From Magnetovibrio sp. (GTDB taxonomy: Bacteria > Pseudomonadota > Alphaproteobacteria > Rhodospirillales > Magnetovibrionaceae): a stretch of 64,000 nucleotides of DNA. This document shows positions 1 through 64,000 of this stretch, piece by piece; the stretch's first letter is position 1; the number at the start of each line of letters is the position of its first letter. The stretch is from NCBI GenBank assembly GCA_026196495.1, contig JAPHSY010000024.1, positions 7,604 to 71,603 on the forward strand. Direction: 5' to 3'. Made by a program: the position numbers and the translations under genes. The notes below the pieces were generated by a model. That model was not told the origin of the DNA. It saw only the letters and a list, made by a program, of their open reading frames with translations, and did no database searches.

Positions 1-682
1 CGCCACCTGACGGCGTGCCAATACCGGCCACCGAACAGCCATAAGAAATAGAAAACAACAAGACAGCTGCAAGATTTCGGACTTTTTTGGGATCGTCAGA
101 AGTTAGCTGAATAAGTGTGATCCCAACCGGCAACATCATGGCTGCAACCGTGTGTTCACCCACGAATGAGGCCAGAAGGCCCGAAACCAACGTAATACCA
201 AAAGCAATTCGTGATGTTTTGGTCCCGGTCATCCGTACCAATATCCAAGCAATCCGGGTATCCAGTTTCTGCTTGACCACGGCAACGGCGAGCATCAATG
301 AGCCCATGATAAACAGCACACTATCGCTCATCAGTGATTTGGCGACAATTTTACTGTCGATGCCCATCAGCATCACTTGGCCGATAACAATCAGAAGCGC
401 CACAGTAGGAAGCGGTACTGGTTCTGTAACAAACAAAATGGTGGCGACCACACTCATGGTCAGGATGATCATACCCTGCTGATTAAGACCTTCAGGAATG
501 GGCAGCTGAAGCATACCTATACCGACTGCCATGGCTATGAAAAACCATCGCTTTTCCCAGAAATAGAGGTAGTTACTTCGTTTTCGAAGGCCCGCAATTG
601 GTTTAACAAGTTTGAGGGCCCCACGCTTGGCGAGGGAACGTTTAGAGCCAGGCGTTGTGGCCCCTGTTTCTCCATCTGACAT
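1..682 (-). CDS. DASS/SLC13-family anion (sulfate/dicarboxylate) symporter, N-terminal part; runs off the window start
   Basis: Not in the ORF track. Manual minus-strand translation from ATG 682: MSDGETGATT...WFFIAMAVGIGMLQLPIPEGL...ILFVTEPVPLPTVALL...SLMSDSVLFIMGSLMLAVAVVKQKLDTRIA...EHTVAAMMLPVG...SISYGCSVAGIGTPSGG. These are typical DASS motifs (TEPVPL, IGTPSGG), with no stop before position 1. Confidence 0.85.
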   Translation of the reverse strand, partial: MSDGETGATTPGSKRSLAKRGALKLVKPIAGLRKRSNYLYFWEKRWFFIAMAVGIGMLQLPIPEGLNQQGMIILTMSVVATILFVTEPVPLPTVALLIVIGQVMLMGIDSKIVAKSLMSDSVLFIMGSLMLAVAVVKQKLDTRIAWILVRMTGTKTSRIAFGITLVSGLLASFVGEHTVAAMMLPVGITLIQLTSDDPKKVRNLAAVLLFSISYGCSVAGIGTPSGG

Positions 683-1063
683 GTCAGCTGCCTGTTATCG
701 GTGAAACCGACGACATAAAATTGCGCGGCAAAGGACCGCGCGTCCGCCAGTCTCGTATATGAATCTGATTTATATTTCATTTCGTTTATATAATGTTTTG
801 TACATTAAAACAACTAAATAGAGACGGTATACGACAGATTATTAGGCATATGCAGCAGACCTTACCGTATCGTCATCTGATAAAAATTGCTGCTTTTGGG
901 CCAAAGCAGCAAGAATGTTCCGTATGCATATGGCAATTTCCTAATATGCAGTGTAGATTACGTCTCCATTTCGAAAATTAAGTGATTCGACCTCCCCTCA
1001 TAAACGATTTTCTGCTGCGGGCCTACGCAGCAACATCCATTGTTGAATAAGGTAGACTATGTC

Positions 1064-3019
1064 ATGTCGTTTTTAAGCAATTTGTCATTGAAGAAAATAA
1101 TTGCGGCCGTTGTCTTTCTTGCATTTGGCTTATATTTCGCCACCGTCGTGCCCACCATTGCGATTGCCTGGGTTAGCGGAATTTTGCTGCTGACCATTTA
1201 TCTTTTTGCTTTCGAAATATTTGACGTCGATGTTGCTGCGATAACCATCATGGTGATGTTGGGACTGACTTCCATACTTGCGCCGCTTATGGGGCTGGAT
1301 CAGGGATTGGTTTCAACGGATGCATTGTTTAACGGTTTTGCGTCCAATGCCGTGATGTCCATTATCGCAGTGATGATCATTGGTGCGGGACTGGACAAGA
1401 CAGGCATCATGACCAAGGTGGCTGCCTTTATTCTCAAAGTTGGTGGATCTACAGAAAGCCGCATCATCCCAATCATTTCCAGTACTGTCGGTGTGATTTC
1501 TTCTTTCATGCAGAACGTTGGCGCTGCGGCCCTGTTCTTACCCGTGGTATCGCGTATTTCGGCGCGTACAGGGCTTCCCTTATCACGGTTGTTAATGCCC
1601 ATGGGCTTTTGTGCCATTCTCGGCGGTACCATTACCATGGTTGGTTCTAGCCCGTTGATCTTGCTCAACGATCTGATCCTCACGTCCAACAAAGTGTTGC
1701 CCGCTGATCAACAGATGGAAACATGGACGTTGTTCTCTGTAACGCCTGTTGGCCTCGCCCTGGTTGGAACGGGTATCCTTTACTTTGTCATCGCAGGGCG
1801 CTTTGTTCTGCCTGCCAGCAAGGGTGAAGATGGCGACGTCGTTGATGAGCACGAATATCTCGATACGACCTATGGCATTGACTACAACCTCTATGAAATC
1901 ACGGTCACCCCCGACAGCCGACTGGTTGGCAAAAATATGGATGAGGTTGAGGCCGATCACCCCTTCCGCGTTGTGGCTGTTCGCAGCAACAAAGACGGTT
2001 TTCGCGTCGGTGCCTTGGGTGTTGATCGCGATGTTGTGATCGAAGAAGGCGACGTTCTTGCCGCAGTGATTGGTACGGACGTTTTCGAATTTGTCCGCAC
2101 AGCTGCCAGAGCAAAAATCAGGTCGACGCTCAGGACATTCAGCGAACGTATGGCCCCAACCAAGGCCGGCATTGCCGAGATTGTTATTCCGCCGGGATCA
2201 AACCTAATCGGCAAAAGTGCGCGCGATATTTGGATGCGCAAAACCACCGGCCTTTCCTTGTTGGCCATCAACCGTGGCGGTGAAACCATCGCCCGCGAAG
2301 GTGGCGGCGTGCGCGATGTGCCGTTCATGTCCGGTGATGCTTTGGTGGTACACACCACATGGGCCGATCTTGCTCATTTGCAACGCAACCCCAACTTCTT
2401 GATCATGACCACCGAATTTCCACACGAAGAAGAGCGTCCGAACAAGGTCGGTCCGGCGTTGCTGTTCTTCCTTATCGCGCTTTCCATGATCCTATTCACC
2501 GACTTGCGCCTTTCCGTTGCCTTGATGACCGGGGCCATGGGCATGGTTCTTTCCCGTGTGTTGAGCATTGATGAAGCTTACCGCGCCGTCAGTTGGAAAA
2601 CGGTGTTCTTGTTGGCCAGCTTAATCCCCTTAGGCTTGGCGGTGGAAACCAGCGGTACCGCCGCTTACATCGCCGAACGAACGCTCAATTTGCTAGGCGG
2701 CATGCCGACTTGGGGCATACAGGCGGCAGTCGCCGTGCTTGCGACGTTCTTCACCCTGGTGATGTCGAACGTGGGTGCCACGGTCTTGCTGGTTCCACTG
2801 GCGGTTAATATCGCCATTGGGGCTGGGGCGGACCCGGCACTTTTTGCGTTGACTGTTGCCATCGCCACGTCCAACTCGTTTTTGATCCCGACCCACCAGG
2901 TTAACGCCTTGATCATGGGACCGGGTGGATATCGGGTGCCCGACTTTATGAAAGCGGGCGGCATTATGACAGTTCTGTTTCTAGTCGTTTCATTGACGGT
3001 GCTGAACCTGATTTTCTAG
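1064..3019 (+). CDS. SLC13/CitMHS-family permease with two central TrkA-C (RCK_C) domains
   Basis: Many TM segments; motifs SSFMQNVGAAALFLP, GGTITMVGSSP, MSNVGATVLLVP, PTHQVNALIMGPGGY; soluble middle with 'EIVIPPGSNLIGKS' TrkA-C repeat. ATG 1064 preferred over TTG 1040. Confidence 0.85.
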   Translation: MSFLSNLSLKKIIAAVVFLAFGLYFATVVPTIAIAWVSGILLLTIYLFAFEIFDVDVAAITIMVMLGLTSILAPLMGLDQGLVSTDALFNGFASNAVMSIIAVMIIGAGLDKTGIMTKVAAFILKVGGSTESRIIPIISSTVGVISSFMQNVGAAALFLPVVSRISARTGLPLSRLLMPMGFCAILGGTITMVGSSPLILLNDLILTSNKVLPADQQMETWTLFSVTPVGLALVGTGILYFVIAGRFVLPASKGEDGDVVDEHEYLDTTYGIDYNLYEITVTPDSRLVGKNMDEVEADHPFRVVAVRSNKDGFRVGALGVDRDVVIEEGDVLAAVIGTDVFEFVRTAARAKIRSTLRTFSERMAPTKAGIAEIVIPPGSNLIGKSARDIWMRKTTGLSLLAINRGGETIAREGGGVRDVPFMSGDALVVHTTWADLAHLQRNPNFLIMTTEFPHEEERPNKVGPALLFFLIALSMILFTDLRLSVALMTGAMGMVLSRVLSIDEAYRAVSWKTVFLLASLIPLGLAVETSGTAAYIAERTLNLLGGMPTWGIQAAVAVLATFFTLVMSNVGATVLLVPLAVNIAIGAGADPALFALTVAIATSNSFLIPTHQVNALIMGPGGYRVPDFMKAGGIMTVLFLVVSLTVLNLIF

Positions 3020-3038
3020 AGAGCGACTATCCTTAAAG

Positions 3039-3073
3039 AAAAAAGCCGCTGGAGATTTTCAGCGGCTTTTTTT
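3039..3073. terminator. Bidirectional intrinsic terminator
   Basis: aaaaaagccgctg-gagatttt-cagcggctttttt between convergent genes. Confidence 0.85.
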
Positions 3074-3127
3074 GATCTTTGCAGATGTATGAAGCTAGCC
3101 TTTAGCTAATGCGTGAATTCCTGCGAC

Positions 3128-3433
3128 TTATTCATAATCAAGGGCAGAATCGTTATCTTCGAGTTCTGCTAGTGACCGCCAGGCTTTGAGGACTTCTGGA
3201 AGTACTTGTTCAAATTTATTGAGAGCCGTGATGACGTCATCAGATGGAAATGCAATTTCGTCCACGTGTTCAACGTTCAATATGCAATCTTCACCGTTTA
3301 GAGTGGCATGAAAATCTTGGTGGGACACAAACATGGAACCGTCTGCTTGGACACGCATCGTTGGACCATAGATTAGGACTTCAGCCCCGGATGTTAGTTT
3401 TGCTGCAATGGGCTTGGGAAACAAACGATACAT
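3128..3433 (-). CDS. Hypothetical protein (101 aa)
   Basis: Fills the gap between two terminators; protein-like composition; no recognised motif. Confidence 0.55.
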   Translation of the reverse strand: MYRLFPKPIAAKLTSGAEVLIYGPTMRVQADGSMFVSHQDFHATLNGEDCILNVEHVDEIAFPSDDVITALNKFEQVLPEVLKAWRSLAELEDNDSALDYE

Positions 3434-3540
3434 AAAATTACCTTTGAAATTTGAGGGCTCGGTGCTGATAGAACTTTATTAATCCCCTATATGCGTTGAT
3501 TTAAAACGATGCTGCAATGAGAGTTAAGGCAAAGGGAACA

Positions 3541-3573
3541 AAAAAGCCCGCACAGATGAACTGTACGGGCTTT
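3541..3573 (-). terminator. Intrinsic terminator downstream of rpe
   Basis: aaaaagcccg(c)acag-atgaa-ctgtacgggcttt; U-tract on the minus strand. Confidence 0.75.
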
Positions 3574-3594
3574 CTTCAATGAATTGAGTATGTA

Positions 3595-4254
3595 TTAGCC
3601 TTCGTAGGCGTTGCGGATTGCGTTGATGGTGGAAACGTAGTCATCACCTTTAAAGACAGCTGAACCAGCTACCAGGCACGTTGCACCAGCGTCTACGACA
3701 GACTTAGCTGTGTCTTTGTTCACGCCGCCGTCCACTTGGATATCGATAGGCATGTCGCCGATCATGTCTTTCACTTGGCGGATTTTGTTCAAAGCAGCCG
3801 GGATGAAGCTTTGGCCACCAAAGCCCGGATTCACACTCATGATCAGGACCATGTCCAGTTGATCAATAACATTTTCTAAGACATTGACTGGAGTGTGGGG
3901 GTTGAGTGACACACCTGCTTTTTTGCCCAAGTCTTTGATGACTTGGATAGAGCGATCCAAGTGCTTGTCGGCTTCGGCGTGCACGACGATTTGGTCGGCA
4001 CCGGCTTTGGCGTAATCTTCCAAGTACGGCTGCGCAGGATCGATCATCAAGTGCACATCGAAGAACTTCTCGGTCCAAGAACGAATGCAGGAAATAACCG
4101 GCGGACCAAAAGTCAGATTGGGTACAAAGTGACCATCCATCACATCAATGTGAATCCAGTCAGCACCAGCTTCATCTACAGCTTTGACTTCTTCGCCCAA
4201 GCGCGCAAAGTCTGCGGATAGAATACTGGGAGCGATTTTGACGCGATCGGTCAT
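3595..4254 (-). CDS. rpe: Ribulose-phosphate 3-epimerase
   Basis: [45 protein letters not shown] motifs; GGAGG RBS. Confidence 0.97.
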
Positions 4255-4316
4255 ATGGTGTGCCTCCGATAAATAACGTGTTCTCAGTCCCGTTGCTTCA
4301 GGACCCTAAAAATTAG

Positions 4317-4500
4317 AAAGCCCTCGCCAATGACAAATGTCAATGTCGAGGGCTTTCCGGGTGGTTCCAGGATAGGTGCGAGCGGACCTCCCCAGGTTTA
4401 CTCGTCGCCCAGAACCTCCGCGACTGTATTCAAAACGCAAAATCAAGGTGAAAAAAGGGCTAGTCGAAGTCCCCTACCCGTTTGGATTTTGCGTACCTAA
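4317..4500 (-). ncRNA. Putative structured leader / sRNA upstream of rpe (unassigned family)
   Basis: Lies downstream of a sigma70-like promoter. Stems cgcaaaatc/gattttgcg (4436-4493), gtcgc/gcgac (4404-4424) and terminator-like aaagccctcg/cgagggcttt (4317-4356). Confidence 0.35.
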
Positions 4501-4511
4501 CGATTGATACT

Positions 4512-4540
4512 TTTGTATTCCGCTTTCCTAATAAAGTCAA
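4512..4540 (-). promoter_or_regulatory. Sigma70-type promoter reading toward rpe
   Basis: Minus strand TTGACT-N17-TACAAA. Confidence 0.55.
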
Positions 4541-4631
4541 TTAAACAAACCTGAAAAATCCATATATTTAAGGGCTTTCAAGCAAATTCCAACCCATTAG
4601 GGTAGCAGCCCACTGCCCATTTAAATGGCCT

Positions 4632-6914
4632 TTACTTGGTCAGTGCCATAAATAACTGGGGTAGTTTTTCTGGAAGCCTCTCTACATTGTCGATGACCGT
4701 GTATTGATTCCCAAAAATGGTGCCAATGTAGTCGTCGGCCTTCTTATCCAAGTTGATGCAGTACGTATAAATCCCATCCCGATCGAGCTCTTGAACCGCT
4801 TTGCGGGTGTCTTCGATCAGGTGTTGCTCATCATCCACGTCAATATCGGACGGTTCACCATCAGTGAGGATCAGCATCAGTTTTTTATCTGATTTACGCT
4901 GCGCTAAAGTGTTTGCGGCGTGACGCATTGCGGCCCCCATGCGGGTCGAGTAACCAGCTTCGACGGCCCCCAAACGCCCTTTCACATCATCGTTCCAGTT
5001 TTCAGAATAACCTTTGATGTGTTGGTAACGCACTTCATGGCGGGTGTTCGATGAAAAACCAGCAATCGCCAATTCATCACCCAGCTTGTCCACAGCCCAG
5101 CCCAACAAAGACACAGCTTCTTGACTGATTTCCAAAATGGTTTGGGAGCTACCTTTGGGAATGTCGTTGATGGATTGCGATAAATCCAATAGCAACATCA
5201 CCGAGATGTCACGGCCATCGTGACGATGGGACATGTTGATGCGCGGGTCCGGTTGGGCACCTGCTTTGAAATCGATTAAGGACCGAATGGCTACGTCCAA
5301 ATCCAGTTCAGTACCCTCTTCTTGATATCGAATCCGCACGTAGTTTTGCGGCTTCAACATATCCAGGATTTGTTTGAGGCGTTTGGCCAAAGCCGCGTGC
5401 TTAGATAGTAAGCCATCGACCACACTGGCAGGGCCCGATGGGTGTAAGCCTTCATACAGGCTGACCCAATCAGGACGGTAGCTTTTGGACTGATAATCCC
5501 ATTCTGGATAATGGCGCGGCGGTAGGCCTTGTTGTTCTTCTTCTTCTTTGGACTGTGCTTCGCGTTTGTTCTCTTCGTACATTTCCTCTTCATCGCCCAA
5601 CTCGTGGTACTTCCACATATGGCGGTTGTCGTCACGGTAATCGACTTCGGTGTCCGCAAAGTAGATGTTTGCCGACTGGTCTTCTTGACGACGGGTGCGG
5701 GCAATAAATGAAATGGCTAGATTGGCGACGTCTTGGGTGGAGTTCTTGTCGCTTTTCATCAATTCATGAAAGCGGTCCACATATTCCAACACGTCCGGGT
5801 TTTCGTATGGATGGTCGGGATCTAGCACAGCATAGGAAAACATCGCCAAACGGTGACGAATGCATGATTCCACCTTTGGGTTGCAATCGTCTTCAATGGG
5901 CTTGGGGTGCAGCGCCTGATAAATATGACGCAAACCGGGGTATTCCTGCATGGTCAGGTATTCGACCCGTGTGTCTTCAAAAATTTCCGCAGCTACACGC
6001 TGAAAGGGGCTGAAGTTGTCGGCAAAAATGGCTGAGGTCCAGCGCCGATGTGCGGCCATGTGGGCCAATAATGCGCGATAACGGTCGGTGCCTTTGACAC
6101 GAATACCGATCGAATGATGTTCGTAGTCGTCATAAACGTCCGGCACGCGCAGTCCAAGCTGATCGAAATACGGCATTGGCTTGCGCATCTCGTCATAACC
6201 CAACGAGTACGGTACGAACTGGGCATGGTGTTCGGACCACAAGCCCTTCATATACATACCCATTTTGCGTTCAACGTCGGCAAACAATGTACCATGGCGT
6301 TCGCGCTGTAAAATTGCTTTCGAATCAGCAGATTGCAGAGAGAAATAATCTTTTTGGCGTTCTGGATGGGTGACATAGTGCTTCACACCATAATCAACCC
6401 AGTTTTTAAGGCCTTCCATAGACAACTGACTGAGCAGATATGGGACATTGTTGAGCATATTTTCTAAGCCAGGGCTCGGAATGGTTTGGTGAAAGCCATG
6501 GGTCGAGCGTGTGGTGTTTTCCATCATCTCGAACACCAGCTCAACATACTGGTCGAACAGTTCTTTCGAACCTAAACGCCGTGCGGCTTCGGCCAGAGTC
6601 TGCAAAAAACCTAAAATGCCTTTGCCGTTGGGGGTGCGTGACATTTTCCACACCGATTGGGCAATTTCTTCGATGACCTCTTCACCCAAACGCTGGGCGA
6701 TTGTGGGCATTTTCTCCAAGAAAACGTGAACGGGGTCATAACCGCGCCCGATCATGCAGATCAGCGACGCGCCTTCCAGCAAATGCTTCACACCTTCAGG
6801 ACTGAGACGCACAACTGCGTCTTCCATACAGCCCTCGAACGCGGTATCCAATTGCTCAAACCCGCAGGTGAGCATTTCGCGCAGTTCGTTCAGTTCGTCT
6901 TGGCTAAGAGCCAT
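4632..6914 (-). CDS. cbbO: RuBisCO activase adaptor CbbO (NorD-like, C-terminal vWA domain)
   Basis: vWA MIDAS DLSQS...LTDGEP, GYSTRMGAAMRHA; directly downstream of cbbQ. Confidence 0.95.
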   Translation of the reverse strand: MALSQDELNELREMLTCGFEQLDTAFEGCMEDAVVRLSPEGVKHLLEGASLICMIGRGYDPVHVFLEKMPTIAQRLGEEVIEEIAQSVWKMSRTPNGKGILGFLQTLAEAARRLGSKELFDQYVELVFEMMENTTRSTHGFHQTIPSPGLENMLNNVPYLLSQLSMEGLKNWVDYGVKHYVTHPERQKDYFSLQSADSKAILQRERHGTLFADVERKMGMYMKGLWSEHHAQFVPYSLGYDEMRKPMPYFDQLGLRVPDVYDDYEHHSIGIRVKGTDRYRALLAHMAAHRRWTSAIFADNFSPFQRVAAEIFEDTRVEYLTMQEYPGLRHIYQALHPKPIEDDCNPKVESCIRHRLAMFSYAVLDPDHPYENPDVLEYVDRFHELMKSDKNSTQDVANLAISFIARTRRQEDQSANIYFADTEVDYRDDNRHMWKYHELGDEEEMYEENKREAQSKEEEEQQGLPPRHYPEWDYQSKSYRPDWVSLYEGLHPSGPASVVDGLLSKHAALAKRLKQILDMLKPQNYVRIRYQEEGTELDLDVAIRSLIDFKAGAQPDPRINMSHRHDGRDISVMLLLDLSQSINDIPKGSSQTILEISQEAVSLLGWAVDKLGDELAIAGFSSNTRHEVRYQHIKGYSENWNDDVKGRLGAVEAGYSTRMGAAMRHAANTLAQRKSDKKLMLILTDGEPSDIDVDDEQHLIEDTRKAVQELDRDGIYTYCINLDKKADDYIGTIFGNQYTVIDNVERLPEKLPQLFMALTK

Positions 6915-6942
6915 ATCGACGGCCCCTTCCTACCCAGTTTAA

Positions 6943-7758
6943 TCAACCAAATGTGGCGTCGATGGAATGCTTCAGCGTGGCTGAAATGTCCGCGTCGTCC
7001 GTAATTGGGGCGACCAAGGCCATGCGACATGCCTGGTTGGGGTTGATGCCCTGTTTGATCAAACGGGCTGCATAAACCAGCAAACGGGTGGAAATACCTT
7101 CGTCTAGGCCGTGGCCTTTGAGATTGCGTGCCGTTTCGCCGACTTTGACCAAATTCGCGGCGACATCCTCATCACAGCCCGTTTCCTTGGCGATAATGTC
7201 CGTTTCGACTTTGCCTTCAGCGTAGTCAAAATTAAGACCGGAGAAACGCTGTTTGGTGGACTGTTTCAAGTCCTTCATCAGGCTTTGATAACCTGGGTTA
7301 TAGCTGATCACCAATTGGAAATCTTCGTGGGCGTTGACCAGTTCACCCTTTTTGTCCAACGGTAGCGTGCGGCGGTGATCGGTCAACGGGTGAATAACAA
7401 CCGTTGTGTCTTGGCGGGCTTCGACCACCTCGTCGAGGTAACAAATCGCACCAATGCGTGCAGCAACGGTCAAGGGACCATCCAGCCAGCGGGTGCCGTT
7501 AGCATCCAGCAAATAGCGACCAACCAAGTCGGATGCCGTCATGTCTTCATTACAAGCCACCGTAATCAGGGGCTTTTTCAGCTTCCAAGCCATATATTCA
7601 ATAAACCGCGATTTACCACATCCCGTGGGGCCCTTGACCATTACAGGAAGGCGTTCTTGGTACGCGGCTTCGTACAGTTCGACCTCGTTGGAAACGGATT
7701 GGTAGAACGGTTCAGCATTGACCATGTACTGCTGCGGATCGTGCTCATTGGCAGACAT
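6943..7758 (-). CDS. cbbQ: RuBisCO activase CbbQ (MoxR-type AAA+ ATPase)
   Basis: Walker A GPTGCGKS, CYLDEVVEARQD, YNPGYQS..KDLKQSTKQRF, GISTRLLVYA. Confidence 0.97.
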   Translation of the reverse strand: MSANEHDPQQYMVNAEPFYQSVSNEVELYEAAYQERLPVMVKGPTGCGKSRFIEYMAWKLKKPLITVACNEDMTASDLVGRYLLDANGTRWLDGPLTVAARIGAICYLDEVVEARQDTTVVIHPLTDHRRTLPLDKKGELVNAHEDFQLVISYNPGYQSLMKDLKQSTKQRFSGLNFDYAEGKVETDIIAKETGCDEDVAANLVKVGETARNLKGHGLDEGISTRLLVYAARLIKQGINPNQACRMALVAPITDDADISATLKHSIDATFG

Positions 7759-7818
7759 AACTTAGAATCCTTAAAAACTATAAATATAGAGACAAAACAG
7801 CCGGGAGCAGCTTAACAC

Positions 7819-7855
7819 CACCCCCGGCTACTTGTTTCAGGCAATTGCCGGGGTG
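7819..7855 (-). terminator. Stem-loop between cbbM and cbbQ (partial terminator / mRNA stabiliser)
   Basis: caccc(c)cggc...gccggggtg inverted repeat right after the cbbM stop. Confidence 0.5.
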
Positions 7856-7856
7856 C

Positions 7857-9245
7857 TTATTTGTGCACGCCCAGTTTTTCGCGCCAGCCCGGGAACAATG
7901 CGTCTGCATCGTGCTCGAAGCTTTCGAAAGCGCGAGCAAACTCTTTGTGCTCTTTCGCCCACTCGATCGGATCTGCACCAGCTTTCCAGCACTCGTATGC
8001 TTGGCGTAGAGAAATTGCACCAGCAGCCGGGCTGTCGATGTGGCCATAAGAACCACCACCGGAGGTGTTGATCAAGTTGGCATGGCCGAGGTTTTCGAAG
8101 AAACCAGGCAGACGCAGAGCGTTCATACCACCGGAGATAATCGGGGTGGTCGGCTTCATGCCTTCCCATTCCTGATGGAAGTGAGGCCCGTCAGCGCTGT
8201 CACGTTCGATCATGTACGCAATGTTCTTATCGGAAGCTTCACCTTCCATTTTGCCGAAGCCCATGGTGCCTACGTGGATACCAGAAGCACCTTGCAGACG
8301 GGACATTTTGGCCAGAACGAATGCGGTGTAACCGCGTTTTGCGGACGGTGACGTTACTGCACCGTGACCGGCACGGTGATAGTGCAGGTATTGACCGGCG
8401 AAGTTACGACGTGCGGTGGTAACCATGCCTGGGCCGCCAACATAACCGTCAACCAAGAATGCAACTTTGTCAGCATCCGGGCCAAAGGTTTCGAGGATGA
8501 ACTCACCGCGGTGCAACATTTCATAGTGATCATCAGCGGTGATGTTTGCTGAGAACAATTTAGCTTCACCGGTTTCGTCCATGGCGCGCTTCATGGCGTC
8601 ATAAACAAGCGGGTAAACTTTGTTTGCCGGGCAGAATACTTGGTTGCCTTGGGGCTCATCGTTTTTGATGAAGTCGCCACCGAGCCAGAATTGGTAAGCA
8701 GCATCAGCAAACGGTTGCGGACGCAGGCCCAGTTTCGGCTTGATAATGGTACCAGCGATGTAACCACCGTCTTTGACCGGACGGCCAAGGATGCGCCATA
8801 GATCGGAAATGTCCTTGGACGGACCGTCGAACAAACGCAGGTATTTAGGCGGAACGTAGAAATCTTCCATTTTCGCGTATGCGATATCGCCCATGCCTTG
8901 GTTGTTACCAATGCACAGCGTCAGGAAGGAAACCAACATTGCACGGCCGTCAATCATGTTGCGGTCGAACAGGTCGATCGGGTAAGCGATCTTCATCAGT
9001 TCGTCGGCTTCGTCGATGTGATAAACCAGAGCGTCAACACCTTTGGTGAAGTCATCAGTGGTGGATACTTCAACGTTGGTACCGGTGGAGCTTTCTGCAG
9101 CAAAGTGAGCAGCAGCTTCCAAGTAGCCATAGCCTTCAGCAGGTTTCATGCGATATGCAACAAGAACGTGATTGCCGCCATCATAGAGCTCTTGTTCTTT
9201 AAGGCTCAGGTCAGCATAACGAGTTGTTTGATCTAACAATGCCAT
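7857..9245 (-). CDS. cbbM: Form II ribulose-1,5-bisphosphate carboxylase/oxygenase
   Basis: DQ..RYADLSL N-terminus, [60 protein letters not shown]. Start placed at ATG 9245 ([10 protein letters not shown]). Confidence 0.98.
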
Positions 9246-9420
9246 TTGTGAATACTCCCTGTATCTTTCTTTTGGCTTTGTGATGCGCCTCAGCGCCAAA
9301 GCACCAACAGCATCAATCATTTAAATATGTGGAGAGCCCCCCAAAACAGGTGCTTTCCAATTGGCGGTAACTATAAGGTTTGGACACACATAACAAAACT
9401 CATTTATCTTGATGGTCTGC

Positions 9421-9435
9421 ATAAGTTTTGCTTAT
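9421..9435. promoter_or_regulatory. Probable CbbR (LysR-type) binding site
   Basis: ATAAG-N5-CTTAT inverted repeat containing T-N11-A, in the cbbM/cbbR divergent intergenic region. Confidence 0.65.
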
Positions 9436-9495
9436 AATAATGCCCTAGCGCATTGAAACCATGTTTATATAAGCATTTTAAAAGGTTGCTGCGAC

Positions 9496-10569
9496 ATGCA
9501 TGTGACATTACGACAGTTAGAAGCCTTTGCCGCCGTTTCACGGCACCTAAGCTTTACCCGTGCGGCGGAAGAATTAAATCTTACACAGCCTGCAGTTTCT
9601 ATGCAGATCAAACAGTTGGAAGGCCAAGTCGGGCAATCTTTGTTTGAGCACATGGGCAAAAAAATCTTTCTGACTGAAGCGGGCCGTGAAGTTCGCCAAT
9701 ATGCACGCAATGTCTTACAGCAAGTTGATGACATGGAAGCGGGACTCGCCAGCCTCAAAGGTCTAGAGCGTGGTAGCCTGAGTATTTCGGTGGCAACAAC
9801 CGCCCACTACTTTGCACCAAAGCTTTTGAGCATTTTTTGTGAACGCTATCCCGGTGTGAATGTAAAGTTGGATGTGACCAATCGCGAATCGCTGGTGAGC
9901 CAGCTCGAAAATAACACTGTCGATATGGTCATTATGGGGCGTCCCCCAGAAGAAGTAGATGTGGAAGCCGGAATCTTTATGGAGAATCCGTTGGTCATGA
10001 TTGCTCCCGCAGATCACCCTTTCACGCGAGAACGTTCCATTCAGCTCAAACGATTAGAAAATGAAACTTTTTTGGTGCGTGAAGAAGGCTCTGGTACCCG
10101 TAAAGCCATGGAGGTATTTTTCGAACAGCATGGCATCAATATGTCGACGGGTATGGAGGTCAGTTCTGACGAAGCCATCAAACGGAGCGTTCAAGCGGGC
10201 TTAGGATTGGGCATTATGAGCCGTGATGCAGTTCAGAATGAGCTTCAGTTAAATCACCTAAGCATCCCTGATATATTGCATTTTCCGATTATGCGACATT
10301 GGTATGTGATGCATCGTAAAGGCAAACGTCTGTCACCTATTGGTCAAGTCTTCAAAGATTTCTTGTTAGAAGAAGCTGCAGTAATCCTCAACAAAGAGAC
10401 GGTTGCAAAAACTGCTCCTGAGACGGCAATTCCAAAGCAAGAAACTGCTTATAATGGACCCAAAACGGACGCCTTTGCGCAAGAAAGGCCCGCTTATGCC
10501 CCGGCAAAACCAACAACTGTATTGATTGGTGCCGATGGCAAACCTATCCCGCCAGCCCCCAGAAAATAG
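9496..10569 (+). CDS. cbbR: LysR-family regulator CbbR, with a low-complexity C-terminal tail
   Basis: MHVTLRQL..F.AV....SFTRAAEELNLTQPAVSMQIKQLE HTH; REEGSGTR; divergent from cbbM. Confidence 0.93.
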   Translation: MHVTLRQLEAFAAVSRHLSFTRAAEELNLTQPAVSMQIKQLEGQVGQSLFEHMGKKIFLTEAGREVRQYARNVLQQVDDMEAGLASLKGLERGSLSISVATTAHYFAPKLLSIFCERYPGVNVKLDVTNRESLVSQLENNTVDMVIMGRPPEEVDVEAGIFMENPLVMIAPADHPFTRERSIQLKRLENETFLVREEGSGTRKAMEVFFEQHGINMSTGMEVSSDEAIKRSVQAGLGLGIMSRDAVQNELQLNHLSIPDILHFPIMRHWYVMHRKGKRLSPIGQVFKDFLLEEAAVILNKETVAKTAPETAIPKQETAYNGPKTDAFAQERPAYAPAKPTTVLIGADGKPIPPAPRK

Positions 10570-10759
10570 ATATTAAGCTGAGCCATAGGCACCTTAAAAG
10601 GGGTGGCTGTCTTTAGGGAGTATGTCCTCCATCCATGCAACTATATGTATCCATACAGGTTGATCATGGTTGGTGTTCATGTATTTATGGAGCCGTGATA
10701 TGGGAAAAATACATTGAAATATTTAAATATTTTGACAATTGGTGATTATTGGGGGGCAT

Positions 10760-12283
10760 ATGAATAAATTGGCTTTAACGGCGGGGATTGGGGCAGCTTG
10801 GGCTGGAATCAGCATTGGCGGCTATTTTGTTGTCGAACACCAAGTCTACGACACCATAGAAACAACGTTTGAAACCATTCATGAGATTGCGCCAGCAATA
10901 TCCTCTGCCAGTTTTGAGACCATGGATATCGACCTCCTCAACGACAAGGTGGTGATAAAAAATTCAAAGTTTCAATTTGATGCAGGGGAATTTGCCAAAC
11001 GCCAGCCAATGTTTGGGTTGGATATGGAAGTATCCGGTGTGGGTGAACAAACCCAAGAAACCATCATCATCACTGGAGTTTGGGATCTTGTATTTGGTGC
11101 GAAGGAAATTTCAGCACTGAGCATTGAAAATGCTCAGTTCACTGGGGAAACCGTATCGATTACCAAAACCAAAAGAGATGGCAAACCAATCGATGAAAAG
11201 CAAACCATTCAATACAGTGGCGGCTTTGCCTCGGGTGAAGTGCTCAATTTTGATATTTCCAGCATGGGGGAAGCCGTTACGATGGCGCCCTTCGGTGTTC
11301 AGATCGGTCAATATGTTGCCCATGACATTAAGATGAACGTTGATGTGAAGATTGAGAAACCAAAATATGAAGATGGAGATCTTAGAGCCTTTACGGACTG
11401 GACACAGAACATTGAGACTCATGCGGATATCTCAATTTCTGAAATGTCCGGACAAGGCATCACGTCGGCAGCAATTGAGGCAATCCATTACAATGACATA
11501 GCAATGGCTATGTCATTCCCCCTGCTCGACGAAAAATCGTTCAAATCCACAATCGGCCATATTGGGATTGAGGATTTAAAGTTTGAGGGCAATGTCCCGA
11601 CTCAAATGAAATTCAAAGTATCTGAATTCGTTGTTGACCCGAATGATCCTGAAGCTATGGGGTTAATGGCGGCGTTTGGAATTGATGAGCTGAATTTTAA
11701 TTTTGAACTGGGGTATAATACGAATACGGCTGATAATTCCCTTAAAATTAGCCCGATATTGTTTGGGCTCAAAAATGCAGGGACTATTGACCTGAATATC
11801 GGTTTGATCGGTGTTCCTGATTATAGTGTGTTTGAGCGGTTACAAGAGCTTGAAGCCATGCCTCAAGAGACACTTGAACAAGCCTTTGCCATCCAACAAA
11901 AAACCAATGAGCTTATGAAAAATGCGTTTCAAGAGCTTGCTTTGGAAACGGTTTCCGTTGGATATTCTGATGCGGGTGTGTTGAAAAAGTTCTTAGGCAT
12001 GCAGGCGTTGCAAATGAAGGCCGAACCAGAGCAACTGGCGAATATGTTTTCCCGCCAAGGTGCCATGATTTTGGAAGCCACACACGGCGTAGACAAAGCC
12101 GAAGAAGCTCAAAAAATCTTGGCACGTTTCCTGACCGATCCAGATACGTTGCGGGTCAAGCTTCAGGCAAAATCCCCAATCAAAGTATTTGATTTGGTTG
12201 AACAAATTGACGCCCAAGGCCCCATAGCGCTTCAAGCCTTTGATCTTATAATCCATCAAGGGGAAGCGGCTCAAGCCCATTAA
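10760..12283 (+). CDS. Hypothetical membrane-anchored/exported protein (~507 aa)
   Basis: Long ORF, N-terminal hydrophobic segment (LALTAGIGAAWAGISIGGYFVV), followed by a terminator. Confidence 0.75.
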   Translation: MNKLALTAGIGAAWAGISIGGYFVVEHQVYDTIETTFETIHEIAPAISSASFETMDIDLLNDKVVIKNSKFQFDAGEFAKRQPMFGLDMEVSGVGEQTQETIIITGVWDLVFGAKEISALSIENAQFTGETVSITKTKRDGKPIDEKQTIQYSGGFASGEVLNFDISSMGEAVTMAPFGVQIGQYVAHDIKMNVDVKIEKPKYEDGDLRAFTDWTQNIETHADISISEMSGQGITSAAIEAIHYNDIAMAMSFPLLDEKSFKSTIGHIGIEDLKFEGNVPTQMKFKVSEFVVDPNDPEAMGLMAAFGIDELNFNFELGYNTNTADNSLKISPILFGLKNAGTIDLNIGLIGVPDYSVFERLQELEAMPQETLEQAFAIQQKTNELMKNAFQELALETVSVGYSDAGVLKKFLGMQALQMKAEPEQLANMFSRQGAMILEATHGVDKAEEAQKILARFLTDPDTLRVKLQAKSPIKVFDLVEQIDAQGPIALQAFDLIIHQGEAAQAH

Positions 12284-12301
12284 ATTGAAATTCAAACACA
12301 C

Positions 12302-12341
12302 AAAAACAGGGCAGTCTTTGAGGACTGCCCTGTTTGTTTTT
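12302..12341. terminator. Bidirectional intrinsic terminator
   Basis: aaacagggcagtc-tttgag-gactgccctgttt between convergent genes. Confidence 0.85.
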
Positions 12342-12365
12342 ATAGCTTAGAATTGCGGGCCTCGG

Positions 12366-13856
12366 TCATGCCTTTGATGTGTATTTTAATGTGCGTCCAT
12401 CTTTGGGTTTGGTTTCTTCATCCCTGGTGAATGAATAGCCATTTTGAAACAGTGTTTCAAAGGCCTTAACAACCTCGGGATCAAAGTGGTGACCATTGCC
12501 CTTTTTGATGATTTGACGGGCCTTTTCAATTCCCAGTGCAGGTCGGTATGGGCGATGGCACGTTACAGAATCAATAACGTCAGCGACGGAGACAATACGC
12601 GATTCCAACAAGATGTCGTCTTTAGTCAGGCCTTTGGGGTAACCGGAACCGTCTAAACGTTCGTGATGCTCGACAACAATACGTTTGATGGGCTCGAATT
12701 CCAATGATTCCAAGATCTCGTAGCCCGTTTTAGGGTGTTCTTGGATGATGGAATATTCTGCAGATGTTAATTTTGATGGTTTCGTGAGGATGTCGGCAGG
12801 TACGCCTATTTTCCCAATATCATGAATGAGCGCCCCCAAATGCAAGATATTCAACCTATCTTCCGTTAGTCCCATTTCTTTGCCGATGGCAACGGATATT
12901 TTGGCAACCGCTTGTTGGTGGCCCGCAGTATAAGGGTCACGGTGTTCAAGAGTCCGTGACAACGATGATATTGTACCCAAGAGCACATTTTCCAATTTAC
13001 ATTGGAGCTTATCACGTTCCTGCACTGTACGATCAATTTCTGATATTCCGTCCACACTGCGAAAAGTATATGCAAGGTGCTTGGCGAGCATATTGAACAT
13101 ACTCAACTCAAACTTATGAAAATCATTTCGTTTTGTACTGTAGACACGCATTACGGCAACGACACGGCCAGAGACCAAAATGGGTACGGCAATGGTTGAT
13201 CTGATGCCATAAGCTGAAACTTTGTTATACCAGTTTGTATCCAATCGGCTGTTCATCACTTGTGTCTTATGTGAACGAATGGCCATACCTGTGAGGTTTG
13301 TCCCTGATGACCTGGCCCCCCACCCAACATAGCTTCCCTCTATGTATCCAGTGGCGGCACCAGCAGATGCAACAATATTCACTTTTTTATCTGAACCATC
13401 ATCTGGCATGCCCACCCAGACCAAATTGAAATTCGGGCATTGCGCCAATCTGTTGCAGGTATGGTAAAAGATGCTGATTACATCGCTGCATCCCATAATT
13501 CTATCGTCGATCTCGTTGACGACGGACAATGCCATCGTTGCTCTTTTTGCACTGATGGCAAACTTCTTGGATTCGGTTGCTTTGGTGATGACGGATTGTT
13601 GGAGTTTTTCGTGCAAAATGTTGAAGATATACAGCACAAGCCCCAAGAAAATCACACTCTCAATAAGGAAACCTAGTGGTGTTTTGTGATCATCGTGCAA
13701 CTGAAAAAAGTGCAATATGGCATATACAACAACCACGCCACCAAGCATGGCGATGCCATAAGATTTTTTCATCAGTAACTTTGATATTGTTTTGCCGGAT
13801 GCCTGTTTTATCTTTTTCTGCGGTAACCTTTGGGCATGGGTCTGGTACATGATCAC
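12366..13856 (-). CDS. Membrane-bound GAF + HD-GYP c-di-GMP phosphodiesterase
   Basis: Two N-terminal TM helices; GAF (IRSTIAVPILVSGRVVAVM); RDPYTAGH, IHDIGK, HHERLDGSGYP. Confidence 0.92.
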   Translation of the reverse strand: MIMYQTHAQRLPQKKIKQASGKTISKLLMKKSYGIAMLGGVVVVYAILHFFQLHDDHKTPLGFLIESVIFLGLVLYIFNILHEKLQQSVITKATESKKFAISAKRATMALSVVNEIDDRIMGCSDVISIFYHTCNRLAQCPNFNLVWVGMPDDGSDKKVNIVASAGAATGYIEGSYVGWGARSSGTNLTGMAIRSHKTQVMNSRLDTNWYNKVSAYGIRSTIAVPILVSGRVVAVMRVYSTKRNDFHKFELSMFNMLAKHLAYTFRSVDGISEIDRTVQERDKLQCKLENVLLGTISSLSRTLEHRDPYTAGHQQAVAKISVAIGKEMGLTEDRLNILHLGALIHDIGKIGVPADILTKPSKLTSAEYSIIQEHPKTGYEILESLEFEPIKRIVVEHHERLDGSGYPKGLTKDDILLESRIVSVADVIDSVTCHRPYRPALGIEKARQIIKKGNGHHFDPEVVKAFETLFQNGYSFTRDEETKPKDGRTLKYTSKA

Positions 13857-14054
13857 TACTCCTCACAAGAGCAAAAAGTTGCAGGTTCCCCCCTACTTAC
13901 GTGATCGTCTGGCGTACTTTTGATTCGCTCTAATGAAGAGCAGGGCATAGGTGAATGCAATTTTAGCATGTAATTTAATTGGGTACTTCAAAAACCTATT
14001 TCAATATTAATTGAACGCCATTTTTACAAACAATAAATGTAGGTAATGTGTATG

Positions 14055-14085
14055 AAAAAGGGCGATCCAATGGACCGCCCTTTTT
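14055..14085 (-). terminator. Intrinsic terminator after fba
   Basis: aaaaagggcg-atccaatggac-cgcccttttt. Confidence 0.8.
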
Positions 14086-14107
14086 GTTAGATGATTGTGC
14101 TTCGATC

Positions 14108-15172
14108 TTAGTTGACCTTGGCATCCAGCTCGCCAGCTGCATATTTCTCGAACATAACTTCGAGGGACTGGACTTTGATTTTGGATGCCATGCCTGCGGA
14201 ACCGAAAGCTTCGTAACGGTTTTTGCAGATCTCGGTCATGCCTTTGGTGGCCTCGGCCAAGAATTTGCGCGGATCAAAGTTTGCCGGGTTGTCATGCAAG
14301 TGACGACGGATGGAACCCGTAGACGCCATACGCAAGTCAGTGTCGATGTTAACTTTACGTACACCAGACTTGATGCCTTCGACAACTTCGTCCACTGGAA
14401 CACCGTAGGTTTGGGCCATATCACCACCGAAGTCATTGATGATTTTCAGCCAATCTTGCGGCACAGCGGAAGAACCGTGCATAACCAAGTGAACAGACGG
14501 GATACGTGCGTGGATTTCTTTGACACGGTCAATGCGCAGAACTTTGCCGGTAGGTTCAGCGGTGAATTTATAAGCACCGTGGGATGTGCCGATGGCGATT
14601 GCCAGCGCATCCACGTTGGTTTTCTTCACGAAATCAGCAGCTTCGTCCGGATCGGTCAACATTTGATCCATTTCAAGCTTGCCTTCAGCGCCTTGGCCAT
14701 CTTCTTCACCGGCTTCACCGGTTTCCAAAGACCCCAAGCAGCCCAATTCGCCTTCAACAGAAACGCCACAAGCGTGGGCCATGTCGACAACTTGGCGTGT
14801 TGTGGCAACGTTGTATTCATAGGAAGACGGGGTTTTGCCGTCGGCTTCCAAAGAACCGTCCATCATCACTGAGCTAAAGCCAGATTGAATGGAACGCTGA
14901 CACACGTCCGGGGATGCGCCGTGATCTTGGTGCATGCAAACCGGAATGTGCGGATAGGCTTCAATAGCCGCTGAAATCAGGTGACGCAGGAAAACTTCAC
15001 CAGCATAACCGCGGGCGCCTGCGGAACCTTGCAGGATCACAGGGCTGTCGACAGCGTCGGCAGCTTCCATGATGGCTTTCACCTGTTCCATGTTGTTGAC
15101 GTTAAACGCAGGCAGGCCATAGCCGTTTTCTGCTGCGTGGTCGAGAAGCTGGCGCATAGTTACGAGGGCCAT
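14108..15172 (-). CDS. fba: Class II fructose-bisphosphate aldolase (CbbA type)
   Basis: [56 protein letters not shown]. Confidence 0.97.
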
Positions 15173-15226
15173 AAATCTCTACTCCCTTTTTAATTATTGG
15201 TTCAATCACACACGTTGAGACTTTGA

Positions 15227-17206
15227 TTACAGGCGCGCTTTGGCTTCTGCAACTACATTCTCTGCGGTGATACCGAAGTGTTTATACAATTCACCAGCCG
15301 GAGCCGATGCGCCAAAGCCTGTCATACCGACAAAGCCGCCATCGGAACCGATGTATTTGTCCCAACCGAAACGCATAGCGGCTTCAACGCCGACCTTGGC
15401 AGTGCCTTCACCTAAGACGGAGGCTTTGTAAGCATCGTCTTGTGCGTCGAACAATTCCCAGCACGGCATGGAGACAACCGCAGTCGGGATACCTTCGCCT
15501 TGCAAGGTATCACGTGCTGCCATGGCAATCTCAACTTCTGAGCCGGTTGCCATCAATGTGACTTTGCGATCTCCACCTTCGGCATCGGCCAAGACGTAAG
15601 CGCCTTTCGCCGATAGGTTTTCGTCGGTGTGTTCAGTGCGCAACGTCGGCAGACCTTGACGGGTCAAAACCAAGCCAGACGGGGTCTTTTCAGATGCCAC
15701 GGCAACAGCCCAACATTCAGCCGTTTCGATAACATCGCACGGACGCATGGTGTTGAGGTTCGGAACCGAACGCAGCATTGCCAGCGTTTCTACCGGTTGG
15801 TGGGTCGGGCCGTCTTCGCCCAAGCCGATGGAATCGTGGGTCAAAACATATGCTGTACGAATTTCCATCAGTGCAGCAAGGCGCATTGCTGGGATCATAT
15901 AGTTGGCAAATACTGCAAACGTACCACCATAAGGAATGAAGCCGCCGTGCAAGGTCATACCGTTCATCACCGCACCCATAGCATGCTCACGCACACCGTA
16001 GTGGATGTAGCGGCCAGAGAAATCTGTGTTGAGCACAGATTCCGTTGACGGGGTTTTGGTCAACACGGAACCGGTCAAGTCAGCGGAACCGCCGATCATT
16101 TCCGGAATGGCTTCGGTTAAGACAGCCAAGGTCTTGCCAGAAGACTGACGCGTCGCCAGTTTCGGAGCTTCCGCTGACATTTCCTTTTTGAAGTTGTTCA
16201 GCGCATCCATCCAGCCTGCGGGCAGCGTGCCGTTATATGTACGGTTGAATTCAGCTTTGGTTGCATCATCCAGCGTATTCAAGCGGCCTTCCCAAGCTTC
16301 ACGGTCGGCAGAGTTCTTGGCCATGGCGGAACGCCAAGCTTCCAGAACGTTTTGCGGAATTTCGAACGCACCGTAGTGCCAGCCGAGACCTTCACGCATA
16401 CCTTTGATTTCTTCTTCGCCCAGCGGTGCACCGTGGGTGTCGTGGGTGCCAGCTTTGGTCGGCGCGCCATAACCGATGGTGGTTTTGCACGCGATCAAGG
16501 TCGGCTTGTCGGAGTTACGCGCTTTTTCGATAGCCGCTTCGATTTCAGCCGGGTTGTGGCCATCAATCTTAATCGTATTCCATTGGGAAGCCTCGAAACG
16601 AGCGCACTGATCATCTGACAGGGTTAGGTTGGTGTTACCGTCAATGCAGATTTCGTTGTCGTCCCACATCACAATCAGCTTGTTCAGCTTCAGGTGACCG
16701 GCCATAGAGATAGCTTCTTGAGAAATACCTTCCATCAAGCAACCGTCGCCTGCGATGACGTAGGTGTAGTGATCGGAAATGTCATCGCCGTAGCGCGCCG
16801 CTTGCATTTTTTCAGCCAACGCCATACCGACGGCGGTGGTGATACCTTGGCCAAGCGGGCCTGTGGTGGTTTCGATGCCGTCAATGTGGCCGTATTCAGG
16901 GTGACCTGCGGTCTTCGCACCCATTTGACGGAAGTTTTTCAGATCATCCAAGGTGATGTCTTCTACACCGCTGAGATACAGCAAGGAATACATCAGCATT
17001 GAGCCGTGGCCAGCTGACAGGACAAAACGATCACGGTCCGCCCAGTTGGTGTGGTGCGGGTCGAACTTCATGAATTTGGTGTACAGAACCGTTGCAACGT
17101 CGGCCATGCCCATAGGCATACCTGGGTGCCCTGAGTTAGCGGCTTGTACCGCGTCGACGGACAAGAAACGGATAGCATTGGCCATTTCGTTATGGGTTGC
17201 GGTCAT
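15227..17206 (-). CDS. tkt: Transketolase
   Basis: SGHPGMPMG, DRFVLSAGHGSM, GDGCLMEG (TPP), HDSIGLGEDGPTHQP. Confidence 0.98.
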   Translation of the reverse strand: MTATHNEMANAIRFLSVDAVQAANSGHPGMPMGMADVATVLYTKFMKFDPHHTNWADRDRFVLSAGHGSMLMYSLLYLSGVEDITLDDLKNFRQMGAKTAGHPEYGHIDGIETTTGPLGQGITTAVGMALAEKMQAARYGDDISDHYTYVIAGDGCLMEGISQEAISMAGHLKLNKLIVMWDDNEICIDGNTNLTLSDDQCARFEASQWNTIKIDGHNPAEIEAAIEKARNSDKPTLIACKTTIGYGAPTKAGTHDTHGAPLGEEEIKGMREGLGWHYGAFEIPQNVLEAWRSAMAKNSADREAWEGRLNTLDDATKAEFNRTYNGTLPAGWMDALNNFKKEMSAEAPKLATRQSSGKTLAVLTEAIPEMIGGSADLTGSVLTKTPSTESVLNTDFSGRYIHYGVREHAMGAVMNGMTLHGGFIPYGGTFAVFANYMIPAMRLAALMEIRTAYVLTHDSIGLGEDGPTHQPVETLAMLRSVPNLNTMRPCDVIETAECWAVAVASEKTPSGLVLTRQGLPTLRTEHTDENLSAKGAYVLADAEGGDRKVTLMATGSEVEIAMAARDTLQGEGIPTAVVSMPCWELFDAQDDAYKASVLGEGTAKVGVEAAMRFGWDKYIGSDGGFVGMTGFGASAPAGELYKHFGITAENVVAEAKARL

Positions 17207-17244
17207 TGGATTATTCCTCCCGTGTTGGGTTTTTTGTTCTTAAA

Positions 17245-18180
17245 TCAAATTGCGTGGTGGCCAAGGGCAGCCTTGACCATGTGATAGGTGATCAGCAGCT
17301 CAGACAGAGCCAAAGGATGGCTAAGCGCTGTGTGGTTTTGTGAATCACGGAACTTTCCGACATTGTCACGCAAGTGCTGCGCTTCGGGGATCAAGTTCCA
17401 AAGTAAATCTTCAACGGCCTTGGCACGTTTGTCCGACAGGTCGCCATGGATGTCCAAGACATCAACAGGTTTGCCGTCAATGTCGCGGGCGAGTTCCAAA
17501 CGAAAGCCTTTCTTAGCTGCGTCCAGCACCGGGGTTAAATCCGGGTGCGGCAGCGTTGGGCGCAAGGTATGGCGGACATTCAAATGTGCGCCTGTTTCGT
17601 CGTGATTGGTTTCCGGCGGGTAGAACGACACCACCATATCCGCAAAGGTACGCTGCGGCATAATGTGATTGAGGCTATCGTCCACACGCTTGTCCAAAAT
17701 CTCATAGACACGATCTTCGGAATAGCCGCGCCTTTGGGTGTCACGCTGCATTTTCCATTTCACCCGCAGCGCTTCTTCAGGCTCTAAGAAGATTTTGACG
17801 TCATAACAATCACGCATTTCGCGGGTTGCATACCCCATAAGGCCTTCAAGGATGATGTATTCTTTGGGTTCGACATACTTACATTGCGAAAAGGTGCCGC
17901 TAACGTGATCGTAGGTGGGCTTAAGGATCGGTTGGCCTTCGCGCAGCAATCCAATATGTTGTTCTAAGATATTGATGTGATTGGCGTCTGGGTTCAAAGC
18001 CGTAATGCCGAGTTTGGCACGTTCTGCTCTATCAAACTTATGGTAATCGTCAGTGCAGATGCTCACAACACGATCTTCACCAAGGATCTCGGCGATACCT
18101 TCGGCAATGGTACTCTTGCCTGACGCGCTGTCGCCGACAATGCCCAGAATAATCGGACGTGTGATACGTTTGAACGGCAT
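17245..18180 (-). CDS. prk: Phosphoribulokinase of the cyanobacterial/plant-like (class II) type
   Basis: GIVGDSASGKST, ICTDDYHKFDR.ER.KLGITALNP.AN, KPTYDH..G, ILEGL, WKMQRD..RG, PQRTFAD resemble cyanobacterial PRK; sits between glpX and tkt. Confidence 0.8.
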   Translation of the reverse strand: MPFKRITRPIILGIVGDSASGKSTIAEGIAEILGEDRVVSICTDDYHKFDRAERAKLGITALNPDANHINILEQHIGLLREGQPILKPTYDHVSGTFSQCKYVEPKEYIILEGLMGYATREMRDCYDVKIFLEPEEALRVKWKMQRDTQRRGYSEDRVYEILDKRVDDSLNHIMPQRTFADMVVSFYPPETNHDETGAHLNVRHTLRPTLPHPDLTPVLDAAKKGFRLELARDIDGKPVDVLDIHGDLSDKRAKAVEDLLWNLIPEAQHLRDNVGKFRDSQNHTALSHPLALSELLITYHMVKAALGHHAI

Positions 18181-18192
18181 TGGGAGGTCTCT

Positions 18193-19173
18193 CTAAGTAT
18201 CTTGGTCTAAGTCGTGCCAACTGGTCAGCAGTTGGCGGGTGGTTTTGTTGGAGCCGGAAATCAGCAGTGATTGTGTGCGCTCAGATGCGCCTTCGCGTTC
18301 AACACCTTCAAACAGCAATCCAGTGGTGATCCCCGTTGCAGTGAAGTGAACGTTGTCTGATTTCACAAGATCGTTAATCCCCATCCATTTGGTGGTATCC
18401 AGTCCAGCCTTGGCTACTGCCGCTTTTTCGGTGGTGAGTTGAGGGTCAATACGCATCAGCAGCTCACCGCCCAAGGCCCGCACAGCTACTGCTGATAGCA
18501 TGCCTTCGCGGGTGCCGCCTGTGCCCATCAAGGCATCAATGCCACTGTCGGGCATAGCCGCCATCAAACCACCTGCAACGTCACCTGCGGGATAGAGCGC
18601 AACCCGTGCGCCAGCGTTGTGGATTTGGTGAACCAGCTCACGATGGCGTGGTTTTTCCAGTACGAACACGGTGAGTTCGGATACGGGTTTGTTCAGAACG
18701 GAAGAAAGCTGACCCAGCTTGACCTGTGTCGGGGCCGTTGGATCGATTTTGCCGCGGGCAGCAGCGGGGGCAGCAAATTTTTCCATGTAAAAGGATGGGC
18801 CCGGATTAAACAGTGCACCTTCTGGGGCCAGTGCCATAACAGCCATGGCATTTGTCATGCCGCGCGCTAGATAGGAAGTGCCTTCAATGGGATCGACAAC
18901 GATATCAAATTTGGTATCGCCGTCATTTCCGCGGTTGAGCTTATAACCTGTGGGGAGGCCGTCAGCTTCACCGCCTTCTTCACCAATAATGACCTGACCC
19001 GAAATCGCAAGTTTATCCAACTCGGCGCGCATAGCGGCAATGGCTGTACTGGTGGTGTTGGAACGCGTGCCCCGCCCCACCTGTGCGGCACCCGCGCGCG
19101 CTGCAGCCTCTGTGACGCGGCACAGGGCGTAAACAAACATCTGATCATCACAGCCGGATACGGCTAAAGTCAT
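18193..19173 (-). CDS. glpX: Class II (GlpX-type) fructose-1,6-/sedoheptulose-1,7-bisphosphatase, divergent
   Basis: RVTEAAA, IIGE, DIVVDPIEGT, FYMEK, KPRH, GDVAG, ATGIT.G.L motifs; start ATG 19173. Confidence 0.85.
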   Translation of the reverse strand: MTLAVSGCDDQMFVYALCRVTEAAARAGAAQVGRGTRSNTTSTAIAAMRAELDKLAISGQVIIGEEGGEADGLPTGYKLNRGNDGDTKFDIVVDPIEGTSYLARGMTNAMAVMALAPEGALFNPGPSFYMEKFAAPAAARGKIDPTAPTQVKLGQLSSVLNKPVSELTVFVLEKPRHRELVHQIHNAGARVALYPAGDVAGGLMAAMPDSGIDALMGTGGTREGMLSAVAVRALGGELLMRIDPQLTTEKAAVAKAGLDTTKWMGINDLVKSDNVHFTATGITTGLLFEGVEREGASERTQSLLISGSNKTTRQLLTSWHDLDQDT

Positions 19174-19324
19174 TGTAGATCCGATCTTAAAACATTGAGG
19201 GAAATAGCCCCGCCTAGAGAAGCAATGAGGCCAATCCCACCCATTCGGGTTTTGGTACGTCACTATGAAACCCTGTGAGGGGAAAGAAGCAAACACCCGG
19301 GTGGGGAGCGGTCTCGTGTCTTTT

Positions 19325-19346
19325 GGGTGGTATTTACCCTACCCGC
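19325..19346. promoter_or_regulatory. GGGTAGG-type motif upstream of the glpX-prk-tkt-fba operon
   Basis: gggtggtatttaccctacccgc; resembles copies at 4473-4485, 20114-20128, 20171-20181 and 20350-20370. Confidence 0.45.
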
Positions 19347-19408
19347 AAGGACGGGCACACATAAGTACTATCTGTTTTAGATTATTATGATATTGAAATT
19401 ACAGAGTT

Positions 19409-28146: not shown

Positions 28147-28530
28147 TCAGCTTTCTGCGGGCATCTCGTAAATGTCCACCTCACCACCGATATCAACCTG
28201 ATCCATGACCACAATGTCTTGTGCTGTGAAGTTCTCACCGGCAACGCCATTGTACAAGGCATACAAAACGGTTCCGACACACAGCTGAACGTCTTGCAGT
28301 GCTTCTTCGTCGAGATCGTCATAATTCCTGAAGCAATACGCTAGTCTCTCAATCGATTCATCAAACACCTGCCTGAAGTTCCCGCTGGCCTTCTTTTTGA
28401 AGAACTGCTCGACCTCATCATCCGTGAGTGTGACATGGCCGCCATCATACTCATTGTCCAAAATCTCATCAGTTACTTTGGTGTGGCGTATGCAGTAGTG
28501 AAGTGTTGGCATTTCCGGCTCCGTAGCCAT
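28147..28530 (-). CDS. Hypothetical acidic protein (127 aa)
   Basis: Open ORF immediately downstream of tRNA-His; D/E-rich. Confidence 0.6.
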   Translation of the reverse strand: MATEPEMPTLHYCIRHTKVTDEILDNEYDGGHVTLTDDEVEQFFKKKASGNFRQVFDESIERLAYCFRNYDDLDEEALQDVQLCVGTVLYALYNGVAGENFTAQDIVVMDQVDIGGEVDIYEMPAES

Positions 28531-28634
28531 CTGGTGTCATTTGAGTATTACAGGGATCAATATGCAGACTGAGGTAGCCTGTGTGTGTTTACAATAGCAA
28601 GGCTATTCGAGATATCAAAGACTTAGTGGGGAAA

Positions 28635-28712
28635 TGGGGTGGCTGATGGGATTTGAACCCACGGCCTCCGGCATCACAAGCCGGCGCTCTAACCAACTGA
28701 GCTACAGCCACC
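28635..28712 (-). tRNA. tRNA-His (GTG), with encoded G-1, C73 and CCA
   Basis: GGTGGCTGTAGCTCAGTTGGTTAGAGCG-CCGGC-TTGTGAT-GCCGG-AGGCC-GTGGGTTCAAATCCCAT-CAGCCAC-C-CCA. Confidence 0.98.
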
Positions 28713-28742
28713 ATATATCCGGGCAACGCCCGAAGTCGCCCT

Positions 28743-28771
28743 TATCTAGACGGAACGTTCACGCTCGTCAA
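28743..28771 (-). promoter_or_regulatory. Sigma70 promoter of tRNA-His
   Basis: TTGACG-N17-TAGATA about 30 nt upstream of the tRNA 5' end. Confidence 0.65.
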
Positions 28772-28781
28772 GCACCCCTTT

Positions 28782-30914
28782 TCAATTGCGTGTCCGCAAA
28801 GCGGGAAAGTGTACGATTGCGGTGGTACCAACGCCCAATTGACTCTCAATTTTAAGAGTACCGCCGTGCAATTTGACCAGTTCATTTGTGAGCGGCAATC
28901 CAAGCCCTGTGCCTTCTATTTCTGGAGCAAGGTGAGAATTTGTGCGGCCAAAGGGTTCCATCGCGGATGCGATTCCATCTTCGTCCATCCCCACACCTGT
29001 GTCTGTTATTCGAAAAATAAGACTGCGTTCAAATTGCTCAACTACCATGGATACCGAACCACCTTTGGGGGTGTATTTAATCGCGTTTGTGAGCAAATTG
29101 AGCAAAATCTGTATCAAGCGGCGCTTATCCGCAAATAGTTTCAACAGGCCGTCGGGAACCACAGCCGTGAGTTCAATTTTATCTTCTTTGGCAAGCGGCA
29201 TAACATGAGCAATGGAATCTTCGGCCACTTCTGTGATGTCGAGGGTGCGTTCATGCAATTCCATTTTGCCAGCCTCAATTGCGGACAAATCAAGAATATC
29301 ATTTATCAATTCAAGAAGGTGTGAGCCCGCAGAATGGATGTTGGTGATGTATTCTCGATAGCTTTCATTTTCAATTGGTCCCATGATTTCGTGTCGAATA
29401 CTATCCGAAAACCCAATGATTGCATTTAATGGCGTGCGCAGCTCATGGGACATGTTGGCTAAGAAATCTGATTTAGCTTGATTGGCAACATCGGCTTGCT
29501 CTTTGGCTGCAACGAACTCGCGCGTGCGTGTTTCAACCATATCTTCAAGTTGCTGGCGTTCTTTATCCAACGTTTCTTGGGTTTTTTGCCGCTCTTTTAC
29601 TTCGTGTTCCAGTTGTTGGTTTTTCACTTCCAATTCAGCACTGCGGTCAAGTGCAATGTTTTCCAACTTCTTTTGTTGCTGCACCATTGAATTTGCTGAT
29701 TTTGCAATACCTTCGAGTTCGGCATAAGCCAACCTATCGATATCTATGGATACATTTTTGGTAACAGCTTCATTGAAGAAGTTTGAAACCAATGTGAAGT
29801 CGTCTTCAAGGGATACAGATATACGTTTGGTGAAGATAATATAAGCGAAGATCAGAGCAAGCAGCACAAAGGCTGAACGTAAAATATTATTAACCAAACG
29901 TTTGTTAAGTGAGACTTTGCGTGACGTTAACTCAGCTTCTAAATCATCAAGCATAACCCCGGCACCAATGTACCAATCAAACCCTTCAATGGCTTCTACA
30001 TAGCTAAGTTTCGGACGAGGTGGACCTCCTGAAAAACCAGGGATGTAATAAGTAACATATCCTCCTTCTCCCTTTGCTGCCGCGATGAGTTCTTGGACAA
30101 TTTTGACCCCATTGACATCGGTGACATCAATCATGTTTTTGCCTTTGGCCGGCCCCACCAAAGACACGCCATTTAATTGTCCTGCGAACAAGTAATTTCC
30201 AACCCCGGCCGTTGAGGTTGAAATACGTTGTAAAAGCTTACTTTTGGCACTGTCTTCAATATCATCAACGAATTGGCCAACACCAATTACCCACCCCAAA
30301 GGCTTAAATAGGCGTACATGGGCTATTCTGGATTGGGGGATGCCATTTTGCTTGGGATCAGGCCATTGAAAGGTTAAGGCCCCTTCCCCCAGAGTATTAG
30401 CGGCCGTTATTATTGTTTCTGCAGCATCACGAATGATCGTGTTTGCATTTTGATTTAGGTTGCGGCCTTCCATTTGGGGTTGTCGGGCAGATAGAATCAA
30501 AGTCCCATCTAAAGTGGTGATGAAATAGCGTTCTTCGCCCTGGTTAAGCTTAATGGAGCGAAGTGCTTCACGAATGGCGACTTCGATTTCGGCACGACTG
30601 TGTGTAGGACTGAGAGCTTCATACATATTTTGCGCGATTAACAAAGCATCTGCCGTGTATCGCGATAAAGATAATGTTGCCTGTTCTTTTGCATTAAAAC
30701 GATTGATGCGCACATAGTCAGCCATATCTGAGATGATTGATTTTAAGTAGGCTTTCTTCTCGTTTGTCCGGGTTTGGCTATACAAGTCTAGCTCACGCGT
30801 GAGGGAGCGGTAATCTTGATAGGCCCAAAGTGCTCCTATGAACACAATGGCAAGTAAGGCAAGCGTGGCCATGCGTGCGGGCACAGTTGTTGAGATTTTG
30901 GGCTTGATGGTCAA
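28782..30914 (-). CDS. Sensor histidine kinase with two periplasmic Cache-type domains
   Basis: TM-Cache-Cache-TM; [21 protein letters not shown]-box; [22 protein letters not shown]. Confidence 0.92.
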
Positions 30915-31043
30915 ATTATATCCTTGTTAGCGTGGGCCATGTAGTGATTGAACCTCGAACATACTTTATGCGCAAGTTTGTCTTGCCTATGCACTGTGTG
31001 TTTAACGAAAAAAAATACTAGCTATCAAGCCAGCTCGCCACAC

Positions 31044-31060
31044 TGCACAATAATTGTGCA
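31044..31060. promoter_or_regulatory. NtrC-type enhancer site
   Basis: Perfect TGCAC-N7-GTGCA (tgcacaataattgtgca) about 110 bp upstream of the sigma54 promoter. Confidence 0.8.
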
Positions 31061-31166
31061 GGTGAGTAATTATTAGTCACACTCAATTGACCTTTTGGCG
31101 CCTAACTGGCAAGCCAAAACACACTTAAGATATTGTTACTGTTTGATAATTTATCTACAGAGTAAG

Positions 31167-31183
31167 TTGGCATGCAGTGTGCT
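31167..31183 (+). promoter_or_regulatory. Sigma54 (-24/-12) promoter of glnB-glnA
   Basis: TTGGCATGCAGTGTGCT (GG-N10-GC); a weaker GG-N10-GC lies at 31097-31110. Confidence 0.75.
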
Positions 31184-31278
31184 AAATAGGCTGCAAGCCG
31201 AGAACCCAAAATATTATCTTGGTCTTAGAGACAGTGGTCGTGATATGCATTCAATGTTTGCGGCCAAACGGAGAATAA

Positions 31279-31623
<345 letters not shown>

Positions 31624-31713
31624 TCGGGAAATTTTAAGAATTCCGGTCTCGTCCATTTGGTGACAACGGGACTGGCTAAACCTTCAAACCACTATCCATC
31701 GAGGAAGAAAAAT

Positions 31714-33135
31714 ATGTCTTTGGATCTGAAAACCGCCGATGACGTCATCCAGTACGTCAAAGACGAAAATATTGACTACATCGACCTGCGTTTCACCGAC
31801 CCGCGCGGCAAATGGCAACACTTGACCATGTGTTCCGAGTTTGTCGACAACGACGCATTCGAAGACGGCATCATGTTTGACGGTTCTTCCATCGAAGGCT
31901 GGAAAGCGATCAACGAATCCGACATGGCTCTGATCCCTGACGCGACCACCGCTGTTATGGATCCGTTCTCTGCTCAGCCGCAAATGATCTTGTTCTGCGA
32001 CATCCGCGAGCCGTCCACCGGCCAAGGCTACAACCGTGACCCGCGTTCTTGCGCAAAGCGTGCTGAAGCTTACTTGAAGTCCACCGGCATCGGTGACACT
32101 GCATACGTTGGTCCGGAACTCGAATTCTTCGTATTTGACGATGTTCGCTTCGACGTTGAAATGAACCGTTGCTTCTACGAATTTGACAGTGACGAAGGTC
32201 CTTACGTCACCGGCAAAATCATGGAAGAAAGCAACATGGGTCACCGTCCGACCGTTAAAGGCGGCTACTTCCCAGTTCCTCCGGTAGATTCTGCACACGA
32301 TCTGCGTGCCGAAATGGTTACCGTGATGAAAGAAATGGGCCTGTCCATGGACAAGCACCATCACGAAGTTGCTCCTTCCCAACATGAATTGGGCATGACC
32401 TTCAACACCTTGGTTCGCGCAGCTGACGATATCCAAATCAACAAGTACTGCACGCACATGACCGCTCACACCTATGGCAAAACGGCGACCTTCATGCCGA
32501 AGCCTGTTGCAGGTGATAACGGTTCTGGCATGCACACGCACCAATCCATCTGGAAAGATGGTAAGCCTTTGTTTGCTGGTAACGGCTATGCAGACCTGTC
32601 TGACGAAGCCCTGTACTACATTGGCGGCATCATCAAGCACGCTAAAGCCATCAATGCTTTCTCTAACGCTTCCACCAACTCTTACAAGCGTTTGATCCCT
32701 GGCTTTGAAGCTCCGGTTCTGTTGGCATACTCTGCTCGTAACCGTTCCGCATCTTGCCGTATCCCGTTTGCGACCAACCCGAAAGGCAAGCGCGTTGAAA
32801 TCCGTTTCCCGGATCCGACCGCAAACCCATACTTGGCGTTCACCGCCTTGATGATGGCCGGCCTCGACGGTATCGAAAACAAAATCCACCCGGGCGATGC
32901 TATGGACAAGAACCTCTACGACTTGCCTGCTGAAGAGCTGGCCGAGGTTCCGACCGTTGCTGGTTCTTTGCGTGAAGCGCTTGAAGCACTTGATGCTGAC
33001 CGCGAATTCCTCACCAAAGGTGGCGTGATGGATGACGACATGATCGACGGCTATCTCGAACTGAAGTGGGAAGAAGTTTATAACTTCGAACACACCCCGC
33101 ACCCGGTTGAATTCAAAATGTACTACAGCTGCTAA
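31714..33135 (+). CDS. glnA: Type I glutamine synthetase
   Basis: [49 protein letters not shown]-like, adenylylation-loop NLYDLP; start ATG 31714. Confidence 0.98.
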
Positions 33136-33161
33136 TCAGCTCAGTTCTTTTGAACCAAACG

Positions 33162-33195
33162 AAAGGCCCCGAGGACTTAACCTCGGGGCCTTTTT
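33162..33195 (+). terminator. Intrinsic terminator after glnA
   Basis: aaaggccccgagg-acttaa-cctcggggccttttt. Confidence 0.9.
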
Positions 33196-33497
33196 CGTGG
33201 TTCAACTGATCGGATTTTGATCCATAAAATCTTTACTTATTTTGTGTAATAATTGATCTGTTGGATTTGGGCTCCGAATTGGACTGGTTGAATGTGTGCC
33301 TAATGCACCCTATCACCCTTCCAGTTTTGGTTGATATTTTGCACGCACAGGATCATTGTTTCATATCTCAAAAAACTTCAGATACTCCGAACAACTGGAA
33401 TTCGCCTGGAATAAGCAGTTTGCTTGGTTGTTTTCGAGCCATAGAAATGTTCAAGTACTGTTTGTTAGAATTTATATAATGATCAAGTGGGTTCCTT

Positions 33498-34967
33498 ATG
33501 GGCAAAGTGCTTTTCATCCAAACACAGAAATATGCTTATCCTGGCCTGTATTATTTATGTGGTGCATTAAAGGAAGCCGGACACGAGTATCAAGTCATTC
33601 ACGCTTTAAAGCTGGAAGAAGCTGCTTCTGTCATTGATGAATTTCAGCCAGATTTAATTGGCTATTCCTGTATGACGGGGGCGCACAAAGCAATTTTAGA
33701 ATTGTCCTCTGAAATCAAAGCGAAATACCCCAATGTACCGATTGTTTTGGGGGGCATTCACCCCACCCTTTACCCCGATGTTTTGAAGCATCCAGCCATC
33801 AGTTTCATTTGCAAAGGTGATGGTGAAGCAGCATTGGTGGAACTGACCGATGCAGTTTGTGCTGGTGAACAAGACTTTCATATCTTCAATATTCATCACA
33901 AAGATGCGGCTGGCGACATTGTTGAAATGCCCATGCGACCGCTGACCAGTGTAATGGATGAATTACCATTCCCTGATTACAGCGTGTATCGCAAAATTTC
34001 TGAGATTGCCGCTGATGAATACCCAATGGTTTATTATGAGCGCGGCTGTCCCTATACCTGCAGTTACTGTCATAACAGTGATCAGCGCGCACTTTACAAA
34101 GGATTGGGTAAATATGTTCGGCGCTTTAGTGTTGATCGTATCATTGCGGAATCCAAGGCCGCACTTGAAAGCTATCCAAAATCAAGAACACTTTTGCTGG
34201 GGGCTGATACGTTTGGGGCTAAAAAGGATTTCACCCGCGAACTTTTGACCCGGTTTAAAGATGAAGTCGGTGTTCCTTACACATGTCTTGTTCGGCCAGA
34301 ATTGGTTACGGAAGAGTTGGCCAAAATGATGGCGGAAACGGGCTGTCACATGGTGGCTTTTGGTGTTGAATCTGGTTCCGAGCGTATCCGCACAAAAATC
34401 TTAGGACGCAAGTACAGCAATGCAAAAGTAGTTGAGGCTGCAAAAATCTTACGGGAATTTGGTGTGAGTTTTCGCACCTATAACATTGTTGGGTTCCCAT
34501 CGGAATCACGGGAAGAAATGTTGGAAACATTGGAATTGAATTTGAAAATTCGACCCGAATTTCCCTGGGCATCAATCTACACCCCCTATCCCCGGACTGA
34601 ATTGGCGGACTACTGCGTTGAACACGGGCACCTTAGCCCAGACTTTTCATTTGATGATGTGCCACTGTCATTTTTCAATGACACCATTTTGGAAAATGTC
34701 GACAGAAGTTTCATCCGAAACATCCATGCCTTCTTCCAATTGTTTGTATTGATGCCGTTTCTTTATCCGGTCTTTAAATGGCTATTGTATGTGCCACACA
34801 ACCCCGTGTTTGGGTTTATCTTTAAGGCCGTTTATTCGTACGTATGTGTCCGATCAGAAAACCGTACAATATGGGGCTTTTTGAAATTGGCTTTTGGCAA
34901 TCGTCACATGTTTTCCCGAAAAGTTAAAAGTAACAGTGGTGTTACGGCCCTAATGGATTCCCAATAA
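33498..34967 (+). CDS. Cobalamin-binding radical SAM protein
   Basis: N-terminal B12-binding domain (PDLIGYS, IVLGGIHPTLYP, KGDGE); RGCPYTCSYC CxxxCxxC; FGVESGSE. Confidence 0.9.
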   Translation: MGKVLFIQTQKYAYPGLYYLCGALKEAGHEYQVIHALKLEEAASVIDEFQPDLIGYSCMTGAHKAILELSSEIKAKYPNVPIVLGGIHPTLYPDVLKHPAISFICKGDGEAALVELTDAVCAGEQDFHIFNIHHKDAAGDIVEMPMRPLTSVMDELPFPDYSVYRKISEIAADEYPMVYYERGCPYTCSYCHNSDQRALYKGLGKYVRRFSVDRIIAESKAALESYPKSRTLLLGADTFGAKKDFTRELLTRFKDEVGVPYTCLVRPELVTEELAKMMAETGCHMVAFGVESGSERIRTKILGRKYSNAKVVEAAKILREFGVSFRTYNIVGFPSESREEMLETLELNLKIRPEFPWASIYTPYPRTELADYCVEHGHLSPDFSFDDVPLSFFNDTILENVDRSFIRNIHAFFQLFVLMPFLYPVFKWLLYVPHNPVFGFIFKAVYSYVCVRSENRTIWGFLKLAFGNRHMFSRKVKSNSGVTALMDSQ

Positions 34968-35028
34968 CCCAGTACTGTTCAAATATATTTGTACTGAATT
35001 TTCATAAATTGTTTCGCATATAACAACT

Positions 35029-35622
35029 ATGGATACGAACCGCCAAGATGAACTGTCTATGGCAGCGCAGGAGTGGTTGATACCCATATCAGAGGGCAAC
35101 ATAACACTTAGTAGTGCGTTGCAAGATTTGCGTGCCTGTGGTGACCGCCAAGGCGACATACCTTTGCTTGTCCAGTTGGTTGAAAACCCCCGTTTTCACA
35201 CTCCCGGTCTCGACATTTTCCACGGCCGTGTGGACTTGTTGGCACATGATTGCATCCATATCCTTCTGGGGCGCGGCATGTTGGCAAAGGATGAAGCCTT
35301 CGTTATTGGTTTCACCATGGGCTCAACCAACAGGATCAATGCCACAGAAGAAAAGCTATTTTCCTTTATTGCGCAGCATTTTTACCCCGGTGTTTATCGT
35401 TTTAGTGAAGATGATATATCCGTGTTTCGTGATGCATTACGTTTAGGGTTTATCTCACACTGCATCCCACTTGATCGCGTCGATTATGACCAGTTTCAAG
35501 GGGACACCTTATCTGAAGTCCGGGAAAAATTGGGGATTGAGGTTGATTTGCTGAAAGCGTATTACGCTATCGAGGCCCGTCACTATCCAAATTGCCCAGA
35601 AAGCATCCGTTTGCTGTCATAA
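35029..35622 (+). CDS. Coq4-like putative metal-binding protein
   Basis: HDCIH-x11-E motif and C-terminal 'TLSEVREKLGI' as in the Coq4 family. Confidence 0.55.
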   Translation: MDTNRQDELSMAAQEWLIPISEGNITLSSALQDLRACGDRQGDIPLLVQLVENPRFHTPGLDIFHGRVDLLAHDCIHILLGRGMLAKDEAFVIGFTMGSTNRINATEEKLFSFIAQHFYPGVYRFSEDDISVFRDALRLGFISHCIPLDRVDYDQFQGDTLSEVREKLGIEVDLLKAYYAIEARHYPNCPESIRLLS

Positions 35623-35626
35623 GAAA

Positions 35627-35666
35627 GAAGCCCCGAGGTTTACCTATTTGGTTTCCTCGAGGCTTC
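35627..35666. terminator. Hairpin between convergent genes
   Basis: gaagcc(c)cgagg...cctcgaggcttc. Confidence 0.5.
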
Positions 35667-35716
35667 AACGCGTACATCCACCTGATTAGAATGGACGTCC
35701 CTCACGTGTATTGGCT

Positions 35717-36376
35717 TTATGCGACCACGCGCAAACGATTTTGATCCAAGGTGAAGTATTCTTCCACATGATCCAAAGCGCTGTGAACAGATGCTTCAAT
35801 ATCTTGTTCACCTGTGTTGATGATCAGCTCTGGGTTATCTGGTGCTTCATACGGTGCGCTGATGCCTGTGAATTCAGGAATTTCGCCCGCACGTGCACGT
35901 TTATAGAGGCCTTTCGGATCACGGTTTTCGCACACGTCCAAAGAGGCTTCAACATAGACTTCATGGAAGCCTTCACCAATGATCTCACGCGCGATGTCAC
36001 GGTCTTCTTGATATGGTGAAATGAATGCCGTTACGACCAAAGTTCCGGATTGCGCAAACAGAGCTGCCACCTCGGCAATGCGACGAATGTTTTCACTGCG
36101 GTCTTGTGGCGAAAAGCCCAAGTCTTTGTTCAGGCCCGCACGTACATTGTCGCCATCCAGAACATATGCCTGATAACCCAATTGATGCAGTGCTTGTTCC
36201 AAGCCCAGTCCAACTGTGCTTTTGCCAGAACCCGACAAACCAGTTAGCCACAAGACACCACCTTTGTGTCCTGTACGTATAGCTTGATGTTCGGGGCTGA
36301 CACGGTGGTCTACGATGTAGATGTTGCGTGCTTCAGCTTCCTGAGCACGATCTGTTTTGGTGTTTGAATGGCTCAT
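35717..36376 (-). CDS. cysC: Adenylyl-sulfate kinase
   Basis: WLTGLSGSGKST, LDGDNVR.GLN.DLGFS..DR.ENIRR, RDPKGLYKRARAGEI..FTGISAPYEAP. Confidence 0.97.
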   Translation of the reverse strand: MSHSNTKTDRAQEAEARNIYIVDHRVSPEHQAIRTGHKGGVLWLTGLSGSGKSTVGLGLEQALHQLGYQAYVLDGDNVRAGLNKDLGFSPQDRSENIRRIAEVAALFAQSGTLVVTAFISPYQEDRDIAREIIGEGFHEVYVEASLDVCENRDPKGLYKRARAGEIPEFTGISAPYEAPDNPELIINTGEQDIEASVHSALDHVEEYFTLDQNRLRVVA

Positions 36377-37098
36377 TGCCTGTTCTCCGCAAATTTAAAT
36401 TGAAAGGTGTCAAAGGTTGCACTGTGCAACCCGCATTCTGTTTTGGTTTGTCCGGCCCATCGTCCGGCACGGGCATTTTGACCTGTCCCCGTTTTGAGTG
36501 TGCAGGTGGCACAACCAATGGAGCGATAACCTTCTACAACCAATGGATGGCGTGGAATTTGATGAGTTTGAAAAGCATCTTCAATATCTGCCTCAGACCA
36601 AGTGGCGAGTGGGTTCACTTTGATGTGCTGACCTTCGATGTTTACAGTTGGAAGAGCTTGGCGCCCTTCACCGTGAAACTGTTTTCGCCCTGTGATAAGA
36701 ATGTCAAAGTCAGCAGCAGCTTGTGCATGCGGCATGACCTTGCGCACCTGACAGCAAAGGTCCGGGTTGCTTTGATGTAAGTCACCATCAGCATCTGTGC
36801 TGTCAATGAGACCTAAAGGGGCAGAAACAATCCTGACATCCAACAGTCCAAAGTGATCGACCAAACGATTTCGATATTCAATCGTTTCGTCAAACAGCTT
36901 GCCTGTGTCTACAGTGAGCACTGGTGTGCTTGGATCAATCTCTGCGACCAAGCCCAACAGCACGGCTGACTCAGCACCGAATGATGACGATACAGCAACG
37001 CGCGCATCAGCTTCATTAAGAATAACGGCTTTTAGCAATGCCCCACCGTCGAGCTTTCGCCACGTTTTAATCATGGTGTTGATCAATTCGGTTTTCAT
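36373..37098 (-). CDS. cysH: APS/PAPS reductase, [4Fe-4S] (APS-reductase-type) motif set
   Basis: SSFGAES, DTG.LF.ET, CCQVRKV, GYRSIGCATCT, RAGRW, ECGLH. Confidence 0.93.
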   Translation of the reverse strand: MKTELINTMIKTWRKLDGGALLKAVILNEADARVAVSSSFGAESAVLLGLVAEIDPSTPVLTVDTGKLFDETIEYRNRLVDHFGLLDVRIVSAPLGLIDSTDADGDLHQSNPDLCCQVRKVMPHAQAAADFDILITGRKQFHGEGRQALPTVNIEGQHIKVNPLATWSEADIEDAFQTHQIPRHPLVVEGYRSIGCATCTLKTGTGQNARAGRWAGQTKTECGLHSATFDTFQFKFAENRQ

Positions 37099-39164
37099 TC
37101 TGCGGCTCCCGCTAAGAAACTTGGAATGGAGGTCAAGATACGTTCGACTTCTTCATCCGCAGCTTTGGCCCATGCCCGCAATGCTTTGCGGGCTTTGGAT
37201 GCATTACCGCTGCTGTGGGCTTCTGACTTAGCCGCCAATGCGGTGTTTAAAGCACTCAGCAGTTGCTCTGCTTGCGGCCATTGTCCCTGAATATGCGATA
37301 CCAGTGCATCAATGGGTTGGGCTTCGTTTCCACCTGACAATATCAACAGACGTTGAGCCGGTAGTTTCAAAGCTTCATCCACATGAACCAATGCCTGTTC
37401 ACGATTACCAGCCTGCTCTGCGCGCACGATATCTTGGCGTGCAACCCGGGCCAGGTCGGACAAGTGTTCAGCCACAACAGCGCCTGCAGCGCATTCACCT
37501 GTGGATGTTGCCGGTGGGACAAAGATTTTGTCATCGGCAATATCAAAGCGAAGTTTTTCAGCCTCCTCATCGATGTTGCTCAGAATAGGTTCAAGGATCG
37601 ATGCGATCCCGTCCGCACCTAGGCGTTCAGCCCAGGTGCGGACGGTCTCATCGGCCCCCCTGCCAGACTTGATGGCTTCCATGAGAAGCCGAATGGCTTT
37701 CTTTGCCCGTGCCGCAGGAAATACAGGACCCAAAATGCCGTGGTCATTTCCGTCACCACCAAGATGAAGTTGATAATGTGGAGCTGGTTTACCGGCAATT
37801 TTCTTCGCCACACCATGCAAGCCGATGTCGGCAATGTGGTGATGACCGCACGAATTGTGGCACCCAGAAATGCGCAGGCGTACCGATGGCAAACCGTCAA
37901 ATTCAGGTCCTGCATCCAACAAGCTTTCTGCCAATGCATGACTATCGGTGATGCCGATGGCGCAGGTGTAGGTTCCCGGGCAAGACACCAAATTGTCCAA
38001 AGCATGGTCTCGGCCGCTAGCATCCAAGCCGATGTTTTTCACGCCCTCAATAAACGTGCTGACGTTGCTTTTGTTTAAGCCGACGGCAACAATATTTTGA
38101 TCGCGCGTCAGGCGCAATTCAACTGCACCTGCGGCTTGCGCCAGACTGGCAAGCTTGTCCAACTGTGCTGATGTCAACCACCCCAATGGGATTTCAATGC
38201 CGACTGCGGACACGTTTTCGGACTGTTCAACCTCACCTCGCAAACGCAAGTTACCAGCATCTGTATTGTCTTGTTTCCAATCCAGTTCCGCCCAATGACG
38301 ACGTTCAAAATCACGGATCGTATTAAACTGATCATGGACCAAGCGCACAAACTCATCAGCACCAAAGCGTTTAACCAAAAATTTGATGCGTGAACGGTTT
38401 TTGTTTTCACGCGTGGAATGTGCCACATGAACACGCGTGATGGCTTCTTGAACCGCAGGAAGTGCGTCTTCGGTGACGAAGTCAAACACTTCAATGGATT
38501 TGGTCGGATGTGTTCCCAAACCGCCACCGACAACGACACGAAAACCTTTTTCGCCGTTCACTTCGGTGGCAATAAATCCCAGATCATCAATAGAACTTAG
38601 CCCGCAATCTTGGCCACAACCGGAAACCGTGGTTTTGAATTTACGTGGCATGTGTTGCACCAATGAATGGCGCAACCATGTACGGGCCAATTGATCCGCT
38701 GTGGTTGCTGCATCCGTTAACTCAGCACCACAAAACCCAGCTTTTGGGCATGCTGTTATGGCACGAAGAGTATTGCCGGATGCTTCACGGGTGCTCACGC
38801 CACCTAAGTTCAGGCTTTCAATTAACGGTGCCAGTTTCTTCAATTCAATGAAGTACAGTTGGATGCCTTGACGTGTGGTGATGTGGACATCGCCACCAGC
38901 ATGTGAAGCGTTTGCGCTTGCAATGGCACGCGCTTGATCAAAACTTAAGCGACCGCCAGGAAGCTTAAGACGCATCATATGCTCACCCACTTGACGCTGT
39001 TCATAAATACCAAAACGCAAACGGAAGGTTTTCCAGCGATCATCATGCCAGTCACCACCAATATAGTGGGAAATACCTTTGCGAAATTCGGCAATATCAT
39101 TAGTGGACGCCAAAGTTTGATCCGCAAAATCGGACCAGTCCGTGTTGGTGCGTTGATGTGTCAT
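37095..39164 (-). CDS. cysI: Siroheme-[4Fe-4S] sulfite (nitrite/sulfite) reductase hemoprotein with C-terminal extension
   Basis: RLRFGIYEQR, MRLKLPGG, HITTRQGIQL, PRKFK, CPGTYTC, ISGCHNSCGHHH; operon with cysH and cysC; ATG 39164 with AAGGA RBS. Confidence 0.85.
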   Translation of the reverse strand: MTHQRTNTDWSDFADQTLASTNDIAEFRKGISHYIGGDWHDDRWKTFRLRFGIYEQRQVGEHMMRLKLPGGRLSFDQARAIASANASHAGGDVHITTRQGIQLYFIELKKLAPLIESLNLGGVSTREASGNTLRAITACPKAGFCGAELTDAATTADQLARTWLRHSLVQHMPRKFKTTVSGCGQDCGLSSIDDLGFIATEVNGEKGFRVVVGGGLGTHPTKSIEVFDFVTEDALPAVQEAITRVHVAHSTRENKNRSRIKFLVKRFGADEFVRLVHDQFNTIRDFERRHWAELDWKQDNTDAGNLRLRGEVEQSENVSAVGIEIPLGWLTSAQLDKLASLAQAAGAVELRLTRDQNIVAVGLNKSNVSTFIEGVKNIGLDASGRDHALDNLVSCPGTYTCAIGITDSHALAESLLDAGPEFDGLPSVRLRISGCHNSCGHHHIADIGLHGVAKKIAGKPAPHYQLHLGGDGNDHGILGPVFPAARAKKAIRLLMEAIKSGRGADETVRTWAERLGADGIASILEPILSNIDEEAEKLRFDIADDKIFVPPATSTGECAAGAVVAEHLSDLARVARQDIVRAEQAGNREQALVHVDEALKLPAQRLLILSGGNEAQPIDALVSHIQGQWPQAEQLLSALNTALAAKSEAHSSGNASKARKALRAWAKAADEEVERILTSIPSFLAGAAE

Positions 39165-39273
39165 GTCTTCATCCTTTGTGATCAGGGCGCAAAGCCCCGG
39201 TCGTGGGCCGTTCTGTGGCCAACGTAAAAAATCAATAGAAATGGAAAGGTGTTCGGTTAAATCGCAGGCAGCC

Positions 39274-39372
39274 TTAAGCTGCTGCGCAAATACACATCGT
39301 GCACATATGCATTTGGGATGAAGTCGTAAGTCGCCCCATGGGCGCATGGAAAAGTGTATTTAAGTTCGTCAT
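39274..39372 (-). CDS. Putative Met/Cys-rich leader peptide (32 aa) MTNLNTLFHAPMGRLTTSSQMHMCTMCICAAA
   Basis: Manual translation; AAAGGCGGA SD-like element upstream; lies between the riboswitch and cysI in a different frame from cysI. Confidence 0.6.
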   Translation of the reverse strand: MTNLNTLFHAPMGRLTTSSQMHMCTMCICAAA

Positions 39373-39414
39373 GGCATCCGCCTTTGGTCTAATGGACCCG
39401 CGGATACTTTTCCG

Positions 39415-39474
39415 CGGCGCTTTAGCTTCGTTTTGTTAACGCGGTCGCAAGCTGCCCCCTCAAATCACCGCGTT
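39415..39474 (-). ncRNA. SAM-II (SAM-alpha) riboswitch
   Basis: P1 AACGCGGU/ACCGCGUU; conserved GAUUU, UUGC and GCUAAA; pseudoknot AGCUU(G)CG/CGAAGCU; heads a sulfur-assimilation operon. Confidence 0.85.
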
Positions 39475-39607
39475 TCAATTCAGCACCGCCTAAAGTGCTC
39501 AGGCTGAACCAACCTGATGCGCCTATAAAACACACAAAGAATGTTGTTGTCAAATATTAAAACATATTTTTTTGTGCTTTAATTTTAATATACATTTAAA
39601 TTAGTGT

Positions 39608-39922
39608 TTAATTAGAGTCGTTTTCTATTTTTTGTATGATTGGCCCCATCGCACGATAGCGTAAAATGGCCCCAATAATGATCATAATAACCCCAATAAG
39701 TGCCCAAAAAAATGGGTGCACTACTGTTTCTAATCTACTGAAAAAATAGCCTTTTGCGGGGGTAAGGATCGTTGAAAGCAATATATGTGCTGCCCCCAGC
39801 AATGTCAGCAGTATGCCACCTTTAAGCAGTGCCGAAAAAAGCAGGCACAGATTGGGCGATGCAATTTTCATGTCGTGTTCGACACGCTGCCAGTATTCTT
39901 TTGTGTCTGAACTGAGTTTCAT
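39608..39922 (-). CDS. Hypothetical two-TM membrane protein (104 aa)
   Basis: Two hydrophobic stretches; AT-rich region. Confidence 0.5.
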   Translation of the reverse strand: MKLSSDTKEYWQRVEHDMKIASPNLCLLFSALLKGGILLTLLGAAHILLSTILTPAKGYFFSRLETVVHPFFWALIGVIMIIIGAILRYRAMGPIIQKIENDSN

Positions 39923-40128
39923 GATCCCTCCGAAAACCGTAGGTGATGCATCATTATGGTGGGCATTTGGTAAACAAAGTGTATGTGATGGGAATCACAC
40001 ACCTGCGAATCGCTCTGTGTTACAATAACATTTCGAACTGGTTAACATTAACAGCCTGGAAAGGTTTAACAGTTATAATGCCATAACAATCAAGAACGAT
40101 TGGGCACCAGATAAAAGGAGACCTGAGA

Positions 40129-40302
40129 ATGAGGTACTACCTGAAAAATCTAGATGACGCTGCCAGCCAGCTATCGTCACTCGCCGACAATCTTGTACAG
40201 CACCTTGGTGTTGAAGGTGCTTTGCAGATGTGCCGTGAAAATTCTTGGTATGGAGTTATCCAAGAAATCAAAGGGCGACTTGACCAAGGTGTGCAGCACT
40301 AG
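40129..40302 (+). CDS. Small hypothetical protein (57 aa), not in the ORF track
   Basis: AAAAGGAG RBS; MRYYLKNLDDAASQLSSLADNLVQHLGVEGALQMCRENSWYGVIQEIKGRLDQGVQH. Confidence 0.65.
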   Translation: MRYYLKNLDDAASQLSSLADNLVQHLGVEGALQMCRENSWYGVIQEIKGRLDQGVQH

Positions 40303-40326
40303 GACCAATGAAACTTATGGTACGCA

Positions 40327-40866
40327 CTAAATGCGCGTCATATTTTCAATGATGAAATCGGCCACTGCGCCGATATCATTGAGGTCGATTTGTGGCACCT
40401 TTAAATCTGTTATTTCTTCATTTGTAGCAACGCCAATGACACTGTCATCTGTGTGCGCCAATAGTTTTTTGCCACGTTCCGGGCGGTGAACCTCAATTTT
40501 GGGGTAGCTGTGGGCTTTAAACCCTTCGATCAATAAAATATCGACAGGCGCCATTTTAGCGATCAGCTCATCCATCTCAAATTCTGGCTCTTCCCTTAAT
40601 TCATGCAGCAAAGCCCAACGTTTACGCGATGTCAGTAAAACCTCACGGGCTCCGGCTTCACGGTGGCGATAACTGTCTTTTCCTGGCTGGTCCATATCAA
40701 AATCATGATGGGTGTGCTTCATCGTCGAAACAGAATGCCCCCGGGCGATCAGCTCAGGTATCAGCGCGCTCAGAAGGGTTGTTTTGCCATTGCCGCTCCA
40801 CCCGATGACACCCATGATATGTTTCGGGCCGGTGGTGGCATTCGTCGTGTTGTGGTCCATATTCAT
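40327..40866 (-). CDS. mobB: Molybdopterin-guanine dinucleotide biosynthesis protein B
   Basis: GVIGWSGNGKTTL, KHTHHDFDMDQPGKDSYRHREAGA, LIEGFK...PKIEV. Confidence 0.95.
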   Translation of the reverse strand: MNMDHNTTNATTGPKHIMGVIGWSGNGKTTLLSALIPELIARGHSVSTMKHTHHDFDMDQPGKDSYRHREAGAREVLLTSRKRWALLHELREEPEFEMDELIAKMAPVDILLIEGFKAHSYPKIEVHRPERGKKLLAHTDDSVIGVATNEEITDLKVPQIDLNDIGAVADFIIENMTRI

Positions 40867-40921
40867 CCTGATTTCGCGCTTTTAATTTGTTCTGAATGGC
40901 GAACTATGTATGCTCAGCCCC

Positions 40922-41407
40922 ATGATGACAAGTAAAGAGACAATTTTAGTTCTGGGCCTTGGCAATATCTTGCTCACAGATGAAGCCGTTGGTGTCCGTA
41001 CGGTTGAAAAACTCGAATCACACCCTGCCCTGCCCAAATCGGGCGTTAAAACTATGGACGGTGGTACAATGGGTATATCTCTCATGGTCAACATGGAAGA
41101 TGCAGATGCCCTGATTGTCGTCGATGCAGCGGTTCTAAACCAACACGCTGGTGCGGTAGAGGTCTTCGAAGGTGAGGCAATGGACCATTTCCTCAGAACT
41201 CGTGGCCGCAGTCCTCATGACATAGGCCTTGATGACATTATGGATGGCCTACGCTTGCGCGAAGCGGTCCCCCACAAACGCGCATTGGTTGGCATTCAAC
41301 CCCAAGATATGACCGTTGGCGAGTCCCTCACCCCCGAGGTCGAAGCCGGAGTTCCGATTGCTGTTGAAGCCATCCTAAGTATAATAAAAGATTGGAACAA
41401 TGTATAA
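40922..41407 (+). CDS. hupD: [NiFe]-hydrogenase maturation endopeptidase
   Basis: VLGLGNILL.DEAVGV, DGGT.G, IVVDA, PHDIGL, LVGIQP. Confidence 0.92.
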   Translation: MMTSKETILVLGLGNILLTDEAVGVRTVEKLESHPALPKSGVKTMDGGTMGISLMVNMEDADALIVVDAAVLNQHAGAVEVFEGEAMDHFLRTRGRSPHDIGLDDIMDGLRLREAVPHKRALVGIQPQDMTVGESLTPEVEAGVPIAVEAILSIIKDWNNV

Positions 41408-41464
41408 TTAACGAATATGCGATTGTGCTAATAAATTAAAGGTCGTATAATTTACGTTCCAACA

Positions 41465-41486
41465 TTGTGAATACATTGCTTCACAA
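41465..41486. promoter_or_regulatory. Inverted repeat upstream of hupH-hynS (unknown regulator site)
   Basis: TTGTGAA-N8-TTCACAA. Confidence 0.45.
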
Positions 41487-41553
41487 AAGCCAATCGACTA
41501 TCGTAGTTTAAAGTGATTCGAATTTGGCGTATCGGTTAAGGGGGGACCAGCCG

Positions 41554-41982
41554 ATGGACTGCAAAATTCCACAAACTCATACTTCATCTGTCGCAGATGA
41601 AATTCTATCATATGTGGAAACTGGCAATGCTTCCCCGCTGCTACACGAAATCCAACACGCACTGACTACATTACTTGAGCAAGGCCGCGAAACCACCATT
41701 GATTTGGGGGCAATGCCCTTTGCCCCTGGTGATGAACGCATCCTTGATGAAGTTCTAGGTGAGGGCGAGGTTTATGCCACCATCACGATCATGGGTGAAA
41801 GCAAAATTCGTGAAACCGGTACGCCCGGTGTATGGCGAATTGACCATTTTGACGAAAACGGTGAATACCAATCACGGTTCATCGAAATCACCTTTATGCC
41901 AGACATTTTGAAGACTCAGCATGAAGATGCCGAACAGGGTCTTAAAGACCTACGCGAACGCATCACCACGCTAAAACCATAA
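41554..41982 (+). CDS. hupH: Hydrogenase expression/formation protein (HupH C-terminal-type)
   Basis: NA.PLLHEI..AL..L, IDL..MP, LGEGEV, IRETG.PGVW, RFIEIT..P.IL; position between hupD and the small subunit. Confidence 0.75.
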   Translation: MDCKIPQTHTSSVADEILSYVETGNASPLLHEIQHALTTLLEQGRETTIDLGAMPFAPGDERILDEVLGEGEVYATITIMGESKIRETGTPGVWRIDHFDENGEYQSRFIEITFMPDILKTQHEDAEQGLKDLRERITTLKP

Positions 41983-42009
41983 GTCCTAAACGGAAGGGAA
42001 AACCAAATC

Positions 42010-43098
42010 ATGGCGAATACCCCTATGTTGGCAGAAATGATGAAGACACACGGAATCAGCCGTCGCGCATTTATGAAGTATTGCGCATCGTTGACGTCGT
42101 TAATGGCTTTATCCCCTGCCCTGGCTCCACGCGTGGCAGAAGCATTGGAAAATGCCCCACGTCCATCAGTTATCTGGTTGTCATTCCAAGAATGCACAGG
42201 CTGTACGGAAGCCATCACTCGATCACACGCACCAACGATTGAAGATTTGATCTTCAATGCCGTTTCTTTGGACTATCACCACACCCTTCAAGCTGCATCA
42301 GGACATGCGGCAGAAGAGGCACGTGAGCATGCCATGAAGCAGCACTATGGAAAATATATTCTGATAGTTGACGGTTCTATTCCCATCAAAGACCCTGGTT
42401 ATTCCTGCATCGCCGGGATATCCAACCTGGATATGTTGAAAGAAACAGCGGCTGGTGCGGCGGCAATCGTTTCTGTCGGCACATGTGCGGCGTATGGCGG
42501 TGTTGGACATGCCGACCCGAACCCCACGGGTGCAGTTGCCGTGTCAGAAATTATCAAAGACAAACCCATCATCAACGTACCGGGTTGCCCTCCCATTCCG
42601 GTGGTGATGACTGGTGTTCTGGCGCACTTCTTGTCGTTCGGGATTCCGGAACTGGATGAGCTGGGCCGTCCCAAGGCCTTTTACGGAAACTCGATCCATG
42701 ATCGTTGTTATCGCCGTCCGTTCTATGACAAGGGCCAATTTGCCGAAGGCTTCGATGATGAAGGTGCCCGCGAAGGTTGGTGCCTGTACAAGTTGGGCTG
42801 TAAAGGTCCAACGACAAAGAGCGCATGTGCAACGGTAAAATGGAACAACGGTGTCAGCTTCCCCATTGAAGCCGGTCATCCCTGTCTGGGTTGTACGGAA
42901 CCGGATTTCTGGGACAACGGTGGGTTTTATAAGCCGCTGTCTGTACCCGCTGGTGATTATCGTGATGCTGGTTTGGCCGCTGTTGCGGGTGGTGCTGCAT
43001 TGGGTGCTGCCAGCGCGTTACTGGCGAAAGCCGGAAAAACAAAAGCGGCGCAAGCTCATGAAACTGTTGACGCCCATGATCTGGAGAAATCGTCATGA
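42010..43098 (+). CDS. hynS: Isp-type (group 1e) [NiFe]-hydrogenase small subunit
   Basis: Tat SRRAFMKYC; QECTGC, GTCAAYGG, GCPP, HDRCYRR, CLYKLGCKGP, HPCLGC. Confidence 0.95.
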   Translation: MANTPMLAEMMKTHGISRRAFMKYCASLTSLMALSPALAPRVAEALENAPRPSVIWLSFQECTGCTEAITRSHAPTIEDLIFNAVSLDYHHTLQAASGHAAEEAREHAMKQHYGKYILIVDGSIPIKDPGYSCIAGISNLDMLKETAAGAAAIVSVGTCAAYGGVGHADPNPTGAVAVSEIIKDKPIINVPGCPPIPVVMTGVLAHFLSFGIPELDELGRPKAFYGNSIHDRCYRRPFYDKGQFAEGFDDEGAREGWCLYKLGCKGPTTKSACATVKWNNGVSFPIEAGHPCLGCTEPDFWDNGGFYKPLSVPAGDYRDAGLAAVAGGAALGAASALLAKAGKTKAAQAHETVDAHDLEKSS

Positions 43099-43760
43099 AC
43101 AGTCCTGCATTTGATCTCTTGATGTGGGCGCGTGGACCCGCGTTTGACATCGCACTGACCATTTTCATAGGTGGTATTATCATTCGCGTTTTGGAAATTG
43201 TTATTCTTGGGCGCAAGAAAGATATGGCTGCACCAAAAGGCAATCCTGTTGCCCAAGGTTTTAAAACCATCTTTTCACGTTCAATCCCACGCGAAGGCTT
43301 AGTGAAGTTTGCCCCGATCACCTATCTCGGTGGATATATTTTCCACTTAGGTTTCTTTGTGGCGTTCTTATTTTTCGCTCCACATATTGCATTGTTCACA
43401 GATGCTTTTGGGATTAAGTGGCCGGATGCCGGACGCGTGATTATTGAAAGCGCTACGGCTTTGGCTGTTATTGCGTTGTTGGCGTTGATTTATTCACGCA
43501 TGACCGATCCAGTACGCAAAGCTTTGACGACATTTGATGATTACCTGGTTTTAATCCTGAGCGGTTTGCCATTGATCACAGGCTACGTCGCCGTCAACAA
43601 GTTGTTCGGTGACGGTCAAATGATGATCGCAATTCACATCTTAAGTGTTGAAGCTTTGATGATCGCCTTCCCGTTCACCAAGCTGATGCACGCTGTTACG
43701 TTCGTTATGTCGCGATACTACAACGGCACCATCCAAGGACGTAAAGGAGCGGAATCATGA
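43095..43760 (+). CDS. isp1: Isp1, NarI/DsrM-like membrane b-type cytochrome
   Basis: Five TM helices, heme His in YIFHLGF/FAPHI/IHIL/KLMH; FPFTKLMH motif; between hydrogenase S and L genes. Confidence 0.85.
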   Translation: MNSPAFDLLMWARGPAFDIALTIFIGGIIIRVLEIVILGRKKDMAAPKGNPVAQGFKTIFSRSIPREGLVKFAPITYLGGYIFHLGFFVAFLFFAPHIALFTDAFGIKWPDAGRVIIESATALAVIALLALIYSRMTDPVRKALTTFDDYLVLILSGLPLITGYVAVNKLFGDGQMMIAIHILSVEALMIAFPFTKLMHAVTFVMSRYYNGTIQGRKGAES

Positions 43761-45019
43761 GCGCGACAATCGACCGTGGCCTCAATGCGCTGCGTGAACA
43801 AATTGATTCTCCCGTTGCCAGCTTCTTTTCCAGCTGCGTAAGCTGTGGCCTTTGTGCCGAAGCCTGTATCTTCTACCGTGCAACGGAAGACCCAAAATAT
43901 ACACCAATCAAGAAACTGGATTTGATGCGCCGGGTTTGGGCGCGTGAGTTCACCTTGTTCGGCCGCATCGGTGGTATGTTAGGTTTGATCAAGCCGGTCA
44001 CCGATGAAGACCTCACTGAATGGGAAACTTTGGTCTATGACAGCTGCACCATGTGTGGGCGTTGTTCTTTGGTTTGTCCGGTGGGTAATGACATCACCAT
44101 GATGATCCGCAAAATGCGCGAAGGCATGAGTGCCGCAGGTCATGCACCTGTTGAATTGATCGGAGCGGCACAACGCCACACCGACAAAGGCAGCCCCATG
44201 GGAGACCTGAGCAAGGCTATCCATGCTCAAGTCAAACACGCCATTGATGAAACCGGGATTGAAATTGAATTCGACAAAGAAGGTGTCGATTACATGGTCA
44301 TCTTGTCGGCTCAAGAAATTGCCGAGTTCCCGGATGTTTTATCTGCCATGGCTCGCATTTTCAAAAAAACAGGGGTGACTTGGACAATTTCCAGTGAGGC
44401 CTTTGAAGCCACCAACGTTGGCATCCAACTGGGTAACCGTGATGTTGCCAAGGTTTTGGTGTCTCGCGTAGTTGAGGCTGCTGAAAAGCTTAAAGTCAAA
44501 GGTATCATCAGCCCTGAATGCGGTCATGCGTATCAAGCCCTTCGTTGGGAAGGCCCGAACCTCATTGGGCGCACTTATCCGTTCGAAGTTGTTCATATTA
44601 TCGAGTTGTTAGATCGGCTCCGTGCTGAAGGTAAGTTGAAGACCAAAGGCAAAAACACCGACCGTTTGACTTTCCACGATCCATGTCAAATCAACCGTCG
44701 CGGCGGCATCAATCAAGAACCCCGCAACTTGATGAACATGGTTTCAGAAGATTTTGTCGAAATGGAAAGCGGCGGCACCATGAATTGGTGTTGTGGCGGC
44801 GGGGGCGGTGTCGGTGCCAATGAACGCGCCGAAAAACTGCGTCACGCGGCCTTTAAATTCAAGAAAATCCAAATCGACAAAGTCGAACCGGATGCCATCG
44901 TGACCATGTGCGCATATTGCCATCACACTTTGGACAACGTGTTTGAAGAGTTTGACATCGAACAAGACGTCATCGGTCTGACTGAACTGGTCGCCGAATA
45001 TCTCGATGATGATGCCTGA
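43757..45019 (+). CDS. isp2: Isp2, heterodisulfide-reductase/DsrK-like Fe-S protein with CCG domains
   Basis: CVSCGLCAEAC, CTMCGRCSLVCP, ECGH, FHDPCQ, WCCGGGGG, CAYC. Confidence 0.88.
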   Translation: MSATIDRGLNALREQIDSPVASFFSSCVSCGLCAEACIFYRATEDPKYTPIKKLDLMRRVWAREFTLFGRIGGMLGLIKPVTDEDLTEWETLVYDSCTMCGRCSLVCPVGNDITMMIRKMREGMSAAGHAPVELIGAAQRHTDKGSPMGDLSKAIHAQVKHAIDETGIEIEFDKEGVDYMVILSAQEIAEFPDVLSAMARIFKKTGVTWTISSEAFEATNVGIQLGNRDVAKVLVSRVVEAAEKLKVKGIISPECGHAYQALRWEGPNLIGRTYPFEVVHIIELLDRLRAEGKLKTKGKNTDRLTFHDPCQINRRGGINQEPRNLMNMVSEDFVEMESGGTMNWCCGGGGGVGANERAEKLRHAAFKFKKIQIDKVEPDAIVTMCAYCHHTLDNVFEEFDIEQDVIGLTELVAEYLDDDA

Positions 45020-45034
45020 TAGGGAAATTGAAAA

Positions 45035-46753
45035 ATGAATAAACGATTGGTCGTTGACCCGATTACCCGCATCGAAGGGCACCTCCGTGTCGAGGCCCAG
45101 ATGCAGGACAACAAAATTGCCGAAGCCTATTCTTCCGGCACAATGGTACGTGGCATCGAAGTGATCTTACAAGGCCGTGATCCACGTGACGCTTGGGCGT
45201 TTGCACAACGCATTTGCGGTGTGTGTACTCTCGTTCATGGCATGGCATCTGTGCGGGCCGTTGAAGATGCGCTGAATTATAAAATCCCGAAAAATGCTCA
45301 ACTGATCCGCAACCTGATGATTGCAGCTCAATATGTGCACGATCATGTTATGCATTTTTATCATCTGCATGCATTGGATTGGGTGGATGTGGTTTCAGCC
45401 TTGTCTGCTGATCCCAAAGCGACATCTGCTTTGGCGTCGTCGCTTTCCAATTACCCCAAATCATCCCCGGGTTATTTCTCTGACGTACAAAAGAAACTCA
45501 AAACATTTGTTAACCAAGGTCAGCTGGGTATTTTTGCCAATGGATATTGGGGACACCCAGAATATAAGCTTCCGCCCGAAGCAAACTTGATGGCTGTTGC
45601 CCACTATTTGGATGCTTTGGAATGGCAGCGCGATGTGGTGCAACTGCACACCATTTTCGGCGGGAAAAACCCCCATCCAAATTTCTTGGTTGGTGGTGTT
45701 GCCAGCCCACTGGATCCCAATTCCGACAGTGCCATCAATATGGAGCAATTGGCGAAGATTTCCGACGTCATTTCTAAAATGGAAGACTTTGTCAACTTGG
45801 CATACGTTCCCGACACTTTGGCCATTGCGGGATTTTACAAAGACTGGGGTGCCATGGGGGAAGGTGTTGGCAATTTCCTCACATATGGTGATTACCCAAC
45901 GGGTGACACATTTGACCCATCGACCTTTTTGGTTCCGCGTGGTGTAATTTTGGATCGTGATCTGTCGACCATCCATGATGTTGACCTTGATGCCGAAAGC
46001 CAAATTCAAGAGTATGTTGACCATGCTTGGTATGACTATTCCGGCGGACCGGGTACAGGTTTGCATCCATACAAAGGGGAAACCAACCTGAACTTCACAG
46101 GTCCCAACCCACCGTATGATCAGCTAAACGTCGATGCGAAGTATTCATGGCTAAAATCACCGCGTTGGAACGGTAAGCCTATGGAGGTCGGTCCCCTATC
46201 ACGAATGTTGATGTTGTATGCCAGCAAAAACAATCATGCCCAAGAACTGGTGGATTACACCTTGAAGACCTTGGACGTTCCTGTGACGGCACTGTTCTCT
46301 ACCTTGGGACGCACAGCAGCACGGACGCTGGAAACCAAAGTCTATCTGGACTTCATGCGCGGTTGGTATAACGAGTTGGTTGCTAACATTGCGGCTGGTG
46401 ATCTTAAAACCCATAACGAAACATTATGGGACCCGAAAACATGGCCGAAAAAATGCCAAGGTGCCGGCTTCATGGAAGCCCCACGCGGTGCCTTGGGGCA
46501 TTGGATCGTCATCGAAGATCAAAAGATTGCAAACTACCAAGCTATCGTTCCCACCACTTGGAACGCAGGACCGCGAGATCAACATGGTCAGTCTGGGCCT
46601 TATGAGGCTGCTTTGAAGGGACATAGCCTTGCGATCCCCGATCAGCCCTTGGAAATCTTGCGCACCATTCACAGCTTTGACCCATGCATTGCATGTGCCG
46701 TACATTTGAGTGGTGAAGACGGTGAGGAAATGTTGAAAATTGATATCAACTGA
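45035..46753 (+). CDS. hynL: Isp-type (group 1e) [NiFe]-hydrogenase large subunit
   Basis: DPITRIEGH, L1 RICGVC, L2 DPCIACAVH plus a 15-aa cleavable tail. Confidence 0.96.
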   Translation: MNKRLVVDPITRIEGHLRVEAQMQDNKIAEAYSSGTMVRGIEVILQGRDPRDAWAFAQRICGVCTLVHGMASVRAVEDALNYKIPKNAQLIRNLMIAAQYVHDHVMHFYHLHALDWVDVVSALSADPKATSALASSLSNYPKSSPGYFSDVQKKLKTFVNQGQLGIFANGYWGHPEYKLPPEANLMAVAHYLDALEWQRDVVQLHTIFGGKNPHPNFLVGGVASPLDPNSDSAINMEQLAKISDVISKMEDFVNLAYVPDTLAIAGFYKDWGAMGEGVGNFLTYGDYPTGDTFDPSTFLVPRGVILDRDLSTIHDVDLDAESQIQEYVDHAWYDYSGGPGTGLHPYKGETNLNFTGPNPPYDQLNVDAKYSWLKSPRWNGKPMEVGPLSRMLMLYASKNNHAQELVDYTLKTLDVPVTALFSTLGRTAARTLETKVYLDFMRGWYNELVANIAAGDLKTHNETLWDPKTWPKKCQGAGFMEAPRGALGHWIVIEDQKIANYQAIVPTTWNAGPRDQHGQSGPYEAALKGHSLAIPDQPLEILRTIHSFDPCIACAVHLSGEDGEEMLKIDIN

Positions 46754-46774
46754 CACTACATTAGATAGCTCTTT

Positions 46775-46808
46775 AATCCGGGCTTCCGATTGTGAAGCCC
46801 GGATTTTT
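46775..46808 (+). terminator. Intrinsic terminator after hynL
   Basis: aatccgggcttc-cgattgt-gaagcccggattttt. Confidence 0.88.
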
Positions 46809-46838
46809 GCTCAAATAATCATTGATACGTAAAAGTTT

Positions 46839-48428
46839 ATGACCCCCCGTCTTATTAATCGTCATTTTGCAAATACTGTATTGCGCCACTTAATACCCGT
46901 CGTGGTGTTTTTGGCATTGGCATGTGGTCTGTGGATTACGGATCGTTACGTCACACAAACACAAACTGAAGTGCAATTGCAAAAGACGCGTGTCATTGCA
47001 GAACAAGCTGCTATCCAGTTGGAAGAGTTTTTCAAAAATCGTTTCCGTGTGATACATCACATGTCGCAAAAATGGGGCGAACTGGAGACTTACGATCAAC
47101 AGAAATTTGAGGATGAAGCCTTAATCATTCAAGAAATGTTTAAAGGCTTTCAGGCCACCAATTGGGTTCGACCCGACGGTATTATTGAATGGGTTGTGCC
47201 TGAAATGAACAACCCCAACATCAAAGGCAATGACGTCTTATCCATAGCCGCAGCTATTCCCGTATTTCGCAGTGTGGCCCAAACGTTGGAACCACACATC
47301 ACACCGCCAATTAAGTTGCTTCAAGGTTTCACGGGAATTGTCGGTTACTTCCCAGTTACAAAAGAAGGACGGTTTGATGGTGTGATCACGGCTGTGTTTC
47401 GCACCTCAATTGTAATTGAGGAAGCCGCTTTAAGGACCTTAGGTCCACAAGGGGTGTTCCGTATCAAAAATGGTAACCAAGTGGTGTATCAAAGTGTCGG
47501 CACCACAGACGATACGAAGTTTATCATCCAGCAGAATTTTAAGGTCTGGGACCGTACATGGACGTTGTCTTTAGCACCCCATATCAACAGTAAAAGTACA
47601 ACAGTTGGGCTCAATTGGGTCATTTCAGTTATTGCATTAGGGCTTGCAGCTGTCTTATCTGGCCTGTTGTGGCTGTACTTAAAACGGCACCAGGACCTAA
47701 TCCGTGCAAAAGATGATGCCGAAGCCGCAAACAATGCAAAATCTGAGTTCCTGGCGAATATGAGCCATGAGCTGCGCACCCCTTTGAATTCTGTGATTGG
47801 GTTTTCAGAAATGATCAACACTGAAACCTTAGGCCCCTTACCCGAACACTACAAAGAATACTCCGGCCTGATTATGTCCAGTGGTCGTCATTTGCTTGAA
47901 ACCATCAATCACATTCTTGACATGTCCAAGATTGAAGCTGGAGAAATGAAACTGGACTTGGTCGATGTCCCGATGTCAGACATTTTGAATGAGGTCTTGT
48001 TGAACATGAAAGGTGATGTGCTCAGAAGTGGCATTACAATTCACAACAATACACATGAAACGCATTTGATGCGCATTGATGCGCTTCGTGTAAAACAGAT
48101 ACTTTACAACATTATTGGCAACAGTCTGAAGTTTACGGAGAAAGGCTCTATCACACTCTCAAATCAATGTGGATCACACGGCCATACACTTGTGATCAAG
48201 GATACGGGCATTGGGATGACCCCCCAAGAAATTGCCCTTGCAGAAAAACCATTCGGTCAAGTCGACGGACAGGCCTACACACGTCAAACCACGGGCACTG
48301 GGCTGGGGCTAAACGTTACACGTAAAATGATGGAGCTACACGGTGGTTCGATGGAAATCCGATCAACCCCAGGTCACGGAACGGAAGTACGTTTAACATT
48401 CCCGCCTGAAAGTGGTGTAGACGGTTAA
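46839..48428 (+). CDS. Sensor histidine kinase with periplasmic (CHASE-like) domain
   Basis: Two TMs; [20 protein letters not shown]; NIIGNSLKFT; DTGIGM; GTGLGL. Confidence 0.92.
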   Translation: MTPRLINRHFANTVLRHLIPVVVFLALACGLWITDRYVTQTQTEVQLQKTRVIAEQAAIQLEEFFKNRFRVIHHMSQKWGELETYDQQKFEDEALIIQEMFKGFQATNWVRPDGIIEWVVPEMNNPNIKGNDVLSIAAAIPVFRSVAQTLEPHITPPIKLLQGFTGIVGYFPVTKEGRFDGVITAVFRTSIVIEEAALRTLGPQGVFRIKNGNQVVYQSVGTTDDTKFIIQQNFKVWDRTWTLSLAPHINSKSTTVGLNWVISVIALGLAAVLSGLLWLYLKRHQDLIRAKDDAEAANNAKSEFLANMSHELRTPLNSVIGFSEMINTETLGPLPEHYKEYSGLIMSSGRHLLETINHILDMSKIEAGEMKLDLVDVPMSDILNEVLLNMKGDVLRSGITIHNNTHETHLMRIDALRVKQILYNIIGNSLKFTEKGSITLSNQCGSHGHTLVIKDTGIGMTPQEIALAEKPFGQVDGQAYTRQTTGTGLGLNVTRKMMELHGGSMEIRSTPGHGTEVRLTFPPESGVDG

Positions 48429-48508
48429 GGACAACGGTTTAGATTGGCGCCAGACATATTCTTGTCAGTGATATCAATGACCGTCATATGATCGATCCAA
48501 TCGCCTGA

Positions 48509-49141
48509 CTACACTAAAGTAGCGGCCTGAGATAAATCTTCTGCCGTGTTGATGTTGAAGAACGGATCTTTGTCATTCGCTTCAAAGTCAACAGTCGCAA
48601 CATTGTAGCGCCCAGTCCATTCATCAACCTTGCGCAAACCTTCCTCTTCCATGGCTTTTCGCAGATCAAATCGTAAATCAACAGGCCATAGTCCAAATAC
48701 AGGATGCGTCCGGCCATTGGATGACACCGTTCCTAGGTCCGCACGTTCACGAGTAATCGCTGCACGGACACGTGCAACCCAGTTCACCGGTATAAATGGT
48801 GCATCAGTAGCAAAGGTGGCTATCCAACGCGATTGTGGCGCGTGGCTGGCAACACATTCCATGGCACTTAAAACACCGGCTAAGGGGCCAGCATGGCCTT
48901 CGATACTGTCGCACAAAATTGGCAGACCTAAATCTGGAAATCGTTCAGCTTCACCATTGATATTGAGCATCAATGCCCCCACCTGAGGGGCAGCATTAAG
49001 CGCAGCACGTTCCAATAAAGTCTTGCCATCTAAGGTCTGAAGACATTTATCGCCACCACCAAAACGACGGGATTTACCACCTGCAAGCAAGACACCGGAA
49101 ACTTCGCGAGGTCCTGAGGGAATAAAGGCTTGAGTGTTCAT
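48509..49141 (-). CDS. mobA: Molybdenum cofactor guanylyltransferase
   Basis: GVLLAGGKSRRFGGGDK, GPLAGVL, DAPFIP, HPVFGLW, FFNINT.EDL. Confidence 0.95.
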   Translation of the reverse strand: MNTQAFIPSGPREVSGVLLAGGKSRRFGGGDKCLQTLDGKTLLERAALNAAPQVGALMLNINGEAERFPDLGLPILCDSIEGHAGPLAGVLSAMECVASHAPQSRWIATFATDAPFIPVNWVARVRAAITRERADLGTVSSNGRTHPVFGLWPVDLRFDLRKAMEEEGLRKVDEWTGRYNVATVDFEANDKDPFFNINTAEDLSQAATLV

Positions 49142-49366
49142 GGGGAGGTCACCTTTTCCGAATCACTACAATAACAACAATGTTCGCATAGAGAGGTTAA
49201 AATTTCGAGACAAACTGCGTTACATCTCACCATATGAATATGGGAGTGTGATGCCACTTTCACAACAATTTCGTGTTTGTTTTCAGCCCCCATTGCGTCT
49301 CTGATAGCTGAGAGGCATACTGAATCCAACGAAAATAACTGGGGTGCGATTCTGAGGAGTTCCCAA

Positions 49367-50260
49367 ATGATTAAAAAGATTTTTATTGGTATAGGCGTGA
49401 TTATCATTGCCTTGGTTGCTAGCTTTTATTACTTGGCTCAAAATGCTGGTAGCATGGTTAAAGCAGCTATTGAGAATCACGGATCAAGAGCGACACAAGT
49501 TGACGTTCTTGTTGATAATGTTGAAGTCACACTTGGGGACAAAAAAGCAGGTGTACACGGCCTGACTATCGGTAATCCAGCAGGCTTCAATACAGAGCGC
49601 GCCATTAGCTTAGGTGAAGTTAGCGTCCAGCTTGGTGATGATTGGTCCCCAGATTTGATTGTTATTGAACAGGTCATGGTTGATGCTCCTGAAGTCACCT
49701 ACGAAATCGGAACGGGCGGCTCAAACATAGCCAAAATCCAAGAAAACGTTGATAATTTTGTCAAAGCTTTAACAGGCGGTGATGAGGGAAGAAGTGACAG
49801 CGGTTCCTCTTCTGAATCTGTTGCCACCAGTGAAGAAGAGGAAGAAGGCCCCAAAGTTGTCATCAACAACTTCTACATCAAAAACGGCAAAGTTAATGTG
49901 TCTGCAACCATGTTTGGTGGCAAAACTTTGACCACTCCGTTGCCCGATATTCACCTGAAAGATATCGGTAAAGACGATGAGGGCGATGGTGCTTCCCCTG
50001 CCGAGGTGGTTGAAGAACTGATCAGTGCCATTACCGACAAAGCGGGCAGTGCTGCCGGTTCTCTCGACCTGTCGCAACTGGGCTTGGCTGACATTTCCGG
50101 TAAAGCCGCAGAAATTGGCAAAGCCGCACAAGACGCTGCCGAAGGTGCTCTGAAAGGTGCTACTGAAAACCTTGGAGATGCTGGCGGTGCCGTTGGCAAG
50201 AAGATTGACGGTGCCGGCGACGCAATTGGCGGTGCCGTGAAGGGGTTGTTTGGTAAATAG
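49367..50260 (+). CDS. AsmA-like membrane-anchored hypothetical protein
   Basis: N-terminal TM; GLTIGNPAGF...AISLGEV.V, GGSNI..IQ.NV pattern; GAGGAG RBS. Confidence 0.65.
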   Translation: MIKKIFIGIGVIIIALVASFYYLAQNAGSMVKAAIENHGSRATQVDVLVDNVEVTLGDKKAGVHGLTIGNPAGFNTERAISLGEVSVQLGDDWSPDLIVIEQVMVDAPEVTYEIGTGGSNIAKIQENVDNFVKALTGGDEGRSDSGSSSESVATSEEEEEGPKVVINNFYIKNGKVNVSATMFGGKTLTTPLPDIHLKDIGKDDEGDGASPAEVVEELISAITDKAGSAAGSLDLSQLGLADISGKAAEIGKAAQDAAEGALKGATENLGDAGGAVGKKIDGAGDAIGGAVKGLFGK

Positions 50261-50281
50261 TTGCTCCCCTACTCTCAATAC

Positions 50282-50313
50282 AAAAAGGCCCGGTTCATAA
50301 ACCGGGCCTTTTT
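50282..50313. terminator. Bidirectional intrinsic terminator
   Basis: aaaaaggcccggtt-cata-aaccgggccttttt. Confidence 0.88.
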
Positions 50314-50330
50314 ATTTGTACATTTACAAT

Positions 50331-50612
50331 TCAAGTCAGTTTGATCTGGAATTTTTCCAACTTCCTGGCTGATGATATCAATAATTCGCTAAAGTCATCA
50401 GCCGTGTTTTCATACAAACTGAGCATACGCAGTTTGGCCTCTAAGCACATACAGCAGTTTTCTTGACCATTTTCATTTACATATAGGCAGGGTTCACAAA
50501 GATCGCTGGCGGATTGATTGTAAGCCGACCAAATATAGGTAGCATGCAAACAATTATTGTCCTGAATGCAATCTAAGAGCTTATCAAGCACGTCACGATC
50601 ACAAGGATACAT
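50331..50612 (-). CDS. Cys-rich hypothetical protein (93 aa)
   Basis: GGGGAA RBS; 8 Cys including CEPC and CCMC; ends at a bidirectional terminator. Confidence 0.5.
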   Translation of the reverse strand: MYPCDRDVLDKLLDCIQDNNCLHATYIWSAYNQSASDLCEPCLYVNENGQENCCMCLEAKLRMLSLYENTADDFSELLISSARKLEKFQIKLT

Positions 50613-50875
50613 GTCTGGTTCCCCAACTAGATAAAGGTTTTGTTGTCCAGACGTATCTTATCAAACTTTACCGGACAACACCAGTGGTCGCACATTTCCA
50701 CTTCATGCACACATTAGTAGCATTCGGTTTTATTCAATCTTTATGAGAGAGTACCAACCTCCGGGAATGTGGCCTAAAGCTCAGTCCCTAGACCAAGTGT
50801 ACTGTTTATGGCCAATGAACCATCATGCAATTTCATCAATGAATTGGATATCAACAGACCCAATCCGCTTGTATT

Positions 50876-52066
50876 TTAGAGAGATTTTTCAGAAATACGT
50901 TTGGATCGTGCGTACCAAAGGGTCGCCACAAAGGTCACAATCAAAAAAGGTGCCATACCGTAATTCACCGCATTCCAACCTGAAAAATTAAACAATCCAC
51001 CTGATGATAAAGATCCGGTTGCGGCTGCGGCAAAGACGATCAACTCATTTACACCTTGGGTTTTGGCCTTTTCTGACGGCTTATATGCTTCTGTCAACAA
51101 CGTGGTGCCGCCAACGAACAAGAAGTTCCACGCAACACCTAACAAAATTAACGCCGCGCCAAAGTTCAATATCTCAATGCCGGAAACGGCAAATAAGGCA
51201 CTTATGATGAACAGTGCCATGCCGCTGAACAAAATTGACAGAACCCCAAACCGATGGATCAGTGTTCCGGTGAAAAATGACGGAATGAACATAGCCAGTA
51301 CATGCCACTGAATGACCGATCCTGTATCGTGCATTTCAAAGCCACACGCAGTCATCGCCAAAGGCGTCGCCGTCATCACCAAAACCATCAAGCCGTAGCT
51401 GGTGGCCGCATTCAAGACAGCCGCAACAAAGGCCGGTTGGCGCATGATTACAGGTAACGGTCGTGCGCCTTCGTGGCTAACATCTTCCATAGGCCGTGGT
51501 ATGCGCACCAATGACAGCGGAATCATCGCCAGTATGCTTGTTGCAGCAGCAACCAAAAAACCACCGGCAAAAGGCACAGGGTCTAGTAAATCGCGGCTGT
51601 AAACCGCCAAACTGGGGCCGATCAGGGCAGAAATGACACCGCCCAATAAGACAAATGAAACTGCACGACTGACGTAGTTCAGGGGGGCACTTTCAATGGC
51701 GGCAAAGCGATAATACTGGCTACAGGCCTGATAAATGCCCATGATCAAGGTAGCAAAACAAAACAGCTCAAAACTGCCTTCGACGATAGCATAAGCCCCC
51801 AAAGCGCCACTAATGCCTCCTGCTGTGGCTCCGATCAAAAAGCCAAAGCGCCGCCCGATGCGTTTCATCAACATAGACATAGGGATGGTGCTGGTTGCGG
51901 TTCCCACAGTCATCACCGCAACCGGCAGGGTCGCCAAGAGCTTGTTATCGGCCAACATCTGCCCAACCAACCCGGCAAACATGATGTAGGTTACGCCCGC
52001 GATGAGATACATCCCCTGCGCAGTGGCCAGCATAAAGATATTTGATCGGTAATGCGTGACTGACAT
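50876..52066 (-). CDS. MFS transporter
   Basis: About 12 TMs; MKRIGRR.GF loop, YYRFAA, QWHVLAMFIPSFFTG, GVAWNFLFVGGT. Confidence 0.9.
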   Translation of the reverse strand: MSVTHYRSNIFMLATAQGMYLIAGVTYIMFAGLVGQMLADNKLLATLPVAVMTVGTATSTIPMSMLMKRIGRRFGFLIGATAGGISGALGAYAIVEGSFELFCFATLIMGIYQACSQYYRFAAIESAPLNYVSRAVSFVLLGGVISALIGPSLAVYSRDLLDPVPFAGGFLVAAATSILAMIPLSLVRIPRPMEDVSHEGARPLPVIMRQPAFVAAVLNAATSYGLMVLVMTATPLAMTACGFEMHDTGSVIQWHVLAMFIPSFFTGTLIHRFGVLSILFSGMALFIISALFAVSGIEILNFGAALILLGVAWNFLFVGGTTLLTEAYKPSEKAKTQGVNELIVFAAAATGSLSSGGLFNFSGWNAVNYGMAPFLIVTFVATLWYARSKRISEKSL

Positions 52067-52070
52067 GTAA

Positions 52071-52994
52071 TCAAGCACCCTTGGATTGTGATATCGGTGT
52101 CTTCGCAGAAGTGGTCAGGATGATACCAACCAATATTGGGGTAATACCTAAGAAATGGTAAGTTTTTAGGCTTTCACCTAAGAAGATAATGGCAAATATG
52201 GATGCAAACAGTGGGATTAAGTGAATAAAAAGACCTGCCTTATTGGCACCAATCCGAGGTACGGCTGCATTCCAACATATAAACGCGGCAATGGATGCAA
52301 ACAGGGCCACATAGGCAATCACCAGCATCGTCGATGTGGTCAATTCAAACCCACCTACCGTATGATATTCCCACAGATAAAATGGCAGCAAAACACAAAC
52401 AGCAATCCAGTTGGTGGTGCCCAACAACACCATGGCTGGAATAGCTTGCCCTTCTCCTTTGGGCAAACGCTTTAACAACACTGAATACACCGACCATGCC
52501 AGCACGGATGCCAACACCCACAAATCACCAGGCGTGAAGCTAAGATTAAGCAACACATCCCATGACCCACGTGAAACGATCACAACCACCCCAAAAACTG
52601 AAATCACAATACCCAATGCCTGACGCAGGCTGAGGCGTTCATCACCAAAAAATACCGACACCACAGGAATGACCATGGGCATGCTTGCCAAGACTACAGC
52701 AGCATTAATGGCTTCCGTCGTGTTCAATGCGATATAGGTAAAACTGTGAAACATTACCATACCCGTAATGGCCAAGATCAACAGCAACCCAAAATGACGT
52801 TTGAGACGTGCACGGTGTTGCCACATCCCTACCGCGACGAATGGCAGTAATATGGTTCCAGATGTGACCCACCGCCAAAATGTCAGGTTTAATGGTGGAA
52901 TATCCATATGCGCCCAACGCCCCACAACAAAGTTCCCGCCCCAAAACAAAGCGGACAACGATAGAAGTAATGCGGGCGACATTTTGGATAACAT
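52071..52994 (-). CDS. DMT/EamA-family transporter
   Basis: ALFWGGNFVVGR, L.FWRW, GDLWVL.SVLAWSVYS, WNAAV..IGANKAGLF..L.P. Confidence 0.92.
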   Translation of the reverse strand: MLSKMSPALLLSLSALFWGGNFVVGRWAHMDIPPLNLTFWRWVTSGTILLPFVAVGMWQHRARLKRHFGLLLILAITGMVMFHSFTYIALNTTEAINAAVVLASMPMVIPVVSVFFGDERLSLRQALGIVISVFGVVVIVSRGSWDVLLNLSFTPGDLWVLASVLAWSVYSVLLKRLPKGEGQAIPAMVLLGTTNWIAVCVLLPFYLWEYHTVGGFELTTSTMLVIAYVALFASIAAFICWNAAVPRIGANKAGLFIHLIPLFASIFAIIFLGESLKTYHFLGITPILVGIILTTSAKTPISQSKGA

Positions 52995-53118
52995 TTAAGT
53001 CATTCTCAACGGGGATGTAGGGGAAGAGTCTGATACTTCCTCTACCCTTGATACTCCATTCCTATTTTGAACTCGACGATGATTTTGTCACCATGACAAT
53101 AAAGGGCCATTCACAAAC

Positions 53119-53172
53119 GTTCTCATTATGTTCTTTTTCTGTTGACAAGAACTATATGTTCGTGTTTTGTTC
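53119..53172 (+). promoter_or_regulatory. Two alphaproteobacterial LexA (SOS) boxes flanking a TTGACA -35
   Basis: GTTC-TCATTAT-GTTC (53119-53133) and GTTC-GTGTTTT-GTTC (53158-53172); TTGACA at 53142-53147. Confidence 0.85.
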
Positions 53173-53217
53173 TCTATAAAGTAAGTTCAACAGAACATTT
53201 GAAACGGAGAACTCGTC

Positions 53218-53313
53218 ATGACCCCCTACCCCCAATTTGAACGTATCCTCGGCGAAATTACGGCAGTTACGGCTTTGTTTGCAGCTGGTTACGTATTGCT
53301 GATGGTAATTTAA
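53218..53313 (+). CDS. 31-aa hydrophobic peptide under LexA boxes (candidate SidA-like), not in the ORF track
   Basis: CGGAGA RBS; MTPYPQFERILGEITAVTALFAAGYVLLMVI; single TM helix. Confidence 0.7.
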   Translation: MTPYPQFERILGEITAVTALFAAGYVLLMVI

Positions 53314-53735
53314 AGGCTATCTGGCAAGATCAATGCGCCATCCTCGTTAGGGACTAATTGCTCCACATAAGAAAATTCCCATGGATGGCCATCGGGATCG
53401 GCAATATAGCCGACATACCCACCCCAAGGCATTTCTATGGGTTGTTTTAGGACTGTAGCCCCTGCCTCTTGGGCTTGCTTCATTAAGGCCTCAACCTCAC
53501 CTCGGCTCTGGGTATTGGTCGCAAGCGTGACCCCACCGGGCTTCCCACCAGATAAGCCTGTGTCATGATCCAAAGTTGCCTGAAGATACAGCCCCAACAC
53601 CTGTTGGCCAGATTGAAAAAATGTAATCTCATCCATGCTTATGGGCGAAGCCACCCATCCCATGGATTCATAATATGCACGCGAAACCTTCATATCCTGA
53701 ACACCTAGCGTGATCAGATGCACTCGGTTGGTCAT
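53310..53735 (-). CDS. VOC (glyoxalase/bleomycin-resistance) family protein
   Basis: VHLITLGV.D...SRAYYE.MGW, VTLA.N, WGGY.GY.ADPDGHPWE. Confidence 0.9.
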   Translation of the reverse strand: MTNRVHLITLGVQDMKVSRAYYESMGWVASPISMDEITFFQSGQQVLGLYLQATLDHDTGLSGGKPGGVTLATNTQSRGEVEALMKQAQEAGATVLKQPIEMPWGGYVGYIADPDGHPWEFSYVEQLVPNEDGALILPDSL

Positions 53736-53782
53736 GGCTAAACTCCTCAGCTCTTGGTCAAAAGCAACAACCTATGTGAAGT

Positions 53783-54451
53783 TTATATGGGGGTATTGAA
53801 GGAAACGGCCACATCTCCTTGGTTCATATGATTGTAAATTGTCTTAGGTGTATGGCCTATTAGATCACGACATTCTCGGATCATATGCGCTTGATCTGAA
53901 AAACCCGCTTCAAACGCTATATCAGTCCAATTTGGGCTTGGTTGAGATACCGCTTTATAAACAGCTCGACGTAATCGCCACATGCGCTGAAGTTCCTTGG
54001 GGCGACAAGACGTTAAACGTTGCGCATATCGACGCAATGTTCGGGTTGGCTGGAATACCTCTCCACACATGAGCGGTGAAACGACAGCGCAGACTTGCCC
54101 TCTTTCCATTAGTTTGCAATTCAATACATCCCAAAAGGATAATGGTTGCTGAAGTCCTTCATCAGGTATGTCCGATGGGGACATTTTTGTATATTTATGA
54201 ACGGCTTCAGGCAGTAACCTGACTCCATCCACACACATATTGGATTCAAGAGAAAAAAGAAAACCTGATTGCGTGGGTGCTAACAATCGGACAGTTGTCT
54301 TTCCGCAAGACAGAGTTTGGCGAATCACATCACAGCAACCATCCGGGAATACCGGGAAAAATAAACCTTGAGCTGTCATGAAGGTTTCCAGTGACCAACA
54401 CCAGCCAACTCCCTCACATGCTTGCTCTGTATATCGCCAAGGCTTATCCAT
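53783..54451 (-). CDS. AraC-family transcriptional regulator
   Basis: VFPDGC.D N-terminus; WTDIAFEAGFSDQAHMIRECR.L.G.TP HTH; upstream of VOC gene. Confidence 0.85.
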   Translation of the reverse strand: MDKPWRYTEQACEGVGWCWSLETFMTAQGLFFPVFPDGCCDVIRQTLSCGKTTVRLLAPTQSGFLFSLESNMCVDGVRLLPEAVHKYTKMSPSDIPDEGLQQPLSFWDVLNCKLMERGQVCAVVSPLMCGEVFQPTRTLRRYAQRLTSCRPKELQRMWRLRRAVYKAVSQPSPNWTDIAFEAGFSDQAHMIRECRDLIGHTPKTIYNHMNQGDVAVSFNTPI

Positions 54452-54466
54452 GATTTGTTCGTATCG

Positions 54467-54901
54467 CTACGCTGATCCCGTCATAGACGGCCCAGCCTCA
54501 TGGACATTTCGTTTTGATCCATCAGCATTCAGGGCAACAAATACAAAATCCCCTTCTGTAACCTTAAGTTCTTCAACTTTCGAACCTGTACGACGATGAA
54601 CCCAAGCCTGTACATGGATCGTGAGCGATGTTTTGCCCTTATTGGTGACATCGGCGTAGCAGCACAGCACATCGCCCGCCAACACAGGCAGGTGAAATTC
54701 CATGGCGGTGATCGCCACCGTTGCGACACGGCCCTGGGCATGATCATTGGCGGTGATCCCCCCTGCCAAATCCATCTGGGCCAAAATCCACCCTCCAAAA
54801 ACATTGCCGCCTGAGTTTAAGTTGGCCGGCATAGCCACTTGGCGGATGGCAAGTTCTCCACGGGGCGTTTCTTGCGGTGCGGAAGAGTTCGATTCGTTCA
54901 T
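54467..54901 (-). CDS. Acyl-CoA thioesterase (YciA-like hotdog fold)
   Basis: AMPANLNSGGNVFGGWILAQMDLAGG, GRVATVA, PVLAGD, VTEG.FVFVA. Confidence 0.92.
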   Translation of the reverse strand: MNESNSSAPQETPRGELAIRQVAMPANLNSGGNVFGGWILAQMDLAGGITANDHAQGRVATVAITAMEFHLPVLAGDVLCCYADVTNKGKTSLTIHVQAWVHRRTGSKVEELKVTEGDFVFVALNADGSKRNVHEAGPSMTGSA

Positions 54902-55063
54902 TTCTAACTGAAGCCTTTCGGGCAAAACGGCATATTTTGTGCTTTGTTCAGCGTAAAACTACCTTATGATGCGACTAGAGCGCTGGCGTCGGAAATAAGA
55001 TACGCTGTCGCACGGTGAGGAGCCAGTCTCTTTACACTGAAATTTAACAAGAAACGACCATTC

Positions 55064-57145
55064 ATGAGCGATCTGTTTGAGACCGATGACAATCCAAAAC
55101 CTGCCCAAAAGGCCAAAAGCGTGAGCCCGGCTGCCGCTAAGGCTGCGCCTAAAAAAGCCAAAGCCCGTCCAAAACCCGCCAATAACGATGAATATACCGC
55201 GGCCGACATCGAGGTCCTCGAAGGCCTGGAACCAGTGCGCAAACGCCCCGGTATGTATATCGGTGGTACAGATGAGCGCGCCTATCATCATTTGGCAGCG
55301 GAGATCATCGATAACTCTATGGATGAAGCGGTTGCTGGCCATGCCAGTGTTATCGAAGTCTCACTCGAGCCCGGTAATCGACTGGTCATCAAAGATAATG
55401 GCCGCGGCATCCCGGTCGACCCGCACCCCAAATTCAAAGACATATCTGCACTGGAAGTCATATTCACCACGCTTCACGCCGGTGGTAAGTTTGGCGGCGG
55501 TGCCTATGAGACATCTGGGGGTTTACACGGTGTGGGCTCATCCGTCGTCAACGCATTATCGAGTGAATTGATCGTCGAAGTTGCCAAAGATAAGACTTTG
55601 TTCCGCCAGACATATTCCCGCGGTAAACCAACCTCAAAATTGGAAAACTTAGGCGCAGTCAACAACCGTCGGGGCACCACAGTATCGTTTGTGCCCGACA
55701 CGGATATTTTTGGCACACGTGTTAATTTTCGTCCCCACACCTTATACCGTATGGTCCGCTCGAAGGCGTATCTCTATCGGGGTGTGAAAATTCGTTGGAA
55801 CTGCGACGAAAGCCTGCTCAAAGACAAGGAAGACAAAGCTGTCCCACCAAAGGCTGAGCTGCACTTCCCTGGTGGTTTGGGCGATTACGTCAAAAGCTTG
55901 CTCAACGAACGGCGCACGGTGACCCCCCTTCCCTTTGACGGCCAAGCCAACTTCCCCGAAGGCCCCGGTCGTGTGGAATGGGCCGTAGCCTGGCCTATGG
56001 ATGAAGACGGTTTTTTAAATTCTTACTGTAATACCGTCCCCACGCCACAAGGCGGCACCCATGAATCAGGCCTAAAATCAGCCCTCACCAAGGGAATTAA
56101 GGCGTATGCAGAACTGGTGGGCGACAGGCGCGCTGCCAAAATCACGGCCGACGATATGATCGGTGGTGCCTGTGTCATGCTGTCGGCCTTCATTGCCGAC
56201 CCACAATTCCAGGGCCAAACCAAAGACAAGTTGGCAACAGCAGAAGCTGCCCGTTTGGTGGAAAACGCTGTTCGTGACCGTTTTGATCACTGGCTGTCAT
56301 CGGATCCCAAGATTGCGCAAATTCTGCTCGACAACGCCGTGGAACGCGCCAATATCCGAACGCGCCGACGCTTGGAACAAGAAACCAAGCGCAAATCTGC
56401 GACCAAGAAGCTCCGCTTGCCTGGTAAATTGGCCGATTGTAGCCAAAATACGTCAGAGGGTACGGAACTGTTCATCGTTGAGGGTGACAGTGCGGGCGGG
56501 TCCGCCAAGCAGGCACGCGATCGTAAAACCCAAGCGATCTTGCCGCTTCGCGGTAAAATCTTAAACGTGGCGTCTGCCAGTGCCGACAAGCTCAAAGCCA
56601 ACCAGGAACTTTCCGATCTGGTTGAAGCCCTGGGCTGTGGCACCCGTAAAGGCTATGACGATGACGCACTGCGTTACGAAAAAATCATCATCATGACTGA
56701 TGCTGATGTTGATGGCGCACACATCGCGGCACTGTTGATGACGTTCTTCTTTAAAGAAACGCCAAAACTTATTGAAAATGGTCATCTTTATATCGCCATG
56801 CCCCCACTGTATCGCATCGCACAAGGCTCCAAGAGCATGTACGCACGCGACGATGTACACAAAGATGAACTGATGGAAAATGAGTTCAAAGGTCGCGGTA
56901 AAATCGAGATCAGCCGCTTTAAAGGTTTGGGCGAAATGCCCCCAGCCCAACTGAAAGAAACCACTATGAAACCTGATAACCGCATCTTATTGCGGGTCAC
57001 GGTGCCGTCCGGCCATGGTGAAGACGATTGGGACGATTTACACGACACCGAAATGCTGGTGGAAAGCTTGATGGGCAAGAAAGCCGAATTGCGCTATGCC
57101 TACATTCAAGAACACGCCCAGTTTGTTGAAGATATTGACGTGTAG
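55064..57145 (+). CDS. parE: DNA topoisomerase IV subunit B
   Basis: EGLEPVRKRPGMYIG, SGGLHGVG, VEGDSAGGS, PLRGKILN, IMTDADVDG, RFKGLGEM; lacks the GyrB insert. Confidence 0.93.
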   Translation: MSDLFETDDNPKPAQKAKSVSPAAAKAAPKKAKARPKPANNDEYTAADIEVLEGLEPVRKRPGMYIGGTDERAYHHLAAEIIDNSMDEAVAGHASVIEVSLEPGNRLVIKDNGRGIPVDPHPKFKDISALEVIFTTLHAGGKFGGGAYETSGGLHGVGSSVVNALSSELIVEVAKDKTLFRQTYSRGKPTSKLENLGAVNNRRGTTVSFVPDTDIFGTRVNFRPHTLYRMVRSKAYLYRGVKIRWNCDESLLKDKEDKAVPPKAELHFPGGLGDYVKSLLNERRTVTPLPFDGQANFPEGPGRVEWAVAWPMDEDGFLNSYCNTVPTPQGGTHESGLKSALTKGIKAYAELVGDRRAAKITADDMIGGACVMLSAFIADPQFQGQTKDKLATAEAARLVENAVRDRFDHWLSSDPKIAQILLDNAVERANIRTRRRLEQETKRKSATKKLRLPGKLADCSQNTSEGTELFIVEGDSAGGSAKQARDRKTQAILPLRGKILNVASASADKLKANQELSDLVEALGCGTRKGYDDDALRYEKIIIMTDADVDGAHIAALLMTFFFKETPKLIENGHLYIAMPPLYRIAQGSKSMYARDDVHKDELMENEFKGRGKIEISRFKGLGEMPPAQLKETTMKPDNRILLRVTVPSGHGEDDWDDLHDTEMLVESLMGKKAELRYAYIQEHAQFVEDIDV

Positions 57146-57151
57146 GCTTGA

Positions 57152-57703
57152 ATGTTTTCCGACATCATATTTCGCGCCATCGTGAACAATGCAGAACCCT
57201 TTGCATTGGATTTGGGAAAAAAACCGCTCTGTGTGAGTGTGCGTGCGAAGGTGATCCTCAGTTTCGTCGCATTTGCTCTGGGGAAAGGCGGATTGTTTAT
57301 ATCTAGCTTTTTACTCGCCATGTCATGGTTGGACATAGCTTACCTCCCATACGGAGTGGTATTAACGGGAATAACATTAATTGTGATGGCGTTGGGATAT
57401 ATCGCCACATTCGGTCGTGTTGAAGCCCAGTTTGATACCGCTGCCAACACCGTTAAACTAACACGCCGTTATCCGCTGTTTCGTCAACATGACACTCTGC
57501 CTTTAAGTGATTACAGGGGAATTGTTTTTGATGTCACAGAAGACGGTATGCATACATTGACTTTGTCTCATGCTCATACTGATCATTTTGACATCCCACT
57601 GCATCATTGCCGTCATGCTGAGGCACCAATGAGTGAGGCCATAAGCCTTGGAAAGGCCCTAGGTGTAGGGGTCATGCGACCTGTGACACTTTCGATGGGC
57701 TAA
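57152..57703 (+). CDS. Hypothetical two-TM membrane protein
   Basis: Follows parE closely; two hydrophobic segments then a PH-like soluble tail. Confidence 0.6.
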   Translation: MFSDIIFRAIVNNAEPFALDLGKKPLCVSVRAKVILSFVAFALGKGGLFISSFLLAMSWLDIAYLPYGVVLTGITLIVMALGYIATFGRVEAQFDTAANTVKLTRRYPLFRQHDTLPLSDYRGIVFDVTEDGMHTLTLSHAHTDHFDIPLHHCRHAEAPMSEAISLGKALGVGVMRPVTLSMG

Positions 57704-57996
57704 GCCCTTCGCCTAGTCCTAGGCTTAGCCTTATGGACCATCAATGGCAACAGTTCGACTGACTAGATACAGACAAGATCAAAAAGCCTTCTCCCTATTG
57801 TAATGAGCCGACATGCTCACCCAAAATGATTGCCCCGGCTATCGCAGCAAAGACTGTTTCAGCACTGAGGATCATGAAAGCATCAGCCGCAGGTGTGTGG
57901 CGTTGTCCTATCACCTGAAAGGTGAAACTGGCACCAACCGACATAACCTCGGGAACCTTGCTTTTGTTTTTTTACAAGCCATCGCTCTATCTCCTT

Positions 57997-58188
57997 TTAC
58001 GCAGCAGGAGGGCAACCCACTCGAATGTCGGCGGTCCTGTAATTTCCTGCAATGAGTGACCGCGCGTGGCTGATCATCTTCTGACTTTCCATAGTGCGAA
58101 TGGTGAAGATATGCTTTCCGGCTCTTTGCGTATGGGTCACAAAATTGTGCAAACCATAGGTGATTAAAAAGTTGTGTTCGGTATCCAT
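57997..58188 (-). CDS. Small hypothetical protein (63 aa)
   Basis: AGGA RBS; MDTEHNFLITYGLHNFVTH...; protein-like composition. Confidence 0.55.
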   Translation of the reverse strand: MDTEHNFLITYGLHNFVTHTQRAGKHIFTIRTMESQKMISHARSLIAGNYRTADIRVGCPPAA

Positions 58189-58332
58189 GGGGTTTCCTTA
58201 AATATCAGCTTCAACAACGAGTGCTACCAGGCATTGCCGAGCGCGTTATTAGCTGTGGTTTTAAATTGCCAAGAAGCATATCCAGCCATACAACTGGGTG
58301 CTCAGTCTTCAGACGACGGCGTTAAATTGCAG

Positions 58333-58506
58333 TCACTCGGCAGTGTATGATGTCAGGTTTTGACCGTCGTTATGCTCGGACGGTTCGGATTGCCCGGATT
58401 TATTCTCACGGGCTTCCTTTTTTTCAGCAGTACGCTTGGCCTTCTTTTCGGCTTTCAGCCGTTCACGTTCTCTGCGTTCAAAATCGTAATTGGGCTTTCT
58501 AGCCAT
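58333..58506 (-). CDS. Small basic protein (MARKPNYDFERRERE...)
   Basis: K/R/E-rich helix typical of small proteins found next to cold-shock genes. Confidence 0.65.
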   Translation of the reverse strand: MARKPNYDFERRERERLKAEKKAKRTAEKKEARENKSGQSEPSEHNDGQNLTSYTAE

Positions 58507-58592
58507 TGCCATCCTTGTCAGCAACTTCTTAAACTTGACGATGACAAACTGCAGCCACCCCCAACAAAAGCTGGAGGTGGCGCAAAGCTCGT

Positions 58593-58802
58593 TTAGTCGA
58601 TGAGCTTAAGATCTTCAGCAGAAGATTTGCCGTTGTTGCCGGCTTGAATTTCATAAGAGATTTTCTGACCTTCGTTCAACGTGCCCAATCCAGCGCGTTC
58701 AACTGCAGAAATGTGAACAAAAGCATCGCTTGCGCCATCCTCTGGCTCAATGAAGCCAAAACCTTTGGTCGGGTTAAACCATTTTACTGTACCAGTAGCC
58801 AT
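58593..58802 (-). CDS. cspA: Cold-shock protein
   Basis: MATGTVKWFNPTKGFGFI (RNP1), AFVHISAVE (RNP2); AAGGA RBS. Confidence 0.95.
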   Translation of the reverse strand: MATGTVKWFNPTKGFGFIEPEDGASDAFVHISAVERAGLGTLNEGQKISYEIQAGNNGKSSAEDLKLID

Positions 58803-59313
58803 TGTTATTTTCCTTTTAACAAATGTCATAATTTCGCACCTCACACCATGTGGTGGCGCGGTCTATTTAACGGTCACATTGTCAGGGAATAACTAAGCTA
58901 AGCAGCGTACCGATTATTTAGGCAAGCCAAAACATATGTAAAACGTATGGGGGATAAGTGGGCTAATCGTATAAAAAGTCAATGGCCTGTATATCATCGA
59001 GCACTTTGCCCCACTCCCCTGGCAAAGCCTATAAGTAAAGTGCGGGGGTTATGGATGGGAATAACTATGAATTAAAACAACGCCATGTGACATTATTTAT
59101 TCAAATTAATTTCCTAAAAGTTGGAAAAATTATTTCAGTAATATTTTTTATTTATTTCCATAAGAATTGGCGATGTGAACTATTAATTTATGAATTGTGG
59201 TTTTTTTGTTGATGACGCATTGCCATGTGCTATGGAAAACTCGGTGCGAATTTCCTGATCATGGTCAAGCACACCGCTGTCCGCATTTGGTTGCGATCAA
59301 CTGAGCCCACGGC

Positions 59314-60969
59314 CTAGACTTCTGGGGCGACGGGAAAACGCACCCAGAATGTCGTGCCTTTATCCAACTCGGATTCAACCCCAATTTCACCTTTCATCAA
59401 ATTCACTAAGTCTTGGGTGATAATCAGACCGATGCCGGTTCCTTCAATATTGGTGTTTTCTTGCCCGAGACGTGAAAATGGGGTGAAGAGATTTTCCAGC
59501 CCCTCTTCTGACATGCCTATACCGGTATCCGTAACCGAAATCGTGACATACTCACCATCATGGCTGGCCTGAACGGTTACAGAACCTCCATCGACGTTGT
59601 ATTTAACAGCATTTGTAAGAAGATTGAGCAATACTTGCTTGGTCGATTTTAAGTCAACGAGAATATTGGGGCAATCGTTGTGCAAAGCGGGGGGGGAAAG
59701 TGTAACATTTGCTTTTTCCGCCTGAGATTGAACCAAAGGAAGCGTTTCATAAAACAGCTCCACAACATCTAAGGGTTCAATATCAAGTGTCATATGACCT
59801 GATTCAATCTTGGCCAATTCCAAAATTTCATTAATCAGTGCCAACAAGTGATTTCCACCTGTCTTAATGTGCCCCAGCGATTCCAGTTGGTCAGCATCCA
59901 TCGGTTTTTTGGGATCACTTTCCAGAAATTGTGCAAATCCCAAAATAGCATTGAGTGGGGTTCGCAATTCGTGGCTCATGGATGAAAGGAATTGAGATTT
60001 GGCAAGATTTGCGCTTTCCGCTTGGTGTTTTGCTTTTTCCAAAGCTACCTCTGCGGTTTTGTTGTGCGTAACGTCTTCATAAATCCCTAAAACACCAATT
60101 ACATCCCCCTCCGCATTGCGCAGGGGTGCTTTTGATTTTTTTAACCAAACGTCATTTCCATCACTGTCTTTGAATTTCTCTTCAAATCCCAGCTTAGGTA
60201 TACCGGACTCCATAATCTCAACATCAGAAGCACGATATTCATCGGCTCGATCATGCCAACTCAGTTCGTAATCCGTTTTACCAATAACTTGGTCTGGGTT
60301 ATCTACTCCTGCATCCGTGGCAAACAGTTTATTGCTACCTAAGATGACTGAATCTTTGTCTTTCCAAAAAATCCGCATAGGGATCGTGTCCAAGACCGTT
60401 TGCAGCATAGTATTAAGTTCTGTAAGCCGCATCTCACTGGCAAAAAGATCTCTTTGCGCTTGTAGCGTTTGCTCAGCCTGTTTGTTGAGCTCGCTGGTTC
60501 TTTCAGAAACATTACGTTCAAGCTTTGCCTCAGATTTTTTTAAATCTGTAACATCGTTAAAGACCCACAGGATGCTATTTTCAGAATCGTAGGTTATTTC
60601 ATCACAATTCGCTGTAAAGGTCAGCGTTTCACCAGCAAAAGTCTTAAGTTGTAGTTCGTAATTATGCAGTTTCCCATTGTTACTATGGATCGCATCAATA
60701 CAACGTTTCCTATCTTCAATGCTTGGCCATATACCCAATTCGAGGGCTGTTTTGCCAATAACATTTTCACGTGCAAAGCCTAAGGTCTCCAGGCAGGCCT
60801 CATTTACCGCAAATATTTTACTGTCCACTAACTTCGTAATGGCCATCATCGCGGGACTTGCTTCGAAGATCTTAAAAAAACGATCTTCACTGGCAGCAAG
60901 TTCGGCACTTATTTCTGCGTAAGTATCTGGAGACGGCTCCATGGGGGATTTATCAACCTGTGTTTTCAA
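59314..60969 (-). CDS. Cytoplasmic PAS-PAS sensor histidine kinase
   Basis: Two PAS/PAC domains; [19 protein letters not shown]; NLLTNAVKYN; DTGIGM; GTGIGL. Confidence 0.92.
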   Translation of the reverse strand: MKTQVDKSPMEPSPDTYAEISAELAASEDRFFKIFEASPAMMAITKLVDSKIFAVNEACLETLGFARENVIGKTALELGIWPSIEDRKRCIDAIHSNNGKLHNYELQLKTFAGETLTFTANCDEITYDSENSILWVFNDVTDLKKSEAKLERNVSERTSELNKQAEQTLQAQRDLFASEMRLTELNTMLQTVLDTIPMRIFWKDKDSVILGSNKLFATDAGVDNPDQVIGKTDYELSWHDRADEYRASDVEIMESGIPKLGFEEKFKDSDGNDVWLKKSKAPLRNAEGDVIGVLGIYEDVTHNKTAEVALEKAKHQAESANLAKSQFLSSMSHELRTPLNAILGFAQFLESDPKKPMDADQLESLGHIKTGGNHLLALINEILELAKIESGHMTLDIEPLDVVELFYETLPLVQSQAEKANVTLSPPALHNDCPNILVDLKSTKQVLLNLLTNAVKYNVDGGSVTVQASHDGEYVTISVTDTGIGMSEEGLENLFTPFSRLGQENTNIEGTGIGLIITQDLVNLMKGEIGVESELDKGTTFWVRFPVAPEV

Positions 60970-61057
60970 ATAGTGTCTATTTGTAACACATTATCATGTT
61001 TGAACACCTACGAAAGTCATCTTGCATTTCGCAGTAAAACAGCATTGTCCGGCGTTG

Positions 61058-62005
61058 TTAAAGCCCTGCCATTTCATCGAACCCAAACATGATGTTCAGG
61101 TTCTGCACACACGATCCAGATGCACCCTTGCCCAAGTTATCCAGCTGAGCCATGACCACAGCTTGTTCCTCATCTTCATTGGCAAAGACAAACAACCGCA
61201 ACTCATTGGTTCCATTGGCATCTTCGGGTTGAAGCTGCCCCATTTCAGAACTGGTTGCGAGATCAGCGACCTTTACATAGTTACAGCCCGCATAGTGTGA
61301 CGCCAACACGCCATGAACATCTTTAACAGATGGCGCTGTCGGCAAATCCCACAATTGCAAGGGCACCTGTACGATCATGCCTTGTGCAAAGCGGCCAACA
61401 CTGGGCACAAACAAAGGCCGTTTGGTCAAAAGCCCATGCTTTTGAATTTCCGGTACGTGCTTATGCTGCAGGCTCAAACCATAAGCAAAATATGGCGCTT
61501 CCGTATAATTGTCTGCTGTTTGGTCTTCAAAGCTTGCAATCAACTGTTTACCACCACCGGAATATCCAGAAATGGCATTGATGGTGACGCCATGGTCTGC
61601 TGGCAACACACCAGAACTAACCAATGGATTGAGAACCGAAATTGATGCAACAGCATAGCATCCTGGATTACTGACCCGTTTGGAGTTCGCAATAACAGAT
61701 GCTTGATCGCTGTTGAGTTCTGGGAACCCATAAGCCCAGTTTTTATCAACGCGATAGGCCGTGCTAGCATCGATAACCTTCACGTGATTATTTTCAATCA
61801 TGGAAACGGCCTCACGTGCAGCATCATCTGGCAGACATAATATTGCCAAATCAACACTGTTGAGCATGTCGCGACGCGCACCAGCATCCTTACGATTTTT
61901 CTCCGAAAGGCTGATGATTTCAATGTCGCTCCGGTCCTTCAACCGAGCCCGGATTTGAAGGCCCGTTGTGCCAACTTCTCCGTCAATAAATACACGCGCG
62001 CTCAT
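61058..62005 (-). CDS. argC: N-acetyl-gamma-glutamyl-phosphate reductase (short type)
   Basis: VFIDGEVGTTGLQI, LCLPDDAA, IDASTAYR, SNPGCYA, LDNLGKGASG. Confidence 0.95.
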   Translation of the reverse strand: MSARVFIDGEVGTTGLQIRARLKDRSDIEIISLSEKNRKDAGARRDMLNSVDLAILCLPDDAAREAVSMIENNHVKVIDASTAYRVDKNWAYGFPELNSDQASVIANSKRVSNPGCYAVASISVLNPLVSSGVLPADHGVTINAISGYSGGGKQLIASFEDQTADNYTEAPYFAYGLSLQHKHVPEIQKHGLLTKRPLFVPSVGRFAQGMIVQVPLQLWDLPTAPSVKDVHGVLASHYAGCNYVKVADLATSSEMGQLQPEDANGTNELRLFVFANEDEEQAVVMAQLDNLGKGASGSCVQNLNIMFGFDEMAGL

Positions 62006-62282
62006 AGTCTCATTTCCACTGTTCTTGCTTAACACCCAATGTGTTGAAGAATGCTTTGATTATAGGACTAAATACGATTTCGCAATGACTACTTCGTGTT
62101 TCTATCCCGCTGACCATACAGCCCCATATATGATGGAAGTTGCAATGAATGATTATAATGTGATGATTTAATATATTTCTCTAGAAATTGGAGAATTGAG
62201 ATAGCATATGCAGACTAGGTTAGCGTACTGTGATAAGAAACTTTGTGGGCAAGGGAATCTGGAATAACTATCAGGGGGGATT

Positions 62283-63335
62283 ATGAAAATTCTAAATAAG
62301 GCATACTTATCCAACAACCATATACAACTGATGGTAACCTCTATATGTCTGTCCGTTTTCCTTCAGTTATGCCTTATTGCTCTTAGCCCAAATGCATCAG
62401 CCAATGAAGGCCTTTTGGGTGGGCGCGCATTTTCACCACCTTCCGATATTATCCCTATGGGAAAAGATTGGGAAAGCCAGCCCATCAAGCACTCCGTTAA
62501 TACAGAGGTAGACTTGGCAGTGGCCCTTGACCAACAGCTTTATCCGGCCGTGGGGCCAATGATAGAGACATTTGCCAAGGAGCGTGGCGTCAAAATTGCG
62601 ATCCAAGATGGGACTTGTGGTACATCTGCAGGTTTGTTGGCTCAAAAATCTGCTGATATGGGAGGATTTTGCTGCCCTCCTGGTGTTACAGACCGACTAC
62701 CTGGTTTGAAATACCACACCATTGGCATTGGCGCTTTGGCACTGATTGCAAATCCCCAAAACACCCTCAGTAATGTATCGATTGATGAAGCACGGGCTTT
62801 GTTTGGCAATGATATTCGTGATTGGAGTGAGTTGCCCATGAGTGGATTTAAGTCCAGTGCCCAATCGCAAGTTCGTGCCTTTGCACGATTGCACTGCAAA
62901 GTTCGTCCAGGACATTGGCGATTGATATTGGACACAGAACAACAATTTGGTTGGAATATCACAGAGGTGTCAGCCATCAAGGATATGGTTCAACAAGTTT
63001 CCGTTACACCAGGTGCCTTAGGCTATGAAACGCTATGGCATATTGATCGTTTGGCCAAAGAGGAAAGCACAGGGGTAAAAACGTTGGATGTGAATGGGGC
63101 TTCACCTCACGATCGTGAGGCGGTTGCCAACGGCAAATACCCCTTGTATCGCGTGTTTAACATTACCAGCTGGCAAAGCAACAACAACCAAAGTGACTTA
63201 AATGATGAGTTGGTTGAATACCTGATCGCGAATGCTCATAAAATTAAAGAAGAGTTTGCCATTATCCCCGCAGAACAGCTGCGTAAACATGGGTGGAAGT
63301 TTCACGACAATGAACTTGTCGGTGAACCAAACTAA
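62283..63335 (+). CDS. PstS-like periplasmic solute-binding protein with a Cys cluster
   Basis: Signal peptide (..ASA/NE); ALALIANP.N.L.NVSIDEARALF; YPLYR.FN; Cys in GTCG, GFCCPPG, LHC. Confidence 0.7.
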   Translation: MKILNKAYLSNNHIQLMVTSICLSVFLQLCLIALSPNASANEGLLGGRAFSPPSDIIPMGKDWESQPIKHSVNTEVDLAVALDQQLYPAVGPMIETFAKERGVKIAIQDGTCGTSAGLLAQKSADMGGFCCPPGVTDRLPGLKYHTIGIGALALIANPQNTLSNVSIDEARALFGNDIRDWSELPMSGFKSSAQSQVRAFARLHCKVRPGHWRLILDTEQQFGWNITEVSAIKDMVQQVSVTPGALGYETLWHIDRLAKEESTGVKTLDVNGASPHDREAVANGKYPLYRVFNITSWQSNNNQSDLNDELVEYLIANAHKIKEEFAIIPAEQLRKHGWKFHDNELVGEPN

Positions 63336-63370
63336 GACCAAAGACCTTAAGAGGGGCTGATCGCAATAAC

Positions 63371-64000
63371 GTGTTCAAATTTGCAACCCGTACGACCTTA
63401 ACGTTACGCATACTGCTGATGGCTTTTGCCATGGCGGTCGCGTTATGGTATGCGCTGGATAAATATCAAACACAGTCACTGACCAACATCTACGAAGCAG
63501 ATTTTACAGCGCGCCTGAAAGATCAGGCTCAACGTGACCGCATGCGTTTTAATGATGCCGTACGCCAGCAGTTCATGACCGTGCATTTAATTGCTGGACA
63601 AGCAAAAACCCAAAGCGCGGTCAAGCAAATGCGCAATGCCATAGAAAATTGGGACAGCACCCGGGCAAATATCCCCTTCCCCCAGGACAATTCACCAACT
63701 TGGTTGCCTGATCGCGCAATGTTGCGCAATCAGCAAACTCCAGATCATTTAATGTTGCTTGATAGCAATTATCGCATACGCAAGCATTTTAGTCCTAAAC
63801 GTTTAATGCTTCCTGACGAGTATATGAAGCCAACAAGCTTGTTAGTTCAAAAGAGCTTGCGCCAAACCTTGATGACCGAAGTTGCAGGCATTCCGTACTT
63901 GGTATCAACAGCGACAATCCGCGATATTGATAAAGATAAAATCCTCGGTTTTGTCATGGGCGTGTCAGCCATTAATTCTGAATTCCTTATCTCAAGTCAA
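63371..64000 (+). CDS. Membrane sensor protein N-terminus (probably kinase or cyclase); runs off the window end
   Basis: Not in the ORF track. Open frame from GTG 63371 to 64000: VFKFATRTTLTLRILLMAFAMAVALWYALDKYQ... (TM then periplasmic domain). Confidence 0.65.
   Translation, partial: MFKFATRTTLTLRILLMAFAMAVALWYALDKYQTQSLTNIYEADFTARLKDQAQRDRMRFNDAVRQQFMTVHLIAGQAKTQSAVKQMRNAIENWDSTRANIPFPQDNSPTWLPDRAMLRNQQTPDHLMLLDSNYRIRKHFSPKRLMLPDEYMKPTSLLVQKSLRQTLMTEVAGIPYLVSTATIRDIDKDKILGFVMGVSAINSEFLISSQ

Follow-up and report, generated by a model that had tools for sequence, protein, structure and literature searches.

What does the leader of the cysI-cysH-cysC operon of this Magnetovibrio sp. sense, and in what order? 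In the window (the whole stretch of 64,000 nt that was analysed), a SAM-II aptamer and a short ORF rich in Met and Cys codons lie one after the other on the minus strand upstream of cysI, and a preliminary description read the pair as a two-input gate working in tandem. Our sequence-based analysis suggests that a single mRNA leader probably senses SAM in a first step and the supply of Cys and Met in a second.

The operon, its promoter and the SAM-II aptamer

The outer elements of the locus are the following.

39525-39553, minus strand: putative sigma-70-type promoter, TTGACA (39553-39548), 17-nt spacer, TTTTAT (39530-39525), from sequence reading and conservation
39497-39518, minus strand: 5'-proximal stem-loop CAGG...CCUG, 5' of the aptamer, from the predicted fold; recurs in relatives
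39402-39481, minus strand: SAM-II (SAM_alpha, RF00521) aptamer, from an Rfam covariance-model match
35717-39164, minus strand: regulated operon cysI-cysH-cysC, from Pfam
39164-37095, minus strand: cysI (Pfam NIR_SIR and NIR_SIR_ferr)
37098-36373, minus strand: cysH (Pfam PAPS_reduct)
36376-35717, minus strand: cysC (Pfam APS_kinase)

The genes downstream of the leader, named from the start as cysI, cysH and cysC, form an operon, and Pfam confirms all three identities; their order is the same in 12 relatives. The TTGACA pointed out earlier at 39548-39553 is present on the minus strand. A conserved TGTG precedes the -10 candidate, and the arrangement TTGACA-N17-TGTGTTTTAT is kept in the relatives examined, including 11 loci. 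Between the window and its closest relative, L143 (CysI 93% identical), the promoter stretch is 94% identical, compared with 55% at neutral sites. A promoter scan did not call the TTGACA/TTTTAT pair at 39553-39525, because the -10 candidate has no A at position 2. The 5'-proximal stem, in which CAGG/CCUG becomes CGGG/CCCG in L001 and L146, may stabilise the 5' end.

On covariance-model evidence, the SAM-II aptamer is real. The preliminary description had placed it at 39415-39474 and suggested an Rfam SAM_alpha scan as a check; RF00521 matched at 39481-39402 over its full length (model positions 1-79 of 79) with 46.5 bits, above the gathering score of 36 (E 2.6e-07), and the earlier interval is the core of this match. 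Relatives' matches score 36.5-56.3 bits. Both the P1 and the pseudoknot complementarity that had been described as intact are present there: P1 (CGCGG/CCGCG, 5 pairs) is paired in 100% of cells in the relatives' alignment and covaries at two compensatory pairs (C-G to U-A), and the predicted pseudoknot would join loop GGC-A-GCUU to tail AAGC-GCC (39422-39416) through seven complementary base pairs, in columns that are invariant because the search pattern fixed them. The conserved blocks GAUUUGA, GCUUGC and GCUAAAG are all found in the aptamer, which is 97% identical to that of L143.

A conserved leader ORF rich in Cys and Met codons

39274-39372, minus strand: leader ORF of 32 codons, MTNLNTLFHAPMGRLTTSSQMHMCTMCICAAA; an open frame with homologous ORFs in relatives

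The ORF at 39372-39274 is as first described, with Met or Cys at six of codons 21-29 (M H M C T M C I C); its Met/Cys codons are 12, 21, 23, 24, 26, 27 and 29. A homologous ORF was found in 22 of 22 distinct subgroup relatives, all Magnetovibrio-like, always beginning with ATG, 17-34 codons long and at the same distance from the aptamer. Across these 22 leader ORFs, 40 of 539 codons encode Cys and 55 encode Met (7.4% and 10.2%; the long ORFs of the window have 1.2% and 3.0%), and none of 20,000 same-composition shuffles reached the observed 40 or 55 (means of 15.0 +/- 3.8 for Cys and 6.6 +/- 2.5 for Met). Judged by these comparisons, the leader ORF is not a chance open frame. Its Cys codons lie 2-9 codons from the stop, 36 of 40 of them within the last 8 codons, and TGT is used more than TGC (31:9; background 93:100).

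Compared with L143, the leader ORF of the window retains 82% nucleotide identity (neutral sites 55%) and 20 of 32 amino acids; although 12 residues differ, all three Cys keep their places, and the number of Met rises from 4 to 5. The expectation that Met and Cys codons are conserved as the other residues drift was thus borne out for Cys, whose positions are kept in 18 of 23 cases in close pairs, but not for Met, whose positions turn over; taken jointly, Cys and Met positions (37 of 61 kept) do not differ significantly from other residues (106 of 202).

The leader start lies where the sub-family has its riboswitch-controlled start

39398-39417, minus strand: hairpin H1, CCGCGGA-AAAGUA-UCCGCGG, 100% paired with compensatory changes
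39386-39398, minus strand: hairpin H2, GGUC-CAUUA-GACC, from the fold; GGGYCC...GRCC throughout the family
39374-39385, minus strand: leader SD region AAAGGCGGAUGC, which pairs with H1 bases 39407-39400

The two small hairpins and the SD-like sequence reported between aptamer and ORF were recovered as H1 (39417-39398), H2 (39398-39386) and AAAGGCGGA (39385-39377). They place the aptamer in a sub-family in which the tail GCUAAAGCGCC is followed by hairpins H1 and H2. In 60+ members of this variant, the regulated gene itself (cysG, cobA-like, cysH, cysI in L003, and metZ) begins at an SD and start codon located 42-55 nt beyond the core; at no fewer than 11 sister loci, this SD and start codon belong to a short uORF, the stop of which overlaps the main start or abuts it. 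The leader AUG of the window is 43 nt after the core, the same offset as the sub-family's controlled starts, which argues that SAM most likely gates leader translation and that the sensors are in series rather than in parallel. The earlier proposal of a tandem gate therefore stands as regards the aptamer and the conserved Cys/Met ORF, and falls as regards two parallel sensors, since the leader start takes the place of the sub-family's riboswitch-controlled start. The regulon of the sub-family comprises cysI, cysH, cysG, cobA-like and DUF2849 genes (sulfate assimilation, siroheme); because control of these functions is widespread for the aptamer variant, SAM control is not unique to the cysI-cysH-cysC operon. 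The overlapping or abutting stop seen at the sister loci is absent in the window, where 109 nt separate the leader ORF from cysI (88-137 nt in the subgroup).

H1 offers a possible link between the pseudoknot and the leader SD. Its pairing is supported by compensatory changes (A-U to G-C in 16 sequences, C-G to U-A in one), its first two C double as the last two bases of the pseudoknot strand, and the leader SD region, of which GCGG is invariant in the subgroup, has its complement in the loop and 3' arm of H1, GUAUCCGC (39407-39400). Family-wide, the duplex of H1 with its own SD region has -17.7 kcal/mol and that with the SD regions of others -14.5 kcal/mol, and no shuffled assignment reached the own-pair value. 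The duplex in the window has 8 bp and ranks 3rd of 56; within the subgroup, most members keep just 4-5 invariant base pairs and rank poorly. Locking the tail lowered the modelled accessibility of the leader SD in the window from 0.17 to 0.05. Family-wide, equilibrium folding gave no consistent SAM-dependent change in this accessibility (0.25 to 0.21), with the wrong direction in several subgroup members.

Predicted pairing of the leader ORF with the cysI initiation region

39316-39323, minus strand: anti-SD segment CUUCAUCC, leader codons 17-20, from the MFE fold and own-pair duplex tests
39263-39286, minus strand: hairpin HS over the leader stop (UAA 39276-39274), -14.7 kcal/mol, z -2.1
39225-39262, minus strand: G-poor, pyrimidine-rich unstructured tract, G fraction 0.07 in 40 nt, 1.2th percentile of the window
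39183-39223, minus strand: GC-rich hairpins HA (39223-39203) and HB (39199-39183) before the cysI SD, from the predicted fold
39162-39176, minus strand: cysI initiation region, AAGGAUGAAGAC and AUG (39164-39162), from sequence reading and duplex tests

In the MFE fold of the window, the cysI SD GGAUGAAG (39174-39167) pairs with CUUCAUCC (39323-39316) in an 8-bp duplex, an RNA duplex between uORF region and downstream RBS of the kind expected of ermC-type systems, and the SD is paired with the leader ORF at P = 0.67. Leaders form more stable duplexes with their own cysI initiation region than with non-cognate ones (-12.3 versus -10.6 kcal/mol, P 0.0005), as do compact duplexes among 16 clade representatives (-11.75 versus -9.92, P 0.0003-0.0006), both in tests that ignore phylogeny. 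Just 14 of 21 leaders favour their own partner, and the first test of the leader/cysI duplex against shuffles gave no signal. L143 has the same anti-SD segment, and equivalents of it occur in L144, L145, L149, L152, L154 and others, with covarying duplexes in L154 (GUGUUUCUCC with GGAGAAACAC), L152 (GUCUUC-C-AUCCUC with GAGGAUGAAGAC) and L145 (12 bp); the predicted SD partner lies elsewhere in L001, L008 and L102 (spacer) and in L087 (downstream sequence). The first C-terminal Cys codon follows the end of the anti-SD by 1-4 codons in about 11 of 16 loci. When ribosome footprints were placed on the Cys/Met codons in a simulation, the cysI SD was not freed, as further pyrimidine tracts took over the pairing.

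The hairpin over the leader stop, the pyrimidine-rich tract and the hairpin adjoining the cysI SD, all remarked on previously, correspond to HS, the G-poor tract and HB. A stop-region hairpin starts at -12 to +5 of the stop in 22 of 22 relatives (z < -1 in 13 of 22). HS is kept in L143 with a shifted register, HA is deleted there, and an HB-like hairpin is present in all relatives. The G-poor tract may serve as a Rho loading site or as a second reservoir of anti-SD sequence.

A proposed two-stage mechanism

These features can be assembled into a two-stage leader, in which SAM would shut leader translation and ribosomes slowed at Met and Cys codons would unmask cysI, a reading that we regard as evenly balanced between right and wrong. 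In the first stage, the SAM-II element would control access to the next SD and AUG, here those of the leader ORF rather than those of cysI. By analogy with characterised SAM-II OFF switches, the SAM-bound pseudoknot would take two C from the base of H1, and the freed loop and 3' arm of H1 would pair with the leader SD and stop leader translation.

In the second stage, the cysI RBS would by default be held in the long-range helix of CUUCAUCC with GGAUGAAG. As the pyrimidine-rich anti-SD lies in the distal half of the leader ORF, translating ribosomes would open this helix, and ribosomes slowed on the Met/Cys codons just 3' of the anti-SD would hold it open longer. High SAM would thus mean no leader translation, a masked cysI and the operon OFF, with the untranslated RNA perhaps exposed to Rho; low SAM while Cys and Met are plentiful would give brief unmasking and intermediate expression; and low SAM with scarce Cys-tRNA or Met-tRNA would give sustained unmasking and full expression.

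Alternative explanations

The leader ORF might simply pass the riboswitch's decision on to cysI, its Cys and Met codons being by-products of UG-rich RNA structure, with no amino-acid sensing. The sister uORFs under riboswitch control (at least 11, with practically no Cys or Met and with coupling through ATGA/GTGA overlaps) mean that a relay function alone could explain why the leader ORF exists, and the uORF of Mycobacterium tuberculosis ppe2 is a pure relay (PMC11260477). Such a view also fits the lineage of L098 and L151, whose leader ORF has no Cys at all, the turnover of Met positions, the non-significant joint conservation, and the 11-bp hairpin into which the window's Met/Cys stretch folds; in several leaders Cys occurs once only. 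Frame +1 carries as much Cys as frame 0, owing to ATGTGT strings. Against this view, ATG triplets are strongly frame-specific (55/3/1 by frame, 55 of 59 in frame), Cys exceeds the proteome background 6-fold and Met 3-fold, most Cys fall within the last 8 codons, Cys positions are retained despite 12 of 32 changed residues, TGT is preferred, and the operon makes sulfide for Cys and Met, the textbook setting of end-product codons. We consider a pure relay unlikely.

Another possibility is Rho-dependent attenuation, for which tnaC is the leader-peptide precedent. Here the G-poor tract would be the Rho loading site: at high SAM, with no leader translation, Rho would terminate before cysI, and a ribosome paused at the last Cys/Met codons or at the stop would block Rho. 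The position of the Cys codons, 2-9 codons from the stop, suits such a pause. Tracts at or below the 5th percentile occur in 6 of 9 relatives, starting +1 to +34 after the stop, and the G-poor property is kept between the window and L143 despite 70% sequence identity; an intrinsic terminator was not found. The tract is, however, unremarkable in L002, L122 and L132 (12th-37th percentile), and in most loci a structured hairpin stands between stop and tract. Interplay between uORFs and Rho (PMC12121999, PMC12360218) offers further precedents, and Rho could act together with SD unmasking, as at toiL-topAI. As an explanation of this leader we find it quite improbable.

That the ORF is untranslated or functionless, with the riboswitch controlling cysI from afar (for example with its SD as a standby site) or through mRNA stability, is harder to credit. 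Sinorhizobium meliloti metA, whose riboswitch SD has been proposed as a standby site (PMC9373788), provides a model for it; the leader SD AAGGCGGA is imperfect, and no gene caller annotated the leader ORF in any record. Contrary evidence is that each of the 22 loci has kept its ATG and 17-34 codons of open frame, that frame +1 has 35 stops over the same nucleotides and that ATG is frame-specific; cysI, moreover, has a strong SD of its own, 208 nt away.

Classical trp-type attenuation, in which the position of the ribosome on Met/Cys codons would set alternative hairpins leading to an intrinsic terminator and the riboswitch would act separately on transcription, is extremely improbable: the locus does have the short SD/AUG leader ORF rich in end-product codons known from trpL and hisL, a GC-rich hairpin over the stop followed by AUUUAA (with L002 and L087 somewhat U-rich after it) and a precedent in the Cys-Cys uORF and terminator before cysS in Rhodobacterales (PMC8632094), but a terminator alternating with an antiterminator is absent, a scan of the minus strand at 38900-39900 found no terminator-like site, no hairpin with U-run lies 3' of the aptamer, most relatives have no U-tract after the stop hairpin, and the downstream U-run of the pyrimidine tract has no preceding stem and, like HA, is dispensable, both being missing from L143. 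Of the ribosome-dependent attenuation invoked at the outset, the terminator-based form is thus not supported, and the two-stage leader is the reading that we compare with known systems below.

Comparison with known systems

SAM-II has been described in the leaders of alphaproteobacterial metA, metX and metZ in a report (Corbino et al. 2005, PMC1273637) that mentions neither sulfate nor sulfite nor cys genes. The element studied here agrees with classical SAM-II in its full-length match, P1, loop/3'-tail pseudoknot complementarity, alphaproteobacterial host and sulfur/methionine context, and differs in having H1 and H2 before the SD, a sulfate/siroheme regulon and a sensory-looking uORF as first cistron; the SD of the sub-family lies outside the pseudoknot strand because the tail is AAAGCGCC. 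A SAM riboswitch before a sulfate-assimilation operon is reportedly also found in Bacillus subtilis, where Grundy and Henkin are said to have described in 1998 an S-box (SAM-I) leader ahead of the cysH operon. That leader belongs to another aptamer class, acts through transcription termination and is not known to have a leader ORF.

In Mycobacterium tuberculosis ppe2, a B12 riboswitch controls a short uORF required for expression of the main ORF (PMC11260477). The likeness is a translational OFF riboswitch that controls a short upstream ORF needed for the main gene; the differences are the ligand, close-range termination-reinitiation and a uORF with no end-product codon bias. The present leader has a 109-nt spacer and a cysI with its own SD, although sister lineages do have the overlapping ATGA design.

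In mycobacterial polycysteine sORFs, stalled ribosomes are proposed to unmask a downstream RBS (Canestrari et al., bioRxiv 10.1101/834739), and Cys leaders have been predicted in Actinobacteria (PMC1262725). They share with our leader the Cys codons before cysteine/sulfur operons and a proposed stall that blocks an RBS-sequestering duplex, but they are leaderless, have at least two consecutive Cys, belong to another phylum and lack a riboswitch, whereas the present leader mixes 1-4 Cys with Met close to the stop, depends on an SD for initiation and has a SAM aptamer on its 5' side. The Salmonella mgtA leader, according to what Park, Cromie and Groisman are said to have reported in 2010, combines a Mg2+ riboswitch with the proline-codon ORF mgtL. 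It too would integrate two signals through a ligand-sensing RNA and an amino-acid-reporting short ORF in one leader; the signals and phylum are other ones, the output is Rho-dependent termination, and the ORF lies inside the riboswitch's alternative structures, whereas in the present serial arrangement the ORF begins at the SD and AUG of the riboswitch itself.

Closer in phylogeny is the uORFC-8-2 motif before cysS in Rhodobacterales, with conserved Cys codons and a proposed role as sensor of Cys-tRNA charging (PMC8632094). It is likewise an alphaproteobacterial uORF, but has tandem Cys at codons 14-15, an intrinsic terminator with U-run, cysS as its gene, no riboswitch and no Met enrichment. 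In Sinorhizobium meliloti metA, initiation takes place 74 nt downstream of the riboswitch SD and requires it, and AUG1 goes unused (PMC9373788). There, as here, the AUG that comes after a SAM-II SD does not start the enzyme, the real start lying tens to hundreds of nt 3'; unlike here, AUG1 shares the frame of metA, AUG1 and AUG2 are separated by a terminator, and AUG2 has no functional RBS of its own, whereas our leader has a separate, closed, conserved ORF and a cysI with a strong SD.

Our literature search found no description of a SAM riboswitch paired with a Cys/Met leader ORF, in keeping with the preliminary description, which knew of no such pairing on a sulfate-assimilation operon. Each half of the predicted mechanism has precedents. 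Tentatively, and with somewhat more doubt than belief, the leader can be seen as a serial integrator of three sulfur signals, in which SAM-II would license a uORF whose Met and Cys codons report the charging of Met-tRNA and Cys-tRNA. If so, sulfite reduction would be induced only at low SAM and tuned by both sulfur amino acids, and among the parts of the arrangement would be the first leader peptide based on Met codons. The arrangement would moreover belong, as one branch, to a large and undescribed sub-family of SAM-II in charge of sulfate assimilation and siroheme synthesis through several uORF relay designs, which would range from direct control through ATGA-coupled uORFs and a conserved 57-codon ORF to a sensory uORF.

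Organisation of the cysI leader

Read on the minus strand, the locus carries every element that a preliminary description had placed there, and the SAM-II aptamer it had proposed was confirmed by an Rfam scan, where SAM_alpha scored 46.5 bits over its full length against a gathering score of 36.

Features of the leader in the window
39553-39548, minus strand: TTGACA, by sequence reading
39481-39402, minus strand: SAM-II aptamer (SAM_alpha, RF00521)
39417-39398, minus strand: hairpin H1
39398-39386, minus strand: hairpin H2
39385-39377, minus strand: SD-like sequence of the leader, AAAGGCGGA
39372-39274, minus strand: leader ORF, ATG start, 32 codons, product MTNLNTLFHAPMGRLTTSSQMHMCTMCICAAA
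39286-39263, minus strand: hairpin over the leader stop codon
39262-39225, minus strand: G-poor pyrimidine tract, G fraction 0.07 (1.2th percentile of the window)

Six of leader codons 21–29 are Met or Cys. The G-poor tract is followed by two GC-rich hairpins and then by the AAGGAUGAAGAC-AUG of the first long gene, cysI (689 aa; Pfam NIR_SIR and NIR_SIR_ferr), which precedes cysH (PAPS_reduct) and cysC (APS_kinase). For cysI, a start at 39164 is favoured by the conserved SD and N-terminus. The cysI frame is nonetheless open upstream to an ATG at 39347, within the leader ORF, giving a 750-aa ORF (39347-37095, minus strand), and open frames with TTG or GTG 5’ of the conserved start are also seen in several relatives; the leader ORF and this open frame can mislead gene callers in the annotation of the cysI start codon.

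At the upstream end, TGTGTTTTAT occupies the -10 position, 17 nt past TTGACA, in 11 of 11 loci compared (window region 39497-39553, minus strand), followed by a 5’-proximal stem-loop (CAGG...CCUG, or CGGG...CCCG in the related loci L001 and L146); the region looks like a promoter and then a conserved 5’ hairpin. Further upstream of the leader are a 104-aa ORF (39608-39922, minus strand) and, oppositely oriented, a 57-aa ORF; both are syntenic with mobB in those relatives among L144-L154 whose fetched DNA extends that far (in L154, an OmpA-family gene takes the place of mobB). NCBIfam and Pfam searches gave no family for the 104-aa ORF, the 57-aa ORF or the leader peptides, nor for the last 155 residues of CysI (37095-37562). 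Some CysI relatives are CysI-CysH fusions of 924–935 aa with PF01507 (P0052, P0054, P0059, P0068). A tRNA gene elsewhere in the window (28638-28711, minus strand; Rfam tRNA, 74.1 bits) is unrelated to the cys leader.

Related loci were collected in three ways. A CysI-based scan of species-representative genomes yielded 80 loci, the nearest from Magnetovibrio and Thalassospiraceae MAGs, and among the 20 closest of these a SAM-II lies 5’ of cysI in L001, L002, L008 and L003. A DNA pattern for the aptamer core added 62 metagenome loci (L081-L142), and CysI homologues at 58–93% identity added 12 further loci of the same synteny: mobB, the 57-aa ORF, the 104-aa ORF, a gap of ~440 nt, and cysI-cysH-cysC. 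That gap is without any gene call in 12 of 12 genome or metagenome records, and because none of them has a call at the leader ORF, we flag the latter as an unannotated class of putative regulatory ORF.

The leader ORF is conserved and rich in Cys and Met

The leader ORF is conserved, with a frame-specific bias. In 22 distinct Magnetovibrio-like sequences, an ATG ORF of 17–34 codons starts 43–48 nt past the aptamer core, and cysI begins 88–137 nt past its stop. Initiators aside, the 539 leader codons include 40 Cys (7.4%) and 55 Met (10.2%), compared with 1.18% and 3.04% in window ORFs of at least 200 aa; 20,000 shuffles gave 15.0 +/- 3.8 Cys (maximum 32) and 6.6 +/- 2.5 Met (maximum 18). Most Cys codons (36/40) fall within the last 8 codons, and 20 of the 22 peptides have a C-terminal Cys. 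Many leaders terminate ...TGT ATG TGA GCG; in the window, the TGA of this ending is TGC, with read-through to a TAA four codons on. ATG triplets number 55 in frame 0, three in frame +1 and one in frame +2, while stop codons number 0, 35 and 3, respectively. Cys content of frame +1 equals that of frame 0, because ATGTGT strings are read as TGT there. Cys codon choice is also skewed, with TGT:TGC at 31:9 in leaders vs 93:100 in the background.

Comparison with the closest relative, L143 (CysI 93% identical), shows which parts of the leader are held. Identity between the two loci is 55% at cysI third codon positions, 94% over the promoter, 97% over the aptamer and 91% over the platform. For the leader ORF it is 82% in nucleotides and just 20/32 in amino acids, with all three Cys at the same positions and Met going from 4 to 5. 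The spacer between leader stop and cysI is 70% identical, and the U-run (39231-39226) and hairpin HA (39223-39203) are lost in L143, so we rejected both as essential parts. Across close pairs, Cys positions are retained in 18 of 23 cases and Met positions turn over; Cys positions alone stand out, and taken together Cys and Met positions (37/61 retained) do not differ significantly from other residues (106/202) in these pairs.

The bias is not uniform: L098 and L151 have a 17-codon leader ORF with zero Cys, and several other leaders have one Cys only. Between the two Cys-less leaders (MNAPIHFRMPIPSKPTP) and the N-terminus of CysI in L003, which is under direct riboswitch control (MNAQTNSRPYTAPKPV...), there is a faint, weak resemblance that may reflect an origin of the leader ORF in the 5’ end of an ancestral cysI. 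Among more distant cysI loci (L004-L041), a search for Cys-rich uORFs gave few matches, in AT-rich promoter DNA without an SD, and the loci that carry them have no SAM-II even at E <= 1; we therefore took these uORFs as chance.

A distinct SAM-II sub-family with a putative translational platform

The aptamer sequence places it in a distinct SAM-II sub-family, all members of which share the tail GCUAAAGCGCC, followed by H1 (CCRCGGA...UCCGYGG), a second small hairpin, the SD, and a start codon 42–55 nt past the core. Pairing of P1 and of H1 holds in 100% of alignment cells, and two pairs of each helix show compensatory changes; the invariance of the pseudoknot columns is a product of the search pattern, which fixed them. 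This large sub-family, with its tail and covarying H1, lies in front of genes for sulfate assimilation and siroheme, not of met genes (L081-L142; L003, L019).

The H1 region pairs with the SD region of its own locus at -17.7 kcal/mol compared with -14.5 kcal/mol for other loci, and no shuffled assignment equalled the own-locus value, which suggests an expression platform that works at translation by sequestering the SD. The duplex predicted for the window joins GUAUCCGC (39407-39400) and GCGGAUGC (39381-39374). The pseudoknot strand ends in the same two C residues that form the base of H1, suggesting a route by which SAM binding could lead to anti-SD release. Equilibrium modelling backs this route weakly (leader SD accessibility on going from tail free to tail locked: window, 0.17 -> 0.05; family mean, only 0.25 -> 0.21), with several subgroup members changing in the wrong direction, and given the small mean change and inconsistent direction we dropped the model as support beyond the window. 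For the direction of the switch, with SAM as the presumed OFF signal, we therefore argue by analogy from SAM-II OFF switches already characterised (PMC9373788).

The first cistron behind the platform varies by locus, being cysG, a cobA-like methyltransferase, cysH, an OsmC-like protein, metZ, DUF2849 or, in L003, cysI. At least 11 loci (L082, L096, L105, L107, L108, L113, L114, L128, L137, L138, L140) have in this place a uORF of 20–38 codons with about zero Cys or Met, the stop of which either abuts the main start or shares 4 nt with it (ATGA or GTGA); this looks like translational coupling serving as a riboswitch relay. In about 20 loci (among them L089, offset 48, L134, L117 and L131), the first cistron is a conserved ORF of 56–58 codons, ~30 nt before cysH, with the pattern MLHPSIE...EEERSSPVCAAGWAY, conserved at the ends and variable in the middle. 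Its product matches no Pfam or NCBIfam family, and may be either a small protein or a regulatory peptide of another type.

From the leader ORF to cysI

The output step is most likely an unmasking of the cysI ribosome-binding site. In the minimum free energy fold of the window, CUUCAUCC (39323-39316, leader codons 17–20) pairs with GGAUGAAG (39174-39167) in the cysI SD region, and the cysI SD is paired with the leader ORF at a modelled probability of 0.67. Testing leader against cysI SD with shuffled leaders gave no signal; because shuffles keep the pyrimidine bias and RNAduplex permits large loops, we replaced this test by a comparison of own with other pairs. Across 21 loci, a leader binds its own cysI initiation region at -12.3 vs -10.6 kcal/mol for others (P = 0.0005), and 16 clade representatives with duplexes limited to 16 nt gave -11.75 vs -9.92 kcal/mol (P = 0.0003-0.0006), although both permutation tests ignore phylogeny, which we count against unmasking. 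Matched changes are seen in L154 (GUGUUUCUCC with GGAGAAACAC), L152 (GUCUUC-C-AUCCUC with GAGGAUGAAGAC) and L087 (GUUUUC...CCUU with AAGG...GAAAAC), and L145 has a matched pairing of 12 bp that contains one bulge. The anti-SD stops 1–4 codons short of the first C-terminal Cys codon in about 11 of 16 loci, and would therefore lie inside the footprint of a ribosome paused there. Two further results count against unmasking: simulating a ribosome footprint at each leader codon did not consistently open the cysI SD, because other pyrimidine tracts took over the pairing, and in some loci the predicted SD partner is spacer or downstream sequence.

A Rho-dependent, tnaC-like mechanism acting through the G-poor tract is a live rival to SD unmasking, or its partner. 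In 6 of 9 relatives the G content of the tract is at the 5th percentile or lower; as a universal Rho site the tract does not hold, and we therefore keep Rho as a rival. Classical terminator-based attenuation of the trp type was set aside, as a search of the leader strand found no intrinsic terminator.

Under SD unmasking, loss of leader translation would lock cysI OFF. Mutation of the anti-SD from CUUCAUCC to CUUGAUCC would make cysI constitutive, and the compensatory GGAUCAAG would restore control; Met/Cys codon swaps would abolish the Cys/Met response and spare the response to SAM.

Separately, the last hairpin before the cysI SD is conserved and nearly palindromic, GGGACRCGUGYGUCC, in L087, L150, L002, L122, L132, L153, L127, L147, L149 and L151, with a 3’ arm (GUCCUU or GUCCUG) complementary to the SD (AAGGAU); the window version, CGGGGCUUUGCGCCCUG, differs. 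This hairpin may be a second anti-SD/mimic pair or a DNA-level protein-binding site.

Discussion

Riboswitches and leader-peptide attenuators are commonly seen as alternative answers to one problem, and in Salmonella mgtA, with mgtL, ligand and amino acid are both sensed by one leader. In the leader described here, a riboswitch appears to be plugged into a leader-peptide attenuator: the SD and AUG of the SAM-II start a short ORF with the look of a Cys/Met supply sensor. The two-input gate first proposed for this locus is partly supported, in an arrangement that would be serial, not parallel, and without a terminator. All functional steps of the model are predictions.

Each half of the arrangement has precedents, and the whole is built from known kinds. 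Published cases include translational control by SAM-II together with a riboswitch SD that acts remotely (PMC9373788), and a riboswitch-controlled uORF required for main-ORF expression (PMC11260477). Cys-codon uORF attenuators have been predicted in Actinobacteria (PMC1262725), found before cysS in Rhodobacterales (PMC8632094), and described in mycobacteria (bioRxiv 10.1101/834739), where translational attenuation by Cys sORFs has the geometry seen here, with the anti-SD inside the footprint of a paused ribosome. A literature search of open-access papers turned up no account of sulfate-assimilation genes under a SAM-II, no leader based on Met codons, no Cys/Met uORF fed by a SAM riboswitch and no SAM-II regulon of sulfate-assimilation and siroheme genes; the regulon around this leader is large and apparently undescribed.

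If confirmed, the leader would be a compact natural case in which a single mRNA integrates two signals in series, first SAM and then the supply of aminoacyl-tRNA, and it would show how a riboswitch-controlled uORF relay can acquire a second input. It would also add sulfate reduction and siroheme synthesis to the methionine genes of the SAM-II regulon, and would offer a clean, testable case of two RNA-level sensing principles chained in a single leader.

Follow-up and report, generated by a model that had tools for sequence, protein, structure and literature searches.

Small hydrophobic peptides under LexA control are known from E. coli, where TisB/IstR-1 and DinQ/AgrB constitute type I toxin–antitoxin systems. 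Type I systems typically combine a long structured leader with an RNA antitoxin, and the pore models proposed for TisB rely on charged residues along the helix. A different set of small proteins, represented by AcrZ, KdpF, and MgtS, consists of single helices of about 30–50 aa that are not SOS-regulated. To our knowledge, the division inhibitor SulA does not occur outside Gammaproteobacteria, descriptions of SidA are so far limited to Caulobacter, and for most Alphaproteobacteria we know of no link that leads from DNA damage to division arrest. SidA of Caulobacter crescentus is a 29-aa, LexA-repressed division inhibitor of the inner membrane that acts through FtsW (PMC4211646, PMC9578287). LexA of Alphaproteobacteria, Caulobacter included, is established to have the motif GTTC-N7-GTTC (PMC8565304, PMC9578287, PMC12700426), and about 97% of the Caulobacter SOS promoters contain one such box only (PMC12700426).

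Here, we describe a 31-codon open reading frame (ORF) behind this motif in a 64-kb stretch of DNA, which is referred to as the window in the following, and its comparison with related loci. A sequence-only reading of the window had claimed two perfect GTTC-N7-GTTC boxes plus a GTTC-N7-GTTG around a TTGACA hexamer, a ribosome site in front of the 31-codon ORF, and an overlap of its stop codon with that of a convergent VOC gene: All of these elements are present in the sequence (Table 1). The core of that reading, an unannotated gene for a small membrane peptide behind an alphaproteobacterial LexA-type operator, now finds strong support in comparative evidence. The locus resembles the sidA system in several respects: Both are alphaproteobacterial and situated behind a GTTC-N7-GTTC operator, both encode about 30 residues with one hydrophobic helix (predicted here, the two peptides being compared by their described features), and both genes apparently stand alone on the chromosome without an antitoxin partner. 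They differ in that members of the new family came to light in no other group than Magnetovibrio-like Rhodospirillales, and in that the window contains two exact boxes.

Table 1. Positions of the peptide gene, its promoter elements, and the adjoining genes in the window.
Feature	Position	Strand	Remark
Distal exact GTTC-N7-GTTC repeat GTTCTCATTATGTTC	53119–53133	+	Upstream of −35; candidate second LexA operator
Imperfect repeat GTTCTTTTTCTGTTG (GTTC-N7-GTTG, one mismatch)	53130–53144	+	Overlaps distal box and −35
Consensus −35 hexamer TTGACA, peptide gene promoter	53142–53147	+	Read from the sequence
Proximal exact GTTC-N7-GTTC repeat GTTCGTGTTTTGTTC	53158–53172	+	Conserved LexA-type operator
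Putative −10 position TTTTGT	53165–53170	+	17 nt after −35; second half of proximal box lies here
Short leader	53173–53217	+	Contains Shine–Dalgarno GGAG (53206–53209), 8 nt before ATG
CDS of the 31-aa peptide MTPYPQFERILGEITAVTALFAAGYVLLMVI	53218–53313	+	ATG at 53218, stop 53311–53313
Glyoxalase/VOC-family gene (141 aa)	53310–53735	convergent	ORF listing and Pfam
EamA/DMT transporter gene, divergent	52071–52994		
MFS transporter gene, divergent	50876–52078		
AraC-family regulator gene (HTH_18, DUF6597)	53783–54451	−	Between VOC and 4HBT genes

We propose that the segment 53142–53313 constitutes an SOS unit that is complete in itself and contains a single gene. As long as cells are undamaged, LexA would occlude a strong promoter whose −35 hexamer is TTGACA and whose −10 region is covered by a GTTC-N7-GTTC box, with the second exact repeat positioned just upstream of the −35 hexamer. 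DNA damage would then lead to RecA-stimulated self-cleavage of LexA and thereby free the promoter, and the short unstructured leader together with the good ribosome site would permit immediate translation of the 31-residue peptide. Its hydrophobic C-terminal 18 residues would anchor the helix in the inner membrane, the polar E-R…E end most likely facing the cytoplasm, and the peptide would act on a membrane target, most likely causing a transient block of late cell division. Taken as a whole, including the block of late division, we put this explanation at a little below an even chance, and its parts carry different weights: The peptide is most likely an SOS-induced membrane effector, as judged from its gene and operator; LexA binding, induction by damage, membrane insertion, and topology are what we infer from the sequence features detailed below; and the target and the division phenotype are speculative.

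The ORF has homologues that were reached by separate routes. A search with the DMT protein in one genome per species yielded three loci in alphaproteobacterial/Rhodospirillaceae metagenome-assembled genomes, each comprising TTGACA, GTTC-N7-GTTC, GGAG, and a homologous ORF of 27 or 31 codons divergent from the DMT gene. A phmmer search of 1.84 billion representative proteins with the 31-aa peptide returned two matches (E-values 3e-5 and 8e-4) and no homologues beyond these two close relatives; among the contigs of the matches is a 505-kb Magnetovibrio contig (Rhodospirillales, Magnetovibrionaceae) with the gene order of the window. Altogether nine loci were retrieved through the peptide itself, and all those with upstream DNA carry the box. 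Finally, a scan of metagenome contigs for the pattern TTGACA-N8-10-TGTTCNTGNTTTGTTC gave 100 stretches, in about 27 of which a profile built from the first members recognized a family peptide directly after the pattern. The resulting set comprises 30 distinct ORFs encoding 26 distinct peptides of 27 or 31 aa from genomes and metagenomes of Magnetovibrio and related Rhodospirillales; as judged from these homologues, a group of marine alphaproteobacterial relatives of Magnetovibrio has conserved the gene. The peptides fall into three subtypes: a 31-aa form (M-x5-[FIL]-E-R-[IL]-L-[GS]-E…), a 27-aa form (MP[LI][ED]RILNEIAAAT…), and a divergent 27-aa form (MNQ[IL]K[IL]FMDAASLG..F[IV]AGYVWLAVA).

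An ORF of this size might simply remain untranslated, the locus producing a LexA-regulated non-coding RNA or the reading frame having arisen by chance, and it would fit such a view that the gene calls of the contig collection do not include this very sequence, where look-ups of both the window peptide and the VOC protein gave no exact match. The pattern of substitutions nevertheless is that of a protein-coding gene: Across the family ORFs, mean pS is 0.585 and mean pN 0.229, the median dN/dS amounts to 0.22 with saturated synonymous change, and the summed column entropy for codon positions 1, 2, and 3 is 20.6, 15.4, and 37.0, respectively. Seven pairs of loci encode identical peptides and differ at 4–8 synonymous and 0 non-synonymous sites. 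Moreover, reading frame, length, and the position of the stop codon at the C-terminus are fixed in the family, and a Shine–Dalgarno-like tetramer precedes the ATG at conserved spacing in 36 of 37 family loci, with no conserved RNA structure that would speak for a functional transcript instead. On account of the substitution pattern, that is, the median dN/dS and the pairs of identical peptides, we rejected a chance ORF; we consider it almost certain that the 31-codon ORF is a real, translated gene and see hardly any room for an untranslated one. The family members in public data are all metagenomic gene calls that are unnamed or labeled “hypothetical protein”, a description of such a peptide family was not found in the literature, and profile searches of Pfam, NCBIfam (even at a permissive E-value), and PDB with the peptide gave no meaningful match. 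On the basis of their sequence features, we classify the peptides as a previously undescribed family of putatively LexA-controlled small membrane peptides.

With respect to the operator, the motif is not enriched in the window overall: Three exact GTTC-N7-GTTC boxes are seen versus 2.06 expected from shuffled sequences, and the 47 one-mismatch boxes correspond to the chance level (50.8 expected). What stands out is the placement of two exact boxes on the same strand within 54 bp at an intergenic promoter, an arrangement that is unlikely by chance, as we estimate from the shuffle mean that a window would contain about 0.004 such pairs (within 60 bp). The third exact box (59571–59585) falls within a PAS histidine-kinase gene and is most simply put down to chance. 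A B12-binding radical-SAM gene (33498–34967) is preceded, at a distance of 35 nt, by a one-mismatch box (GTTCAAGTACTGTTT, 33449–33463), which is probably not significant because boxes of this kind occur at chance frequency in the window.

The proximal box of the peptide gene is exact in 11 of 11 relatives that were found independently of the box and have upstream DNA, where it lies 24–38 nt before the ATG. Only these 11 loci, which were retrieved via the DMT protein or the peptide and never via the box, serve to assess its conservation because the metagenome members were retrieved by the promoter–operator pattern itself. The family consensus at this position reads aT GTTCATGyTTTGTTC T, and (C)TTGACA is kept 8–9 nt ahead of TGTTC in the independently found relatives, which gives the conserved arrangement TTGACA-N8/9-TGTTC-N7-GTTC. 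Since the second half of the box coincides with the −10 position at a spacing of 17 nt, a repressor bound to the proximal box would occlude the promoter. Neither of the other two repeats is shared in this way: The distal box is absent from 29 of 29 other distinct upstream regions examined and hence confined to the lineage of the window, and the GTTC-N7-GTTG repeat is specific to the window and not conserved in relatives. The distal box may still be a lineage-specific second operator, given that the chance of an exact box within a 100-nt stretch is only about 0.003. In metagenomes, the same promoter–operator pattern also precedes genes of DNA-damage type, the genes in question being LigT-like, radical-SAM, DUF5131, and AlkB-like 2OG-Fe(II) oxygenase genes, as would be expected of the operator of a regulon. 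Overall, we regard control of the peptide gene by LexA and the SOS response as probable, with the proviso that the motif is taken from Alphaproteobacteria in general and may not be that of this clade.

The sequence-only reading had also entertained the possibility of a type I toxin, and this half of it is weakened by the properties of the transcript. Across the family loci, the box ends 24–46 nt before the ATG, which leaves room for a short leader only. The mRNA of the window is less structured than its shuffled counterparts (folding energy −27.3 vs −33.4 kcal/mol; z = +1.73), and RNAalifold detected 0 conserved pairs in 19 family mRNAs. The 40 nt past the stop codon contain no conserved sequence, with an identity of 0.28, which is the random level, versus 0.73 in the ORF; within the ORF, the saturated synonymous sites indicate no extra constraint on the sequence. 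A search for an antisense RNA, which had been suggested along with the toxin, was equally negative: No conserved element follows the stop codon, the downstream neighbors are variable, and an Rfam scan of 52000–54500 gave nothing but an unrelated, sub-threshold AniS match at 54195–54305. The long structured 5′ leader that is a hallmark of type I systems is thus found neither at the window peptide nor in the family, a conserved antisense or divergent antitoxin RNA gene is not present in the family loci, where an unconserved cis-antisense RNA would be possible, and neither Pfam nor NCBIfam places the peptide in a known toxin family.

A membrane-depolarizing peptide of the TisB/DinQ type, which upon strong SOS induction would insert into the inner membrane and, with or without an RNA antitoxin, collapse the proton motive force and drive cells into dormancy or persistence, deserves consideration on other grounds as well. 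The window peptide is comparable in size to TisB and DinQ, is likewise hydrophobic, and has a LexA-type operator upstream; furthermore, the unusual second exact box would fit a product that is costly when expression is leaky, since nearly all Caulobacter SOS promoters have a single box. Against this stand the short unstructured leader without conserved structure, the missing match to Pfam or NCBIfam, and the absence of conserved 3′ sequence, which together with the variable downstream neighbors leaves a conserved antisense gene without a possible site. The LexA motif differs in type from that of TisB and DinQ, the membrane segment carries no charged residues, all charges being N-terminal, and the gene is not patchy or multi-copy but vertically inherited in single copy at a conserved syntenic position. 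We therefore judge a toxin of this kind to be unlikely, albeit worth keeping in mind, and favor a directly translated effector of the SidA kind over a TisB/DinQ module because the leader, RNA, and flanking hallmarks are missing and the gene is syntenic and single-copy.

Two sequence details of the leader region may be added. The ribosome site usually reads GGAGAAC (53206–53212 in the window, and in the family loci) or has GAAC directly ahead of GGAG; either way, a GAAC, which is complementary to the GTTC half-site, is conserved beside the Shine–Dalgarno sequence. In the window, GAACTCGTCATGACC (53209–53223) represents a one-mismatch inverted box that spans the start codon of the peptide.

The boxes are placed in a 223-nt intergenic region that the peptide gene shares with the divergent DMT gene, 125–165 nt upstream of the DMT start codon, and might on this account mainly regulate the DMT–MFS operon, the small ORF being incidental. 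The possibility that they control only the divergent transporter genes, which the sequence-only reading had itself raised, is argued against by loci in which the DMT and peptide genes are split: In Magnetovibrio-type loci, a 179-aa gene is located between the two, with the box still found 37 nt ahead of the peptide ATG; in a further locus (L100), they are separated by an insertion-sequence-like fragment and the box stays with the peptide; and in another (L071), unrelated DNA takes the place of DMT and MFS upstream and the peptide keeps its box. The DMT side, for its part, has an element of its own, a perfect TTGTCA-N3-TGACAA palindrome (TTGTCAccaTGACAA, 53085–53099 in the window) within a longer conserved block (ACACGAYGNYGTTTTTGTCAYGGTGACAA). 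This palindrome is found upstream of DMT–MFS in most relatives, stays on the DMT side when DMT and peptide are split, and shares sequence with a promoter-like site that faces DMT; probably, it serves the transporter operon as operator and −35 region and would respond to some other regulator. No LexA box is present on the DMT side of the split loci. Because the box moves with the peptide and the palindrome stays with DMT, the boxes do not appear to serve DMT–MFS only; the box moreover follows, at 8–9 nt, a TTGACA that is oriented toward the peptide, it lies within a short distance of the peptide ATG, and the peptide ORF is under purifying selection. Regulation chiefly of the transporter operon is hence very improbable, and the comparison across loci shows operator, promoter, and ORF to be a conserved unit that is independent of the divergent transporter genes. 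The 179-aa gene mentioned above (L005–L008 and L010; about 4285–4824 in L005) has a signal-peptide-like N-terminus and no Pfam match, and a cysteine-rich ORF of 93 aa (50331–50612, − strand), which likewise matches nothing in Pfam, follows closely downstream of the MFS gene in the window.

The peptide gene occurs in a single copy per locus and at one syntenic position, MFS–DMT / peptide / (VOC)–4HBT–parE, and this synteny persists down to 75% ParE and 57% DMT identity. The single syntenic copy suggests that the gene is vertically inherited. The linkage to the transporter genes and to parE shows the same degree of conservation as the peptide, and a functional link of the peptide to these neighbors is conceivable. 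The immediate downstream neighbor varies among the loci: In the window, an AraC-type regulator gene, a 4HBT thioesterase gene, and parE are found downstream of the peptide locus, the AraC-family gene having no counterpart in related loci, where VOC and 4HBT adjoin, and by this comparison it is a lineage-specific insertion. A role of the ORF as leader peptide for a downstream gene was ruled out, as the downstream genes are convergent or variable. In many family loci, a convergent VOC or 4HBT gene is located 0–30 nt past the peptide stop. Since no terminator is predicted 3′ of the ORF in the window, SOS-induced read-through past the peptide gene may be antisense to the convergent VOC/4HBT genes.

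With regard to the product, the AlphaFold2 prediction from an alignment of 12 sequences is a single helix that comprises residues 3–30 (mean pLDDT 92.3). Residues 14–31 have a mean Kyte–Doolittle hydropathy of 2.32, this hydrophobic stretch of 18 residues extending to the very last residue, and the only charges, E8, R9, and E13, are all located in the polar N-terminal third, which leaves the membrane segment uncharged. The peptide is accordingly predicted to be tail-anchored in the membrane, most likely with an N-in topology. Four residues are invariant in the family (M1, F21, Y25, and L28) and nine positions nearly so (E8, R9, L11, E/D13, A15, A16, A23, G24, and V26); the four positions of the R-x3-E-x2-A-x4-F spacing, in which the sequence-only reading had seen a resemblance to SidA, are also conserved among the members of the new family. 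All sides of the helix are highly conserved, and no significant helical periodicity was detected (permutation p = 0.92), on which account we dropped the idea of a single conserved interaction face. The conservation of F21, Y25, L28, and other residues favors a specific protein contact over generic damage to the membrane.

Such a contact could be made with a transporter. In this scenario, the peptide would be an SOS-induced accessory subunit or modulator of a membrane protein in the manner of AcrZ, KdpF, and MgtS, which it resembles in length, in its single helix, and in being encoded beside transporter genes, and its partner might be the neighboring EamA/DMT or MFS protein, whose export or uptake activity it would adjust upon DNA damage. 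The all-round conservation of the helix is compatible with burial against a partner, and the gene is divergent to the DMT–MFS operon in nearly all loci, down to the lowest DMT identity given above. This adjacency is little informative, though, as the whole region including 4HBT and parE is syntenic. In addition, the linkage to the transporters is separable: Peptide and box persist in the loci where adjacency to DMT is broken (L005–L008, L100, and L071), the two sides have distinct regulatory elements, namely a separate conserved palindrome and no LexA box on the side of DMT, and AcrZ, KdpF, and MgtS differ from the peptide in lacking SOS regulation. A modulator of this type is, in our estimation, distinctly improbable.

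By analogy with SidA, we tentatively favor inhibition of cell division as the function of the peptide, although we would sooner expect this to be wrong than right. Alternatively, the peptides may represent an independently evolved SOS effector family of Rhodospirillales, serving a division checkpoint or the regulation of a membrane process, that is unrelated to SidA and has a target other than FtsW, which we consider quite unlikely. The target could then be another component of the divisome or elongasome or the neighboring DMT/MFS transporters, and part of the action might be exerted by read-through antisense transcription into the convergent VOC–4HBT genes next to parE.

The preferred reading of a SidA-like block of division makes the peptide a conserved and testable candidate for the missing damage-induced division brake in Magnetovibrio-related Rhodospirillales, and the existence of a cultured relative (Magnetovibrio) makes direct testing feasible. 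The locus also illustrates that comparison between relatives suffices to establish a gene of 27–31 codons which annotations leave unnamed or overlook. A division inhibitor unrelated in sequence to SidA, should the peptide prove to be one, would lend weight to the view that SOS regulons repeatedly recruit very small membrane helices as checkpoint effectors. The locus offers a clean candidate for an SOS division checkpoint rather than a new principle.

The loci collected for this comparison contain two further arrangements around the same motif. A tblastn search of the fetched loci with E. coli LexA as query gave as sole LexA-type match residues 81–161, the peptidase part, in L084, where the match is divergent from the box; it is also present in L107 and L111. 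In these three loci, the promoter–operator pattern adjoins a divergent gene whose product contains an S24 peptidase region of the LexA/UmuD type, with recA at a distance of about 2 kb; a corresponding tblastn search with E. coli RecA as query located no recA gene directly behind the box in the fetched loci. L084, L107, and L111 thereby represent one more candidate SOS locus, which belongs to an unrelated organism of the metagenomes. In four other loci, unrelated proteins of 43 aa (L038 and L080) or 98–107 aa (L051 and L112) are encoded directly behind the same TTGACA plus GTTC-N7-GTTC. A Pfam scan of L051, the one member scanned, gave no match. The products of all four end in a hydrophobic tail (…LTVRLG.M.VV..GALATILKLT) and, in other Alphaproteobacteria, may form a second family of tail-anchored membrane proteins under the control of a LexA box.
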